Assembly (NCBI GenBank): GCA_022772305.1
Contig: JALFAQ010000006.1
Span: 5,478-69,477 of the forward strand
DNA from: Corynebacterium glucuronolyticum
Lineage (GTDB): Bacteria > Actinomycetota > Actinomycetes > Mycobacteriales > Mycobacteriaceae
DNA: 64,000 nucleotides
Direction of reading: 5' to 3'
Below are positions 1 to 64,000 of the stretch, one piece after another (the first letter of the stretch is position 1; each line of letters opens with the position of its first letter). A program made the position numbers and the translations under genes. Under the pieces are notes generated by a model. The model was not told the origin of the DNA. It worked only from the letters and a program-made list of their open reading frames with translations, and did not search any database.

Positions 1-60
1 AAAACCACGCTGAGGTGGGATTTCAGCCTGGCGAGGATTCTGCACACATCTTCCTTTACC

Positions 61-555
61 TTGGAACCCATGAGCATTCTTGGAACTATTGTCTCGTTTC
101 TCACTTCCGCCTGCGTGGCGACGGGCGCGCCGGTGTGTGGCGATGCCTACGATGCCGCCTCGCACGTCCTTCCCGCTGAGGCCTTCGCGGCGGCGCAGGA
201 GGATGGCTACGCCAACGTCGATGCCGCCATCTTCGGCCCGGGCTTTTTGGCGCAGGTTGGCCCCGATGCACGGGCGCTGTGCCAGGTGACGGCAGAGGGC
301 GCTGCGTGCAAGGCCGACGCTGCTGTGAAGACACCCGTCCACCCCGGCGCGGAGGGTGAGCTGAACGCGCTGGTGTCCGATAGTGTGGGCATCGGTTGGA
401 CGCACCTCGACGCCGCCGCCCGCGGCAACCTGCGGTTAACGGAGGGGAAGCACATACAGGTCGGCGATAACTACTGCAAGGTGGACCCCGACCGGGTCAT
501 CTGTGGCACGGGTGCACACAGCTTTACGCTCACCGCGTCGGAGGCCCGCCAGTAG
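61..555 (+). CDS. hypothetical secreted/lipoprotein-like protein (164 aa)
   Basis: ORF with hydrophobic N-terminus (ILGTIVSFLTSAC) and six Cys; no family recognised. Confidence 0.35.
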   Translation: MEPMSILGTIVSFLTSACVATGAPVCGDAYDAASHVLPAEAFAAAQEDGYANVDAAIFGPGFLAQVGPDARALCQVTAEGAACKADAAVKTPVHPGAEGELNALVSDSVGIGWTHLDAAARGNLRLTEGKHIQVGDNYCKVDPDRVICGTGAHSFTLTASEARQ

Positions 556-1248
556 CTAGTCCGCTTTGAGGACGGGGGTGCCAATACCCTCAGAAGGCTG
601 GACGACGACGAATCCGGGGCCGGAGAACCGCATCTGGAAGGCTTCGCCGGAGCCACGCCCGATGAGGGTGTTGATGTTGATGTCGGTGGTGATCTCCGGG
701 GCGAGGTTCGACGACCAACACACGGCGGCCTGCGGGTCGACGAAGGTCTCCTGCTGCGAGCAGTCGAGAACGAGCGGGGTGCCCTTGGAGCACAGGGCGA
801 CCATGCCACGGCCGGTGAGGTTGACGTTGAAGAGTCCCGAGCCACTGAGGAGGGAGCCTGCGCCACGGAGGCGGTGGATGTCGTCGTTAAGCGTGGGGTC
901 GTAGGCGAGGAGGGAGCTGGAGTTAACGGATAGACCGTCGTTGTCGCCTTCTAGCTCCATAAGGAAGATGTTGGCGGCGTCCCGGGCAAAGAACACCTCC
1001 CCGTTGCCGCTCGCCCGCATCATTGGGGTGTCCTCCCCGGACAGGTGCTTTTTGAAGAACTTGCCGAGGGATCCCGAGGACTGGTGGTCGAACTTCACGC
1101 GCCCCTGGTAGGCAACCATGGCACCGGCGGTGGCAACCACCGGGGCGTTGTCGGCGACGACAACGCGGAGCATCTTCGCAGATTGCAGGCTCCAACGCTC
1201 CCGGGTTTCGTTTTCCATATTGGACTTATCAAAAAGTGGTGACCTCAT
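556..1248 (-). CDS. AIM24 family protein (DUF124/TIGR00266-like)
   Basis: Typical AIM24 pattern (GSGEAFQMRFSGPGFVVVQPSEG, repeated beta-rich segments); start moved to ATG 1248 (MRSPLF) from the longer ORF 556..1302. Confidence 0.65.
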   Translation of the reverse strand: MRSPLFDKSNMENETRERWSLQSAKMLRVVVADNAPVVATAGAMVAYQGRVKFDHQSSGSLGKFFKKHLSGEDTPMMRASGNGEVFFARDAANIFLMELEGDNDGLSVNSSSLLAYDPTLNDDIHRLRGAGSLLSGSGLFNVNLTGRGMVALCSKGTPLVLDCSQQETFVDPQAAVCWSSNLAPEITTDININTLIGRGSGEAFQMRFSGPGFVVVQPSEGIGTPVLKAD

Positions 1249-1448
1249 GCTCCCCACTGTACGGTAAAGGCGATGAGTGGGGTCAGCCCGGTATGTTTGC
1301 ATACAAAGTTATTTTCACCACAAAAACGAGAACGGTGCACAGCTTTCGATGGAATGTAAGTTAGAACTTAACCTATCCTAAAGATATGTCATGGAAGTAC
1401 ACAGAAGCCATTTGCTCGCTGACAATCGTCGGCTGTTGAGCCTTCGGG

Positions 1449-1646
1449 ATGCTCGCGATCATCATCGGTTACGATTGGAGACTCTCCGAAGCCCTATTAT
1501 CCGTCCCCGCGTTTACCATTACCGCTGTTTGTCTTATCATTTTGGTCACCAAGCTCATCATCGATTACGTGGCGGATAGCTCCCCCGTCTTCCAGGACGA
1601 AATCGATGGCACCGTAGACGACGTGGCCGACACAGCCCGCGCCTAG
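1449..1646 (+). CDS. small hypothetical membrane protein (65 aa)
   Basis: Single hydrophobic helix (VPAFTITAVCLIILVTKLII) then acidic tail; followed by a hairpin terminator; no homology recognised. Confidence 0.25.
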   Translation: MLAIIIGYDWRLSEALLSVPAFTITAVCLIILVTKLIIDYVADSSPVFQDEIDGTVDDVADTARA

Positions 1647-1671
1647 CTTCAGCTTCCTCTTACATAGCCGA

Positions 1672-1712
1672 AAAAGTGGTGGCGCGGCCGCCTAACGCGC
1701 GCCACCACTTTT
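1672..1712. terminator. bidirectional rho-independent terminator
   Basis: aaaaGTGGTGGCGCG (1672-1686) pairs with CGCGCCACCACtttt (1698-1712). A-run and T-run flanks serve both convergent genes. Confidence 0.6.
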
Positions 1713-1720
1713 CGGGGTTC

Positions 1721-2539
1721 TTAGCTTTCCTGCAGCACCTGCCGAATGAAAGCGATCAGGTCATCGTAGGCGTGGGTGGTAACCCCTGCTGTCAGGCAGC
1801 TCATGGAACCATGGGTCGTGCCCGGGTACATCTTGAGGGTGACGGGGGTGCCGGCATCGGCGAGCGCGAGGGCGTAGTTCACTCCCTCGTCGCGCAGCGG
1901 ATCCGATTGGTTGACCACCACGTACGTCTGCGGCGCCTGCCCTGCGGGGATGGTTAGTTCTTTTCCGCCTAGCAGGTAGTCCCAGGACAGCCGGCCGTTG
2001 GCCGCAGTCCACACAGGGCCTAACGCATACATCTGCATGCTCTGCGTGGACAGTGTGGGATCGACCTCCGGCTCGATGAGCACCTGCGCTGCCGGCGCGA
2101 TGTCGTTTTTGAGCGCCCACTGGGTGACCATGGCGGCCAGTCCGCCGCCTGCGGAGTGCCCCATGATGATGGGGTGTGGATCCAGCTCCCGCACCACGCG
2201 CTGAAGTGCCTTGCAGCACTGGGTGAGCGGGCCGGGGTACGGATTCTCGGGCGCTAGCTCGTACTCCGGGGACACGACGGTGACGCCGAGCTCGCGAATA
2301 AGCAAAGCGTTTTCGGGGTCGTCGCTGGTTGTTGAACCCAGGACGAAGCCACCGCCGTGGATGTTGAAAATGACCCGGGGGCCGCTGCCCATGATTTTCA
2401 TCTCACCATCATGGGTTCCCTCGCACGTGGCACCGGCCTGGTTGGAGGCGGAAGCGCGACGTGCTCCGGGAAGATCCGCGATATCGAGGGGGATGAGGCC
2501 TTTCAGCCAGGTAGTGATCTCCGGGTCAATGTACATCAT
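1721..2539 (-). CDS. alpha/beta hydrolase fold-3 esterase/lipase (Aes/HSL family)
   Basis: HGGGF oxyanion motif and GHSAGG nucleophile elbow; start ATG directly abuts the nanA stop (TAAATG), so it is the last gene of the sialic-acid operon. Confidence 0.8.
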   Translation of the reverse strand: MMYIDPEITTWLKGLIPLDIADLPGARRASASNQAGATCEGTHDGEMKIMGSGPRVIFNIHGGGFVLGSTTSDDPENALLIRELGVTVVSPEYELAPENPYPGPLTQCCKALQRVVRELDPHPIIMGHSAGGGLAAMVTQWALKNDIAPAAQVLIEPEVDPTLSTQSMQMYALGPVWTAANGRLSWDYLLGGKELTIPAGQAPQTYVVVNQSDPLRDEGVNYALALADAGTPVTLKMYPGTTHGSMSCLTAGVTTHAYDDLIAFIRQVLQES

Positions 2540-3454
2540 TTAGAGGACACCTGCCTCGTCGAGGATTGCCCGGATGGACGCCACCTCATCGTCGACAAGC
2601 TCAGGAACCGGATCCGGCATCTTTGCGGAAGCGAAGATGCCCTGCAGTTTGAGAGCTTGCTTGAAGGCGCCGACACCGGCACCAAAACCGAAAACCGAGT
2701 GGGCGACACCGGTTATACGCATGAGGCGAGCGAGACGATCCTGCTCCTTCTTCACCGACTCCCAGTCCCCAGCCTCGAAGGCCTTCCACTGGCGGACGTA
2801 GCCCCACGGGTCGACGTTGCCGAGACCGGGGACGGAACCGTCAGCGCCAGACAGGTAAGCACCGTCGACGACAACCTCGTGGCCGGTGAACAGCTTGAGC
2901 GGGTGTCCGGCCTCCTCGTTGAGGAGCGAGAGGAAGCGGAAGGAGACATCGTCGCCGGAGGAATCCTTCACACCGGAGAGCACGCCTTCCTTGCCCAGCT
3001 TGATGAGCAGCTCCGGGGGGAGTTTGACGTGGACGCAGACGGGGATGTCGTAGGCGAAGATCGGCAGCTTCGTAGCCTCGTGAAGGAGGCGGAAGTGCTG
3101 CTCCACCTGGGCAAGCCCACCGAGAGCGTAGAACGGGGCCGTGGCGACGATGCCGTCGGCACCGCACGACTCGGCATGCTTGATGTGCTCGATGACGCGG
3201 TTAGTCTGCGTATCGATGCAGCCGACGAGGACGGGGACGCGTCCGGCGGCGGTCTTCACGGCGTTGGTGACAACTTGGTCGCGCTCAGCGTCGGTGACGA
3301 ATGCACCCTCGCCCGAACTGCCCAGGATGAACAGGCCGTTGACACCCGCGTCGATGAGGCGGTTGAGGTTCTTGGTGGTTGATTCCTCGTCGAAGATACC
3401 ATCGTCGTGACGAGCGATAACGACGGGGGGAATAACTCCATGGAAATCAGTCAT
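2540..3454 (-). CDS. nanA: N-acetylneuraminate lyase (DHDPS/NAL family)
   Basis: DapA/NanA-family sequence (GLFILGSSGEGAF, GVKDSSGD with Schiff-base Lys) inside a nan gene cluster. Confidence 0.8.
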   Translation of the reverse strand: MTDFHGVIPPVVIARHDDGIFDEESTTKNLNRLIDAGVNGLFILGSSGEGAFVTDAERDQVVTNAVKTAAGRVPVLVGCIDTQTNRVIEHIKHAESCGADGIVATAPFYALGGLAQVEQHFRLLHEATKLPIFAYDIPVCVHVKLPPELLIKLGKEGVLSGVKDSSGDDVSFRFLSLLNEEAGHPLKLFTGHEVVVDGAYLSGADGSVPGLGNVDPWGYVRQWKAFEAGDWESVKKEQDRLARLMRITGVAHSVFGFGAGVGAFKQALKLQGIFASAKMPDPVPELVDDEVASIRAILDEAGVL

Positions 3455-3464
3455 GGGAGGGCAC

Positions 3465-4283
3465 TTAACTTTCTATATTTGTCATGTCGGGGTGAAGAAG
3501 CGACGGGGCAGCACCCAGGAGGGTGCGGGTATAATCGTCCTTCGGGTTGGAGAAGATCTCAGAGGCGAGACCCTGCTCGATGATGTTGCCGTGATTCATC
3601 ACGATGATCCGGTCCGAGACGTAGCGCACAGTCTGAATATCGTGGGAGATGAATACCATCGACAGCCCCAGCTTGTTCTTGAGGTCGGTGAGGAGGTTCA
3701 AGATCTGGGCACGGACGGACACGTCGAGGGCCGAGGTCGGCTCGTCGGCGATGATCGCGTCCGGGTTGAGCGCGAGCGCACGGGCGATGGCCACACGCTG
3801 ACGCTGACCGCCGGACAGCTGGCCCGGCAGGGCGTCGAGAGCCGAGTGCGGTAGGCCGACGAGGGCGATGAGTTCCTCAACCTCGGCATCACGCTCGGAC
3901 TTCTCCCCCACGTTGTGCACGTTGAGGGGGTCTTTCAGCTGGTCCCGGACCGTCATGCGCGCGTTCAGTGCGGTGGACGGATCCTGGAACACGACGGAGA
4001 CCACGCGTCCCATCTTCTTGCGGTTCGCGGCGGTTCGCTTGGTCACATCCTGGCCACGGAAGTACACCTTGCCACTGGTGGGCTTTTGCAGCCCGCACAT
4101 GACGTTGGCGGTGGTGGACTTGCCACAGCCGGACTCGCCCACGATGCCGATGGTCTCGCCGGGGAGCAGCGACAGGCTTACTCCGTCGACGGCCTTGACG
4201 ATGTTGGGGTGCAGGATCGGGCCGGTGCGGCTGCGGAAGTGGACCTTGATGTCATCGAGTTGGATGATCGGCGTGGTACTCAT
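3465..4283 (-). CDS. siaI: ABC transporter ATP-binding protein (Opp/Dpp-type), sialic acid importer
   Basis: Walker A GESGCGKST, signature LSGGQRQR, Walker B IIADEPTSALD. Symbol by synteny with the C. glutamicum siaEFGI cluster as I recall it. Confidence 0.75.
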   Translation of the reverse strand: MSTTPIIQLDDIKVHFRSRTGPILHPNIVKAVDGVSLSLLPGETIGIVGESGCGKSTTANVMCGLQKPTSGKVYFRGQDVTKRTAANRKKMGRVVSVVFQDPSTALNARMTVRDQLKDPLNVHNVGEKSERDAEVEELIALVGLPHSALDALPGQLSGGQRQRVAIARALALNPDAIIADEPTSALDVSVRAQILNLLTDLKNKLGLSMVFISHDIQTVRYVSDRIIVMNHGNIIEQGLASEIFSNPKDDYTRTLLGAAPSLLHPDMTNIES

Positions 4284-6334
4284 TTGGTCACCTCATGTTT
4301 CTTGCCAAGCTCGGCATAGTCTTCGTCGGTAAGCCCAGGTGTGAGCCTGCCAGCGCGTTCCTCCTCGGCGGCCCAGTGGAGTTCGTCGGGAAGATCCGCG
4401 TAGACGTGATAGGTGCCGGGGACCGTGCGCATGACACGCGGGGTGGTAAGACCCACCGACGGGTGCGAGGAGCGCGGTGCGAAGCGGTCGCCCACGGGGA
4501 AGTCCTGCGGGCTGGGTACGGTGCCAGGCACCTGGTGCAGACGTCCGGAACCGGACTCGATGGACAGCACGGCACCGAGGAGGCCACGGGTGTATTCGTG
4601 CTGCGGGTCGGTGAGCAGCTCGCGGGTGGAGGCCTGCTCGATGACCTGGCCGGCGTACATCACGGTGATGGAGTAGGCGACCTCGGCAACAAGTGCCAGG
4701 TCGTGGGACACGAACACCATGGCGAACCCGAGCTTTTCCTGCAGGTTCTTGATGAGCTCGATGACCTGCTTCTGGACGGTCACGTCGAGGGCCGTCGTCG
4801 GCTCGTCAGCGATGATGAGGTTCGGGTCGCGGGTCAGAGCCATAGCGATGAGCACGCGCTGGCGCTGGCCACCGGACAGCTCGTGCGGGTAGCTTTCCAA
4901 CGTGCGCTTGGGGTCGAGGCCCACGAGCTGGAGGAGTTCCTCGGCGCTGCGGGTTCCGCCACGCTTGGTGAGCTGTGCCATCTGTGTGCGGATGAGCATC
5001 GACGGGTTGAGGGCTGACAGGGCATCCTGGTAAATCATGGCCATCTCGTGGCCGAGGAGGCCACGGCGCTTTTCGGCATCCATCTTGAGCAGGTCTTCAC
5101 CCTTGTAGAAGACCTCGCCGGTGATCTCTGCCTTCGGGTCCAAAAGACCCATGATGGCAAAGGCAGTGATGGACTTGCCACAGCCGGACTCGCCCACAAG
5201 ACCCATCGTCTCGCCGGCAGAAACAGAGAAGCTGACGTGGTCGACGACGTTGACATCTCCATGGCGCGGGAACTTGATGCACAGGTCCTTGACCTCCAGC
5301 AGCGGGGTGGTCCCTGGTGCAGGCGCGTAGCGGTCGGTGCGTCCCTTTTCCACTTCGGCGAGCCTGTTGAGGCGATCGACGAGGGCGTCATGCTGCGTGG
5401 CGTATGCCTTCACGGGGTTCGTGAGCAGCTGGTCCTCTTCGCGGTGCTCGGCAATGACCGGGCCGGTGGGGGCCGCGACCATGGCGTCGGTGATGCCCTC
5501 GCTCAAAATGTTCAGGCACAGCACGGTGATCATGATGGCGAGGCCTGGGAACAGTGCCTGCCACCATTCACCACGCAGCACGCCCTGCTGGGCGGAACTG
5601 AGAATATTGCCCCATGTCGGGGTGGGCTCTTGGAGGCCCGCGCCAATGAATGTCAGCGATGCCTCGAGGATGATGGCGTCTGCGACGAGCACCGTTGCGA
5701 ACACGAGCACGGGGGCTGCGGTGTTGCGGGCGACGTGCTTGGTCAGAATCCACGGTGCGCGGGCACCAGAGACAACGACGGCGTTGACGTAATCCTCGCC
5801 GTACTCACTCAGCACGTTTGCGCGAACGATGCGGGTCAGCTGCGGGATATACACAAAGCCGATGGAGGCGATGATGACGCCGAGCATCTTTTCGGGGTGC
5901 TCCGGGTTCTTGAACACCACGACGGCCACAGCGGCCAGCGCGATGCCGGGGATGGACATGATGATGTCCATGATACGCATGATAACTTCGGCAACCACCT
6001 TGCCAGATACGGCGGCGATGGAACCGAAGATAGCACCGGCCAGAAGGGCGAGGCCAGTTGCAGCAAGGCCCACAGTCAGTGAGTAGCGACCACCGTAAAG
6101 GAGGCGGCTGAACACGTCGCGGCCGAGGTTATCGGTGCCGAACCAGAATTCTCCTGACGGCGGCTGACCCTTGAGATCAATGGCCATGGGGTCATGCGGA
6201 GCGAGGAGGGGCGCAAAGATGGCGGACAGGGCGATGAGGGCGAGGATGACGAGAGCCACCTTGCTTCCCATACTCATCCGCTTGAAGCCCTGGAACTTGG
6301 CGCCAGGCGCGGTAACTTTCTCTAATTTAGTCAT
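4280..6334 (-). CDS. siaG: fused ABC permease (DppC-type) / ATP-binding protein (DppD-type)
   Basis: N-terminal multi-TM permease followed by GESGCGKS, LSGGQRQR, IIADEPTTALD; start set to ATG 6334 (MTKLEK) just after the upstream stop; 4-nt overlap with the downstream ATPase gene. Confidence 0.75.
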   Translation of the reverse strand: MTKLEKVTAPGAKFQGFKRMSMGSKVALVILALIALSAIFAPLLAPHDPMAIDLKGQPPSGEFWFGTDNLGRDVFSRLLYGGRYSLTVGLAATGLALLAGAIFGSIAAVSGKVVAEVIMRIMDIIMSIPGIALAAVAVVVFKNPEHPEKMLGVIIASIGFVYIPQLTRIVRANVLSEYGEDYVNAVVVSGARAPWILTKHVARNTAAPVLVFATVLVADAIILEASLTFIGAGLQEPTPTWGNILSSAQQGVLRGEWWQALFPGLAIMITVLCLNILSEGITDAMVAAPTGPVIAEHREEDQLLTNPVKAYATQHDALVDRLNRLAEVEKGRTDRYAPAPGTTPLLEVKDLCIKFPRHGDVNVVDHVSFSVSAGETMGLVGESGCGKSITAFAIMGLLDPKAEITGEVFYKGEDLLKMDAEKRRGLLGHEMAMIYQDALSALNPSMLIRTQMAQLTKRGGTRSAEELLQLVGLDPKRTLESYPHELSGGQRQRVLIAMALTRDPNLIIADEPTTALDVTVQKQVIELIKNLQEKLGFAMVFVSHDLALVAEVAYSITVMYAGQVIEQASTRELLTDPQHEYTRGLLGAVLSIESGSGRLHQVPGTVPSPQDFPVGDRFAPRSSHPSVGLTTPRVMRTVPGTYHVYADLPDELHWAAEEERAGRLTPGLTDEDYAELGKKHEVTK

Positions 6335-6338
6335 TTCA

Positions 6339-7286
6339 TTACACCGTCCTGATCCTCGGGTTGATGAGGATGTATAGGAGGTCAACCACGATGTTCACCA
6401 CAATGAACGCGATGGCGACCACAAGGGTTGCTCCCTGCACCACGGTGACCCAGTTCTGCGTGATGCCGTCGATAAGAACACGGCCCATACCCGGAAGGTT
6501 GAAGATAATCTCAATGACCACGGCGCCACCCATGAGGTAGCCGACGCGGAGGCCGAGCACGGTGACCGGGGTAATGAGAGCGTTGCGTAGCACGTTGCGG
6601 CTCACAACGATGTGCTTGGGGATGCCCGCGCCCAAAGCGGTGCGGACGTAATCGTTATCCAACTCCTCCACCATCGACGTACGCACGATACGCGTCATCT
6701 GGCCGATGACAGGTACCGCGAGTGCGAACGACGGCAAGAGCATGCGTTGGAACCAGCCCGCGGGATCATCGCCGAACGCTGGTAGCGCACCAGCCACGGG
6801 CAGCTTTCCCATGAACACGAGGATGAGCAGAATGGCGAGCCAGAAACTCGGGGTGGCCAGGCAGGCGATGGACACGATGCGGATGATCTGATCGGGCCAG
6901 CGATCGCGGTAGAGGGCGGCCAGGACGCCGAGCGGGAACGAGAAGATAATGGCGATGAACAGGCCGATGAAGGTCAGCTGCATCGTAATGGGGAGGGCGG
7001 TGAAGACCTTGGCGGATACAGCGTCTTCGCCGACGCCGTACGTACCGAGGTCACCCTGCAAGAGGCCAGCTACATAGCTGCCGAATTGGACGATCCATGG
7101 ATCATTGAGTCCGTGTGCTTCACGGTAGGCCTCTAGCGCCGCAGGGGTCGCGTTTTCCCCCAGTGCCGAGTATGCCGGGTCAATGGGCGACAAACTCATG
7201 AGCACGAATACGAGGAAGGTAACACCCAAAATCATGAGCGGCAGGGCCACAAGTCGCCTACCAATGAGGCGTATAAGTGTGTTCAC
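6339..7286 (-). CDS. siaF: ABC transporter permease (DppB/OppB-type)
   Basis: 315 aa, six hydrophobic segments, BPD-transporter EAA-like loop (VRTALGAGIPKHIVVSRNVLRNA). Confidence 0.75.
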   Translation of the reverse strand: MNTLIRLIGRRLVALPLMILGVTFLVFVLMSLSPIDPAYSALGENATPAALEAYREAHGLNDPWIVQFGSYVAGLLQGDLGTYGVGEDAVSAKVFTALPITMQLTFIGLFIAIIFSFPLGVLAALYRDRWPDQIIRIVSIACLATPSFWLAILLILVFMGKLPVAGALPAFGDDPAGWFQRMLLPSFALAVPVIGQMTRIVRTSMVEELDNDYVRTALGAGIPKHIVVSRNVLRNALITPVTVLGLRVGYLMGGAVVIEIIFNLPGMGRVLIDGITQNWVTVVQGATLVVAIAFIVVNIVVDLLYILINPRIRTV

Positions 7287-7346
7287 CTGAGTTCTCCTTT
7301 ACACAAGAAACGCCGCCCGTTTTTCATAAGCGGCGCTTCGTGGTTA

Positions 7347-8921
7347 CTACTTGTTGGACACACCCAGAGCCCAGAGGCCCGTGGTGCCGATCGGTGCGAA
7401 ACCGTTCAGCTTGTCTGCGTTGTAACCGGTGATCATGGTGCGGTGGAACAGCGGGTATAGTGGCACCTCGTTAGAGATGAGGTCCATTGCCTCGTTCCAC
7501 TTTTCCTGCTGGGCATCGCCCTCGAGCTGAGTGGACTCGTCCATGAGTGCCTTCAGCTCGGCGAACTTCGTAGGATCGGACTTCTGCCAGAAGGTACGCT
7601 GCTTGGTCCAGACGTTGTCGCCGTACCACCAGTTGATGAGGAGAGCCGGGTCGTTACCGAACACCGACGGATCGCCAGGGGCGAGAGCCAAGTCGAAGGT
7701 CGGGTTCTCTACGTCGAGGTTGTTTGCGTACAGGGAGGCAGATGCCTCGGTCTGGATGGAGGTGGTGATGCCCACAGCCTCCAGGTCGGACTTGATCTGC
7801 GGTGCGAGATGAGAGATCCACGGGTGATCCGTGGTCAGCAGGGTGACGGACAGATCCTTGACGCCAGCCTCCTCGAGAAGGGACTTTGCCTTCTCCGGGT
7901 CGTAGGAGAACTGCGTTGCTGCCTTGTGGTAGTTCGGGTGGCTCTCCGGGAGGAAGCTCGTGGCTGCCTTTGCCTTGCCGCTCATGTTGTTCTGAATGAG
8001 CATGTCCGTGTTGACGGCGTAAAGGAAGGCCTGACGGACCTTCGCGTTATCGAACGGTGCCTTGGAGGTGTTGAAGAGGAGGAACGGCAGGTTGAAGCCG
8101 TCGACCTCGTCAACCTCCATGCCAGCTGCTTCGAGCATCGGGACATTGTCCGCGGGGACAGCTTCCATGATGTCGATGGTGCCGGACTGGGCGGCGGTGG
8201 TGCGGGCGGTGTCGTCCTTGATGACGTCCCAGACCATCTTGTCGGCCTTGGCGGCGTACTTCTCGTCACCGTTGTAGTACTCATTCGGCACTGCGGTGAT
8301 CTTGGAATCCGTGATGGACTCGTACTTCCAGGGGCCGGTACCGATCGGCATGGACGTCATCTCGTCCTTAGTGGACGAGGCGGGCACGATCTTCACCGTT
8401 GCTAGGCGCTTCTCGACGAGGGAGAAGGGGTTCTTCAGCTTGATGCTGACCGTGGTGTCGTCCTTGGCTTCAACGGTGTCGATGAAGTCGAGGAAGGAGG
8501 CGTAGATGTTGCCCTCGGCAGCAGCGCGCTTGAAGGACTCAACAACGTCAGCGGAGGTGACGGGCGTGCCGTCGGAGAACTTCGCCTCATCGCGGAGGGT
8601 GACTTCGTACTCGGTGTCGGAGACCTTCACCGGAGCGTCCTTAGCCAGAGCGTTGCGGGTGCTATAGTCGTTCATGTTGAGCTCGTACAGGCCCTCGACC
8701 ACGTGCCAGTTGGTGCCCATTGCGAGTGCCGAAGAGGTGCTCGACGGGTCGTAGTTGGTGGTCTCGTAGGCGACGCCCAGATTGATTTCCCCGCCGTTGG
8801 CGCTCGTGGCGGTATCGCCGTCAGCAGCCGGGGAGGAAGTTTCAGAGGATCCGCCACAGGCGGTCAGTGTGAGGGCAAGCGAGGCAACAACGGCCACGAC
8901 GCCCTTCTTGAGATTCTTCAT
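7347..8921 (-). CDS. siaE: ABC substrate-binding lipoprotein, family 5 (probable sialic acid binding)
   Basis: Signal peptide with lipobox LTLTAC, 524 aa SBP_bac_5-like protein, first gene of the operon that ends with nanA. Confidence 0.75.
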   Translation of the reverse strand: MKNLKKGVVAVVASLALTLTACGGSSETSSPAADGDTATSANGGEINLGVAYETTNYDPSSTSSALAMGTNWHVVEGLYELNMNDYSTRNALAKDAPVKVSDTEYEVTLRDEAKFSDGTPVTSADVVESFKRAAAEGNIYASFLDFIDTVEAKDDTTVSIKLKNPFSLVEKRLATVKIVPASSTKDEMTSMPIGTGPWKYESITDSKITAVPNEYYNGDEKYAAKADKMVWDVIKDDTARTTAAQSGTIDIMEAVPADNVPMLEAAGMEVDEVDGFNLPFLLFNTSKAPFDNAKVRQAFLYAVNTDMLIQNNMSGKAKAATSFLPESHPNYHKAATQFSYDPEKAKSLLEEAGVKDLSVTLLTTDHPWISHLAPQIKSDLEAVGITTSIQTEASASLYANNLDVENPTFDLALAPGDPSVFGNDPALLINWWYGDNVWTKQRTFWQKSDPTKFAELKALMDESTQLEGDAQQEKWNEAMDLISNEVPLYPLFHRTMITGYNADKLNGFAPIGTTGLWALGVSNK

Positions 8922-8986
8922 AATGACCTCTCTTTTTCAAACCGTCCCTATCGCTAGGAACTGGTTCGTTCGGATGGTTATACCCA

Positions 8987-9005
8987 GGATATGATGTCAG
9001 ACATC
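8987..9005. promoter_or_regulatory. candidate NanR operator (GGATATGATGTCAGACATC, contains inverted repeat GATGTC-A-GACATC)
   Basis: Perfect 6-1-6 inverted repeat in the divergent siaE/nanR intergenic region. The core ATGATGTC recurs reverse-complemented at 11536-11549. Confidence 0.4.
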
Positions 9006-9144
9006 TAAACACAAGAAAATTCGTTGTTTTGGGGGTAGTAAGTTCGTCACACCCGGATATGACGAAGTTCACCTTGTTAACCGACATCAGATAACGTTGT
9101 TGTTTATAGTAGGGTGTAAGTGATATTTGAGACAGGAGAATTCC

Positions 9145-9957
9145 ATGGCCAGAGTAGCCAACAAAAGCAAAGAACAGCCCTCCCTCCGTCCCCTGACCAG
9201 TAGGGCTGATCGGAAGCTCACTCACTCCCCCACTCGTAAACACGGGCGGAGCTACGAAACCATGGCCGCTATCAAGGACTACATTCTGCAGAACAACCTG
9301 CAGCCGGGCGACCCCCTTCCGACCGAAGCCTCCATCTGCGAGGATTTGGGCGTGTCCCGCTCGTCGGTCCGCGAGGCCATCTCGAACCTCACTGCACTGG
9401 ACATCGTGGAGGTCAGACATGGCTACGGCACGTTCGTGGCCAACGCCTCCATGGAGCCCATGGTGGAGCTCCTCGTTTTCCGCGGCTTGTTGAACCCCGG
9501 CTCGGACTACCGCGTGCTCATTGAGATCGTCGAAGTCCGCCAAGCGCTCGATCTTGCGTTTGCCCCCGCTGTTGTACGCGCCTGGAAGGGTAAGCGATCT
9601 GCAGCCCTCCATAAGGTGGTAGAGAAGATGGAGGAAATCGCCGCCCGTGGTGATTCCTTCCCCGAGGAAGACAAGTACTTCCACACCAAGCTGCTCAGCC
9701 CCCTCGATAACCAGCTTTTCCGCCAGTTGACGGAAGCATTCTGGGAGGTCCACACGGCGATCCAGCCCATGCTCGAGGTGGCCACCGCAAAGGATATTCT
9801 CCTCACCGCCTCCGCCCACGGCGATATCCTCGCCGCCGCGGAGGAAGGGAATCTAGAGAAGTATAAAGAAGCCGTCTTTTCGCACTACGCGCCGTTGCTC
9901 CGCAACCTCGATGAGGCACGGAACAAGGCGCGCGGGCTGACGACGATGGAAATCTAG
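9145..9957 (+). CDS. nanR: GntR/FadR-family transcriptional regulator, probable sialic-acid repressor
   Basis: N-terminal GntR wHTH (EASICEDLGVSRSSVREAISNL) and FCD-type C-terminal domain; ATG 9145 has AGGAG 6-7 nt upstream; divergent from the sia operon. Confidence 0.75.
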   Translation: MARVANKSKEQPSLRPLTSRADRKLTHSPTRKHGRSYETMAAIKDYILQNNLQPGDPLPTEASICEDLGVSRSSVREAISNLTALDIVEVRHGYGTFVANASMEPMVELLVFRGLLNPGSDYRVLIEIVEVRQALDLAFAPAVVRAWKGKRSAALHKVVEKMEEIAARGDSFPEEDKYFHTKLLSPLDNQLFRQLTEAFWEVHTAIQPMLEVATAKDILLTASAHGDILAAAEEGNLEKYKEAVFSHYAPLLRNLDEARNKARGLTTMEI

Positions 9958-10629
9958 TTATTTAATCGCATCCACAAACCACGAGGTAATCGAGGTCGGA
10001 TGCGTGATGGCGGTGCCCACCACGATGGTGTCGGCACCCGCCTCGAGGGCCGCCTTTGCATCGGCACCCGAGTGGATGCGGCCCTCACAGATGAGGGGGA
10101 CATCGGGGTACGTCTCATGCATCTCACGGAGGAGCTCCAGATCGGGGCCCTCCGACTTTTCGCGCGCCTCGGTGTAACCGGCCAGCGTGGTAGAAATCAC
10201 ATCAACGCCGGCCTCTACGGCCTGCTTCGCGGATTCCATGCAGTCACAGTCGGCCATGATGAGCACGTTGGGGCGCGCCTCACGGAGCTTGTCGACGGTC
10301 TCGGTGAAGGTAAGCCCGTCAGGTCGCGGTCGGGTCGTCGCATCGAGGGCAACAACATCGGCACCGGCATCGGCAACGGCAATGCACAGCTCGAGGGTGG
10401 GGGTGATGTAGACACCCTCCTTCCCCTCTTTCACCAAACCGATGATCGGGACATCGACGACCTTGCGGGCCTCCTTGATATCCTCCAGGCCCTGCAGGCG
10501 CACGCCGGAGGCACCACCTTCCACCACGGCTTGGGCGACCTGCGCCATAGTATCCGGGTGTCGCATGGGCTCCCCGGGGTAGGCCTGGCACGAAACGACC
10601 AGCTTGTCTTTCAAATCACTGAACTTCAT
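9958..10629 (-). CDS. nanE: N-acetylmannosamine-6-phosphate 2-epimerase
   Basis: NanE family (VVSCQAYPGEPM, GASGVRL, TIVVGTAITHP); start ATG 10629 overlaps the nanK stop by 14 nt. Confidence 0.8.
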   Translation of the reverse strand: MKFSDLKDKLVVSCQAYPGEPMRHPDTMAQVAQAVVEGGASGVRLQGLEDIKEARKVVDVPIIGLVKEGKEGVYITPTLELCIAVADAGADVVALDATTRPRPDGLTFTETVDKLREARPNVLIMADCDCMESAKQAVEAGVDVISTTLAGYTEAREKSEGPDLELLREMHETYPDVPLICEGRIHSGADAKAALEAGADTIVVGTAITHPTSITSWFVDAIK

Positions 10630-11506
10630 AGTTCTTCCTTTCGGTAACCCACGCGGCAGCACCGACGAGCGCCGCGTTATTTAGTGCGCCCTTGACCACA
10701 GGCGTGTCTTTGAGCAGCTCCATGCAGGACTCATCGAATCCCCTGTGGAACGCGTCCTCCCACACCGGCCCCGCCTTCATGACGGACCCCGCGGTGACGA
10801 CGAGCCCCGGGTCGAAGACGTTGACGAGCCCGCCGATGAGGCGCCCGAACGCCAGACCGGCCTGTGTGAGGACATCCTTGGCCACCGGATCGTCGGAAAG
10901 CGAAATCTCCGCTCCGGTTAGGTGCGTCCCGGTGAGCTCCTGGTAGGCGCGCTCGATCCCGTAGCCGCTGGCGATAGCCTCGGAGTGGCCCGTGAGTCCG
11001 CACGTGCACGGGATGCCCTCGGCGCCGTGGGAATCGACGTGGCCGACGTGGCCGGCGGCGAAGTGCGCGCCGAGGAGGAGCTTGCCGTTCAGGATGACCC
11101 CTCCTCCGATGCCTGTGCCGGGGGCGACGAGCAGCATAGAATCATGCCCCTGGCCGACACCGTAGAGAAACTCGCCAAGCGCATGCGACTGGACGTCGTT
11201 GAGCACAGAAACCTCCACCCCGAGGCGAGCCGTAAGCCCGCCTGCGACATCGGTTCCCTTCCAATCCGTCAGCTGGCTAGTGGCGAACTGAATCGTACCG
11301 GTGAACGGATTGACGAGCCCCGCTGAGGAAACGCCGATCGGCCCCTCGCCGAGCTGGGATGCCAGGCCCGCTGCGGCATCGAGGATTTTCTCTGGGCCTT
11401 CCTTTGCTGGAGTGGGGGCGGTGAGGATGTTGTCGGCGACGCCGTCAACCACGCGGGCGGCGGCGATCTTCGTGCCGCCGATGTCCAACCCAATTACTGT
11501 TGCCAT
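10616..11506 (-). CDS. nanK: ROK-family N-acetylmannosamine kinase
   Basis: ROK signatures (GLDIGGTK, zinc motif CTCGLTGHSE); start ATG 11506 (MATVIGLDIGG). Confidence 0.75.
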   Translation of the reverse strand: MATVIGLDIGGTKIAAARVVDGVADNILTAPTPAKEGPEKILDAAAGLASQLGEGPIGVSSAGLVNPFTGTIQFATSQLTDWKGTDVAGGLTARLGVEVSVLNDVQSHALGEFLYGVGQGHDSMLLVAPGTGIGGGVILNGKLLLGAHFAAGHVGHVDSHGAEGIPCTCGLTGHSEAIASGYGIERAYQELTGTHLTGAEISLSDDPVAKDVLTQAGLAFGRLIGGLVNVFDPGLVVTAGSVMKAGPVWEDAFHRGFDESCMELLKDTPVVKGALNNAALVGAAAWVTERKNYEVQ

Positions 11507-11534
11507 TTTGTTCCTTTTACTTGTAAAAATAGCT

Positions 11535-11552
11535 AACATCAGACATCATAAG
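11535..11552. promoter_or_regulatory. candidate NanR operator (AACATCAGACATCATAAG)
   Basis: Reverse complement ATGATGTCTGATGT shares the ATGATGTC(A/T)GA core with site 8991-9005; lies in the divergent nanK/nagB intergenic region. Confidence 0.35.
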
Positions 11553-11582
11553 AGTATCAGATTCCTATCACAAGGACGGATC

Positions 11583-12368
11583 ATGGAAGTCATAATTGTT
11601 TCAAACCCAGACCAGATCGGCAGCGTCGCCGCCGACCACGTTGAAAGTCTGATCTCCGCAAAGTCCAACGCCGTGCTCGGCGTCGCCACCGGCTCCAGCC
11701 CGCTCGGCCTCTACGCCGAGCTGGGACGCCGCGTCTCCGCCGGAAAGCTCTCCTTGAAGGATGCCTCGGCCTTCATGCTCGACGAATACGTCGGTCTGCC
11801 CGCCGACCACCCCGAGCGCTACCGCACCTTCATCGAGCGACACTTTGTCGAGGCCACGGATATCCTCTCCGCTAACGTCCACGGACCCGATGGTGCCGCA
11901 GAGGATATGGAGAAGGCCTGCGCAGCCTACGAGCAGGCGATTAAGGACGCAGGTGGCGTTGACCTGCAGATCCTTGGTGTGGGTACTGACGGCCACATCG
12001 CCTTCAACGAGCCCGGCTCCTCCCTCGCCTCCCGCACGCGCCTCAAGTCCCTCATGGAGCAGACCAGGCACGACAACGCCCGCTTCTTCGACGACGATAT
12101 CGACCAGGTCCCCCACCACTGCGTGACGCAGGGCGTGGGGACCATCCTCGATGCCCGCCACCTTGTACTCCTGGCAAGCGGCAAGGGCAAGGCCGAGGCC
12201 ATCAAGGGTGTTGTGGAAGGCCCCGTCACCTCCTCGTGCACCGGCTCCGCGCTGCAAATGCACCCCAAGGCAACCGTCATCATCGACGAGGATGCCGCCT
12301 CCCTTCTCGACCACGCCGACTACTACCGGTTCGCCTACGCTAACAAGCCGGACTGGCAACGCGTGTAA
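11583..12368 (+). CDS. nagB: glucosamine-6-phosphate deaminase
   Basis: MEVIIVSNPDQIG start, GTDGHIAFNEPGSS active-site motif; the longer track ORF (11301..) is an upstream read-through. Confidence 0.85.
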   Translation: MEVIIVSNPDQIGSVAADHVESLISAKSNAVLGVATGSSPLGLYAELGRRVSAGKLSLKDASAFMLDEYVGLPADHPERYRTFIERHFVEATDILSANVHGPDGAAEDMEKACAAYEQAIKDAGGVDLQILGVGTDGHIAFNEPGSSLASRTRLKSLMEQTRHDNARFFDDDIDQVPHHCVTQGVGTILDARHLVLLASGKGKAEAIKGVVEGPVTSSCTGSALQMHPKATVIIDEDAASLLDHADYYRFAYANKPDWQRV

Positions 12369-12379
12369 ATGGCTCGTAC

Positions 12380-12458
12380 TAAAACTCGGACTTCGTTGCG
12401 GTAGCAAACCTGACCACCTCGGTCAATACGTAGGCGTATCTAAACGAAGTCCGAGTTT
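12380..12458. repeat. 17-bp perfect inverted repeat with 45-nt spacer (AAAACTCGGACTTCGTT ... AACGAAGTCCGAGTTTT)
   Basis: Read directly; between convergent nagB and nagA; flanked by an A-run and a T-run. Confidence 0.7.
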
Positions 12459-12493
12459 TTCGTATCGGTGGCATGGCGCCCGCAACACAGTGG

Positions 12494-12520
12494 AGCGCCG
12501 TCCTGCCAGGCAGGACGGCG
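12494..12520. terminator. GC-rich hairpin terminator between nagB and nagA
   Basis: GCGCCGTCCTGCC A GGCAGGACGGCGC near-perfect palindrome, 11 nt after the nagA stop. Confidence 0.55.
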
Positions 12521-12531
12521 CCGGGAGTGAA

Positions 12532-13656
12532 CTAGAAACTGGTGTGGATGTCCGTGGGTAGATAGGTCTCCGGGTCAAGAAGGAGGAAGTCGGCGGGGTA
12601 GCCCTCGGCTAGGCGGCCGTAAGAATCCTCGAGGTTGATGGCAGCAGCCGGGTGGGAGGTGGCGGCCGCGACCGCGACATCCAGGGGGACGCCGACGGCG
12701 GTGATGGCGCGGGCGACGGCGCGGTCCATGGTGAGGGTGGAGCCGGCGATGTTGCCGCCGTCGACAAGCCGGGCAACGTGGTCCTTGACCGCGACATCGA
12801 GCTCACCGAGGAGGTAGTGGCCGTCGGGAGAATTGGTGGCGGCCATGGCGTCGGTGACGAGCACCATGCGCTCGGAGGCCTCCTCGAAGAGGCTGCGGAC
12901 GACCGCGGGGTGGACGTGGACACCGTCGTTGATGACCTCGATCCAGATGCGGGGATCGCGCAGCGCGGCGATGACAGGACCCGGCGCGCGGTGGTGGATG
13001 GACGGCATCGCGTTGAAAGCATGGGTGAGGATGCGGGCACCGCAGTCGAACGCCTCACGGGCGGTGTCGTAGTCGCACTCGGTGTGGCCAACGGCAGGGA
13101 CCGCACCGTGCTCCGCAAAGGTAGAGACGGCTTCCAGGCCGTGGGCGCGCTCGGGGGCGATAGTGATTTGGCGGATGAAGCCGTCGGCGGCGTCGAGAAT
13201 CGTGTTGACGACGGCGGGCTCCGGGTCGATGAGCAAGTTAATGTCGTGGGCACCCTTGCGGGACTCGGCAAGGAACGGGCCCTCCGGGTGGACACCGAGG
13301 AGCCACGGGTCATCGATGGCGCGCGCGCCCTTGATAAGCTCGACGAGCCGCGGGACCGAGGCTGTGACGAAACTCATAACGCCGCGGGTAGTTCCGTGAG
13401 AAAGATGGCCCTGTTTCACCGTCGCAAACTCGGAAGAGCCGACATCATATGAGGTGGCGTTTGCGCCGTGGCAGTGAATATCAATGTAGCCGGGGGTGAT
13501 GATGGAATTTTTGCATTCGACAACGTCTGCCCTGGTAGGAGGTGTATCGACGATCCCTACGACAGTGGCATCATCCACGACGAGGTAGGCATCGGTATGG
13601 AGGCCGCCGATCGTTCCATCAGCGATCGTGGCGGCATGATATGCGGTGGTTGTCAT
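12532..13656 (-). CDS. nagA: N-acetylglucosamine-6-phosphate deacetylase
   Basis: Amidohydrolase motifs IDIHCHG, GHTECDYD, THAFNAMP; start ATG 13656 (MTTTAYHAATI). The 489-aa track ORF is an N-terminal over-extension. Confidence 0.8.
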   Translation of the reverse strand: MTTTAYHAATIADGTIGGLHTDAYLVVDDATVVGIVDTPPTRADVVECKNSIITPGYIDIHCHGANATSYDVGSSEFATVKQGHLSHGTTRGVMSFVTASVPRLVELIKGARAIDDPWLLGVHPEGPFLAESRKGAHDINLLIDPEPAVVNTILDAADGFIRQITIAPERAHGLEAVSTFAEHGAVPAVGHTECDYDTAREAFDCGARILTHAFNAMPSIHHRAPGPVIAALRDPRIWIEVINDGVHVHPAVVRSLFEEASERMVLVTDAMAATNSPDGHYLLGELDVAVKDHVARLVDGGNIAGSTLTMDRAVARAITAVGVPLDVAVAAATSHPAAAINLEDSYGRLAEGYPADFLLLDPETYLPTDIHTSF

Positions 13657-13696
13657 ACAACTAAGCCTACCCCGGCAGGACGGTAAGCTGGAACCC

Positions 13697-14497
13697 ATGA
13701 CAACGCACACATCACTGCCCTCCCCTAGCCCCACTACCCGTGCCCTCGTCACCGGCGCCAGCCAAGGCATCGGTCGCGCGATCGCCCGCGAGCTTGCCGC
13801 ACGTGGCCACAACCTCATCCTTGTTGCGCGCAGAAAAGAGGTCTTGGAGGAGCTAGCAGGCGAGCTCCCCACCGAGTGCGAGGTGCGCGCGGTCGACCTC
13901 GCCGACAATGAGCAGCGCGCAGAGCTCATCAGCGAGATCCGCGAGCGCGAGATCAACATCATTATTAACTCTGCAGGTATCGCCTCCTTCGGCCAGTTCA
14001 TGGACCAGGACTGGGGCTACGAGACGAAGCAGTTTGAGCTCAACGCCACCGCCGTGTTTGAGCTCACGCGTGCGGTCCTTCCGGGGATGCTCGTCCGCGG
14101 GGAGGGCGCGATCCTCAACGTGGGGTCGGCGGCCGGCAACATGCCGATCCCCAACAACGCCACCTACGTATTCACCAAGGCTGGCGTGAACACATTTACC
14201 GAATCCCTCCACTACGAGCTCAAGGGTACGGGCGTCGCCTGCACCCTGCTGGCCCCGGGTCCGGTTCGCGAGGCCGTGGTGCCGGAAGAGGAGCAGTCCA
14301 TCGTGGACAAGGTCGTCCCCGATTTCTTGTGGACCACGTACGAATCCTGCGCCACCGAATCCCTCGACGCGCTAGCCAAGAACAAGCGACGCGTGGTGCC
14401 CGGCCCGCTGAGCAAAGCCATGAACGCCATCAGCCTCGTCGCGCCGAGAGGAGTCCTGTCCCCCGTCATGGGCTGGTTCTACTCAAAGATGGCCTAA
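13697..14497 (+). CDS. SDR-family short-chain dehydrogenase/reductase
   Basis: [12 protein letters not shown] cofactor motif, NSAG, and YVFTK (YxxxK) catalytic motif; start ATG 13697. Confidence 0.75.
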
Positions 14498-14510
14498 GGT
14501 TAAAGGCGAT

Positions 14511-15122
14511 ATGAGTAACAAGGACAATCGCATCGTATGGATCGACCTGGAGATGACGGGGCTCGACCCCAAGCGCCACGTCATCGTCGAGGCCGCGGTA
14601 CACATCACAGACAATGACCTCACCATCATCGGCGACGGACTAGATCTCGTCATCCACGCCACCGAGGAAGAGCTGGGAGAAATGGACGAGGTGGTGACCA
14701 AGATGCACACCTCCAACGGGCTCATTGACGAGATCAGAAAGTCCCCGCTGAGTTGTGCGGAGGCGGAGAAGCAGATCCTCGCATACGTCGACAAGCACTG
14801 TGACAGCCGCCCGCCGCTGGCCGGCAACTCCATCGCCACCGACCGCAGCTTCATCCGCGAATACATGCCCGCGCTCGATGAGCGCCTGCACTACCGCATG
14901 ATCGACGTGTCCTCCCTCAAGGTGCTGGCCCGCAAGTGGATGCCCACCATCTACTCGCATCAGCCGGACAAGGGGCTCGCCCACCGGGCGCTCACCGACA
15001 TCGTCGAGTCCATCAAGGAGCTGGACTACTACCGGCGCTGCTTCCTGCGCAGCGAGCCCGGCGACACCGAGGCCGCAGCCTGGGAGACCACCGAGCGCTA
15101 CGCCGATTACCTGGCGTTTTGA
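14511..15122 (+). CDS. orn: oligoribonuclease
   Basis: DEDDh exonuclease motifs ([27 protein letters not shown]). Confidence 0.85.
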
Positions 15123-15175
15123 TGTTCTAGAGGGGTGTGAGGTATTATATCCCTCGCTGCCATAAAGGCGGTAAT

Positions 15176-15249
15176 GGTGGATGTAGTTCAGATGGTAGAG
15201 CACCAGGTTGTGATCCTGGGTGTCGCGGGTTCGAGCCCCGTCATCCACC
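15176..15249 (+). tRNA. tRNA-His (GTG) with encoded G-1
   Basis: Cloverleaf read by eye: acceptor GTGGATG/CATCCAC plus extra 5' G pairing with discriminator C; anticodon loop TTGTGAT; T-arm GGGTTCGAGCCCC; CCA not encoded. Confidence 0.85.
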
Positions 15250-15266
15250 CCGAAGGGTAAAAAGAG

Positions 15267-15296
15267 TCCCCCGGCCACGCGCCGGGGGATTTTTTC
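15267..15296. terminator. bidirectional rho-independent terminator
   Basis: TCCCCCGGC cacgc GCCGGGGGA followed by TTTTTT; A-run on the other side serves the convergent minus-strand gene. Confidence 0.7.
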
Positions 15297-15297
15297 G

Positions 15298-15909
15298 TTA
15301 CCGGGGAAGAATCTGGATATTCAGCTGCTGTTCGGCGAACTCGATGGCGGCCTTCACCAAGAAGAACAGGGTTCCCAGCGCGCCGGCGACACCGAGGAGG
15401 GCGAGGAGCACGGTGCGGGTCTCGGATTCCTGCTTCGGGGTCGCCCCTTGCCCGTCAGCTACGGCCGCGGTGCCGCGAGAATCGGAGGCCACGCCCCACG
15501 TGGTAAGCGAGGGATCCAGGAGGTTGTGAAGCTCGGCGCTTGACGTGGTGGCGTGCCCCTTGGCCTGCTCCAGGTAAGGCAGCTGCGCAAGCGACCACGT
15601 CGTGCCGAAGGCCGTGGCGGAAGACTCGCCGCGGGCGACGAGCGTGGCCTTGCCCTCGATCGCGGTACCATCCAGTGCCTTAGAGGCCAGGCGGTTCAGC
15701 TCGGTGGACGTGCGGACGCGGGCGTAGTCCGCGCAGGATGTAAAGCCCGCGTCGCGGATCGCATCGCGCAAGAACTGGCCGTCGAAACGCGGATTCTTGT
15801 TTTCACACATCTCCATCCGGAGCTCGGTGATGGGGTTGGTCGGGGCGGCCACGGCGGGCACGGGAGCCAGGCCGACGGCGAGGGCGGTGAGGACAGCTAG
15901 TTTTCTCAT
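15298..15909 (-). CDS. hypothetical exported protein with C-terminal membrane anchor
   Basis: Signal peptide MRKLAVLTALAVGLAPVPAVAAP and C-terminal TM LLALLGVAGALGTLFFLV; no family recognised. Confidence 0.5.
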   Translation of the reverse strand: MRKLAVLTALAVGLAPVPAVAAPTNPITELRMEMCENKNPRFDGQFLRDAIRDAGFTSCADYARVRTSTELNRLASKALDGTAIEGKATLVARGESSATAFGTTWSLAQLPYLEQAKGHATTSSAELHNLLDPSLTTWGVASDSRGTAAVADGQGATPKQESETRTVLLALLGVAGALGTLFFLVKAAIEFAEQQLNIQILPR

Positions 15910-15963
15910 ACCTATTGAATCCGACCAACGCGCAAAAATGTAACATCCCCCTGGCTATGGTCT

Positions 15964-16626
15964 ATGGTTTATGTCATGATTTCCGTTGACCCCCAATACG
16001 TGTATGTAAGGACCCCCGACGTCAGTGTCGCCGGGATCAACGACTGCACAGAGGGGTTCGACCCACGCGACATGGAGGAGCTGCAGATCCCCACGGTGGA
16101 GGAGGTTTTCTTCCTGGATCTGGGAATCTCCCGCCGGTTCGCCCCGCACGAGGTGACGTGCATGTACGCCTCCGGCCGCTACGGCACGATCGCCGATTTC
16201 CCTCGCATGCAGCGCGAGGCGTTGGCCCGCTACGAGGATCGACGGACGAACTTCGCCCACTTCCAGGGCACGGATCCGGTATGGAACGTCATGATTCCCG
16301 CGGGCTGGTACAACCAGACGGCGTACGCGCTGCCGGAAAGCTCCACGGCCGTCAACCCCGAGGATGTGATCTTCACGCTTGCCACCCCGCACGAGTTCCG
16401 GGTGGAGTTCCGCAGCCTCGCCGAGGTGCTGCAGGAGGGCACCGGTGGGCTCGAGCTACGGGAGTTTTCCCTCTCCCCCGACGACGCGGATGCGGCCAGC
16501 TTTGAGTCGTTTCGCCGAGACCGGTACGCAGGCATCATTTTTTACACATCGGGCGACGAGTCGAGCCTGTGGGAGCCGATCGTCGGCGAGCCAGTAGACC
16601 ATGTGATACTGGGGGTTGATAGGTAG
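15964..16626 (+). CDS. hypothetical cytoplasmic protein (220 aa)
   Basis: Long ORF with good coding appearance, acidic, no TM, no recognisable motif. Confidence 0.45.
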   Translation: MVYVMISVDPQYVYVRTPDVSVAGINDCTEGFDPRDMEELQIPTVEEVFFLDLGISRRFAPHEVTCMYASGRYGTIADFPRMQREALARYEDRRTNFAHFQGTDPVWNVMIPAGWYNQTAYALPESSTAVNPEDVIFTLATPHEFRVEFRSLAEVLQEGTGGLELREFSLSPDDADAASFESFRRDRYAGIIFYTSGDESSLWEPIVGEPVDHVILGVDR

Positions 16627-16636
16627 GCTAGGTGGC

Positions 16637-17626
16637 ATGAAGTATTCGCTCATTGACTTTGCCACTATCTACCCAGGCGAGCGCCCCCGCGCCGCGTTCG
16701 AGCGGTCCGTGCGCTTCGCCCAGCACGCCGAGAAGCTGGGCTTCGACCGAATCTGGTACGCCGAGCACCACAACATGTCTACCATTGCGTCGTCACAGCC
16801 GGCGGTGCTCATTGCGTACGTGGGTTCCCACACGTCGTCGATTAGCCTCGGTGCCGGCGGTGTCATGCTCCCCAACCATGCCCCGCTCCTTGTCGCCGAA
16901 CAGTTCGGAACGCTCGCCGAGATGTTCCCCGGCAGGATTGAGCTAGGACTCGGGCGCGCGCCCGGCACCGACCAGCAGACCCTGCGCGCCATCAGGCGCA
17001 TCCCCGGCACCGCCGATCGCTTCCCCCAGGACGTGGAGGAGCTGCGCGGATACTTTGCCGACGAACCCCTCCTCGCCGGTGTGCACGCCATGCCCGGCGC
17101 CGGCACCAACGTGCCGATCATCATCCTCGGGTCCTCCCTCTTCGGGGCAACGCTTGCCGCGCAGTTGGGACTCCCCTACGCCTTCGCCAGCCACTTCGCC
17201 CCCACCCACCTCGAGGAAGCCGTGGAGACCTACCGGCGTACCTACCAGCCCAGTGGGCAGCACCCCGAGCCCTACGTCATCGCCGCCGTGAACGTCACCG
17301 CTGCACAGACGACGGAAGAGGCGCAGGAGAAGCTCCAGGAAGTCTACCGGCGCCGCGTTCACGCGATGGTGGCGCGCGGCCGGGACCTCACCACCAAGCA
17401 GCTGGATCAGCTCGTGGACAGCTTCGCCGGCCACCAGGTCACCCAGATGCTGCGGTACAACGCCGTGGGCAACCCAGAGGAAATATCAACCTACCTGGAC
17501 GAGTTCGCAAAACACGCCCGCGCCGACGAGCTCATGCTCTCGATTCAGGACGACGACGAATCCTCGCTGCTCGAGTCCTTGGATATCGTCGCCCAGTCGA
17601 AGTTCCAGTCACCCAACCCGTCATAG
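16637..17626 (+). CDS. LLM-class (luciferase-like) flavin-dependent oxidoreductase
   Basis: YhbW-like sequence (FDRIWYAEHHNM, GGVMLPNHAPL, RIELGLGRAPGTD); start ATG 16637. Confidence 0.75.
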   Translation: MKYSLIDFATIYPGERPRAAFERSVRFAQHAEKLGFDRIWYAEHHNMSTIASSQPAVLIAYVGSHTSSISLGAGGVMLPNHAPLLVAEQFGTLAEMFPGRIELGLGRAPGTDQQTLRAIRRIPGTADRFPQDVEELRGYFADEPLLAGVHAMPGAGTNVPIIILGSSLFGATLAAQLGLPYAFASHFAPTHLEEAVETYRRTYQPSGQHPEPYVIAAVNVTAAQTTEEAQEKLQEVYRRRVHAMVARGRDLTTKQLDQLVDSFAGHQVTQMLRYNAVGNPEEISTYLDEFAKHARADELMLSIQDDDESSLLESLDIVAQSKFQSPNPS

Positions 17627-18756
17627 GGGCTGAGCGTATCTCCCGTGGTGTTTTCCACCACGACGAGATCGCCACGCTTCACGAACTCCTGGAACCACTT
17701 GGCGTTTTCCGTCGACACATTGATGCAGCCGTGGGAGGTGTTGGTGTTCCCCTGAGCCCACACTGACCACGGCGCCGCGTGGACGTAAATGCCGGAGTAG
17801 CTCATCTGCGTGGCGTAATTGACCTTCGTGCGGTAGCCGCCACTTTCGTGGGACAGTCCGAAGGTCTCCGAATCCATAATCATCGAGGGGTTTTTATCAC
17901 CGATGATGTACGTTCCGGGCGGCGTGGACCAGCGTCCGCCGTCGCGCCCCATGGACACGGGCATCGTCTTCACCGTCTCGCCGTTTTTCTTCACGGTCAT
18001 GATCTTCGTGTTGTTATCCACGTACGCGATGACCTCGTCGCCGATGGTGAACTCTGCCTCCGTGTTGTCACCGCCCCACGTCGACTGCCCGAGGCGGTGG
18101 CCGAACGGCTTGGCCTCCACGCGCACCTTCGTGCCGGGCTGCCAGTGGTCCTTCGGCCGCCAGCGCAGTTCCGACTGGTTCACCCAGTAGAACGCACCCT
18201 CCGTCGGCGGGTCCGCCGTCACCTTCACGGTGCTCTCCGCAGCCTTCTTGTACGCATCCGGAATCGTAATGTCGAAGCGGATGTTGACCGTCTGGCCAAC
18301 GCCCACCTCACTGTCGTCGGGGGAAACGTACGCCTCCGCACGGTAGGTGGGGGTTACGGTGGTAAACGTCGACTCCACCGTCTGTCCCCCAGAATCCCGC
18401 GCGGTCAGGGTGTAGGTTCTCCCATACCCTAACGGTTCTGTCACCCTCCAGGAGCTTGTCGACGTTTCGGAGCTAAGCTTTCCGCCCCCTCCCAGGTCAG
18501 CTACGACCTCGTCTGCGTCATTGATGAGCTTTGCCGACACCAACTCAGCACCGAACGTGTGCACCTCGATGTCCTGACTCGGCGATACTGTCGACCCGTC
18601 CCCCACGGTGAACGCGGGCGGGATCTGCGGAACCGTTTTAGCGACAACATCCTTGCCTTGCTTGCCTTGGTCATCGTCGGTAGGAATAGTACACGCACTT
18701 GCACTCAAAACCCCAGCGCAAGCCACTAGCACCGCCACATACCGCGTAAACTTCAC
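17545..18756 (-). CDS. L,D-transpeptidase lipoprotein (YkuD domain)
   Basis: Lipobox LSASAC; catalytic motif SHGCINV near the C-terminus; GTG start preceded by GAAGGAG. Confidence 0.8.
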   Translation of the reverse strand: MKFTRYVAVLVACAGVLSASACTIPTDDDQGKQGKDVVAKTVPQIPPAFTVGDGSTVSPSQDIEVHTFGAELVSAKLINDADEVVADLGGGGKLSSETSTSSWRVTEPLGYGRTYTLTARDSGGQTVESTFTTVTPTYRAEAYVSPDDSEVGVGQTVNIRFDITIPDAYKKAAESTVKVTADPPTEGAFYWVNQSELRWRPKDHWQPGTKVRVEAKPFGHRLGQSTWGGDNTEAEFTIGDEVIAYVDNNTKIMTVKKNGETVKTMPVSMGRDGGRWSTPPGTYIIGDKNPSMIMDSETFGLSHESGGYRTKVNYATQMSYSGIYVHAAPWSVWAQGNTNTSHGCINVSTENAKWFQEFVKRGDLVVVENTTGDTLSPYDGLGDWNFDWATISKDSSSEDSSSS

Positions 18757-18841
18757 TGATACTCCTTCGAATGTTGCCTTGACCAGACGATTTTACATTA
18801 CTCGGGGGGATGATTATATTTAAATCTCGTCGCAAGGCAAT

Positions 18842-18914
18842 GCGCCATTAGCTCAACTGGCAGAGCAACTGACTCTTAATCAGTGGGTTCGGGGTTCGAG
18901 TCCCTGATGGCGCA
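18842..18914 (+). tRNA. tRNA-Lys (CTT), copy 1
   Basis: Acceptor GCGCCAT/ATGGCGC, anticodon loop CTCTTAA, T-arm GGGGTTCGAGTCCC. Confidence 0.85.
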
Positions 18915-18951
18915 CAAAGCGAAATCACTATTTCGCCTCCAATGAAATATT

Positions 18952-19024
18952 GCGCCATTAGCTCAACTGGCAGAGCAACTGACTCTTAATCAGTGGGTTC
19001 GGGGTTCGAGTCCCTGATGGCGCA
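18952..19024 (+). tRNA. tRNA-Lys (CTT), copy 2 (identical)
   Basis: Exact repeat of copy 1 after a 37-nt spacer. Confidence 0.85.
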
Positions 19025-19032
19025 CAGCAACA

Positions 19033-19060
19033 AAGACCCGGCCGTTTGGCTGGGTCTTTT
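19033..19060. terminator. rho-independent terminator after the tRNA-Lys pair
   Basis: AGACCCGGCC gttt GGCTGGGTCT (one G-U pair) followed by TTTT. Confidence 0.6.
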
Positions 19061-19103
19061 GCTATGCACGGAAAAAGGCTCCCCAGCAGGGGAGCCCGTG
19101 GCT

Positions 19104-20762
19104 CTAGATCTGGCTGCGACGCTGCCGTACCCCGAGAAGCACGAGGCCACTCATGATGAGCAGCGATGCGAGCCCGATCGGCAGCCCGATCGGTGCACCT
19201 GTATCCGCCAGCTTCTTCTTCGACGAGTTTGCCGCCTTTGTGGAGGACTTCTTCCCCACGGAGATCCGTGGCTTGTTCTGCTGCGCCTGGCGTGTCGACG
19301 ACTTCGACTTCGTCGACACCTTCGGCTTACCTATGGAGGCAGACTTGGTCGTCGGCGCGTTCTTCGAGTTCGAGCGCTGCTGCACCTCCGCCAGCGTCAG
19401 CGATTCACCGTTCGGCTGTTTCACCGTCACCTTCGGCTTCTTCTGCTGCGGACGCTGGTTCTTCGCATTCGAATTCGAGTTCGATGGCGAAACCGGCGTC
19501 ATCACCTTATCGAAAGCCCCTCCGAGCATGCCAGCTCCCAGGCCACCGACGGTGAGCACACCGATGACGGTGCCAATGACGGCATCCGTGTCGGGCGCAC
19601 CAGACGAAGAGCTGGAGTCACCATCGGCCTTGGGAGGATCTGGATGCGTAATGCCCGGCTTGAGAGACGGATTACTAGGCGGATTATTGGTACCATTGCC
19701 TGAGATTGATGCTGAACCAGAGATTCCATCCGGATTAAGATTAGGATTCGCAGGCTGGGCATCCTCCGAGGGCGTGCTGCTCGTGGGCTCCTCGGTGCTG
19801 GGCTCCGCCTGCGTTGTAGTCGTCGACTCCGAGGTTTCAGCGGATGTCGCCTCGGTGGACTCTTCGCTGGTACTTTCCTCAGCAGCAGTGGATGCCGACT
19901 CCTCCCTAGAAGAGGGCCCGCTGGTTGCACTCATCGTGGGATCCGCCGTCGCTAATTCCGATGTCGCCGTCGTGGCCAGCTCTGCACTTGCCGAGGACGT
20001 TTCCGAAGAAGAGGAGGGAGTCTCAGATGCAGAGGCCGGGAGAGCATCGCTGACAGCCCGTGCACCGGCACCGATAGCTTCGTTAAGCTCCATGAGTGCC
20101 TTCACCGGATCTGCTGAAGAAGTCGGCTGAGCCTCCGGGCGAGCCTTCAAAATGCCGATCATAGCCTTCTGCTCGCCGGCACCCATCTCGAGGGTGAGGG
20201 TGGTCGAGTTTTCCTTGTTCTCGGTGCGGACCAGGGGGACGATGGAGGAATCAGGGCGGGTGATCGTCGAAAAGCTAGGAGAGTTGAGACGATCGGGGGT
20301 GACCTCCGGGGCAGACGATGACCACGGCTCAGCTGAGGTAATGACCTTCGAGTTCTGACCGTTGAGATCGGCGAGAACGAGGGTGAGAGGCTCAGGGGCA
20401 TCGCCCTTGGTGAGAGTGACGGTGAGCTCCTGCTTCGCAGCCTTATCAGTGCTAACCAGAGTGGACGCACCCTCAACCTCGAAAGCAGCGGGCTTCTTAT
20501 CCGCCATCAACGTGGACTTCTCAGCTCCCACCTTCACCTTCACGGTGTAGCCATCGAGACCGGGAACCTCCTTCTCAGCGCCAGGAATGAGATAACCCTC
20601 CGGGTTGGTCACGCCGGCGAGATCCAGCCAAAAGACATCCTCGACGTGCTTATCCGTGCCCTGCTTAGCGTACGCAGCCAGCGCCGGGGCGGGAACCACA
20701 ACCGCCCCCGTCACCGACAGCGCAGCCACCGTCAACGCTGCTAAAGCCTTCTTGTGCGCCAT
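19104..20762 (-). CDS. LAxTG-anchored cell-surface protein with Ser/Thr/Glu-rich and Lys-rich low-complexity regions
   Basis: Signal peptide MAHKKALAALTVAALSVTGAVVVPAPALA; C-terminal sorting signal LADTG + hydrophobic stretch + RQRR; start ATG 20762 has AGGAG 8 nt upstream. The track ORF to 20951 is an over-extension into the lacI-family gene. Confidence 0.75.
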   Translation of the reverse strand: MAHKKALAALTVAALSVTGAVVVPAPALAAYAKQGTDKHVEDVFWLDLAGVTNPEGYLIPGAEKEVPGLDGYTVKVKVGAEKSTLMADKKPAAFEVEGASTLVSTDKAAKQELTVTLTKGDAPEPLTLVLADLNGQNSKVITSAEPWSSSAPEVTPDRLNSPSFSTITRPDSSIVPLVRTENKENSTTLTLEMGAGEQKAMIGILKARPEAQPTSSADPVKALMELNEAIGAGARAVSDALPASASETPSSSSETSSASAELATTATSELATADPTMSATSGPSSREESASTAAEESTSEESTEATSAETSESTTTTQAEPSTEEPTSSTPSEDAQPANPNLNPDGISGSASISGNGTNNPPSNPSLKPGITHPDPPKADGDSSSSSGAPDTDAVIGTVIGVLTVGGLGAGMLGGAFDKVMTPVSPSNSNSNAKNQRPQQKKPKVTVKQPNGESLTLAEVQQRSNSKNAPTTKSASIGKPKVSTKSKSSTRQAQQNKPRISVGKKSSTKAANSSKKKLADTGAPIGLPIGLASLLIMSGLVLLGVRQRRSQI

Positions 20763-20770
20763 ACCTAGCT

Positions 20771-20802
20771 CTCCTGCTCTCCTGCTCTCCTGCTCTCCTG
20801 CC
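20771..20802. repeat. tandem octamer repeat, 4 units (CTCCTGCT x3 + CTCCTGCC; AGCAGGAG on the coding strand)
   Basis: Read directly; lies 9-40 nt upstream of the surface-protein start codon. Every unit carries an AGGAG Shine-Dalgarno-like core. Confidence 0.9.
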
Positions 20803-20890
20803 TCAAAAAATCCGCAGTCTCTTCCACTAAATAGATTAGGGGATAAAGAAACGAGAGTAAACAGGAGGGGGTTTGACCTAAAGTAGGGGT

Positions 20891-21934
20891 ATGGACGTAA
20901 CGATCTACGACGTAGCAGAACGCGCGGGGGTTGCCGCATCCACTGTGTCACGGGCTTTTTCCAGGCCAGACCGCGTGAGCTTCAAAACCGCGGAGAAGAT
21001 TCGGCGGGCCGCCGTAGAACTTGGCTACCACCAGGACCTCGAGGTTCGCGCAGGCACACGTCGGAAAACCGGTATCCTCGGGCTCGTCGTAGCGGACATC
21101 GCCAACCCCTTCTTTTTAGAGTTGGCCCGTGGCGCGCAGCACGCCGCCGCCACCCACAAGATGCTCGTCGCCACCGTGAATACGAACGAATCGACGGTTC
21201 GCGGTCACACCGCCGTGGACAAGCTCGCCCCCTTTGTCGACGGGCTCCTCCTCGCCTCCACCCGCGTCGCCCCAGCGGACATCCAAAAGATCGCGCGTGG
21301 CATTCCCACCGTCGTCTGCAACCGCCCCGTCCAAGGCGTGCCGAGTGTGCTTGTCGACAACCACGACGGCGCCCTCAAAGCCATGCTCCACCTGCAAGCA
21401 CACGGCTGCACCACTGTCACCTATCTCGCCGGGCCCGAAGGTGCCTGGGCCGACGGCATGCGCTGGCGCGGAATCATCGACGCCGTCAACGCCCCCGACC
21501 GCGACTACGGGCGTGGCCTCCACCCCACCGAGGAGCAAACCGCCGAACTGGCGCGCATCCAGGTTCGACAGCTGCGCATGGACCAGCCCACCATCACCGG
21601 TGGCCGGCGCGCGTTTGAGATCTGGAAGGAAAACCCCTCCGACGCCGTCATCTGCTACAACGACCTCGCCGCCATCGGCTTCATTAAAGGCGCGCAGGCA
21701 CACGGCATGCACGTCCCCGATGATGTCAAGGTCATCGGCTTCGACAACACGGAAATGACCGTAGTCAACTCCCCCACGCTCACCACGGTTGCCGGCCCGC
21801 TGCGCACCGTCGGCCGCGTTGCTGCCGCCAACCTCATTGCGCTTATCGAGGGCATGAACGTCCCGCTTTCCAAACCCCGCCGACTGCCCACCCGGCTCAT
21901 TGTCCGAGAATCCACCGGGCCGGTCATGCCCTAA
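20891..21934 (+). CDS. LacI-family transcriptional regulator
   Basis: N-terminal HTH (TIYDVAERAGVAASTVSRAF) and periplasmic-binding-like C-terminal domain. Confidence 0.85.
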   Translation: MDVTIYDVAERAGVAASTVSRAFSRPDRVSFKTAEKIRRAAVELGYHQDLEVRAGTRRKTGILGLVVADIANPFFLELARGAQHAAATHKMLVATVNTNESTVRGHTAVDKLAPFVDGLLLASTRVAPADIQKIARGIPTVVCNRPVQGVPSVLVDNHDGALKAMLHLQAHGCTTVTYLAGPEGAWADGMRWRGIIDAVNAPDRDYGRGLHPTEEQTAELARIQVRQLRMDQPTITGGRRAFEIWKENPSDAVICYNDLAAIGFIKGAQAHGMHVPDDVKVIGFDNTEMTVVNSPTLTTVAGPLRTVGRVAAANLIALIEGMNVPLSKPRRLPTRLIVRESTGPVMP

Positions 21935-22444
21935 GACGCGTTCCGTGGTTTCGCAAGCGGTCTGCGGGGAAAGAATGGTTTCTGTTTCTTTCCAGGATTT
22001 CTCGCAATTTGTCCATCCAGTTCGGGTCGCTGAAACCTTACTGTCCAGGCGGGACACGTGAATACCCACCGTTCCCAGCGCGTACTGCCGATTCATATTG
22101 TCCCGCATCGCCTGTAGCGGATCCTTCTCAAATTGACCTCTATATTTCCCCTCCCCGCCATACTCCAGCGCCACCGACTGCTCGCGGAACAGCAAGTTCA
22201 GACGCACACACCTATCCAACACGTGCGGCTGCACCAGGGGCACCGGGAAATTGTTTGTGTACAGCTCCAGCCGGACGAGGCTTTTCCTTACCAACTCCGC
22301 CCGATACCGCGCATTATCCATCGCTACGACTGCATCGCGTACACAGTGCCAGCAAGCGATATCAAGCAACGCCGTGGCAAGATTGCACCTGACACACGGG
22401 GGTTCCTTGCAATGGACAATTTGCCACAGCCCCTCCCGCCCCAA
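21935..22444 (-). pseudogene. remnant of a DUF559 / AbiEi-associated endonuclease-like gene
   Basis: Central and C-terminal similarity only (TALLDIA..., VALEYGGEGKY...LGTVGIHVSR). The N-terminus is missing and no stop occurs until the frame runs antisense through the lacI-family gene. Locally AT-richer. Confidence 0.35.
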
Positions 22445-22566
22445 TTTGTGCAGACTGTCCTCCCAAATAGTGGTCTATTAAAAAGATGGCGGGGAAAATG
22501 CTCCGGAACCGAAACGGCCTAGTTAGCCTCATTTCAGAGCTAACTAGGCCGGTTGAGGTCCGCAGG

Positions 22567-23901
22567 TTACACGAAGACGGAGATCCCCATGACGACCACG
22601 AGGCCGACGATGGAGTTGCACAGCTGGAGGAGTCCCCAGGTCTTGAGGGTGTCCTTGACAGAGAGGTCGAAGTAGCCCTTGAAGAGCCAGAAGGACGCGT
22701 CGTTGACGTGGGTGAGGGTGTTGGAACCGGCGGCTGTCGCAATGACGAGGAGGGCGGGGTTCACGGCAGTGATGGTGCCCGTCACCGGATCCATGAGTGC
22801 GGCGGAGATGATGCCTGCTGCCGTCATCGCGGAAACCACGCCCTGGCCGGTGGCTAGACGGATGAGCACGGTGATTACCCAGGCCATGATGTACGGAGAG
22901 ATGCTCGTCGCAGTCATGAGGGAACCGATGTAATCGCCGACGCCGGAATCGATGATCACCTGTTTGAGTGCGCCACCTGCGCCGATAATGAGCACGACCA
23001 TGGCGATGCCCTTGACGGCAGATTCGAAGACATCCATCGTCCATTCCATGGAGCGCCCCTGCTTGATGCCAAAGAAGTAGATAGCGGCGATGAGGGCGAT
23101 GGCCATGGCGGGGATGGAGGAGCCGATGAAGCTCACCCACTCGTAGGCTGTCGAATCCTCGCTGATGAAGGCCTTAATGATCGTGGCGGAGATCATCACG
23201 ATGGCGGGGATGAGGGGGACGAAGAGGGAGAGGGCGAAGCTGGGGCGCTGGTCGGCGGGGATCTCCTCGTCGGGACGCATGAGCGCAGGGACGGGGCGGT
23301 CGAGGTCACCGAGGAAGCGCGGGAGGACCCAGCCGGTGATGATAACGGTGGGGATGGCGACGAGGAGGGCGTAGATGTAGACCATGCCGGTGTCGGCACC
23401 GTAGGCGTCGACAAGGGCAACGGGGCCGGGCTGCGGCGGGAACAGGGAGTGTGCCGTGGTGGTGGCGGCCACTGCGGGGATGGCGATTTTGAGGAACGGA
23501 ACCTTTGCCTCCACCGCGACGGCGATGATGAGTGGCGCCAGGATAATAAAGGCCACCTCGTAGAACATCGCGAGACCGAAGACGAGGCCGACGATGACCA
23601 TCGCGACCTTGACCTTGCCCACGCCGAATTTTTCGATGAGCGTATCGGCCAAGCGCGTCGCAGCACCCGAGTCCACCATGAGCTTTCCGATGACCGCGCC
23701 GAACACAACGATGATGGCCAGCGAGCCGAGGGTGGAACCGAATCCGGTCTGGATGGTCTGCAGCAGCTCCCCCGGGCCCATCCGTTCCAAGAAGCCGATC
23801 GTCAACGCGGCGATAAGGAGCGACACCATGGCGTTGACCTTGAATTTCATGTTGAGCACCAGCATGAGCGCGATGCCAACGACTACCCAAATAATGTCCA
23901 T
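22567..23901 (-). CDS. GntP-family permease (gluconate/hexuronate:H+ symporter)
   Basis: 444 aa, about 12 TM, typical GntP N-terminus ([31 protein letters not shown]). Confidence 0.8.
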
Positions 23902-24046
23902 GTCCGGGAGTGTAAGGACGTTTTTGAGTTTTAAGAAATGACTAAGGGCGCGTTTTCCCAGGTTGCGCCGAAAAAGTCACATGGGTCACACTGCAACTGT
24001 TGGCAACAACCGCGTTTTCAGATCTCACGCCAGATAGGTTGAAGGC

Positions 24047-25452
24047 ATGAACACGCATCCCGCATATAATCCTGATCGCCTGTTCCCCGCAGATCCGGGA
24101 ACGCGCGACATCGCCCGCCGCCTCTACGCGTACGTGGAGGATATGCCCATCGTGAGCCCGCACGGCCACCTGGACCCGCAGATGTTTGTGGATAACACGG
24201 CGTTTCCGAACCCGACGAAGCTGCTCATCAGCCCCGACCACTACCTTACCCGCGTGCTGCACTCCGCCGGCATCGACATGGAGGAGCTACAGGTCGGCGG
24301 CCACGAGGGCAAGGGCCCGCGCCACGCCTGGCACCTCTTCTGCGCGAACTGGGACCTGTACGCCGGCACGGCCACCGGGTACTGGGTTGAGCAGGAGTTC
24401 GCCCACGTCTTCGGTATCGATCCGTCCCGCATCTGCTCGGAACAGGCTGATTCGCTTTACGACGATCTCAGCGAGGTTTTGTCCCAGCCTGACTTCCGCC
24501 CCCGCGAGCTCGCAGACAAGTTCAAGCTCGACGTGCTCGCCACGACGGACGACCCGCTCGATGACCTGGAGGCACATGCCACGCTGCGCGCCGATGCTTC
24601 CTTCACCCCGCGCGTGCTCCCCACGTTCCGGCCGGACGCGTACACGAAGATATACAACCCAGGCTTTAAGGAGAACGTCGAAAAGCTTATTGAAACCGCA
24701 GGCGACGGCAAGACGGGCTACGAGGGCTACCTCCAGGCCATGCGCAACCGCCGGCAGTACTTCATCGAGCACGGCGCTGTCAGCACCGATCACGGCATCC
24801 ACAACTGCCAAACCCAGCCGCTCACCGCAGCTGAGGCCCAGGAACTGCTGGATAAGGGGATGCGCGGCGAGGCCACCTTTGAGGAAGCACTCGCCTTCGA
24901 GGGGAACATGACCTACCGCTTCGCGGAGATGAGCCAGGACGACGGCCTCGTCATGACGATTCACCCCGGCGTGTACCGCAACAGCTCGCCTTCGGCGCTC
25001 AAGAAGTTCGGCCCCGACACCGGCCACGACGTGCCGTTCGCGCTCGATTACATCAACGGCCTGCAGCCGCTGCTCGCCGACTTCGGCGAAAACCCGGACT
25101 TCCACTTCGTCATGTTCACCATGGATGAGACGGCCTTCTCCCGCGAAATCGCGCCGATCGCCGGCTACTACCCCGCCGCCTACGTCGGCGCACCGTGGTG
25201 GTTCATCGACGAGATCGACGCCATGAAACGCTTCCGTGCCGCCACAACCGGCACGACAGGATTCTCCCGCTATTCGGGATTCATTGATGATACCCGCGCC
25301 TACTGCTCCATCCCCGCACGTCACGACACCTCGCGACGCGTGGAGGCAGGCTACCTCGCACGCCTTGTGGCCGAGCACCGCCTGACGGAGGACCGCGCCG
25401 CGGACATCATCGTAGACCTTATTGACAATTCACCCAGGAGGGTATTCAAGCT

Positions 25453-25456
<4 letters not shown>
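24047..25456 (+). CDS. uxaC: glucuronate isomerase
   Basis: 469 aa UxaC-like (IVSPHGHLDP, FHFVMFTMDE, PWWF). Confidence 0.85.
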
Positions 25457-30366
<4,910 letters not shown>

Positions 30367-30379
30367 CGGCTAGTACGAA

Positions 30380-30619
30380 TTACAAGGGCACCTTCGGGTG
30401 CCCTTTCTGCTTCTTCTGCCACCGCCGCCGACCGAAAACGAAGATCGGCAGGATCAACACATAATAAAAACCCACATACCCCACCACGCCACCAGGTGCC
30501 TGGCACATGTAAAAGGTAGCGATTGTCAGCACGGGCAGGAGGATAAAGGAGAACCACCACGGTGGTACCCATGGCCCACCGTCTTTGTCCCTCCTGTACA
30601 GCGCACCGCCGAAACCCAT
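30380..30619 (-). CDS. small hypothetical membrane protein (2 TM)
   Basis: Two hydrophobic helices (WWFSFILLPVLTIATFYM, VGYVGFYYVLILPIFVF) and basic tail; the 3' end coincides with the terminator hairpin, so uncertain. Confidence 0.3.
   Translation of the reverse strand: MGFGGALYRRDKDGGPWVPPWWFSFILLPVLTIATFYMCQAPGGVVGYVGFYYVLILPIFVFGRRRWQKKQKGHPKVPL
30384..30412 (+). terminator. rho-independent terminator after the transporter gene
   Basis: AAGGGCACC ttcg GGTGCCCTT followed by a T-rich tract. Confidence 0.6.
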
Positions 30620-30675
30620 CGCCTCCTTCCTTTCGCTTTGAGCCCAGGCTACAGTTTTCACCTACACTTGAGCAC

Positions 30676-31125
30676 ATGACGAAACGTCTTGAACAGGGCG
30701 ATACCGCCCCCACTTTTACCCTGACCGACGCAACCGGAAAAGACGTGAGCCTGCCGGAGAAGGGCAGGCTCATCGTGTACTTCTACCCGCGCGCCAACAC
30801 CCCTGGCTGCACGACGGAGGCCTGCGATTTCCGCGACAACATCGAGTCCTTGGGGCTGCCGGTTTACGGCATCTCCCCCGATAAGCCGGAGAAGCTGGAA
30901 AAGTTCATCGATGACCACGGCCTGAACTTCACGCTGCTGTCCGATCCGGACCACGACGTCGCCACCGCGTACGGTGCCTACGGCGAAAAGAACAACTACG
31001 GCAAGAAGACGATGGGCATCATCCGCTCCACGTTTTACGTCGTTGACGGCGTGATCGAGCACGCTTGGTACAACGTGCGGGCGAAGGGTCACGTGGACCG
31101 CATCCGCCGCGACCTCGACCTATGA
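30676..31125 (+). CDS. bcp: thioredoxin-dependent peroxiredoxin Bcp/PrxQ
   Basis: FYPRANTPGCTTEAC peroxidatic Cys motif; start ATG 30676. Confidence 0.85.
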   Translation: MTKRLEQGDTAPTFTLTDATGKDVSLPEKGRLIVYFYPRANTPGCTTEACDFRDNIESLGLPVYGISPDKPEKLEKFIDDHGLNFTLLSDPDHDVATAYGAYGEKNNYGKKTMGIIRSTFYVVDGVIEHAWYNVRAKGHVDRIRRDLDL

Positions 31126-31178
31126 CAACTTCTGGCAACAAGTAGCTTGGTGGGTGCGTTCCGGGCGAAACTAGAGAC

Positions 31179-32408
31179 ATGAAGATCACGAAAGCCGACG
31201 TGTACGTATTCTCCACGTCCCGGAATTTTGTCACCCTCCGCCTCGAAACCGAGGACGGCGTCGTCGGGGTAGGCGACGCCACCCTCAACGGCCGTGAGCT
31301 CGCTGTCGCACACTACCTCAAGGATCACGTGTGCCAGCTACTCGTCGGCCGCGATGCCCAGAACATCGAAGACACCTGGCAGTTCCTCTACCGCTCCTGC
31401 TACTGGCGCCGTGGCCCGGTCACGATGGCCGCCATTGCCGCCGTGGATATGGCCCTGTGGGATATCAAGGGCAAGGTCGCCAACATGCCCGTCTACCAGC
31501 TGCTCGGCGGTGCCTGCCGCAAGGGCGCTCGCGCCTACGGCCATGCCTCCGGCACCGATCTGGAGAGCCTGTTCGACTCCATCCGCTACGAGATGGATCT
31601 CGGCTACACCATGATCCGCGTGCAGACCTCCGTGCCTGGCATCAACAAGCTGTACGGTGTCGCCGCCCAGGATCAGGCCTCCGGCATGCGCTACGACTTC
31701 GAGCCCGCCAACCGCGGCGACTGGCCCGTCGAGGAGGACTGGGATTCCGCAGCCTACATGCGCCACGTTCCCACCGTCTTCGAGGCCGTGCGCAACGAGT
31801 TCGGCCCGGAGCTGCCCCTCCTGCACGATGGCCACAACCGCCTCACCCCGCGCGAGGCCGCACAGTTTGCCAAGTCCCTCGAGCCGTACAACCTGTTCTG
31901 GCTGGAGGATGTCACCCTCGGCGAGAACCAGGAGAACCTCCGCTACGTGCGCCAGCAGTCCACCACCCCGCTGGCCATCGGCGAGGTGTTCAACTCGGTG
32001 TACGACATCAAGGACCTCATCGACAACCAGCTCATCGACTACGTCCGCTGCGCTACCACGCACTTCGGTGGCATCACCCCGCTGAAGAAGGTCATGGCAC
32101 AGGCCGAGCCGTACCAGATCAAGTCCGGCTTCCACGGCCCGACGGACGTGTCCCCCATCGGCTTCGCCGCCGAGCTGCACCTGGACATCAACATCCACAA
32201 CTACGGTGCACAGGAGTACATGACGCACTCCAAGGAGACCCTCGAAGTCTTCGAGACATCCATGACCTTCGAAAACGGCTTCCTGCACCCGGGTGACAAG
32301 CCCGGCCTCGGCGTGGAGTTCCACCCGGAGATCGCCGAGAAGTTCCCCTACGAGCAGGCATACCTTCCGTACAACAGGCTTGCCGACGGGACGGTGCACA
32401 ACTGGTAA
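31179..32408 (+). CDS. manD: enolase-superfamily D-mannonate dehydratase (ManD subgroup)
   Basis: N-terminus MKITKADVYV...FVTLRLETEDGVVGVGDATLNGRELAV and AAVDMALWDIKGK match ManD-type proteins. Confidence 0.75.
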   Translation: MKITKADVYVFSTSRNFVTLRLETEDGVVGVGDATLNGRELAVAHYLKDHVCQLLVGRDAQNIEDTWQFLYRSCYWRRGPVTMAAIAAVDMALWDIKGKVANMPVYQLLGGACRKGARAYGHASGTDLESLFDSIRYEMDLGYTMIRVQTSVPGINKLYGVAAQDQASGMRYDFEPANRGDWPVEEDWDSAAYMRHVPTVFEAVRNEFGPELPLLHDGHNRLTPREAAQFAKSLEPYNLFWLEDVTLGENQENLRYVRQQSTTPLAIGEVFNSVYDIKDLIDNQLIDYVRCATTHFGGITPLKKVMAQAEPYQIKSGFHGPTDVSPIGFAAELHLDINIHNYGAQEYMTHSKETLEVFETSMTFENGFLHPGDKPGLGVEFHPEIAEKFPYEQAYLPYNRLADGTVHNW

Positions 32409-32887
32409 TGCACATCGTCGTCATGGGTGTGAGTGGCTGTGGGAAGTCAACCATCGGCCACGACCTCGCCGCCCGGCTAGGTATTGAGTACAAAGACGGA
32501 GACGAGCTGCACCCGAAGGAAAACATTGACAAGATGTCCTCGGGCATACCGCTCACAGACGAAGATCGGGCCCCCTGGCTCACCCTCGTCGGCGAGTGGC
32601 TGCACGAACGCACAGACGGCGTCATCGCCTGCTCGGCTCTGAAGCGCTCCTACCGAGACATCATCCGCGCGGCGGCCCCGGACACGTTCTTCGTGCATCT
32701 CCACGGAAGCTACGACGTGCACCTCTCACGGGTGACCTGCAGGGAGGGCCACTTCATGCCCTCCTCGCTGCTGGACAGCCAGATGGCCACCCTCGAGATG
32801 CTTGGCGACGACGAGCCTGGAGTGCTCATCGACATCGACCAGCCCGTCGACGACATCGTAGAAGCCGCCTACCAGGCCGTACAGTAG
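32408..32887 (+). CDS. gntK: gluconokinase (P-loop, GntK/IdnK type)
   Basis: VMGVSGCGKSTIG Walker A, GDELHP, CSALKRSYRD; TAATG overlap with manD. Confidence 0.8.
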   Translation: MHIVVMGVSGCGKSTIGHDLAARLGIEYKDGDELHPKENIDKMSSGIPLTDEDRAPWLTLVGEWLHERTDGVIACSALKRSYRDIIRAAAPDTFFVHLHGSYDVHLSRVTCREGHFMPSSLLDSQMATLEMLGDDEPGVLIDIDQPVDDIVEAAYQAVQ

Positions 32888-32898
32888 AGACAAAAGAT

Positions 32899-32923
32899 GC
32901 CCCGCTCACGCAGTGAGCGGGGC
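32899..32923. terminator. hairpin terminator (T-run on the minus strand)
   Basis: GCCCCGCTCA cgcag TGAGCGGGGC; reverse strand is followed by TCTTTTG, downstream of the DUF3618 gene. Confidence 0.55.
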
Positions 32924-32937
32924 GCAAGTCTATCTAC

Positions 32938-33213
32938 TTACTTATCCTCGAGCCAGGCGGTGAGGCGCTTGATTTCCTTGCGCTTCTTCGACGTCCGCGC
33001 GAGCGATGCGATGAGCCCCAGGGCGATGACAGCACCAGCAACGCCGAGGATCGCCTGTACCTGCGGGTCCTTTACGCGAGCGGTGAGCTGAGCCTTCGTA
33101 TCGTCGACAAGCGCCTCCGGCTTCGTGCGAGCCGCAAGCTGATCGAGAGTAGAGGCGAGATGCGCGCGAGTGCGATCGATATCTGCCTGAATGTCATCGA
33201 GGGAACGAGCCAT
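32938..33213 (-). CDS. DUF3618-domain membrane protein (copy A)
   Basis: MARSLDDIQADIDRTRAHLASTLDQL N-terminal helix, one TM, basic tail: typical DUF3618 layout. Confidence 0.65.
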   Translation of the reverse strand: MARSLDDIQADIDRTRAHLASTLDQLAARTKPEALVDDTKAQLTARVKDPQVQAILGVAGAVIALGLIASLARTSKKRKEIKRLTAWLEDK

Positions 33214-33255
33214 GAATAAAATCCTTACATCACATCGGGTTTACGAGGTCTAAGT

Positions 33256-33843
33256 TTACACAGGTTTCTCACCCAACAAGGCAGCCATCTCATCCATCTC
33301 CGCGAGCTGCGTATCCTTCATCTGCTGAGCCAGATCCTTCAACGGCTGATAACCACCGTTTTTCACCAGGTTGCCCAGTTCCTTAATCGCACCCTCGTGG
33401 TGCAGATACATCAGACGCAGGAACAACCGCTCCATCCCCGCACCGGTAGAGGAACGCAGCTCCTCCATCTGCTGCTGGCTAATCATGCCCATGGACAAAT
33501 GATCCGCATGCGAGCGCATGAGCTCTTCCTGATCCCACTCGCTGGCAAGATGATTCATGTAATCGATCTCCGCGGACTGGGTCGTCCGAATTCGCTGCGC
33601 AATATCCTTCGTCTCCGGGCTAATATCCGGATCCGCCAGAACCATATCCGACATGTCCACCGCCTGCTGGTGGTGCGGCACCATGAGAGCAAGGAACAAC
33701 ACGTCCACCATATTGGCCTCACTCGGCATCGAGCCACTACGTGTAAAACCGCCCACCTCGGCGGGATTGCCCTGTCCGGACACCTGAATACAGCCGGTCG
33801 CGCAGCACAATACGACGAGGGCGGTCGCTACAGCGCGTTTCAC
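33256..33843 (-). CDS. DUF305-domain lipoprotein
   Basis: Lipobox CCATGC; duplicated MxPHHxxA(V/I) motifs (MVPHHQQAVDMS, MYLHHEGAIKEL); GTGA overlap with the upstream DUF3618 gene. Confidence 0.7.
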   Translation of the reverse strand: MKRAVATALVVLCCATGCIQVSGQGNPAEVGGFTRSGSMPSEANMVDVLFLALMVPHHQQAVDMSDMVLADPDISPETKDIAQRIRTTQSAEIDYMNHLASEWDQEELMRSHADHLSMGMISQQQMEELRSSTGAGMERLFLRLMYLHHEGAIKELGNLVKNGGYQPLKDLAQQMKDTQLAEMDEMAALLGEKPV

Positions 33844-34130
33844 CTCAGGGCTTCGCGGCGCGCCTGGATCAGCGACCGGAGCTTTTCCACCTGCTTCTTA
33901 TCGCGCCGCTTCGTCACCACCGTGGCAGCGATGACAACACCGAGGGCTGCCACCCCGAGGAGAATCTTCTTCTGGAAATCCTCACTCGTAACCTTCTTCT
34001 GAGCGATCGACGCAAACTGCTGACCAGCCTTCTTCGGCGAGGCCTCTTCGGCCAGCTTGTCCAGCGTACGTGCAAGCTCTTCGCGGTGACGAGCGATGTC
34101 GCGCTCAATATCGTGAATGTCTCGTGCCAT
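33840..34130 (-). CDS. DUF3618-domain membrane protein (copy B)
   Basis: MARDIHDIERDIARHREELARTLDKL, one TM, basic tail; paralog of 32938..33213; start ATG 34130. Confidence 0.65.
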   Translation of the reverse strand: MARDIHDIERDIARHREELARTLDKLAEEASPKKAGQQFASIAQKKVTSEDFQKKILLGVAALGVVIAATVVTKRRDKKQVEKLRSLIQARREALR

Positions 34131-34364
34131 GCCTATCAGTATAGCGATGCACGCCCTGTTGCTTGGAACAACCGTTTTCCGCACCCGCGCGCCGAGCCGG
34201 ATCACCCCGTCATCGAATTGTCTTGGGTTGTGGCTGCCGCATGAATGAGGATCCGCCGTGCCACGTGCACTTGCAGACGCTACCACGACCAACCCCACCC
34301 AGTTGCACAGGTGGGCATCGCCACAACGGATACGTTTCTCGCGCTTTCGGTCGGCTCATTCCCC

Positions 34365-34517
34365 ATGGCGTTCATCGCTGGCACCCGGCTACTGGATACC
34401 TTCGATTCCTTCACCGATGGTCTCGTCTCCAGCGTTGGCGTGGCAGGTGTACTCATCGCCATGATTATCGGCCTGCCGCTGTTCTTTGAGGTCGGTCCCC
34501 TGTGGTCATGCTCATAG
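34365..34517 (+). CDS. possible small membrane protein (50 aa)
   Basis: MAFIAGTRLLDTF...VGVAGVLIAMIIGLPLFF; coding-like third-position GC, but no homology recognised. Confidence 0.2.
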   Translation: MAFIAGTRLLDTFDSFTDGLVSSVGVAGVLIAMIIGLPLFFEVGPLWSCS

Positions 34518-34840
34518 CGGAGCTGTGTACCCGCTCTCGCTAGCTTGTCGACGCTTCACTGCTTCGTTCCCCCACACCCCGGCCCCTTCATTGCCATCGA
34601 CACGCTCTCCCGCAGGGCGCCGATTGCGTCCAAACTGAATGTCGCTGCCGACTAGGAGCCCGTTACTGAGTAGGAGCGCCCCAGCTTCGCCACACTTGTC
34701 CATCCTGGCTCTGCTCACGGCGGTGGTGTACGGAATGTTCGCGGGTTCCGTGGCGCCAACGCGCTCATTGTGAGTGCCGGTGGTGACTTCAAGCAAACAC
34801 CCGTCGATTCTGGCATTGCGACGGTCCTTGGCGAGTGGCT

Positions 34841-36207
34841 CGGGTCAAGTCCCGTGTAGTGGTGTAGCCGTCTAGCTTTCGGCTCGGTATGAAGTTGGGG
34901 GTTTTGTTAGGCGGTTAGCTGGTGATGTTCACCGTGTTCACCTCCGGTTTGTTGCTGGATCCAATCGTCGTGCTGCTCGGCAAGAACCGCGCCGACAAGC
35001 CGGATGATGGATTCGCGGTTCGGGAAGATGCCCACAACATCGGTGCGCCGGCGGATCTCCCGGTTTAGCCGCTTGAGTGGGGTTATTGGGCCACACTTTT
35101 GTCCAGACTGGTTTCGGCGCTGCGGTAAACGCCAACACGTCATCGAGTGACTCTTCTAGATAGGCCGCAACCTGCGGGAACTTTGGTTCCAGTAGATCAA
35201 CGACTTCGCGGGCTTGTCCCCAGGTGGATTGAGCGTCGGGTTGCTGGAAGATTGTCTGGAACATCGCAGAGACCATCGGCCACTGTGTCTTCGGGACCTT
35301 TTCGTAGAGGTTTTTCGCGAAATGGGTGCGACAGCGCTGCCACGACGCATCGGGCAGCACTTCAGAAATGGCGTGCTGGATGCCCTCATGAGCATCACTG
35401 GTGATAAGGAAGACACCGCGAAGCCCGCGGGCTTTTAAGTCCTGGAAGAAGCCTTTCCACGACGCGTTGGATTCCGCGGTGGCGACATGCATGCCGAGCA
35501 TTTCGCGGTAGCCGTCGGCGTTGACCCCGGTGGCCAAAAGTACGCAGCATTTAACCACCCGGCCGCCTTCCCGCACCTTGATCGCGAGTGCTTCGCACGA
35601 CAGGTAGGCATACCCACCGGGATCCAGGGGGCGGTTTTTGAAATCTGCGACCATCTCGTCGAGTTCTTCCGACATCCGCGAGACTTGCGATTTCGACATG
35701 TTGGAAATCCCAAGCGTTGCCACCAGATCGTTCATTCGGCGGGTGGAAACCCCTTTGAGATAGCAGGTTGCGATCACGGTCGATAGTGCGCGTTCGGCAC
35801 GTGAGCGTCGCTCGAGCAGCCAGTCCGGGAAGAACGCGCCGTGTGGCGCAGCTTCGGCACTGCCACATCGATTGTGCCGACTCTGGTGTCGAGGTCGCGG
35901 TGGCGGTACCCGTTGCGGTGGTTGACCGTTCGGTGGAAGCAACACCGTATTCAGCCCCGCACACGGTATCAGCCTGGGCGGAGAGGATCTGGTTGATAAA
36001 CCCTTGCAGCATCTGCCGCATCAGATCCGGCGACGCTTGGGTCAGCAAATCATCCAGATAGGTTGTCGGGTCGATAGAATGCGGAGCAGCGGTCATCGTC
36101 ATGTGCCTTTCAGTGAGATGTGATAGTTGAGTCGAAAGGTTACTGACGATGGCCGCCCCACTATTTTCAAGGGCCCACCATCAGCAAGCATTACACCACA
36201 CTAAGGG
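34841..36207 (-). mobile_element. IS256-family insertion sequence (defective)
   Basis: About 1.37 kb unit carrying an IS256-type transposase. Imperfect terminal inverted repeats CCCGTGTAGTGGTGTAG (34841-34857) and CCCTTAGTGTGGTGTAA (reverse complement of 36191-36207), 12/17 identical. No clear target-site duplication seen. Confidence 0.65.
34907..36102 (-). pseudogene. IS256-family transposase, at least three frameshifts
   Basis: Protein is split over three frames: MTMTAAPHSID...AEYGVASTER / VNHRNGYRHRDLDTRVGTIDVAVPKLRH / FFPDWLLERR...[11 protein letters not shown] / [37 protein letters not shown]. Confidence 0.8.
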
Positions 36208-36811
36208 ACGCAACCATCGCACCTTTGTTGGTGCGAGCTTGGGAGGGATCGACCGCACGACGGTCATACCCCAAAGCCGTGGCCAACGCTTCCGCATCAG
36301 CCTCCAACTCCTCGAGGGTGTCCCCGTTGAGCCTGCCCGCCATCTCGGCAGGGAGGCCAGCCTTCTTCAAAACGCCGGCGATCATGCGTTTGCGCTCTGC
36401 GTCGGCTTTTTCCTTTTCAAGTTCTGCAAGGCGAGTCTGCAGCTCGTCACGCTGCTTCTGTGCCTTCTCCAACTCGGTCATGTCCTTTTCAGCGATAGCG
36501 TCGAGTTGCTTCTTCAACTCGTCTCTCTCCGCTTCAGCCGCCTGTCGCTTATCACGCTCACGAGCGAGATCCCCAAGAACAGCCCGCTTCGAACCACGAG
36601 CGTCCGGATTCTCCTCTGATTCATCATCAGCTTCGGGGTCAGCGTTACCTTCAGCGCCTGATTCATTATCAGTCTCAGACTCACGGTCCGAGCTCGTCAC
36701 TGAAGACCCCTGCGATGGTGTGACACTGGCACTACCTTGGGTCGCTGCTACGCCGCCAGTATCGGCTTCAGCAGTAAACATCCGCACCCACGGGGGCATA
36801 CAAATCTTCAC
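36191..36811 (-). CDS. phage capsid scaffolding protein, 3' end interrupted by the IS256 element
   Basis: Acidic N-terminus plus coiled-coil (ERDELKKQLDAIAEKDMTELEKAQKQRDELQTRLAELEKEKADAERKR), located after a MuF gene as in phage head modules. The last 5-6 codons and the stop lie inside the IS inverted repeat. Confidence 0.6.
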   Translation of the reverse strand: MKICMPPWVRMFTAEADTGGVAATQGSASVTPSQGSSVTSSDRESETDNESGAEGNADPEADDESEENPDARGSKRAVLGDLARERDKRQAAEAERDELKKQLDAIAEKDMTELEKAQKQRDELQTRLAELEKEKADAERKRMIAGVLKKAGLPAEMAGRLNGDTLEELEADAEALATALGYDRRAVDPSQARTNKGAMVASLSVV

Positions 36812-36907
36812 TTGTTATTTTCTCCTTAAAACAATGATCGCCCACCAAACATGCGGGCATGAAAAAACCCACCACACAAACGTGATGGGCAACCTTATGA
36901 AATTTGA

Positions 36908-37189
36908 CTAATTTTTTAACTTTAGCAAAACCCACTTAAGACGGAGAACATCAGACTCAAAACTAATCTGCGAAAGGATTCGCTCAGCCACAACACGAAC
37001 ACCATCAGGCACCACAATGCCAGACGAAGCTAGATAATCAAGCACATCAATTGCTGCACTAACTTCTTCCCCGACTTCAGCTCCCTCAACGACATGTAGC
37101 CGCAAATTGTCCGGAAGTAATGCCCAAACAAGGTCAGCAAGTGCCAACACATCAGAGTCAATAGACGCTCGATCTTCAATTTCAATCAT
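36908..37189 (-). CDS. putative immunity protein for the upstream EndoU-like toxin domain
   Basis: 93-aa acidic ORF. Its ATG overlaps the toxin stop (ATGA). Markedly AT-richer than the surroundings. No family recognised; assignment is by position only. Confidence 0.45.
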   Translation of the reverse strand: MIEIEDRASIDSDVLALADLVWALLPDNLRLHVVEGAEVGEEVSAAIDVLDYLASSGIVVPDGVRVVAERILSQISFESDVLRLKWVLLKLKN

Positions 37190-38295
37190 GCGCCTACCTC
37201 CTTTCTGCGAATCACCGACAAGTCCAAGCCAACTTCAACTTTACCCTCGCTTGCATTCTTCACAACCCCTTGGCCATTGCGCGGGTAAGTTGCGCCAAGA
37301 GTGCGTTTTCCGTTCATACTACCGTGCTCAATGTAATAACTAGCCTTCACGAGAACATCGTCCACAACTCTGTATAACACCCGAGTCGTTCCAGCCATCT
37401 CGGTAGCATGCGGTGACTGTAACGTCATCAGCACAGCTTGCTTGATGTCTTGATCTGACCACCAGGGCGGGAATTCCGTCTTCCTCGCACGCCCTGTCCC
37501 CGACCTGTGCCCACCACGGAGCTTCTGGCCTGGAACAGCTGGATCACCGTCAAGAATATGCACCCAGTCCTTATCGGTTACAGTCGGGCGTAGATCATCC
37601 GCTGGAACCTCCTGGGCAAACTCCGCCAAGTCCGGTGCATCATCTGGCCAGCCTTTCGAGAAATCAACCCTACTCACCGGGCCGTACGTTCGCTCCGGCT
37701 TCAAATACTGATACTGGAGCAACAACTCCCGCATCCGATCCTCATCACCACCAGCACGGCGCATAATCTCCGGCACCGACAACCTACGCCACCCTCTGCG
37801 CGGAGCACCATAGATCGTAAACGGCTTCACACCATCACCCACACCCGTCATACCCTGCAACGAGTTGACTACCTCCACATAGTCCGCGCCCTGGCGAATC
37901 GCCTCCGCACCAGCCTTCGTAAAATATACATCCTGCTGGTCCTTGCTCAACGAGTTGAAATAAGCATCCACATCGAAATGCGGACCAGCGAATTCGATAT
38001 CCTTCCCCGCTTCTACCGGCACCTGCGTGCAATCACACCCAGGGTGCCGCTTAAAAGGCTTCGACCAAAACCCCTTCTTTCCCGCCAAAATCGCACACCT
38101 AGCACAACACGGAAGATTCGCCATCCGCACATACAACGTTCGAGGCCTCGCTAACCCCGCCACGGCCTTAGCCATACGCTGAGTATCAATCAAACCAGTC
38201 TGCACAACCGTGGCCAACAGTTTCCCACCGTTTTTCCACGCCTGGGCTGGGGCAACCCCCACAGCCAACTGCTCACGCACACGGTTAGCCACCAC
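37186..38295 (-). CDS. 5'-truncated phage MuF (SPP1 gp7-like head morphogenesis) protein with C-terminal EndoU-like RNase toxin domain
   Basis: MuF signature YVRMANLPCCARCAILAGKKG...FKRHPGCDCTQVP. C-terminal WVHILDGD...GGHRSGTGRARKTEFPPWWSDQDIKQAV...ATYPRNGQGV matches the bacterial EndoU pattern (His, His, Lys intact). An in-frame stop 37 nt upstream of the GTG and an integrase fragment 88 nt away show the N-terminus is lost. Confidence 0.65.
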   Translation of the reverse strand: MVANRVREQLAVGVAPAQAWKNGGKLLATVVQTGLIDTQRMAKAVAGLARPRTLYVRMANLPCCARCAILAGKKGFWSKPFKRHPGCDCTQVPVEAGKDIEFAGPHFDVDAYFNSLSKDQQDVYFTKAGAEAIRQGADYVEVVNSLQGMTGVGDGVKPFTIYGAPRRGWRRLSVPEIMRRAGGDEDRMRELLLQYQYLKPERTYGPVSRVDFSKGWPDDAPDLAEFAQEVPADDLRPTVTDKDWVHILDGDPAVPGQKLRGGHRSGTGRARKTEFPPWWSDQDIKQAVLMTLQSPHATEMAGTTRVLYRVVDDVLVKASYYIEHGSMNGKRTLGATYPRNGQGVVKNASEGKVEVGLDLSVIRRKEVGA

Positions 38296-38383
38296 GCATC
38301 GCGCAATGCCAGTGGATCGACAAAAACAGGATTAGTATTTCGCGTGCGGTAAAAGACCACCATCGCGAAATAAGCGTCGGGGG

Positions 38384-38815
38384 TTGAAGGGGCACGAAAG
38401 AAGGGTGGTGAGTGTCCCCGGGTTTCTCATGCAGCGCCTAGTGATGCTATCCGCCGGGCTGGCTCCGCATGATTTTATTTTCCGTAGGAAATCGGGAAAA
38501 CTGTGGGGGCATTTGGGGAGGAATGATTTCTTTGAGCAGGCGGTAGGAAGACTTGTTGCTCGTGGGGTTCTGGAGCAGAGGGTGACGATCCATGGGCTTA
38601 GGCATGTGGCGGCGGGTTTGTTGGTGCAGTCTGGTGCGTCGGTGAAGGTGGTGCAGCGTCAGTTGGGGCATAAATCGGCTGCGATGACGCTGGATACGTA
38701 TGCGGAGCTTTTTGATGGTGAGTTGGATCAGGTGGGGGTTGCGATGGGGGAGGTTTTTTCTGGTGTCGTGAAATTGTCGTGGAGTGGGGTTCCGTTGCGG
38801 TGTGCGGGTGGCTAA
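38384..38815 (+). pseudogene. tyrosine recombinase/phage integrase, C-terminal fragment
   Basis: Only the catalytic C-terminus is present (HGLRHVAAG, LGHKSAAMTLDTYAELF). The N-terminal core-binding domain and first catalytic Arg are absent. It ends 38 nt from the tRNA-Leu 3' end. Confidence 0.75.
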
Positions 38816-38853
38816 TTTTGGTGGTTTACCTGGTGGTTTACCGTTGGTTGTTG

Positions 38854-38938
38854 TGGTGCGCCCGGGGAGACTTGAACTCCCACGCCCTAAGGCACTAGAA
38901 CCTAAATCTAGCGCGTCTGCCAATTCCGCCACGGGCGC
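38854..38938 (-). tRNA. tRNA-Leu (TAG), type II with long variable arm, CCA encoded
   Basis: Reverse complement GCGCCCGTGGCGGAATTGGCAGACGCGCTAGATTTAGGTTCTAG...GGGAGTTCAAGTCTCCCCGGGCGCACCA; acceptor GCGCCCG/CGGGCGC; anticodon loop TTTAGGT. Confidence 0.85.
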
Positions 38939-39007
38939 AGTGCGTGTCAGCCCACACATAGTAACGCGAATAGGGGATAAAAACCTAATCGGATATAATC
39001 CGAAAGT

Positions 39008-39409
39008 ATGACTGGGAAAAGGAAGTTCAAGGTGCGCTTCTCCCACATCCTTCTTCTCACCCTCGGCGTGGCATTCACGCTGGTTGCGGCGTATTGGCAG
39101 TGGCAGAGGTACACCTCGCCGGACGGCAGTGTGCAGAATTTGGGTTATGCCATTCAGTGGCCAATCTTTGGCGGCTTCCTCATTTTCTTCTACCTCAAGG
39201 TGCGCGACTATGAAAACGATCGCCTCAACGAAGATGAGTTCAGCCAGGAGCTGGAGCAGCTGGAGGAGGAGCACAGCGCGAAGAAGAATAAGAAGGTGAC
39301 GACGGTGTCGTCGGAGTGGATGCCTTCACCAGTCAATACAGACATTGAAGCCTATAACGAGCAGTTTGCGCCTCGCAGACGAAAGGATCGACATGACGGA
39401 GACTACTAG
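39008..39409 (+). CDS. hypothetical membrane protein (2 TM, charged C-terminus)
   Basis: HILLLTLGVAFTLVAAYW and WPIFGGFLIFFYL helices; precedes the DUF3817 gene, as in the mycobacterial Rv1342c-43c neighbourhood. Confidence 0.5.
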   Translation: MTGKRKFKVRFSHILLLTLGVAFTLVAAYWQWQRYTSPDGSVQNLGYAIQWPIFGGFLIFFYLKVRDYENDRLNEDEFSQELEQLEEEHSAKKNKKVTTVSSEWMPSPVNTDIEAYNEQFAPRRRKDRHDGDY

Positions 39410-39752
39410 GAAAATTCACCCGGAGAGGAAGAAGCGCGTGGCGAAGGCGCTACGCTTCTACTCCATCGCCGCGTGGGTGACGGGTGTGTGGCTGCTGATC
39501 CTCGTCACGCGCATGATCTGCGATTATGGCTTTGGGATGGAGATTCCCGCGTGGGCGTCGGTAATTGGGCCACTGCACGGCCTGTTTTACATGATTTACC
39601 TCGTGGCCACGGTGAATCTCACCACGCAGGCGCGGTGGGATCTCACCAAGGCGTTCCTCACCGCGCTCGCGGGGACGATTCCTTTCCTGTCCTTTGTGGC
39701 AGAGTACTACCGTCGCAAAGAGGTTACTGCGAAATTTGAGCTAAACGCGTAG
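39393..39752 (+). CDS. DUF3817-domain membrane protein
   Basis: LRFYSIAAWVTGVWLLIL...GPLHGLFYMIYL...GTIPFLSF pattern; start ATG 39393 overlaps the upstream gene. Confidence 0.6.
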   Translation: MTETTRKIHPERKKRVAKALRFYSIAAWVTGVWLLILVTRMICDYGFGMEIPAWASVIGPLHGLFYMIYLVATVNLTTQARWDLTKAFLTALAGTIPFLSFVAEYYRRKEVTAKFELNA

Positions 39753-40287
39753 CGATCTTCCGCATCGCTTGTCCCCTGTGGGACAGTCGGTCTTTTTCCT
39801 CCGCCGTTAATTCGGCAGAGGTTTTTCCGTTTCCGTCATGGGGGATGAAAATTGGGTCGTAGCCAAAGCCGTTCTCGCCACGGGGTTCGGTGGCTATGGT
39901 GCCCTCCCAGTGGCATTCCTCCACGTACTCGTCGCCGTCGGGGGTGACGAGCGCCACGCAGCACACGAACGCAGCCTCGCGGGGGAGGTCGTGGAGCTGG
40001 GCGAGAAGCAGTTTGTTGTTGGCTTCGTCGTCGCCGTGAGTGCCGGACCAGCGGGCCGAGAGGATTCCCGGCATGCCGTTGAGGGCGCGGACGGTGAGGC
40101 CGGAGTCGTCGGCAAGGGTGACAAGACCCGTGGCTTTCGCTCCTGCGCGGGCCTTGATGAGGGCGTTTTCCTCAAAGCTCAGGCCGTCCTCGACGGGCTC
40201 GGGGTAGTCGGGGGTAGTGACGTCCAAGCCGGTGAGCCGCTTCAGCTCCGCGACCTTGCCCTTGTTGTGGCTGGCGAGGAGGATCAC
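39724..40287 (-). CDS. rdgB: non-canonical purine NTP pyrophosphatase (RdgB/HAM1)
   Basis: [27 protein letters not shown] motifs; GTGA overlap with rph. Confidence 0.85.
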
Positions 40288-40997
40288 GCGAGGGCCTCTT
40301 TTTGCTTTTCGACGAGCTCCCGGCAGCCCTTTTCGCCCAGGTCCAGGAGGGTTCCGAGCTGTTCGCGGCTGAAGTCGCCGTGCTCGCCGGTGCCCTGGAT
40401 CTCAACGAAGGAGCCGTTTTCCTTCATGATGATGTTCATATCTACCTCGGCGCGCGAGTCCTCCTCGTACGGGAGGTCAAGGCACGGGTGGCCGTCGATA
40501 AGCCCAACGGAGATAGCGGCGACGGGTGGGAGGAGCGCATCAGTCTTGTTGATGGACGCAAGGGCATCGGAGAGGGCTACATAGGCACCGGTGATCGATG
40601 CCGTGCGGGTGCCACCGTCGGCCTGGAGGACATCGCAGTCGAGCGCGATGGTGTACTCCCCCAGCTTGGTCAGATCGATGGCCGCACGCAGCGAGCGGCC
40701 AACGAGCCGCGAAATCTCTTGGGTACGACCCTTGACCTTGCCCTTCACGGACTCGCGCGGGTTGCGCTCATTGGTGGCGGCAGGCAGCATGGCGTACTCG
40801 GCGGTGAGCCAACCCTCGCCCGAATCCTTCTTGAAGCGGGGGACCCCCTCCTGCACGCTCGCGGTACACATGACGCGGGTGCGACCGAACTCCACCAGCA
40901 CAGACCCTGCCGGGTTGGTGGTGAAATTGCGGGTAATTGTTACGTCTCGAAGCTCATCAGTTGCGCGGCCATCCGCGCGGGTAAACGTTTCACTCAT
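40284..40997 (-). CDS. rph: ribonuclease PH
   Basis: [41 protein letters not shown]. Confidence 0.9.
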
Positions 40998-41761
40998 AGC
41001 TCCAAGCTTAACCCGGGATGCGCGACGAGCACTTCCCCGGGGAACTCCGCCTTGGCGGCACTCACCGCGCCCTCGCTGTCACCCCACGGCGGAATATGGG
41101 TGATAAGCAGCTTCTTCGCGCCCGCCCGGCGCGCAATATCGCCGGCTTCCCCACCGGACATGTGCATGTCCGCGGGCTGCCCGGAGCTGGATGCGCCCCA
41201 CGTGGCCTCGCAGATGAAGAGATCCGCATCGCGGGCGCTCTCGACGAGGTCATCCGTAGCAGACGAATCGCCCGAGTAGGCGAGGACGGTGCCCGAGTGG
41301 CGGTGCGTGAGGCGCAGCGCGTAGGCATCGATGGGGTGGATGGCGTGGAACGGTTCGACGGTGAAGCCCTCGACGATCTCTTTCTTACCCACCTGCCACG
41401 GCCCGAAGGCGAACGTGTCCGTGATGTCATCGACACCATTGGGGTCGTCGGAAATAAGCCGACCCATGCGCTCCGGGGTCTCCGGCGGGCCAAACAAGAG
41501 GTGCCGCCCCTCGGCCTTCTGCGTGGGGTGGAACCTCCGCCACACCATGAGGCTGGGGAAATCGGCGCAGTGATCCGAGTGCAGGTGGCTAAACAGGACG
41601 TGCGCCTCCGCGGGGTTGATGCGACGCTCGATTTCCGCCATCACGCCGGAGCCCACGTCCATGACGATGGCCGGGCGCTCCCCATCTTGGAGAAGATAGC
41701 CAGAAGACGGACCAACCGCGCTACCCACGGAACCAGTACACCCAAGGATCGTCAGCTTCAT
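40994..41761 (-). CDS. MBL-fold metallo-hydrolase (Rv1339-like, possible cNMP phosphodiesterase)
   Basis: HLHSDH metal motif; position between murI and rph as in M. tuberculosis Rv1339. Confidence 0.7.
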
Positions 41762-41778
41762 GGCGCTTAGTCTACCCG

Positions 41779-42564
41779 TTACATCTCAAACCAGTTGATG
41801 CCAGTGTCCACGAACCGACTAGCTAATTGCGCGAAAAGGCGGGGATCACCTGTGGTTTCGTACCTGCGCTCGGGTTCCATATTTTCTGGCGCGAGTGTGT
41901 CTTCCTCCATGAGCAGGCGCACCACGGCCTTGGCAGTTTCCTCCGAGGAGCTAACAAGCGTGACGTGGTCGCCGATGGCCAGCTGGATGACACCCGACAG
42001 CAGGGGGTAGTGGGTGCAGCCGAGCACGCATGTATCCACCCCGGCGGCCTGCAAGGGCGACACGTATGCCTGGGCGACACCGAGGATCTGGCGGCCGGTG
42101 GTGATGCCGCGCTCGACGAAGTCCACGAACCGGGGAGCGGCGGCCGCGTAGCACGTGATGCCCTCGTGACTTTCCATCTGCCGTTGGTACTCCCCTGAGC
42201 GGATGGTGCCCACCGTGCCGAGGACCGCGACTTTACCGTTTTTGGTGACCTGGACGGCGCGCCGGACAGCGGGTTCGATGACGCCGAGGACAGGGACATC
42301 GTAGAGGTTGCGGGCTTCTTCAAGGAACACGCTCGTCGCCGTGTTGCAAGCGATGACGAGCAGCTTGATGTCCCGGGCTACGAGCTGGTCTGCTACCTTC
42401 TTGCTCAGCGCCCGCACCTCGTCGGCTGTTTTAGGGCCGTACGGCGCATGAGCGGTATCCCCCAGATAGTGGATGGATTCGTGGGGCAGCTGGTCAGAGA
42501 TCGCCCGGGCGACGGTCAGCCCGCCGACGCCGGAATCAAAGACACCGATGGGACGGGGATCCAT
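41779..42564 (-). CDS. murI: glutamate racemase
   Basis: [30 protein letters not shown] catalytic Cys motifs; start ATG 42564 (TAATG overlap with the upstream stop). The 318-aa track ORF is over-extended. Confidence 0.85.
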
Positions 42565-43466
42565 TAGATGAGCCTCCGCAGATGAGCGTTCAGCTGGTCG
42601 ATGAGCCCATTCACCCAGGCTTCGACTGGCTCCGCGCCGGGAATCGGGATGTGGATGTGCGTGATCGGGCCGGCCGGCACCGTCTGCGCGGGCTGCGTCG
42701 GTGCCTCCTGCGATGGGGTGACGGGGCCGGAGCATGTCAGGGGCTCCGACGAGGCGAGCAGCGGACGAAGCTTCTCCGCGGCCCGGGTGGCGGCGTCGGA
42801 GGCGCGGTTGAAGTTGTTATCCGGGGTGCGCACGGCGACAGACGCTCCGACCCATCCGTCTCCCACCGGGAAGATGGCGCCCTGGCGCAGGGAGTATCCG
42901 TTCTCCGGCAGCCATCCGCCCTTGATTTTTGCGCCGGGGATGCTGCCGAAGGCCCAGCGTTGGTAGCCGACGACGTTGCCCATCATGGCCTCCACTTCGG
43001 GGCCCTTGTCCACGCAGGGGATGGCGGCGAAGAAGGCAGCCTGGTCAGCGACGGTCCACGAGGGCATCGCCCACCAGCCAGGGTTGACGGTGCTGGAGCC
43101 GGCGTCGCGAAGCACCTGGTTGACCTTGCCCGTTGCCTGCGAGCCGCCAAGGGCAGACCAGAGGCGGTCGGCTGCCGCGTTATCGGAGGCGGTGATGGCT
43201 GCGGTGGCGTCGCCCGCAAGGGCTGGAGACTGGCGCAGGGCGGCGATGGCCAGCGGCACCTTGCCGGTGGAGTAGGCGGGGAAATCGGTGATGGTGCCTG
43301 CGGACCGGGTGCCCGAGGCGTCGTGAAGCGCAATGCCGACGGGGACACCCGTCTCGGCGGTGACCTCCGCGGCGATGCGGTCGAGGTCAGACTGAGCAAC
43401 GGAGGCTCCGGCGATGGAGGGCACGGAGGCGGCCACGCAGACGAGAGCTACCAGGAACTTTTTCAT
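42564..43466 (-). CDS. secreted class A beta-lactamase-like serine hydrolase (paralog 2)
   Basis: Signal peptide [21 protein letters not shown]; motifs STGK (SxxK), SDN, KGG (KTG variant); Pro-rich C-terminal tail. Confidence 0.6.
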
Positions 43467-43476
43467 GCCCACCAGA

Positions 43477-44337
43477 CTACGGGGTAAAGCTGAGAGCGCA
43501 GGTGCGACCCTCCGCCTGCTTCACATACGGACGCATCGCCTTCGCCGCCCGGGTGAGGGCATCCTCGGCATCTTCCCGGTAGGCCTCGGACTCCACGTTC
43601 GCGGCGAGGACGATGGTGATGTCTCCCCCATCCTTCGCCGGCACGATGCCCATCTGCCGGGCCTGGTAGGTGCCATCGTCATCGGGACCCCAGCCGCCCT
43701 TGAAGTCGGCGTCGCGGAATTCGCCCAGGCCCCAGCGCTGCTCGTCGATGACATCACCCATGTAGTCGAGGACGATATCGACGTTGTCCAGGCAGCGCAG
43801 ATTGGACATGAACCGGGCCTGGTGGTGCAGGCTCCACTGGGTGGCGCCGTAGGGCTCGTCGGGGGCGATCTTCACCTTCGTCGAGGTATCGCCCGTGGCG
43901 GCGAGGATGTCTTCCACGGCCTCGGCGCGCGCCTCGGGGGTGGTACCCAGGGTCTTCCACAACGTCCACGCCGTGTCGTTATCGGACCACCGCAGCGTCG
44001 CCTCCACGAGGTCACTGTCCGCCAAATCGGGATTGGCATCCACCGCGGCAACGACGATTGGCACCTTGATAGTGGACCAGGCGTTGGTGGTGGTGAGGGT
44101 GCCCGCCTTGTACGTGCCCGTGCCATCGATGACGACGACGCCGAAATCGCCACTGAAGCCATCCTCCATGGCGGCCTCCGCCGCGACTTCTGCAACCGTA
44201 GGGTGGACCTCCGCAGCCGGTGCGGGTGCCACCGCGTTGCTCAGCGTGGTGGCGTTGTTGCAGGCTGCGAGCCCTGTAGCTAGGGCGATGGTGGCGCACA
44301 GCGAAAACAGCGCGCGCCCAGGTGCCTTCAGGATCAT
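43477..44337 (-). CDS. class A beta-lactamase-like lipoprotein (paralog 1)
   Basis: Lipobox LATGLAAC; motifs STIK, SDN, KGG; ATG 44337 overlaps the rhomboid stop (ATGA). Confidence 0.6.
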   Translation of the reverse strand: MILKAPGRALFSLCATIALATGLAACNNATTLSNAVAPAPAAEVHPTVAEVAAEAAMEDGFSGDFGVVVIDGTGTYKAGTLTTTNAWSTIKVPIVVAAVDANPDLADSDLVEATLRWSDNDTAWTLWKTLGTTPEARAEAVEDILAATGDTSTKVKIAPDEPYGATQWSLHHQARFMSNLRCLDNVDIVLDYMGDVIDEQRWGLGEFRDADFKGGWGPDDDGTYQARQMGIVPAKDGGDITIVLAANVESEAYREDAEDALTRAAKAMRPYVKQAEGRTCALSFTP

Positions 44338-45056
44338 GCCCCGCGAACCCCCCGCGGGCGGATCGGATCGTCGGAGGTGAGGAAAATTCCGCACAGGATC
44401 CCCGCGAGCGCCCCGAAGAGGTGTCCCTGCCAGCTCACCGACGGATCGGTGGGCAGCACGCCCCAGATGAGACCGGAGTACGTGAAGGCGAGGGCCACGC
44501 CGAGCACGATTTGCCCCAGGGACTTGTTAAAGATGCCGCGCACGATGAGGTAGGCAAGCCAGCCGTAGATGATGCCCGAGGCACCGATGTGGTTGGTGCC
44601 GATGCCACCGAATACCCATGTGCCGAACCCGCCGACCACCGTACATATGAGAGTGACCTCCCAGAACACACGCCTGCCGGAGCAGCCGACGAGGAAGGCG
44701 AACACGGCACCCACCATCGTGTTGGAGATGATGTGCGACAGGTTCGCGTGCAGGAGAGGTGAGGTAAGAATAAACGGTAGCGACGACGGATCCAGCGGGT
44801 GGATGCCGAAGTTCGCCAGCCAGCCTCCCGTGAGGTACGTGACGATGAAGACGGCCCAAATAACGATGACGAAGCCAGCGGCGATGCGCAGGCCGACCTT
44901 GATCCCGCCACGTCGGCGCGGAGCCTGCGGTAGGGGCGCGGGTAGCTGGCCAAACTGGCCCGTGCCACTAAAACCCGGGGTGCGGTACCCAGGGCGCGGG
45001 TTCTGCGAGGGCGGAAAACTATTCACCTGTACACGCTGTCCTTTACCACGAGACAT
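44334..45056 (-). CDS. rhomboid-family intramembrane serine protease
   Basis: LHANLSHIISN, GASGIIYG (catalytic Ser), WQGHLFGALAG (catalytic His). Confidence 0.8.
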   Translation of the reverse strand: MSRGKGQRVQVNSFPPSQNPRPGYRTPGFSGTGQFGQLPAPLPQAPRRRGGIKVGLRIAAGFVIVIWAVFIVTYLTGGWLANFGIHPLDPSSLPFILTSPLLHANLSHIISNTMVGAVFAFLVGCSGRRVFWEVTLICTVVGGFGTWVFGGIGTNHIGASGIIYGWLAYLIVRGIFNKSLGQIVLGVALAFTYSGLIWGVLPTDPSVSWQGHLFGALAGILCGIFLTSDDPIRPRGVRGA

Positions 45057-45109
45057 CCATCAAAACTGTCGCCTAAACGATAGCGCATTATGCACAAAAC
45101 GAGGTACCA

Positions 45110-46069
45110 CTATAGGGCGATATCGCGAAACGCCGTCCGCCCGTGCGTGCCCGACGCGTGAACAATCGCGCACTGGATGGCCTTCTGTGTGGCATCTGCG
45201 CTGGCTGCACACAGGGCGACCATGTCGAGATCCTGCTCACTGGGGGTGGCATCGTGGGGATCGGACAGTGCAAAGATCGTGTCGCCATCGAGAGGCGAGT
45301 GGCTTGGACGCACGGCGCGAGCCAAGCCGTCGTGGGCGACCATCGCCAAGCGCTTGAGCTGGCCTGGGGCCACGGGAGCGTTCGTCGTCACGCAGCCGAT
45401 CGTGGTGTTGAGCTTCGGGCGCGGGGGTGTCAGCGTGGAGAACTTTTCGTAATCCACCTTCAGGTCCGTGTCCCACAGGCAGTGCGTCGTGGGATCCACC
45501 ACATCGCCCATCGGGTTGGCGACGATATAGGCCGTCACCTCGTAGGGGCCAGCAGGGACCGTGGCGGTGCCGAAGCCACCGGAGATCCTGCCCGCGGTGG
45601 CTGCTGTGCCCGCGCCGACCGAGCCGACCTCGACGGATGCCGAATCACCTGCGGCGGTAAGTGCTGCGGACAGGGCTGACTGGCCGTCGACAAGCGTGGG
45701 GCGATGGGAGGGAGAACCCACAAAAAGATCGAAGATAACCGCAGCCGGAACGATGGGGACGACCGGCCCACCGTCGATGACGGGGAAACCGATGCCCCGC
45801 TCCTCCAGGCCGAGCATAACGCCGTCGGCGGCGGCGAGTCCGAAGGCGGAACCGCCGGAAAGAACAATGGCGTGCACCTTCTCGACGGTGTTGTGGGTCT
45901 CCAGAAGGTCCGTCTCGCGGGTGCCGGGGCCACCACCGCGAACATCGACGGCCGCCAGGGCACCCTCCGGGCAGGCGATGACCGTACAGCCCGTATCGCC
46001 CAGTGTGGCATGGCCAACGCGAATCACAACATCGCCTCCAACAGCGAATCCTGGTGGTAGGCCAGCCAC
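45110..46069 (-). CDS. P1-family peptidase (DmpA/S58-like)
   Basis: GCTVIA..., GGGPGTRETDLL, VLSGGSAFGL pattern; Rv1333-like position; start uncertain (46-nt overlap with the upstream gene). Confidence 0.65.
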   Translation of the reverse strand: MAGLPPGFAVGGDVVIRVGHATLGDTGCTVIACPEGALAAVDVRGGGPGTRETDLLETHNTVEKVHAIVLSGGSAFGLAAADGVMLGLEERGIGFPVIDGGPVVPIVPAAVIFDLFVGSPSHRPTLVDGQSALSAALTAAGDSASVEVGSVGAGTAATAGRISGGFGTATVPAGPYEVTAYIVANPMGDVVDPTTHCLWDTDLKVDYEKFSTLTPPRPKLNTTIGCVTTNAPVAPGQLKRLAMVAHDGLARAVRPSHSPLDGDTIFALSDPHDATPSEQDLDMVALCAASADATQKAIQCAIVHASGTHGRTAFRDIAL

Positions 46070-46557
46070 TCCACGAGCCGCTGGCGGTCCTCCTCACTCG
46101 TGCCATTCATCGGCGCGGAGGAGGCAATATACAGCCGGATATCGTTGACGGCGGCCACCCACTGGTTGGCCTCCTCGGGCGTCAGCTGCACCGCAACGTT
46201 TCCGTCGGGGCCCAACTTCTGCCCAATCACCTGCAGGTTTTCCAGCTTCGCGCGGCAGATGTCGTTTTCTGTCAGGCTGCGCATGAGCGCGTTGTCGCCG
46301 TCGAATTCCTCGTCCTCGGCGCGCTGAAAATCAGGCAGCAAGCGGGCAAGACCTGGATCCTTCGGCGGCTCCTTGTGGCCGGAGGTCATCCCCGTGAGCT
46401 CCTCCAACGGATCCTTCGGGGCCGTCTGCGTGCGCTCGATAAGCCGCTCGGCGACGACGGAGGCGAGGTTGCCCAGCACCTCCCGCTCCATGGGGCCGAG
46501 CACAGTCTCGTAGTGCGCCGGCCGCATAAACGGCTTTTTCTTCTTCCACGGTTCCAT
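46024..46557 (-). CDS. DUF2017-domain protein (ClpS-associated)
   Basis: Acidic 177-aa protein immediately after clpS (TAAATG junction), the conserved actinobacterial pairing. Confidence 0.6.
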   Translation of the reverse strand: MEPWKKKKPFMRPAHYETVLGPMEREVLGNLASVVAERLIERTQTAPKDPLEELTGMTSGHKEPPKDPGLARLLPDFQRAEDEEFDGDNALMRSLTENDICRAKLENLQVIGQKLGPDGNVAVQLTPEEANQWVAAVNDIRLYIASSAPMNGTSEEDRQRLVEWLAYHQDSLLEAML

Positions 46558-46860
46558 TTAGCCCCCCTGCTGCATCGTGGCCCACAGGCCCGCCGTATGC
46601 ATCTTCTTCACGTCGGCCTCAACCTTGTCGCGCTCCCCAGAGGAGACGACAGCCTTGCCCTCCGTGTGGACCTGCATCATCAGTTCCGTGGCTCGCTTGC
46701 GCGAGTAGCCCAGCATGGTCATGAACACGTGCGTAACGTAACTCATCAGGTTGACTGGGTCATCCCAGACGATACACATCCAGGGCAGGTTCTCCGAGGT
46801 TGCAACCTCAACGTCCACGTCAACGTCGGGTGTCGCTAGTGGCGCAGCGGGCATGCTCAT
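46558..46860 (-). CDS. clpS: ATP-dependent Clp protease adaptor ClpS
   Basis: [46 protein letters not shown]; start ATG 46860. Confidence 0.85.
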
Positions 46861-47028
46861 GCGCAGCCACCTCCTAAACGAAAAGTCATGCACCCCAGTG
46901 TAGTGAGCTTTTCAGAATCCCGACGTTCACGGCACGTGATCGGACATCCGTCCACAAAGATGCCGATGCGCGCGCAGCACGCGTTCTACTATGAAGGTGC
47001 ACAATTAGTTACCCCAAGGAATCACCCC

Positions 47029-47697
47029 ATGACCAACGACAACACCCCCGGCCGGCGCCCGCACGACGACTCCACGCAGTGGATTCCGCGCACCGACAGC
47101 CCGGAAACCACCCAGTTTGAACCCGTCCAACACCCCGGCGAAAGCGCTTACGGCACCTCGCAGAATTCCGATTACGGGCATAATCCCTGGTCGAATCGGA
47201 ATCAGTGGCAGCCCACGCAGCAATACGCTGCGCCAAGCCAGCCCCGGCCGGAACCGGTTCCACCGGAGGGGCTCTACGCTGCGCAACAGCCGCAGTACGC
47301 GCCGGCACCTGCGCCTGCCCCGCAGAAGCAGAAAGGCAACGGTGTAGTCATTGCCCTGCTCAGCCTCATCGTCCTCCTGCTCCTCGGCATCGCCGGGTGG
47401 CTGGCGTGGGACTCCGGCATCTTCGACCGCTCGTCTGACCAGAGCGAACGCCCCACCGTTGTGGAAACCGTCGTTGTGCCGCCCTCCCCGGCAGCACAGG
47501 ATGATACCCAGCAGCGCGCCTCCACGTCCGACCTACTCAACGGTGCCTCCCAGGCGAGCCAGGACGGCCAGGGGAAATTCTCCAGCCAGGCCGCCGGCTC
47601 TAGCGTGACAAGCGAGGCGTTTACCCTCGCGGTGGGCGACGCTTTCCGTGTGGAATACAACAAGACGCATACCCCGCCGACCACGGTCCGGGCGTAA
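47029..47697 (+). CDS. hypothetical Pro/Gln-rich single-pass membrane protein
   Basis: Disordered P/Q-rich N-terminus, TM VVIALLSLIVLLLLGIAGWLAW, about 100-aa extracytoplasmic tail; start ATG 47029. Confidence 0.5.
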   Translation: MTNDNTPGRRPHDDSTQWIPRTDSPETTQFEPVQHPGESAYGTSQNSDYGHNPWSNRNQWQPTQQYAAPSQPRPEPVPPEGLYAAQQPQYAPAPAPAPQKQKGNGVVIALLSLIVLLLLGIAGWLAWDSGIFDRSSDQSERPTVVETVVVPPSPAAQDDTQQRASTSDLLNGASQASQDGQGKFSSQAAGSSVTSEAFTLAVGDAFRVEYNKTHTPPTTVRA

Positions 47698-47749
47698 TCC
47701 TCAGTTACCAAGCAGAATTATACGATGACCTGCAAGACATCGAATAGTA

Positions 47750-48506
47750 TTGCGAAGTGCACCGGCGGCAACAACGCTGTTGTGTATGTGTGATAGCACC
47801 CGGCGCGTGCTAGCCGCAGCGCTCGCTGTATCGGGGGCCTGCGCAGGCTGCGCGGGGGCTCCACGGGAGGAGGAAGCACTGCCACCGATGACCCGTGACC
47901 GTGACACAGACATCGGCGAACCCGTCAAGTACGGCACCTGTGGTGGCGGATCTGCAGACCCCGGCGGATGCCGCTGTCACCGCGGGTCTCGCCGTAGGCG
48001 GGGGAAACGCCAGAGTGGGGCTGTCCCGCGGCGGGGAAACCGCTGCAAGTGGGATGACAGCGCCGGTTGCCAGCTGGTCGACGAGCAAGGTGCCGCTGGC
48101 CATTGCCGCGCTGCGCGCCCAACCGGACCTTGCCCCCACAGCCGCGGCAGCCATCACCATTTCTGACAACGCCGCCGCGCAGACCCTGTGGGATGCCCTC
48201 GGTGGCAGCGATGCGGCGGCCGCTGGGGTCCAATCCGTCATCTCCGAATCTGGGGAGCAGATCGCCGTGCCTGCCATTGTCACCCGGCCTGGTTTTTCCG
48301 CTCTCGGGCAAACACTGTGGTCTGTGGACAGCCAGGCACGCTTCGCCGAAGCGCTCCCCCGCATCCCCGGTGCACAGCTACGGCCTCGGCACCGTAGCCG
48401 GCTGCGCGTTCAAGGGCGGGTGGGGACCCGACGACAGTGGTCTCTACACCACGCGCCAACCGGGGATTTTTCCCGCACAGCTACGCCTGCTGCCCCGCGA
48501 AGGTGA
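47750..48506 (+). pseudogene. class A beta-lactamase-like lipoprotein, third paralog, frameshifted
   Basis: Lipobox region (LAVSGACAGC) in one frame, STSK and SDN motifs in a second (47895..), KGGWGPDD motif in a third (48067..). The 3' end runs into pncB. Confidence 0.65.
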
Positions 48507-48527
48507 ACGCCGGTCTACCATGGCATT

Positions 48528-49832
48528 ATGCAGAACAAGTCCAGTGCGCTTTTCACTGACATGTACGAATTGACGATGCTTCAGGCCTCACTGAGGGATG
48601 GAACCGCCAACCGTCAGTGCGCCTTTGAAGTTTTTACACGTCGCCTCACCAACCAGCGCCGCTACGGCGTGGTTGCCGGAACCACGCGTGTGCTGGAAGC
48701 GGTCAAGGATTTCGTTTTCAGCGAAGAACAGCTCGCAAGCCTCGACTTCCTGGATGAGGAAACCATCGAGTACCTGCGCAATTACCGTTTTTCCGGGGAT
48801 ATCGACGGCTACCAGGAAGGTGAGCTGTACTTCCCCAATTCCCCGCTTCTTACCGTGCGCGGCACGTTCGCCGAGTGCGTGGTGCTGGAGACGGTCGTCC
48901 TGTCTATCATGAACGCCGACTCCACTGTCGCCACCGCCGCCGCCCGCATGGTGGTAGCTGCCGATGGTCGCCCAATCATTGAGATGGGGTCGCGCCGCAC
49001 GCACGAGTACAACGCCGTCACCGCCGCCCGCGCCGCCTACCTCGCCGGGTTTACCGCCACAAGCAACCTGGAGGCCTCCTACCGCTACGGCATCCCGGCC
49101 TCCGGCACGGCGGCACACGCCTGGACGCTCGTGCACGTCAACCCCGATGGCACCCCGAACGAAGAGGCGGCATTTCGCTCCCAGATCGAGACCATGGGCA
49201 TCGATACGGTGCTGCTTGTGGACACGTACGACATCGACAAGGGCGTGCGCACAGCAATTGATGTGGCCGGCCCGAAGCTCGGTGGCATCCGCATCGACTC
49301 CGGCGATCTCGGCCCCATGACCCGGCGCGTGCGCAAGCTACTCGATGAGCTTGGCGCTGTGGACACCAAGATCGTTGTGTCCAGCGACCTGGACGAGTTC
49401 ACCATGGCAGGTCTGCGCGGCGATCCGGTGGATTCCTTCGGCGTGGGCACCTCCGTGGTGACCGGTTCCGGGGCTCCGACTGCGGAGATGGTGTACAAGC
49501 TCGTGGAGGTCGACGGCATCCCCGTGGCCAAGCGCAGCGCCTCGAAGAAGACCCTCCCGGGCGCCAAGCGCGCCATTCGCACGAGCCGCGCATCCGGCAC
49601 GTGCGTGGAGGAGATCGTCTTCCCGTTCTACAACGAGATTCCCGATGTGGGCAACTTCCACTACAAAGAGCTCACCCAGCCGCTCATGCGCGACGGTGAG
49701 GTCGTCGACGGCCAGCCGACACTCGAGGAGTCCCGCCAGCTGCTGGCCGACAACCTCGTGTCCCTGCCGTGGGAAGGCCTCGCACTGAGCAAGGATGAGC
49801 CGGCCATTGGAACCCGATTCGTAGGTTTCTAG
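48528..49832 (+). CDS. pncB: nicotinate phosphoribosyltransferase
   Basis: ALFTDMYELTMLQA N-terminus and NAPRTase family length (434 aa). Confidence 0.85.
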   Translation: MQNKSSALFTDMYELTMLQASLRDGTANRQCAFEVFTRRLTNQRRYGVVAGTTRVLEAVKDFVFSEEQLASLDFLDEETIEYLRNYRFSGDIDGYQEGELYFPNSPLLTVRGTFAECVVLETVVLSIMNADSTVATAAARMVVAADGRPIIEMGSRRTHEYNAVTAARAAYLAGFTATSNLEASYRYGIPASGTAAHAWTLVHVNPDGTPNEEAAFRSQIETMGIDTVLLVDTYDIDKGVRTAIDVAGPKLGGIRIDSGDLGPMTRRVRKLLDELGAVDTKIVVSSDLDEFTMAGLRGDPVDSFGVGTSVVTGSGAPTAEMVYKLVEVDGIPVAKRSASKKTLPGAKRAIRTSRASGTCVEEIVFPFYNEIPDVGNFHYKELTQPLMRDGEVVDGQPTLEESRQLLADNLVSLPWEGLALSKDEPAIGTRFVGF

Positions 49833-49836
49833 GGCC

Positions 49837-51756
49837 TTGAAGGAGATCCAGGATCTTTTGACCCAGGCGGTCGAAGCCATTGGCGGATCGCCCCGGCCCG
49901 GCCAGCAACAGATGGCCGACGCCGTGGCGCACGCCTTTGACTCCGACCGCCATCTCGCCGTTCAGGCGGGAACCGGCACCGGGAAGTCACTCGCCTACCT
50001 CGTGCCATCGCTGCACTACGCCCACGAGAAGGACGCGTGCGTTATCGTCGCCACGGCGACCCTGGCGCTGCAGCGGCAGCTGGTGGAGCGCGACCTCCCG
50101 CGCCTGGTAGAGGCACTCGACGGGGATTACACCTACGCCATCTTGAAGGGCCGCTCCAACTACGTGTGCCTAAACAAGCTGGCGGGCGAAACCGCGCTCA
50201 TCGGTGCCGAGGATTACCAGTGGATGGCTCCGTACCTGGAGCGCGTGTACAAGTGGGCCGACGAGACGGAAACCGGCGACCGCGATCACCTGGAGCCCGG
50301 CGTTCCGCAACAGGTGTGGGCGAAGGTGTCCACCACCGCGCAAGAGTGCCCGGGGGCCTCCGTGTGCCCGCACGGCGACGACTGCTTCGCGGAGAAGGCA
50401 AAGGCCAAGGCGCGGGGCGTGGACGTGGTGGTCACCAACCACGCGCTGCTGGCCATTGATGCCACCTCCCCCATCGATATTTTGCCTGCCCACGATGCGG
50501 TCGTCATCGACGAGGCGCACGAGCTCGTGGACAAGATCACGGATGTCTCCACTGCGACGATCAGTGTCATGGCGCTGAAGATGGCGGCGACGAGGGCCGA
50601 AAAAATCGTCGGCAAGCATGCAGACGGTGTGAAGCACCTCCGGGAGGTCACAGGAGACCTCGACACCATCCTCCCCGAGCTCCCCCTCGGGCGCTGGGAG
50701 GACGAAACCCCCGAGGCGGCCAAGGCGCCGTTGGCCGGTGTCGGCGAGGCCCTCGATGCCGTGTACCAAGAGCTCTCCCTCACCGAGGACGATGCCGAGG
50801 GCGACCCCGAAACCTACGCCGAAAAGCGCAGCCTCATGAGCCACATCCAGACGCTCATCGACGGCCTGGAGCGGATGCTCGAAGGCTCTGACGCCGATGT
50901 TGTCTGGCTGGAAACCGACCTCCGCGGCGAACGGCGCCTCATGGTCGCACCCCTATCCGTCGCCAGCGTCCTCGCCGACAACCTCTTCGGACACAACACC
51001 ACCATCCTCACCAGCGCCACCCTCGCCCTCGGAGGCAAATTCGACGCCATGGCCCGCGCCTGGGGCCTCACCGGCCTCCCCTGGGACTCCCTCGACGTCG
51101 GCACCCCCTTCGACACCACCGGCTCCGCCATCATGTACCTCGCCCGCCACCTCCCACCACCCGGACGCGACGGCCTCACCGACGAGCTACTCGACGAACT
51201 GGAGCACCTCATCCTCGCCGCCGGTGGCCGCACCCTCGGACTCTTCTCCTCCAAACGCGCAGCCGTCGAAGCCACCGAAGCACTCCGCCCCCGCCTCCCC
51301 TTTGACATCTACTGCCAAGGCGACGACGCCATCGGCACCCTCATCGAACAATTCGCCAACAACGAAAACTCCTGCCTCTTCGGCACCCTGAGCCTCTGGC
51401 AAGGCGTCGATGTCCCCGGCCCCTCTCTCTCACTTGTCACCATCGACCGCATCCCCTTCCCCCGCCCAGACGACCCCTTAAGCCAAGCACGCAAAGAAGC
51501 AGCCGACGCCGCCGGCGGAAACGGCTTCATGCAAGTCACCGCCTCCCACGCCGCCCTCCTCATGGCACAGGGCACCGGCCGCCTCCTCCGCGCCACCACC
51601 GACCGCGGCGTCGTCGCCATCCTCGACTCCCGCATCGCCACCAAACGCTACGGATCATTCATCCTCCGCTCCATCCCACCCATGTGGACCACAACAGACC
51701 TAGACACCGTCACCGGCGCCCTCAAGCGACTCGTTAAAGCACGGCACAAGAAGTAG
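49837..51756 (+). CDS. dinG: ATP-dependent DNA helicase, DinG/XPD family
   Basis: AGTGTGKS Walker A, DEAH box (VIDEAHEL), Fe-S Cys cluster (CPGASVCPHGDDCF), C-terminal helicase motifs. Confidence 0.8.
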   Translation: MKEIQDLLTQAVEAIGGSPRPGQQQMADAVAHAFDSDRHLAVQAGTGTGKSLAYLVPSLHYAHEKDACVIVATATLALQRQLVERDLPRLVEALDGDYTYAILKGRSNYVCLNKLAGETALIGAEDYQWMAPYLERVYKWADETETGDRDHLEPGVPQQVWAKVSTTAQECPGASVCPHGDDCFAEKAKAKARGVDVVVTNHALLAIDATSPIDILPAHDAVVIDEAHELVDKITDVSTATISVMALKMAATRAEKIVGKHADGVKHLREVTGDLDTILPELPLGRWEDETPEAAKAPLAGVGEALDAVYQELSLTEDDAEGDPETYAEKRSLMSHIQTLIDGLERMLEGSDADVVWLETDLRGERRLMVAPLSVASVLADNLFGHNTTILTSATLALGGKFDAMARAWGLTGLPWDSLDVGTPFDTTGSAIMYLARHLPPPGRDGLTDELLDELEHLILAAGGRTLGLFSSKRAAVEATEALRPRLPFDIYCQGDDAIGTLIEQFANNENSCLFGTLSLWQGVDVPGPSLSLVTIDRIPFPRPDDPLSQARKEAADAAGGNGFMQVTASHAALLMAQGTGRLLRATTDRGVVAILDSRIATKRYGSFILRSIPPMWTTTDLDTVTGALKRLVKARHKK

Positions 51757-51766
51757 AAAGGACCCC

Positions 51767-53149
51767 ATGCCCTACCCAGAAGAAACCCTGCCCGAACTGG
51801 TCTTTTGCCACCAGAATGAGCCGAACAACACGGCCATGATCGACACCAAGCGATCCATCACCTTCGCCGACCTCGCACGCGAAATCGAGCACGTCGCCGC
51901 TGGTCTTCGCGCCGTGGGCATTGCCCCCGGCGACGTCGTTGGCGTGTGCCTGGAGAACTCCATCGACTTCGCCGCTGCCTTCCACGGGTGCATCGTCGCT
52001 GGGGCTATCGTCATGCCGATTGGTGGGGAGGTGCCGGAGGATCCGCGTCCGGCGTATGTTATCGACTCCTCCACCTACCCAGCACTTTCCTCCTGTGACC
52101 AGCGGATTGAGATTGGTTCTGTGCCGGTTGACCTCGATGGGCCATGCTGTTATCCGATTTCTTCGGGGACAACGGGTGCGCCCAAGGTCGTGGTTCTGAC
52201 ACACCGCAACCTCGTGGCCAATACCGTGCAATTCGGGGCGAAGGTGCCGGTGCCGCGCGGGAGCGTGTGCCAATCAGTGCTGCCGTTTAGCCACATTTAC
52301 GGACTGACAGCGCTGTTGAACGTGCCGCTGTACCTGGGGGCGACCGTCGTCGCCATGCCGTTTGAGGCAGAACGGTTCATTACTGCACACGAGAAGTACC
52401 ACGTGCACACGACGTTCATTGCGCCTCCGCTGGCAACACTTCTGGCCCGGCACCCGCTCGTGGAAAAGACGGACTTTTCGGCGTTGAAGTATATGATCGT
52501 GGGGGCGGCTCCCCTCAACGTGGCCGACGGTGCGCTCGCTGCCGAGCGCACCGGCTCCCGGATGCTGCAGGGCTACGGGATGACGGAGGCATCGCCGGTG
52601 ACGCACTTGACGACGGCGTCGACAACACCGCTGAGTTCCATCGGGCATCCCCTGCCTGACACGGAGCAGCGCATCGTGGATCCGGCGACGATTACCGATG
52701 TGCCGGATGGTGAGGTCGGCGAGCTGTGGGTTGCCGGCCCCCAGGTCATGGCGGGCTACTACCACAACACGACGGCGACCGATGCGACGCTCGTCGGCCA
52801 CTGGCTGCGTACCGGAGACCTCGCGCGGGTGTTGCCGGGGGGCGAGGTGGAGATCGTCGACAGGCTAAAGGACGTGATCAAGTACCACGGCTACCAGGTC
52901 TCCCCCGTCAAGCTCGAGACGCTCATTACCGCCTGCCCCGGGGTGAGCGATGCCGCTGTCGTGCGGGAGCTGCACGATGGGGAGGAGATCCCCGCCGCCT
53001 ACGTCGTCGGCACCGCCACGTCTGAACAGGTGATGGCGTTTGTGGCCGAGCGCGTCCCCGGCTACGAGAAAATCCGCGCTGTCCACCACATCGGCGCGAT
53101 TCCGCGGTCGGCTGCCGGCAAGATTCTGCGCCGCGAACTGCGCGCATAA
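51767..53149 (+). CDS. AMP-dependent acyl-CoA synthetase/ligase
   Basis: SSGTTGAPK AMP-binding motif, GYGMTE, GDLA...DRLKDVIK, C-terminal GKILRREL. Confidence 0.8.
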   Translation: MPYPEETLPELVFCHQNEPNNTAMIDTKRSITFADLAREIEHVAAGLRAVGIAPGDVVGVCLENSIDFAAAFHGCIVAGAIVMPIGGEVPEDPRPAYVIDSSTYPALSSCDQRIEIGSVPVDLDGPCCYPISSGTTGAPKVVVLTHRNLVANTVQFGAKVPVPRGSVCQSVLPFSHIYGLTALLNVPLYLGATVVAMPFEAERFITAHEKYHVHTTFIAPPLATLLARHPLVEKTDFSALKYMIVGAAPLNVADGALAAERTGSRMLQGYGMTEASPVTHLTTASTTPLSSIGHPLPDTEQRIVDPATITDVPDGEVGELWVAGPQVMAGYYHNTTATDATLVGHWLRTGDLARVLPGGEVEIVDRLKDVIKYHGYQVSPVKLETLITACPGVSDAAVVRELHDGEEIPAAYVVGTATSEQVMAFVAERVPGYEKIRAVHHIGAIPRSAAGKILRRELRA

Positions 53150-53198
53150 AAGTATAATGCCCGTGGCACCACACTGCCACGGGCATACGTGTAGGTTT

Positions 53199-53822
53199 TT
53201 ACACGTCCATATCGTCCTCACCGCGGGACATGAAAAACCCTGCGGAGATGAGCATGATGGCCAGAGGGTAGGTGATAACTGCGCCGATGAAGAGGGCGAA
53301 GAAACCGATGACGGCGATGATGCTGGCGAGCACGACGAGTGTCGTTGCGCTCAGTGGCACGGCGCGGAACATCTTCAGCGGCTCCACCACCGCGGCCGTG
53401 AGCGATTTATCGGCTGCGGCAGCGGTGACACCGACGGAGAAGACGAGGGGGATGATCACGCCCACAAACGGGATGAACAGGGAGCTGAGGGACGACAGGG
53501 TCCACATGAGGATGCCGGCGACGGCCGGCTGCCAGTGACAGGGGAAGTAGAAGCTCACTTTCTTTTCACCGCGCCACACGTGTGTGGAGGCATCGGCGAC
53601 GATGCCATGCCACAGCCCCATGAGGACGGAGATGACGGTAGCGAAGAGGATCCGGTCGCCATACTGGAGCTTTGCGCCCAAAATGATGGCTAGGCCGCAA
53701 TACAGGGCGAACGGAAGCGACCAGCACCATAGGTCGCAGGCGTAACGGTCCCACGCCACTTTGAGGGCATCGATCGGGCTGAAGCGGGAATATGTCACCC
53801 GCTCCTTCGATACCACGGACAT
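53199..53822 (-). CDS. hypothetical integral membrane protein
   Basis: Five to six hydrophobic segments; start ATG 53822 (MSVVSKE). The track ORF is over-extended. Confidence 0.5.
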   Translation of the reverse strand: MSVVSKERVTYSRFSPIDALKVAWDRYACDLWCWSLPFALYCGLAIILGAKLQYGDRILFATVISVLMGLWHGIVADASTHVWRGEKKVSFYFPCHWQPAVAGILMWTLSSLSSLFIPFVGVIIPLVFSVGVTAAAADKSLTAAVVEPLKMFRAVPLSATTLVVLASIIAVIGFFALFIGAVITYPLAIMLISAGFFMSRGEDDMDV

Positions 53823-53869
53823 GCGTCTCCTCTCACAGATTGCACCGAGAACTTGCCGTTGAACACGGG

Positions 53870-54568
53870 TTAGGCAGTGTCTCGGGGTACGGCAACAACC
53901 GTCGCTGAGCCGGGTGCCACCTCGGTGAAGCCGGCATCGTGAACAATGACGGCATCGGGCCGGGAGGCCTGCGCCACAAACTCGTCGTGATCGACTTCCC
54001 GCACAGTGAGGGGGAAACCATCTGCGGCCCACAATTCGACTTCGTCGAAGGGGCGGGAAGCTGCGAAGAGCATCGTGGCGTGCCCAACTTGAGCTGCTGC
54101 TTTTCCAAGCGTCATTTTAAGGGACGCATCAATGAATACCCCACAAATTCCCTGGGAACTCCCTTGGTATTCATCGCGCGGAAGGTCGGTGCCGCCGATT
54201 TGGAGCTTGTCCACCCGCGGATCCGTGTCATGTACGGGCGCGGGGACGAACGCGCGGACGGAGGCGGTGCCGTACGTCACCGTGATGCCGGGGACGTCCT
54301 GGATGCGCTCCCAGGCGGTGTTTCGGGCGCGCCTGGTGATCTTGCGGATCCTTTTTCCGTACCACCGCCCAAACTCCGGGTTGTCGGCTGCCCGCGGGTG
54401 GAGGACCGTCGCCACGACGGCTTGGCCCGCTGCGACGAGGACGTCGTTACGGTGGGGTTTGTTATGCTTGGGGAGGTTCACCACGAGCGCCATGGCGTAT
54501 TCTTCCTCGCCGTCAGAGTGGGTGCTGGCGTCCAGGCCGGCGACAAGTGCCTCGTAGGACCGTTTCAC
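53870..54568 (-). CDS. PTH2-like aminoacyl/peptidyl-tRNA hydrolase family protein
   Basis: C-terminal half carries KMTLGKAAAQVGHA and DAGFTEVAPGSATVVAV, typical of the PTH2 fold. The N-terminal half looks like a degenerate second copy. Confidence 0.5.
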   Translation of the reverse strand: MKRSYEALVAGLDASTHSDGEEEYAMALVVNLPKHNKPHRNDVLVAAGQAVVATVLHPRAADNPEFGRWYGKRIRKITRRARNTAWERIQDVPGITVTYGTASVRAFVPAPVHDTDPRVDKLQIGGTDLPRDEYQGSSQGICGVFIDASLKMTLGKAAAQVGHATMLFAASRPFDEVELWAADGFPLTVREVDHDEFVAQASRPDAVIVHDAGFTEVAPGSATVVAVPRDTA

Positions 54569-55681
54569 TTAGAGCACTCCGGCGATCGGCAGGAGCGCGT
54601 CCAGCCGGCCGTGGTTGAGGGAGGTATCCGCCACCTCTTTCAGGGCGGGCTTGGCCATGTAGGCAACGCCGAGGCCGGCCTGGGTGACCATCTCCGCATC
54701 GTTGGCACCGTCGCCAACCGCGATGACGCGCTCCATGGGGATCCGTTCCTTTTCCGCACACGCCTGAGCGAAGCGGGCCTTTTCATGCTTGTCAACGATC
54801 GTCCCCACGACCTTGCCGGACAGCTCACCATTGATCACTTCCAGGGTATTCGCCCGCGAATACGTGATGCCGGCACGCTCGACGAGGAGGTTGAGGACGG
54901 GCGTAAACCCGCCGGAGACGACGGCGGTCGGCCATCCCACCTCGTTGCACGCAGCAATAAGGTCCAGCGCGCCCGGGTTGAATTCGATGGAGTTCGCCAC
55001 CTCGGCGAAGACCGTTTCGGGGATCCCCTCGAGGCAGGCGACACGCTCGCGCAGGGATTCAGCGAAGTCGAGCTCGCCGTGCATGGCGCGGTCGGTGATC
55101 GCAGCTACCTCGGCCTTGCGCCCGGCGTGGGCGGCAAGCTCGTCGATGACCTCGGCGTCGATGAGCGTGGAGTCGCAGTCCATGACGATGAGTTTCCGCG
55201 CAATCTGGTGGCGTCCGGCAGGCACGAGAGCGACGTCCACGCCCGTGCGGCCCGCAAGCTCCCGGATAGCGGTGAGCGTGTCAGTGTCGGGGTCCGTGCG
55301 GAGCGCAACCTGCGCGACGACGACGGTGAGGGGCTCGGTGGCGACGAGATCGATACGGGACGGAATCTCGGTGAGTCCCGCCAGGGCGTCGAGAAGCGAA
55401 AACAGGAGTGGACCCGTAAGCTCCGGGGCCTGCAGGACTAGCCGGTGCGTGGGGACCTCGTGCGGGGTGGCGAGGGTTGTTTCGGGGCGCTGACCGACGT
55501 TGAAAAGTGCGTCCTCAATCCCGTCCGTGTTCTCGAAGGAGCCTTCGGTGCTCATGAGGAGCTGGTCGCCGATGCGCCGGATGGTGAGGCTGGCAAGCGG
55601 TGCCGAGCCGAGGCCGGAAAGGAGCGTTTCCGTGGCCGAGTAGATGTTCGGCCCGACGGTGAGGATGTGGAAAGCAGTCAT
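54569..55681 (-). CDS. serB: phosphoserine phosphatase with N-terminal ACT-like domains
   Basis: HAD motifs DCDSTLI, SGGF, GDGANDAEM; start ATG 55681 (alternative GTG 55690). Confidence 0.8.
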   Translation of the reverse strand: MTAFHILTVGPNIYSATETLLSGLGSAPLASLTIRRIGDQLLMSTEGSFENTDGIEDALFNVGQRPETTLATPHEVPTHRLVLQAPELTGPLLFSLLDALAGLTEIPSRIDLVATEPLTVVVAQVALRTDPDTDTLTAIRELAGRTGVDVALVPAGRHQIARKLIVMDCDSTLIDAEVIDELAAHAGRKAEVAAITDRAMHGELDFAESLRERVACLEGIPETVFAEVANSIEFNPGALDLIAACNEVGWPTAVVSGGFTPVLNLLVERAGITYSRANTLEVINGELSGKVVGTIVDKHEKARFAQACAEKERIPMERVIAVGDGANDAEMVTQAGLGVAYMAKPALKEVADTSLNHGRLDALLPIAGVL

Positions 55682-55759
55682 AAAACCCACTTTAACAAGC
55701 GAATCCCCGTAGGTAGGAACCTACGGGGATAGTGCTAGTTGTTTACAGGAGTGAAGCTC

Positions 55760-57454
55760 CTAGTGCCTTCCGACGTGCATCTCAGCGCGGGCCTGCTCAA
55801 CGAGGTGCGGGTAGTGCAGCTCGAAGGCCGGACGCTCGGAGCGGATGCGCGGCAGGGAGGTGAAGTTGTGGCTCGGCGGCGGGCAGGAGGTTGCCCACTC
55901 GAGGGAGTTGCCGTAGCCCCACGGATCGTCGACGGTGACGACCTCGCCGTAGCGCCAGCTCTTGAACACGTTCCAGAAGAACGGGAGAACCGAGATGCCG
56001 AGGAGGAGGGAGCCAACCGTGGAGACCTGGTTAAGGAAGGTGAAGCCGTCGGTGTCGAGGTAGTCGGCGTAACGACGTGACATACCCATGTTGCCCAGCC
56101 AGTGCTGAACCAAGAAGGTCAAGTGGAAACCGATGAAGGTCAACCAGAAGTGAACCTTGCCCAGCGTCTCGTCCAGCATGCGACCCGTCATCTTGGGGAA
56201 CCAGAAGTACACGCCGGCGGTAGCGGACAGGAAGATTGTACCGAACAGGGTGTAGTGGAAGTGTGCCACCAGGAAGTAGGATTCAGCGATGTGGAAGTCC
56301 AGCGGCGGGGAAGCCAGCATAATGCCGGTCATGCCACCAAAGAGGAACGTTGCCAGGAAGCCGACGGTCCAGAGCATCGGGGTCTCCATCGTGATGTGAC
56401 CCTTCCACATGGTGCCAACCCAGTTGAAGAACTTCATGCCGGTAGGAACGGCGATGAGGAACGTCATGAAGGAGAAGAACGGAAGGAGCACAGCGCCCGT
56501 CGGGTACAGGTGGTGAGCCCACACAGCCATCGACAGACCACCGATGGACAGCGTTGCGAAGATCAGGCCGACGTAGCCGAACATCGGCTTGCGGCTGAAG
56601 ACCGGAATAATCTCAGAAACAATACCGAAGAACGGCAGTGCCAGGACGTACACCTCAGGGTGTCCGAAGAACCAGAAGAGGTGCTGCCACAGCAGTGCGC
56701 CACCGTTACCGGCCGAGAAGATGTGGCCGCCCAGCTTGCGGTCGTACAGTACGCCAAGAGCGGCGGCGGTAAGAACCGGGAAGATAAGGAGAGCGATCAC
56801 GGAAGCAACGAAGATGTTCCAGACGAAGATCGGCATACGGAACATCGTCATGCCCGGTGCGCGGAGGCAGAGGATGGTGGTGACCATGTTGATGGCGGAA
56901 GCAAGCGTACCAACACCGGTAGCGCCCACGCCCACGATCCAGAAGTCGGTGCCTACGCCAGGAGAGTGGATGGCATCGTTCAGCGGAGCGTAAATGGTCC
57001 AGCCGAAGTCACCGGCACCGCCTGGGGTAACGAAGCCGGCACAGAAGGCAACAATGCCGACCTGGGTAATCCAGAAACCGAATGCGTTCAGACGCGGGAA
57101 AGCCACGTCGGGGGCACCGATCTGGAGAGGAACAATGTAGTTAGCAAAGCCCCACACAATCGGCGTGCCGTATGCCAGCAGCATGATTGTGCCATGCATG
57201 GTGAACAGCTGGTTGTACTGCTCGTTGGACAAGAACTGCATTCCGGGGTGGAACAGCTCGGCACGAATGAGAAGGGCCATGATGCCACCGATCACGTACC
57301 ATACGTAGCACATGACGATGTACATAATGCCCAGCAGCTTATGGTCCGTCGTGGTGAGCAATTCCCAGAAGATATTGCCCCTACGACCGGTACCGTGCGG
57401 TAGTGGCCGTTCGGGTGCGACCTCGCGGTCTACCCTTGGCGCAACAGCGGTCAT
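55760..57454 (-). CDS. ctaD: cytochrome c oxidase (aa3) subunit I
   Basis: Canonical CoxI sequence ([24 protein letters not shown]-type His ligands); ATG 57454 preceded by GGAGGA. Confidence 0.9.
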
Positions 57455-57473
57455 TAGTTCCTCCTGACTTAGC

Positions 57474-57505
57474 GTCGAGGTGTGCAACTAGCTACACACC
57501 TCGAC
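57474..57505 (-). promoter_or_regulatory. 11-bp perfect stem-loop in the ctaD 5' leader
   Basis: GTCGAGGTGTG (57474-57484) pairs with CACACCTCGAC (57495-57505), 10-nt loop, ending about 8 nt upstream of the ctaD Shine-Dalgarno. Confidence 0.5.
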
Positions 57506-57810
57506 AGCTTTCGTTTCATACTTCTTTGAACTTTAATCCAATGTCCCCCACATTTTCCAGTGCCTAGAGCACCCCAAAAATTCACTTCAACCCCGTCTTT
57601 TTCACCCAACCGTAACGGATGTGACATGAATCCGCAGGTAGCTGCGCTCGCTTATTATCTTTTCCAATTTTGATCACTCATTCCTACGGAAAAACCTGAC
57701 CAAAAAGGTTGCCCCAATACCGCTTTAGTTGTCCCCCGCTCTAAGTAAATCGAATGGTTGATACCCCGTGATTGTTCAACGGATACCATATATATAAAGA
57801 CATCGACACG

Positions 57811-57852
57811 AAACGGCCGCGGTCGGAAACACTCCGACCGCGGCCGTTTTTC
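57811..57852. terminator. strong bidirectional terminator downstream of nrdF
   Basis: 17-bp perfect stem AAACGGCCGCGGTCGGA / TCCGACCGCGGCCGTTT with 5-nt loop, T-runs on both strands. Confidence 0.75.
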
Positions 57853-57874
57853 CTCTCTAGGCAATCAGCACTGG

Positions 57875-58954
<1,080 letters not shown>

Positions 58955-59171
58955 TCATCCTCCCTTTTTTGCTTGTCGACGCTCCCCTGCCGGACCATCA
59001 CCCCTAAAAATGTCGCCGAACACACACAAAGGGGGTAACCCAAGGGTTGAATGTGTCACAAATGTGCTGGAAAATCATATGATCTTTGAGAATTTCAGAC
59101 AAACACCAAATAAGATGATCATTAAGTACATAGCCACAGCAACCGACTCCCCACCACCCAAAGGAGACCCC

Positions 59172-59897
59172 ATGGCCCTGTCACGTCACACCAATCAGGC
59201 CACCCCCAAGCTCGAATCCGTCCTGGATACCCTAGGGGCCGACATTGTCTCCGGAGTGATCGCCGCCAGCACGACGTTTACCCTCCAGGACCTGTCCGAT
59301 AAGTACTCCATTTCCCGCACCGTCGCCCGCGAGGCCATGCGTGCGCTGGAGCAGCTCGGACTGGCGAAGTCCTCCCGTCGCGTAGGGATTACTGTTCTCC
59401 CCAAAGAGAACTGGTCGGTTTTCAACGATGACATCATCTCCTGGCGCCTTGCCTCCCCCGAAAAACGCGACGCGCAATTGCTCTCCCTCACCGAGCTCCG
59501 CGTCGGCATTGAGCCGATGGCCGCACGTCTCATGGCCTGCCGTGGCACGGAAGAGCAGTGCAAGGAGCTGCGGCTTCTGGGCGAGAAGATTTACCAGCTT
59601 GGTCAGCGCGCCATGGGCAACACCGACCAGTTCCTCGATGCGGACATCCGCTACCACACCCTCCTCCTCGAGGGCAGCGGCAACGAGATGTTTATGAGCC
59701 TCGCCCCCACCATCGCCGCCGTTCTCGTCGGGCGCACCCGCACCGGCCGCATGCCACACACCCCGCACCCCACGGCGATGCACATGCACCGCGAGCTGGC
59801 TAACGCGATCTCCATGAAGGACCCCGACCGCGCCGAGCTTGCCTCCCAGGCCATTCTTGCCGAGGTCCGCGAGACGCTCACTGCCAACGCGCAATAG
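59172..59897 (+). CDS. GntR/FadR-family transcriptional regulator (FCD domain)
   Basis: wHTH LQDLSDKYSISRTVAREAMRALEQLGL plus FCD-type C-terminus; ATG 59172 preceded by AAGGAG; divergent from nrdF. Confidence 0.75.
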   Translation: MALSRHTNQATPKLESVLDTLGADIVSGVIAASTTFTLQDLSDKYSISRTVAREAMRALEQLGLAKSSRRVGITVLPKENWSVFNDDIISWRLASPEKRDAQLLSLTELRVGIEPMAARLMACRGTEEQCKELRLLGEKIYQLGQRAMGNTDQFLDADIRYHTLLLEGSGNEMFMSLAPTIAAVLVGRTRTGRMPHTPHPTAMHMHRELANAISMKDPDRAELASQAILAEVRETLTANAQ

Positions 59898-59962
59898 CCC
59901 AAAATAAAAGTAAACCCCCACATCAGCGGTAAAAACCGCTCCGTGGGGGTGTTTTCGACGTT

Positions 59963-62119
59963 CTAGAGCATGCAGGAGACGCAGCCTTCGACCTCGGTGC
60001 CCTCGAGGGCGACCTGGCGAAGTCGGATGTAGTACAGCGTCTTGATGCCGTGCGTCCAGGCGTAGATCTGTGCCCGGTTGATGTCACGGGTGGTGGCCGT
60101 GTCCTTGAAGAACAAGGTGAGTGACAAGCCCTGGTCGACGTACTTGGTGGCTACCGCATACGTGTCGATGATGGCCTTGTAGCCGATCTCGTAGGCATCC
60201 TTGAAGTACTCCAGGTTGTCGTTATCCATGTGCGGTGCCGGGTAGTACACGCGACCAATCTTGCCTTCCTTGCGGATCTCGATACGGGAGGCGATCGGGT
60301 GGATGGACGAGGTGGAGTTGTTGATGTAGGAGATGGAGCCCGTCGGCGGGACGGCCTGCAGGTAGCGGTTGTAGAGGCCGTTTTCCATGACGTCTGCCTT
60401 GAGAGCTGCCCAGTCCTCCGCCGTGGGCACGTGCACCGACGAGTTTTCGAAGATGCCCTTCACCTTGTCCGTTGTCGGGACGAAGGTGGCGGGATCGTAG
60501 CGGTCGAAGAACGCACCGGAGGCGTAGTCGCTCGTCTCAAACTTGGAGAACGTCTCGCCGCGCTCCTTGGCAATCTTGTTGGAGGCGCGCAGGCACTGGT
60601 ACATGACGGCTGCGAAGTAGGCGTTGGTGAAGTCGAGTGCTTCCTCGCTGCCGTAGTGGATGTGCTCGCGGCCGAGGTAGCCGTGCAGGTTCATCTGGCC
60701 CAGGCCGATAGCGTGGGCGTTATCGTTGCCCTTCTTGATGGAGGGCACCGAGTCGATGGAGGTCTGCTCACTGACCGCCGTGAGGCCACGGATAGCGGTC
60801 TCGATGGTGGTGGCGAAGTCATCAGAATCCATCGCCATGGCGATGTTCAGGGAGCCAAGGTTGCAGGAGATGTCCTCGCCGACCGTTGCGTAGCTCAGGT
60901 CCGCGTTGTACTCGGACGGCGTTGCCACCTGGAGGATCTCGGAGCACAGGTTGGACTGCGTGACGCGACCCTCGATGGGGTTGGCGCGGTTCACCGTGTC
61001 CTCGAACATGATGTACGGGTAGCCGGACTCGAACTGGATTTCCGCCAGCGTCTGGAAGAAGTGGCGGGCGTTCGTCTTCGTCTTGTGAATCCGCGGATCC
61101 TCGACCATCTCGTAGTAGTGCTCGGAGATCGGGACATCGGCGAAGGCCTTGCCGTACACGCGCTCTACGTCGTACGGGGAGAACAAGTACATATCGTCAT
61201 TTTTCTTGGCCAGCTCGAAGGTGATGTCCGGGATGACAACACCAAGGGAGAGGGTCTTGATGCGGATCTTCTCGTCGGCGTTTTCGCGCTTGGTGTCCAG
61301 GAACTTCATGATGTCCGGGTGGTGCGCGTGCAGGTAGACGGCACCGGCACCCTGGCGGGCACCGAGCTGGTTGGCGTAGGAGAAGGAATCCTCAAGGAGC
61401 TTCATGACGGGGATGACGCCGGAGGACTGGTTCTCGATCTTCTTAATCGGGGCACCCTCTTCGCGGAGGTTGCTGAGCAGCAGGGCGACGCCGCCACCGC
61501 GCTTGGACAGCTGCAGGGCGGAGTTGATGGCGCGGCCGATGGACTCCATGTTGTCCTCGATGCGCAGCAGGAAGCAGCTCACCGGCTCGCCGCGCTGGCG
61601 CTTGCCGGAGTTCAAGAACGTCGGGGTGGCCGGCTGGAAGCGGCCGAGGATAATCTCGTCGACGAGGTGGCGGGCGAGGTCCTCGTCGCCGTCGGCAAGC
61701 GTGAGGGCGACCATGCAGACGCGGTCCTCGAAGCGCTCAAGGTAACGCTGACCGTCGAACGTCTTCAGCGTGTAGGAAGTGTAGTACTTGTACGCGCCGA
61801 GGAAGGTCTTAAACCGGAACTTGTGCGCGTAGGCCTGGTCAAACAGGCTCTTGACGAACTCGAAGTCGTACTTGTCCAGTACCTCACGCTCGTAGTAATC
61901 GTTATCCACCAGGTAGGTGAGCTTCTCCTGGAGGTTGTGGAAGAAGACGGTGTTTTGGTTGACGTGCTGAAGGAAGAACTGACGCGCGGCGGCGCGGTCC
62001 TTATCAAACTGAATCTTGCCGTCGTCGTCATAGAGATTCAAAAGAGCGTTAAGCGCGTGGTAGTCGATCTGCTCTCCGGACTTCACCGGCTCCGCTACTG
62101 TTTTTCCCAGATCACTCAT
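59963..62119 (-). CDS. nrdE: class Ib ribonucleotide reductase alpha subunit
   Basis: 718 aa, NrdE N-terminus ([13 protein letters not shown]), active site NLCSEI, C-terminal CxxC-like tail (VEGCVSCML). Confidence 0.9.
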
Positions 62120-62541
62120 GGTTTAAGTCCTAGCCTTTCAGCATTGTCTACAATTCCCCGTTTGACGTTTTCGACGTCTTCCGGAGTTCCTAACAATTCA
62201 AATCGATATAGGTACGGAACCTTGCACTTCCGGCTGATGACGGTTCCCGAGGTTCCGAAGTCCGGGCCGAAGTTCAGGTTCCCCGACGAGACTACGCCAC
62301 GAATGAGGTCCCGGTTGTGCTTGTTATTGAGGAAGTGGATCACCTGCACGGGAACGGGCTTTGGTGGCTCGCCGCGCATGCTCACCCCTCCCCCGTACGT
62401 CGGGCAAATGAGCACGTACGGCTCGTCGACGATGAGATCCGGGTCCTTCCTCTTGAGCGGAATTCTCGCGCTCGGAAGTCCTAGCTTGTCGACGAATTTT
62501 TTGGTGTTCTCCGTAGTCGAGGAGAAGTACACCACGAGCAT
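62116..62541 (-). CDS. nrdI: class Ib RNR flavodoxin-like protein NrdI
   Basis: [20 protein letters not shown], 141 aa, ATGA overlap with nrdE. Confidence 0.85.
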
Positions 62542-62720
62542 GTCTCGATCACACCTTTTCTACGCTTGTGTTACCCACTGAAAAGCCCGCCCGATAAGGA
62601 CGAATAGGGTCGAAATTATCAAGCGGGCTACTGCATTTGGTGCTTCTGCTTGCACCACTGTCAGCCCTCGTATCGAGGAGCTGACCTCGTGATGTTCAGT
62701 TTTTGTGGCGTTAACGCCTG

Positions 62721-62954
62721 CTAGGCAGCCTTCTCCGCGATCTCACGGATGCGGTCGGGGCGGAACCCGGACCAGTGATCGTCGTCAACAGTGACAACCG
62801 GTGCTTGAAGGTAACCGAGGGCCATGACATAGTCGCGAGCCTCGTCATCCATGGAGATATCCACAACGGTGTAGTTCAGGCCGGCCTTATCTAGTGCCCT
62901 CTTGGTTGCTCGGCACTGCATGCACGCGGGCTTGGTGTACAGGGTGATAGACAT
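62721..62954 (-). CDS. nrdH: glutaredoxin-like protein NrdH
   Basis: 77 aa, redox motif CMQC, WSGFRPD signature. Confidence 0.85.
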   Translation of the reverse strand: MSITLYTKPACMQCRATKRALDKAGLNYTVVDISMDDEARDYVMALGYLQAPVVTVDDDHWSGFRPDRIREIAEKAA

Positions 62955-63062
62955 CGCGCTTTTTACCTTCTACTCGATCCAGGGTTTGCTTCTGCGAACC
63001 TTCAACGGGAATTACATCGGCTATTTGTGCCGGGAACTCGCTGTCGTTCGTGACAGGTACTA

Positions 63063-63110
63063 ACACTATCCGTTGGGGTGAGTTTTCGCAATATCTACTA
63101 CATGTAGTAG
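63063..63110. promoter_or_regulatory. pair of NrdR-box-like sites upstream of nrdH (ACACTATCCGTTGGGG and CTACTACATGTAGTAG), 32 bp apart
   Basis: Both fit the published NrdR consensus acaCwAtATaTwGtgt in the central positions. The second is a perfect 16-bp palindrome. 32-bp start-to-start spacing is typical of tandem NrdR boxes. Confidence 0.5.
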
Positions 63111-63147
63111 TTACAAAAGTGAAATTCCCAGGTTGTTTTCCAAAACG

Positions 63148-63163
63148 ACACTACATCTTGACG
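63148..63163. promoter_or_regulatory. third NrdR-box-like site (ACACTACATCTTGACG)
   Basis: Matches acaCwA.AT.TwG core; 53 bp from the palindromic box. Confidence 0.35.
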
Positions 63164-63402
63164 TGAGTTACAAGAATGGAATTACACACGGACGATTACA
63201 TTCTGTGTAACCGCTGGTCGCCGGGATTTACTGTTACCAAATCGTTATAATCGGCACATGTGAGACCGCTCACGCCCCCACAGGAGTTAACTTACTTATC
63301 TGAAATAAACCTATTAACCAGACGTAACATTACGAAAGGGTAACCAACGCAAAAAAGCGCCGCCCCAACCGAATGGGACGGCACCTAAAACGTCGCTAAC
63401 TT

Positions 63403-63525
63403 CTAGCCCTGGCGAGCCTTGAATCGCGGGTCACGCTTGTTAATGACGTAAACCTTACCGCGACGGCGCACAACCTGGGCGCCCGGCTTTTTCTTCAGCG
63501 ACCGAAGGGAGTTACGGACCTTCAT
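63403..63525 (-). CDS. rpmJ: 50S ribosomal protein L36, Cys-less (C-minus, YkgO-type) paralog
   Basis: [40 protein letters not shown], 40 aa, no Cys/His zinc ribbon; AAGGAG upstream of ATG 63525. Confidence 0.8.
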
Positions 63526-63633
63526 TGGGCGCTCCTTTCTCGTCTGCGCATCATTATTTACTGAACCACGGTGGCCCAGTACGAACACGAGGAACCATGA
63601 TAGCGAGGTTTGGCAAAATCTCCAAACCCGCCC

Positions 63634-64000
63634 CTAATCCCGGTACCTCCGTCGGAACTCAGACCCTACCTCATCCAGCGTCTTTCCGGTAGTTTCCGGC
63701 ACACATCCGCGCACGAAAAGGAACGCTATGGCCCCTAGTACAGCAAACGCGCCAAAGGTGAGCGACCCGCCGATCGCGTCCACGAGGGGCAGGAAGAACT
63801 GCGCCACGGCCCAGTTCGCAGCCCACAGACCAAGGCCCGCAATCCCCATGCCGAAGCCGCGCACCTGCAGAGGCACGATCTCCGAAATGAGCAGCCACGT
63901 GGCAAGCGACACCGAGGCCTGCTGGAAGGCGATAAACACGGCCATGAGAAACAGCGCCAGCATGGCCACCGCGAAGTTGCCGTGCGCGAACCGGAAGGTG
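63634..64000 (-). CDS. MFS sugar-porter family transporter, C-terminal part (gene continues beyond the window)
   Basis: SEIVPLQVRGFGMGIAG..., PETTGKTLDEV sugar-porter C-terminal signature; frame still open at position 64000. Confidence 0.7.
   Translation of the reverse strand, partial: TFRFAHGNFAVAMLALFLMAVFIAFQQASVSLATWLLISEIVPLQVRGFGMGIAGLGLWAANWAVAQFFLPLVDAIGGSLTFGAFAVLGAIAFLFVRGCVPETTGKTLDEVGSEFRRRYRD

Follow-up and report, generated by a model that had tools for sequence, protein, structure and literature searches.

In the survey of MuF polymorphic toxins by Jamet et al. (2017; BMC Biol 15:75, PMC5576092), EndoU_bacteria was among the toxin domains found fused to MuF proteins, MuF2-4 were present in both Firmicutes and Actinobacteria, and a MuF4-EndoU was described in Bifidobacterium bifidum. 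In the portion of that study's supplement covered here, Corynebacterium was represented by one entry, phage BFK20, which is marked MuF-minus. An EndoU toxin with which our domain can be compared is CdiA-CT(STECO31) (PDB 5HKQ), which, according to the summary given in PMC9086364, is a metal-independent EndoU interbacterial toxin neutralised by its cognate immunity protein and carries H187, H204, K261 and T262 (Michalska et al., 2018).

Here we describe a pair of ORFs in a Corynebacterium genome, the type of host that an initial annotation had proposed from the DNA, which probably represents the relic of a siphophage-borne MuF-EndoU toxin gene and its immunity gene. The window, which is the whole stretch of 64,000 nt that was analysed, contained the following features around the pair, with the evidence for each given in brackets.

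34938-36102, minus strand: IS256/Mutator-family transposase pseudogene, split over two frames, at the other end of the relic (PF00872)
36191-36811, minus strand: head scaffolding protein gene (DUF4355), the last prophage gene left (PF14265, PHROG scaffold families)
36867-36890, minus strand: putative terminator-like hairpin with a T run behind it, immediately 3' of the candidate immunity gene (consensus scan)
36908-37189, minus strand: candidate immunity gene, 93 aa (ATGA overlap, own ribosome-binding sequence, AT-rich, homolog beside a 71%-identical toxin)
37186-37635, minus strand: linker and predicted compact EndoU-family RNase toxin domain (hhalign, BLASTP, invariant columns, AF2)
37636-38295, minus strand: truncated MuF/VG15-like minor head protein part (PHROG, Pfam, P0001 and Gordonia comparisons)
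38296-38383, no strand: deletion junction zone (blastn against L001, junction comparison)
38384-38815, plus strand: C-terminal fragment of a tyrosine integrase, 143 aa, N-terminal part deleted (PF00589, phrog_1)
38854-38938, minus strand: tRNA-Leu(TAG) (ARAGORN; Rfam tRNA, 54.7 bits)

Both ORFs reported in the initial annotation were present on the minus strand, the toxin-end ORF of 369 aa at 37186-38295 with a GTG start and the small ORF of 93 aa at 36908-37189, and every motif quoted for the former was found (YVRMANLPCCARC, FKRHPGCDCTQVP, WVHILDGD, GGHRSGTG, KTEFPPWWSDQDIKQAV and ATYPRNGQGV). The toxin stop overlaps the start of the 93-aa ORF in an ATGA at 37186-37189, as had been noted, and a ribosome-binding sequence, AAAGGAGG, lies 8 nt 5' of that start. 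The small ORF had also been described as AT-rich and its product as acidic, and both properties were borne out: its GC content is 0.443 (GC3 0.34), compared with 0.564 (GC3 0.62) for the MuF part of the 369-aa ORF, 0.547 for the C-terminal domain and 0.612 for the whole window, and the predicted pI of the protein is 4.3. The pair was found again in intact prophages at 95-98% identity, and on another contig a 71%-identical toxin lies next to a 36%-identical small ORF. All parts of the pair gave dN/dS values of 0.04-0.25, by which the ORFs are real coding sequences, selection on the relic and constraint inherited from the phage lineage being inseparable in these values.

The toxin gene, described in the initial annotation as an ORF of 369 aa, proved to be a 5'-truncated relic within a prophage remnant of ~2.1 kb. 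The full-length homolog (P0001) has 481 aa and is 97% identical to the window protein; the window gene lacks the first 112 codons, residues 1-220 of the ORF corresponding to residues 113-332 of the 481-aa protein. DNA homology to intact prophages ends exactly at 38296 (blastn against L001 and comparison of the junction sequences), and the sequence upstream of this point is unrelated to the MuF gene. As judged from these alignments, the 369-aa ORF is no more than what a mechanical ORF call makes of the truncated gene. A convincing start site was not found for it, the GTG being without a ribosome-binding sequence, and a promoter scan of the region before it gave background levels only; the public annotation of the contig calls just 300 aa, from an internal TTG. 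On the far side of the junction, the integrase fragment matched phrog_1 integrases and PF00589 (E=4.5e-12), the latter over profile positions 62-169 of 172 only. The 3' end of the tRNA-Leu(TAG) gene faces this fragment, and the tRNA gene probably served the prophage as its site of attachment. When the second such site was sought as a direct repeat derived from the tRNA, only chance-level repeats turned up. At the other end, the scaffold gene matched PF14265 (E=1.3e-6) and several PHROG scaffold families and is 86% identical to the scaffold gene of an intact prophage (L009), while one frame of the transposase pseudogene matched PF00872 (E=1.7e-87) over positions 85-338 of the 379 in the profile.

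No homologs of the portal or major capsid genes were present within the window, nor were terminase, tail or any further phage genes; the Rfam scan returned the tRNA only, and PADLOC gave no match. In the intact relatives, the order is TerS-TerL-portal-MuF/EndoU-93aa-scaffold-major capsid-tail, and an intact prophage head module surrounds the gene in four loci (L001, L009, L010 and L012). Unlike the MuF polymorphic toxins of Jamet et al. (2017), the window copy is not encoded in the head module of a functional temperate phage or prophage, and the same form of relic was found in only a few assemblies (window/L005). Since the gene is 5'-truncated within a remnant of ~2.1 kb, the role of a phage-delivered toxin cannot operate here.

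From profile and pairwise comparisons, the backbone is a VG15/MuF-like phage minor head protein and not a PF04233 protein. It matched phrog_1522 over positions 126-357 of the 591 in that profile (E=2.8e-30) and contains a PCCxRC...HPGCDC motif. The alignment with a 'MuF-like minor capsid protein' of a Gordonia phage covers 90% of the query at 35% identity; the order portal, MuF-like gene, scaffold is kept in intact relatives. The VG15 family PF25310 is annotated on many homologs and gave 19 bits for the window protein (E=1.4e-3; cut-off 26). PF04233 (Phage_Mu_F) was not matched by the 369-aa ORF at E<=1 or by full-length P0001 at E<=0.1. The initial annotation was right about a MuF-type minor head protein of a phage, but its assignment to Phage_Mu_F did not stand. 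In actinobacterial relatives, the domain borne by this backbone is CdiA_C, ADP-ribosyltransferase, Gln_amidase or EndoU; relatives that share only the first ~54% of the query have PF18451, PF15644 or PF03496 in place of its C-terminal domain. The toxin-bearing extension is ~150 aa here, compared with the minimum of 100 aa used to define polymorphic forms. In a comparison of long and short forms across 53 actinobacterial loci, a small ORF (<150 aa) lay directly downstream of all nine long forms and of 6 of the 35 short ones (Fisher p=7e-6).

By homology through intermediate proteins and by profile comparison, the last ~130 aa of the ORF fall within the bacterial EndoU family. Aligned with a profile of PF14436 members, the domain gave an hhalign probability of 99.5% (E=3e-23), and BLASTP matched it to one of these members (P0125) across its whole length (E=4e-12). 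With PF14436 itself, the ORF scored 14.5 bits and the C-terminal domain alone 18 bits, short of the cut-off of 25.3 bits; relatives passed it (P0122, 48.5 bits; P0125, 35.1 bits; the C-terminal domain of L066, 28.6 bits), and 11 of the 15 family members matched it at E<=0.1. In the NCBI annotation, the homolog from C. lactis is an 'EndoU domain-containing protein'. The AF2 model of the domain (pLDDT 85, pTM 0.82) has a helix bearing the first His, a second helix and six strands, an order that agrees with the published description. At E<=0.001, a Foldseek search of this model against PDB and BFVD recovered no structure of EndoU, RNase A or Nsp15, and none of the PDB sequence searches, whether started from the ORF, the C-terminal profile or P0122, arrived at 5HKQ or another EndoU entry. 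The only PDB sequence matches, a chance match to RFC and some designed repeat proteins, were rejected. The EndoU domain of the initial annotation is upheld by intermediate homologs and profile comparison, not by the PF14436 cut-off or by a Foldseek match to an EndoU or RNase fold.

The core of the domain lies at ~37246-37569 (residues 243-350), and the candidate catalytic residues are His246 (37558-37560), His263 (37507-37509) and Lys272-Thr273 (37477-37482). In alignments of 11-15 sequences, H246, G261-G262-H263, K272, F275 and P276 were invariant and T273 was conserved in at least 90%, in keeping with the His/His/Lys layout that had been proposed. Along the sequence, the conserved residues line up collinearly with positions 6-32 and 63-110 of the PF14436 profile. 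Of the profile stretch that separates the second His from the Lys, about 30 positions have no counterpart in the EndoU subfamily of the window, so that the catalytic residues were assigned by motif order, not by superposition, and their equivalence to those of 5HKQ is one of motif order only.

The AF2 model of the 93-aa protein (pLDDT 92.5) is all-alpha and has five helices. The protein had no match in Pfam, PHROGs, NCBIfam or PADLOC, its model gave nothing significant in a Foldseek search of PDB (best E-value 3.3), and phmmer recovered only two distant relatives (P0137 and P0138) among 1.84 billion proteins. In agreement with the initial description of the candidate immunity protein as unrecognisable, no described family or fold was matched. 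Two long phmmer hits considered as poly-immunity proteins, P0136 with 1419 aa and 12 stretches and P0140 with 1325 aa, were rejected as translations of tandem repeats, because their E-values sum ~10 bits per repeat. The downstream ORF changes with the type of toxin, unrelated small ORFs lying beside other toxin domains, while those beside EndoU-like domains all encode 83-106 aa with a pI of 4.0-4.7. By its position next to the toxin, shared orientation, translational coupling and variation with the toxin domain, the 93-aa ORF behaves like a cognate immunity gene and is a candidate for one. The ORFs downstream of the Gordonia phage genes have no significant pairwise similarity to the 93-aa protein and are thus not claimed to form one family with it.

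We propose that the locus is a relic of ~2.1 kb (36196-38296) of a temperate Corynebacterium siphophage once integrated at tRNA-Leu(TAG). In the intact relatives, the first ~330 residues of the 481-aa protein form a MuF/VG15-type minor head protein which, by analogy to SPP1 gp7 and the MuF-toxin model, may be taken up into the capsid and leave it together with the DNA at ejection. The last ~130 residues would be a compact EndoU-family RNase that cleaves RNA, possibly at tRNA anticodon loops, in the recipient, and the acidic helical 93-aa protein would act as the cognate immunity factor, blocking the RNase in the lysogen, presumably by binding to it. In the window, one deletion would have fused the toxin gene at codon 113 to the truncated integrase gene, and an IS256 element may have taken away all genes beyond the scaffold. 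The toxin domain and the immunity ORF are intact; as the toxin is without its N-terminus, its operon context and any capsid for transport, the pair would survive as a non-deliverable toxin-immunity cassette, for which immunity would be the sole plausible function left.

Whether the pair retains any function bears on the first alternative, that the region is neutral debris in which both ORFs stay open only through the recency of the deletions. This seems somewhat unlikely. The patchwork of broken genes (integrase fragment, frameshifted IS256 transposase, truncated MuF gene) and the few assemblies that carry the same relic fit it, and low dN/dS can come from the phage lineage. However, 462 codons are still open over the two ORFs, and the small ORF is also kept by independent relics; moreover, this alternative concerns present function only, the encoded products being undisputed.

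Independent relics are also among the evidence that the remnant might be kept for its immunity gene, which would protect against EndoU toxins in the virions of related superinfecting phages while the truncated toxin decays as a passenger, an unlikely reading in our estimation. At least four differently truncated relics retain the small ORF (window/L005, L008, L069/L070 and the P0002 form). In L008, an in-frame premature stop in the toxin removes the invariant P338/G341/V344, and the 93-aa ORF is intact, with 0 non-synonymous and 4 synonymous changes relative to an intact prophage; the small-ORF homolog of L067/L068 lies without a toxin upstream of it. Against this, all relics were found by searches with the toxin or the immunity protein, an ascertainment bias that leaves relics without either unsampled, the substitutions may be older than the deletions, expression and protection are conjecture, and the toxin domain of the window is still fully intact. 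Extended to the genus, the same idea would be that Corynebacterium repeatedly retains small relics in which an orphan gene of the 93-aa type provides standing immunity against capsid-borne EndoU toxins, which we regard as a long shot; under it, the truncation points of two independent relics, which are ~12 nt apart, might mark a favoured or selected breakpoint, and the domesticated immunity gene would be an anti-phage or anti-competitor defence.

A further reading concerns purpose: the C-terminal domain could be an RNase ejected with the DNA for the benefit of the phage, in host takeover or counter-defence, and not an antibacterial toxin, the small ORF encoding a packaging chaperone or assembly inhibitor. 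The Gordonia phages Ewald and Dogfish, with the same architecture and a small downstream ORF, agree with this, and phage proteins that are polyvalent or ejected and bear enzymatic domains have reportedly been described. We consider it distinctly improbable, given that the alternative domains on the backbone (CdiA_C, ADP-ribosyltransferase, Gln_amidase) are classic interbacterial toxins and that a domain-specific small ORF is the pattern of toxin and immunity; in any case, it differs from the toxin reading in purpose, not in biochemistry. Finally, that the truncated toxin, translated from an internal start, and a labile 93-aa protein form a chromosomal toxin-antitoxin-like addiction or abortive-infection module is highly improbable, for even though the toxin domain keeps all invariant residues, the genes are translationally coupled with a strong ribosome-binding sequence before the small ORF, a terminator-like hairpin lies just 3' of the pair and a toxin truncated to 276 aa, its C-terminal domain intact, occurs on at least 24 contigs (L069/L070), the truncated ORF is preceded neither by a promoter that rises above background nor by a ribosome-binding sequence, PADLOC gave no match, L008 keeps the locus with an inactivated toxin and immunity proteins of polymorphic toxins are not known to be labile.

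Taken as the relic of a MuF-EndoU toxin and immunity pair, the locus would give MuF polymorphic toxins a documented Corynebacterium lineage, with a VG15-type backbone, a compact EndoU domain without ~30 residues, and a very small, unannotated family of helical candidate immunity proteins. The 93-aa protein falls in no described family, as had been proposed, but the novelty is smaller than was claimed initially, since MuF-EndoU in Actinobacteria, including Bifidobacterium bifidum, had already been published (Jamet et al., 2017; PMC5576092); for specialists in polymorphic toxins, nothing here would be surprising. For annotation, the window copy is best labelled a truncated or pseudogenised MuF-EndoU gene accompanied by an immunity gene that is orphan-like, rather than an active toxin system, and the recurring relics with the small ORF offer a cheap test of whether immunity genes outlive their phages through host protection.

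Compared with CdiA-CT(STECO31) as summarised in PMC9086364, the domain of the window has the same His-His spacing of 17 and an adjacent Lys-Thr in the same order, but is shorter by ~30 residues in the stretch from the second His to the Lys, and neither sequence searches nor Foldseek matched it to 5HKQ. Delivery would also differ, being by the phage capsid for MuF-EndoU and by type V secretion for CdiA-CT(STECO31), and CdiI(STECO31) is described in the same summary as mixed alpha/beta, whereas an all-alpha structure of five helices is predicted for the 93-aa protein. Among recognisable EndoU members, the closest are actinobacterial stand-alone EndoU_bacteria proteins of ~200 aa (P0122-P0125) that score above the PF14436 cut-off, which are 38% identical to the window domain (hhalign 99.5%) and share with it the motif HILDGDP..GGHRSGTGR..KTEFP..W.D..I..AV...P...WP..G.GVV.N, but have no MuF fusion and an unrelated N-terminus of ~95 residues. 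The whole two-part architecture, including the EndoU-like domain, is found in Ewald and Dogfish (genus Nyceiraevirus), where the gene lies between portal and scaffold and is followed by an acidic ORF of 88 or 93 aa; no similarity to the 93-aa protein could be detected in the sequences of these downstream ORFs, and their loci have no GC dip, unlike the small ORF of the window. The GenBank annotation of the two phages does not mention the toxin domain. Unlike the MuF polymorphic toxins (PMC5576092), the backbone here is of the VG15/phrog_1522 type, with PF04233 not matched, and the window copy is a 5'-truncated relic without a phage; like them, it derives from a minor capsid gene adjoining that of the portal, its C-terminal toxin domain is of a variable kind and has at least 100 aa, and a small ORF of <150 aa, the presumed immunity gene, lies downstream.

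The 369-aa and 93-aa ORFs lie on the minus strand at the coordinates claimed in the initial annotation, and the stop of the former is joined to the start of the latter by the ATGA overlap described there. All the motifs listed by that annotation were found in the 369-aa ORF, and its description of the 93-aa ORF as acidic (pI 4.3) and AT-richer than its surroundings was confirmed, the GC content being 0.443 (GC3 0.34) as compared with 0.564 for the MuF part, 0.547 for the C-terminal domain and 0.612 for the window. The sequence AAAGGAGG is located 8 nt upstream of the 93-aa ORF start. On the plus-strand map the region runs from an IS256 transposase through the scaffold gene and the two ORFs to an integrase fragment and a tRNA gene, as follows.

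34938-36102, minus strand: IS256/Mutator-family transposase split into overlapping ORFs of 335 aa and 183 aa in two frames
36191-36811: head scaffolding gene (DUF4355; Pfam and several PHROG scaffold families)
36908-37189, minus strand: 93-aa ORF (ORF call)
37186-38295, minus strand: 369-aa ORF, GTG start
38384-38815, strand opposite to the 369-aa ORF: tyrosine integrase, C-terminal fragment only (143 aa; matches positions 62-169 of 172 in PF00589)
38854-38938: tRNA-Leu(TAG)

The transposase, probably a frameshifted pseudogene, is the distal edge of a prophage relic, and no terminase, portal, capsid or tail genes were found within the 64-kb window. The 369-aa ORF has its closest homolog in P0001, a 481-aa protein 97% identical across the entire query. 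On its own contig and three others this protein is encoded within a full set of head and tail genes, in the order small terminase, large terminase, SPP1-type portal, 481-aa protein, 93-aa ORF, scaffold and major capsid, on to the tape-measure protein. The first residue of the window ORF aligned with residue 113 of the full-length protein, and the match to phrog_1522 began only at profile position 126. DNA homology to the intact prophage started exactly at 38296, extended at 94.7% identity to 36856 and resumed in the scaffold gene to 36196, while the sequence beyond 38296, upstream of the ORF, was unrelated to it. Taken together, these results indicate that a deletion removed the first 112 codons of the gene, along with the N-terminal half of the integrase gene and everything between, and that the 369-aa ORF is what remains open. 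Its GTG, with no ribosome-binding sequence ahead of it, is merely the first start codon past an upstream stop. The window is 99.97% identical to contig JAQYPX010000033.1 (GCA_028726585.1), where the truncated gene is annotated as just 300 aa from an internal TTG. The host belongs to Corynebacterium, and a 95%-identical 93-aa protein is on record under C. glucuronolyticum.

The initial annotation had assigned the backbone to Phage_Mu_F, but a Pfam scan of the 369-aa ORF gave no match to PF04233. The top Pfam match was VG15 (PF25310; E=1.4e-3), whose 19 bits fall short of the cut-off of 26. The backbone matched phrog_1522 with E=2.8e-30, PF25310 is annotated on many homologs of the ORF, and 35%-identical proteins labelled 'MuF-like minor capsid protein' in two Gordonia phages, Ewald and Dogfish, occupy the same slot between portal and scaffold as in the intact relatives; on these grounds, its assignment to the VG15/MuF-like minor head protein family is secure.

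The claim that the C-terminal part is an EndoU domain was borne out by family homology, although its own PF14436 (EndoU_bacteria) score, 14.5 bits with the 369-aa ORF and 18 bits with the isolated domain, fell below the cut-off of 25.3. A database search with the domain reached actinobacterial proteins of about 200 aa (P0122-P0125), all four carrying precomputed PF14436 annotation, two of which passed the cut-off on rescanning (P0122, 48.5 bits; P0125, 35.1 bits). These proteins have in common with the window domain the motifs HILDGDP, GGHRSGTGR, KTEFP, W.D..I..AV and P..G.GVV.N, and P0125 aligned with it over 110 columns (BLASTP E=4e-12). In a profile-profile comparison, six C-terminal domains of phage MuF proteins matched five PF14436 members (probability 99.5%, E=3e-23), and H246, G261-G262-H263, K272, F275, P276, P295, P338, G341 and V344 were invariant in 15 sequences. 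Since the first motif aligned with PF14436 positions 6-32 and the second with positions 63-110, about 30 positions of the model are missing from this subfamily. As in the solved EndoU toxin CdiA-CT STECO31, for which H187, H204, K261 and T262 are tabulated (PMC9086364), the window domain has a His-His spacing of 17 and an adjacent Lys-Thr. Structure prediction, which the initial annotation had proposed, gave a confident AF2 model (pLDDT 85, pTM 0.82) with a predicted first-His helix, GGH loop, second helix and six strands, an order that agrees with the description of EndoU-like toxins in which six core strands come after two histidines near the N-terminus (PMC7297114), but Foldseek retrieved nothing at E<=0.001 from PDB or BFVD; sequence searches of PDB reached no EndoU entry. 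The modelled structure is thus not decisive for an EndoU fold, while the sequence comparisons establish EndoU family membership of the domain, a predicted RNase.

The 93-aa ORF is a real gene, with a dN/dS of about 0.2 relative to the intact prophages. In locus L002 the gene after a 71%-identical toxin encodes a 99-aa homolog (36% identical, E=5e-21), indicating that the small ORF evolves faster than the toxin; immunity proteins usually diverge faster than their toxins. Pfam, PHROGs, NCBIfam and PADLOC all yielded no match for the 93-aa product. When 1.84 billion representative proteins were searched exhaustively with phmmer, P0137 (99 aa) and P0138 (100 aa) were the only genuine distant relatives recovered. 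Two further hits, P0136 (1419 aa) and P0140 (1325 aa), were rejected as tandem-repeat artefacts, their E-values (9e-32 and 2e-4) arising from the addition of many low-scoring repeat matches, a pitfall in automated family building. AF2 confidently predicted five helices (pLDDT 92.5), and the model had no PDB neighbour (best Foldseek E-value 3.3). The small ORFs beside other EndoU-like domains, compared in Gordonia phages, in G. sihwensis and in those Corynebacterium forms whose domain has an insertion, all encode 83-106 aa with a pI of 4.0-4.7, with no sequence similarity between groups, and those beside non-EndoU domains are unrelated. Its location, its coupling to the toxin gene, its charge and the way it varies with the toxin domain all speak for the 93-aa ORF as a candidate immunity gene. 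Immediately downstream of it, before the scaffold gene, lies a hairpin (36867-36890, minus strand; 10-bp stem, then TTTTTTC), an odd terminator position within a late operon, which may let the toxin-immunity pair be expressed separately.

Backbone homologs formed three groups: whole-query matches, proteins with other C-terminal domains, common only over the first ~54% and carrying PF18451 CdiA_C or PF15644 Gln_amidase instead, and short forms of about 345 aa. In a scripted census of 53 actinobacterial loci, one genome per species, long forms being those in which 250 aa or more follow the HPxCxC motif, a small ORF (<150 aa) came next downstream of 9/9 long genes as compared with 6/35 short genes (Fisher p=7e-6), the remaining 29 short genes being followed directly by the scaffold gene of about 200 aa. 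Pfam identified CdiA_C at two of the long-form loci, ADP-ribosyltransferase at two and Gln_amidase at one, and found no domain in the other four. Such statistics, by which Jamet et al. 2017 (PMC5576092) defined MuF polymorphic toxins, are here reproduced for the actinobacterial VG15-type backbone.

Further EndoU-like forms were observed. A Gordonia sihwensis MuF protein (L054:3614-5483) carries a variant (GHGFHRSGLGVKDDEFPAGW...VHPYD) with no Pfam match, followed by a 91-aa acidic ORF. Another locus of this species (L066) encodes an EndoU domain that exceeds the Pfam cut-off, at 28.6 bits, attached to a non-MuF N-terminal part without the MuF motif, with an 83-aa acidic ORF downstream. A second Corynebacterium subgroup (L017:4004-5410; P0009, P0017, P0028, P0034) has 20-25 extra residues inserted between GGH and K(T/S)FFP, is not recognised by Pfam and has its own, unrelated 106-aa acidic ORF downstream. 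A short MuF protein 53% identical to the Corynebacterium protein, followed by an actinobacterial-type scaffold gene, occurs in an assembly labelled Staphylococcus chromogenes M79.2 (L016, JAUDUO010000002.1), which may be contamination or a mislabelled contig.

Beyond the observed gene content, truncation, family relationships and association of toxin domains with small ORFs, the MuF-toxin model and EndoU biochemistry suggest that in intact phages the MuF part would build the 481-aa protein into the capsid, from which it would be ejected into the next host to cleave RNA, while the helical acidic 93-aa protein would neutralise the toxin in lysogens. From the window copy phage delivery is impossible, and therefore immunity is the sole plausible function left; that the region is simply decaying is equally possible. 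Other relics keep the small ORF. At a different C. glucuronolyticum chromosomal site (L008/L011/L013; L008:4844-6004), an in-frame stop (ASY*IEHG) interrupts the EndoU domain of the toxin and removes the invariant C-terminal strand, and PCCARC has become PCYARC. The 93-aa ORF there remains intact and differs from that of an intact prophage by 0 non-synonymous and 4 synonymous changes. In L069/L070, P0137, present on at least 24 contigs (15 with the same neighbourhood), accompanies a truncated 276-aa toxin whose C-terminal domain is intact. Upstream of P0138 (L067/L068; L067:1560-2640) there is no toxin gene; two more 99-aa ORFs, one per strand, follow it beside a sigma-70 region-4 gene, an arrangement that may be a small orphan immunity gene island. 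P0002 is a further form with a replaced N-terminus. This recurrence suggests that immunity was retained, at low weight because every locus was found by searching with the toxin/immunity pair itself. The window relic and L008 are independent, at different chromosomal sites, and differ in their flanking sequence (integrase and tRNA-Leu as compared with IS3 fragments) and in the microhomologies involved (GGTGGCT, GATTAAG). Their MuF breakpoints (window 38296, or L005:4894 in shared coordinates, and L008:4885) lie about 12 nt apart, around codon 110 of 481; this near-coincidence could be due to a hotspot, selection or chance.

MuF polymorphic toxins with EndoU_bacteria among their toxin domains have been published, as have Bifidobacterium MuF4-EndoU and actinobacterial MuF2-4 families (PMC5576092), and the C. 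lactis homolog is already labelled 'EndoU domain-containing protein' by NCBI. The novelty claimed by the initial annotation does not, in consequence, extend to MuF-EndoU proteins in Actinobacteria, but holds for the Corynebacterium lineage and the tiny, unannotated candidate immunity family, to which the compact EndoU variant and the relic state of the window copy are added as new with respect to the known systems.
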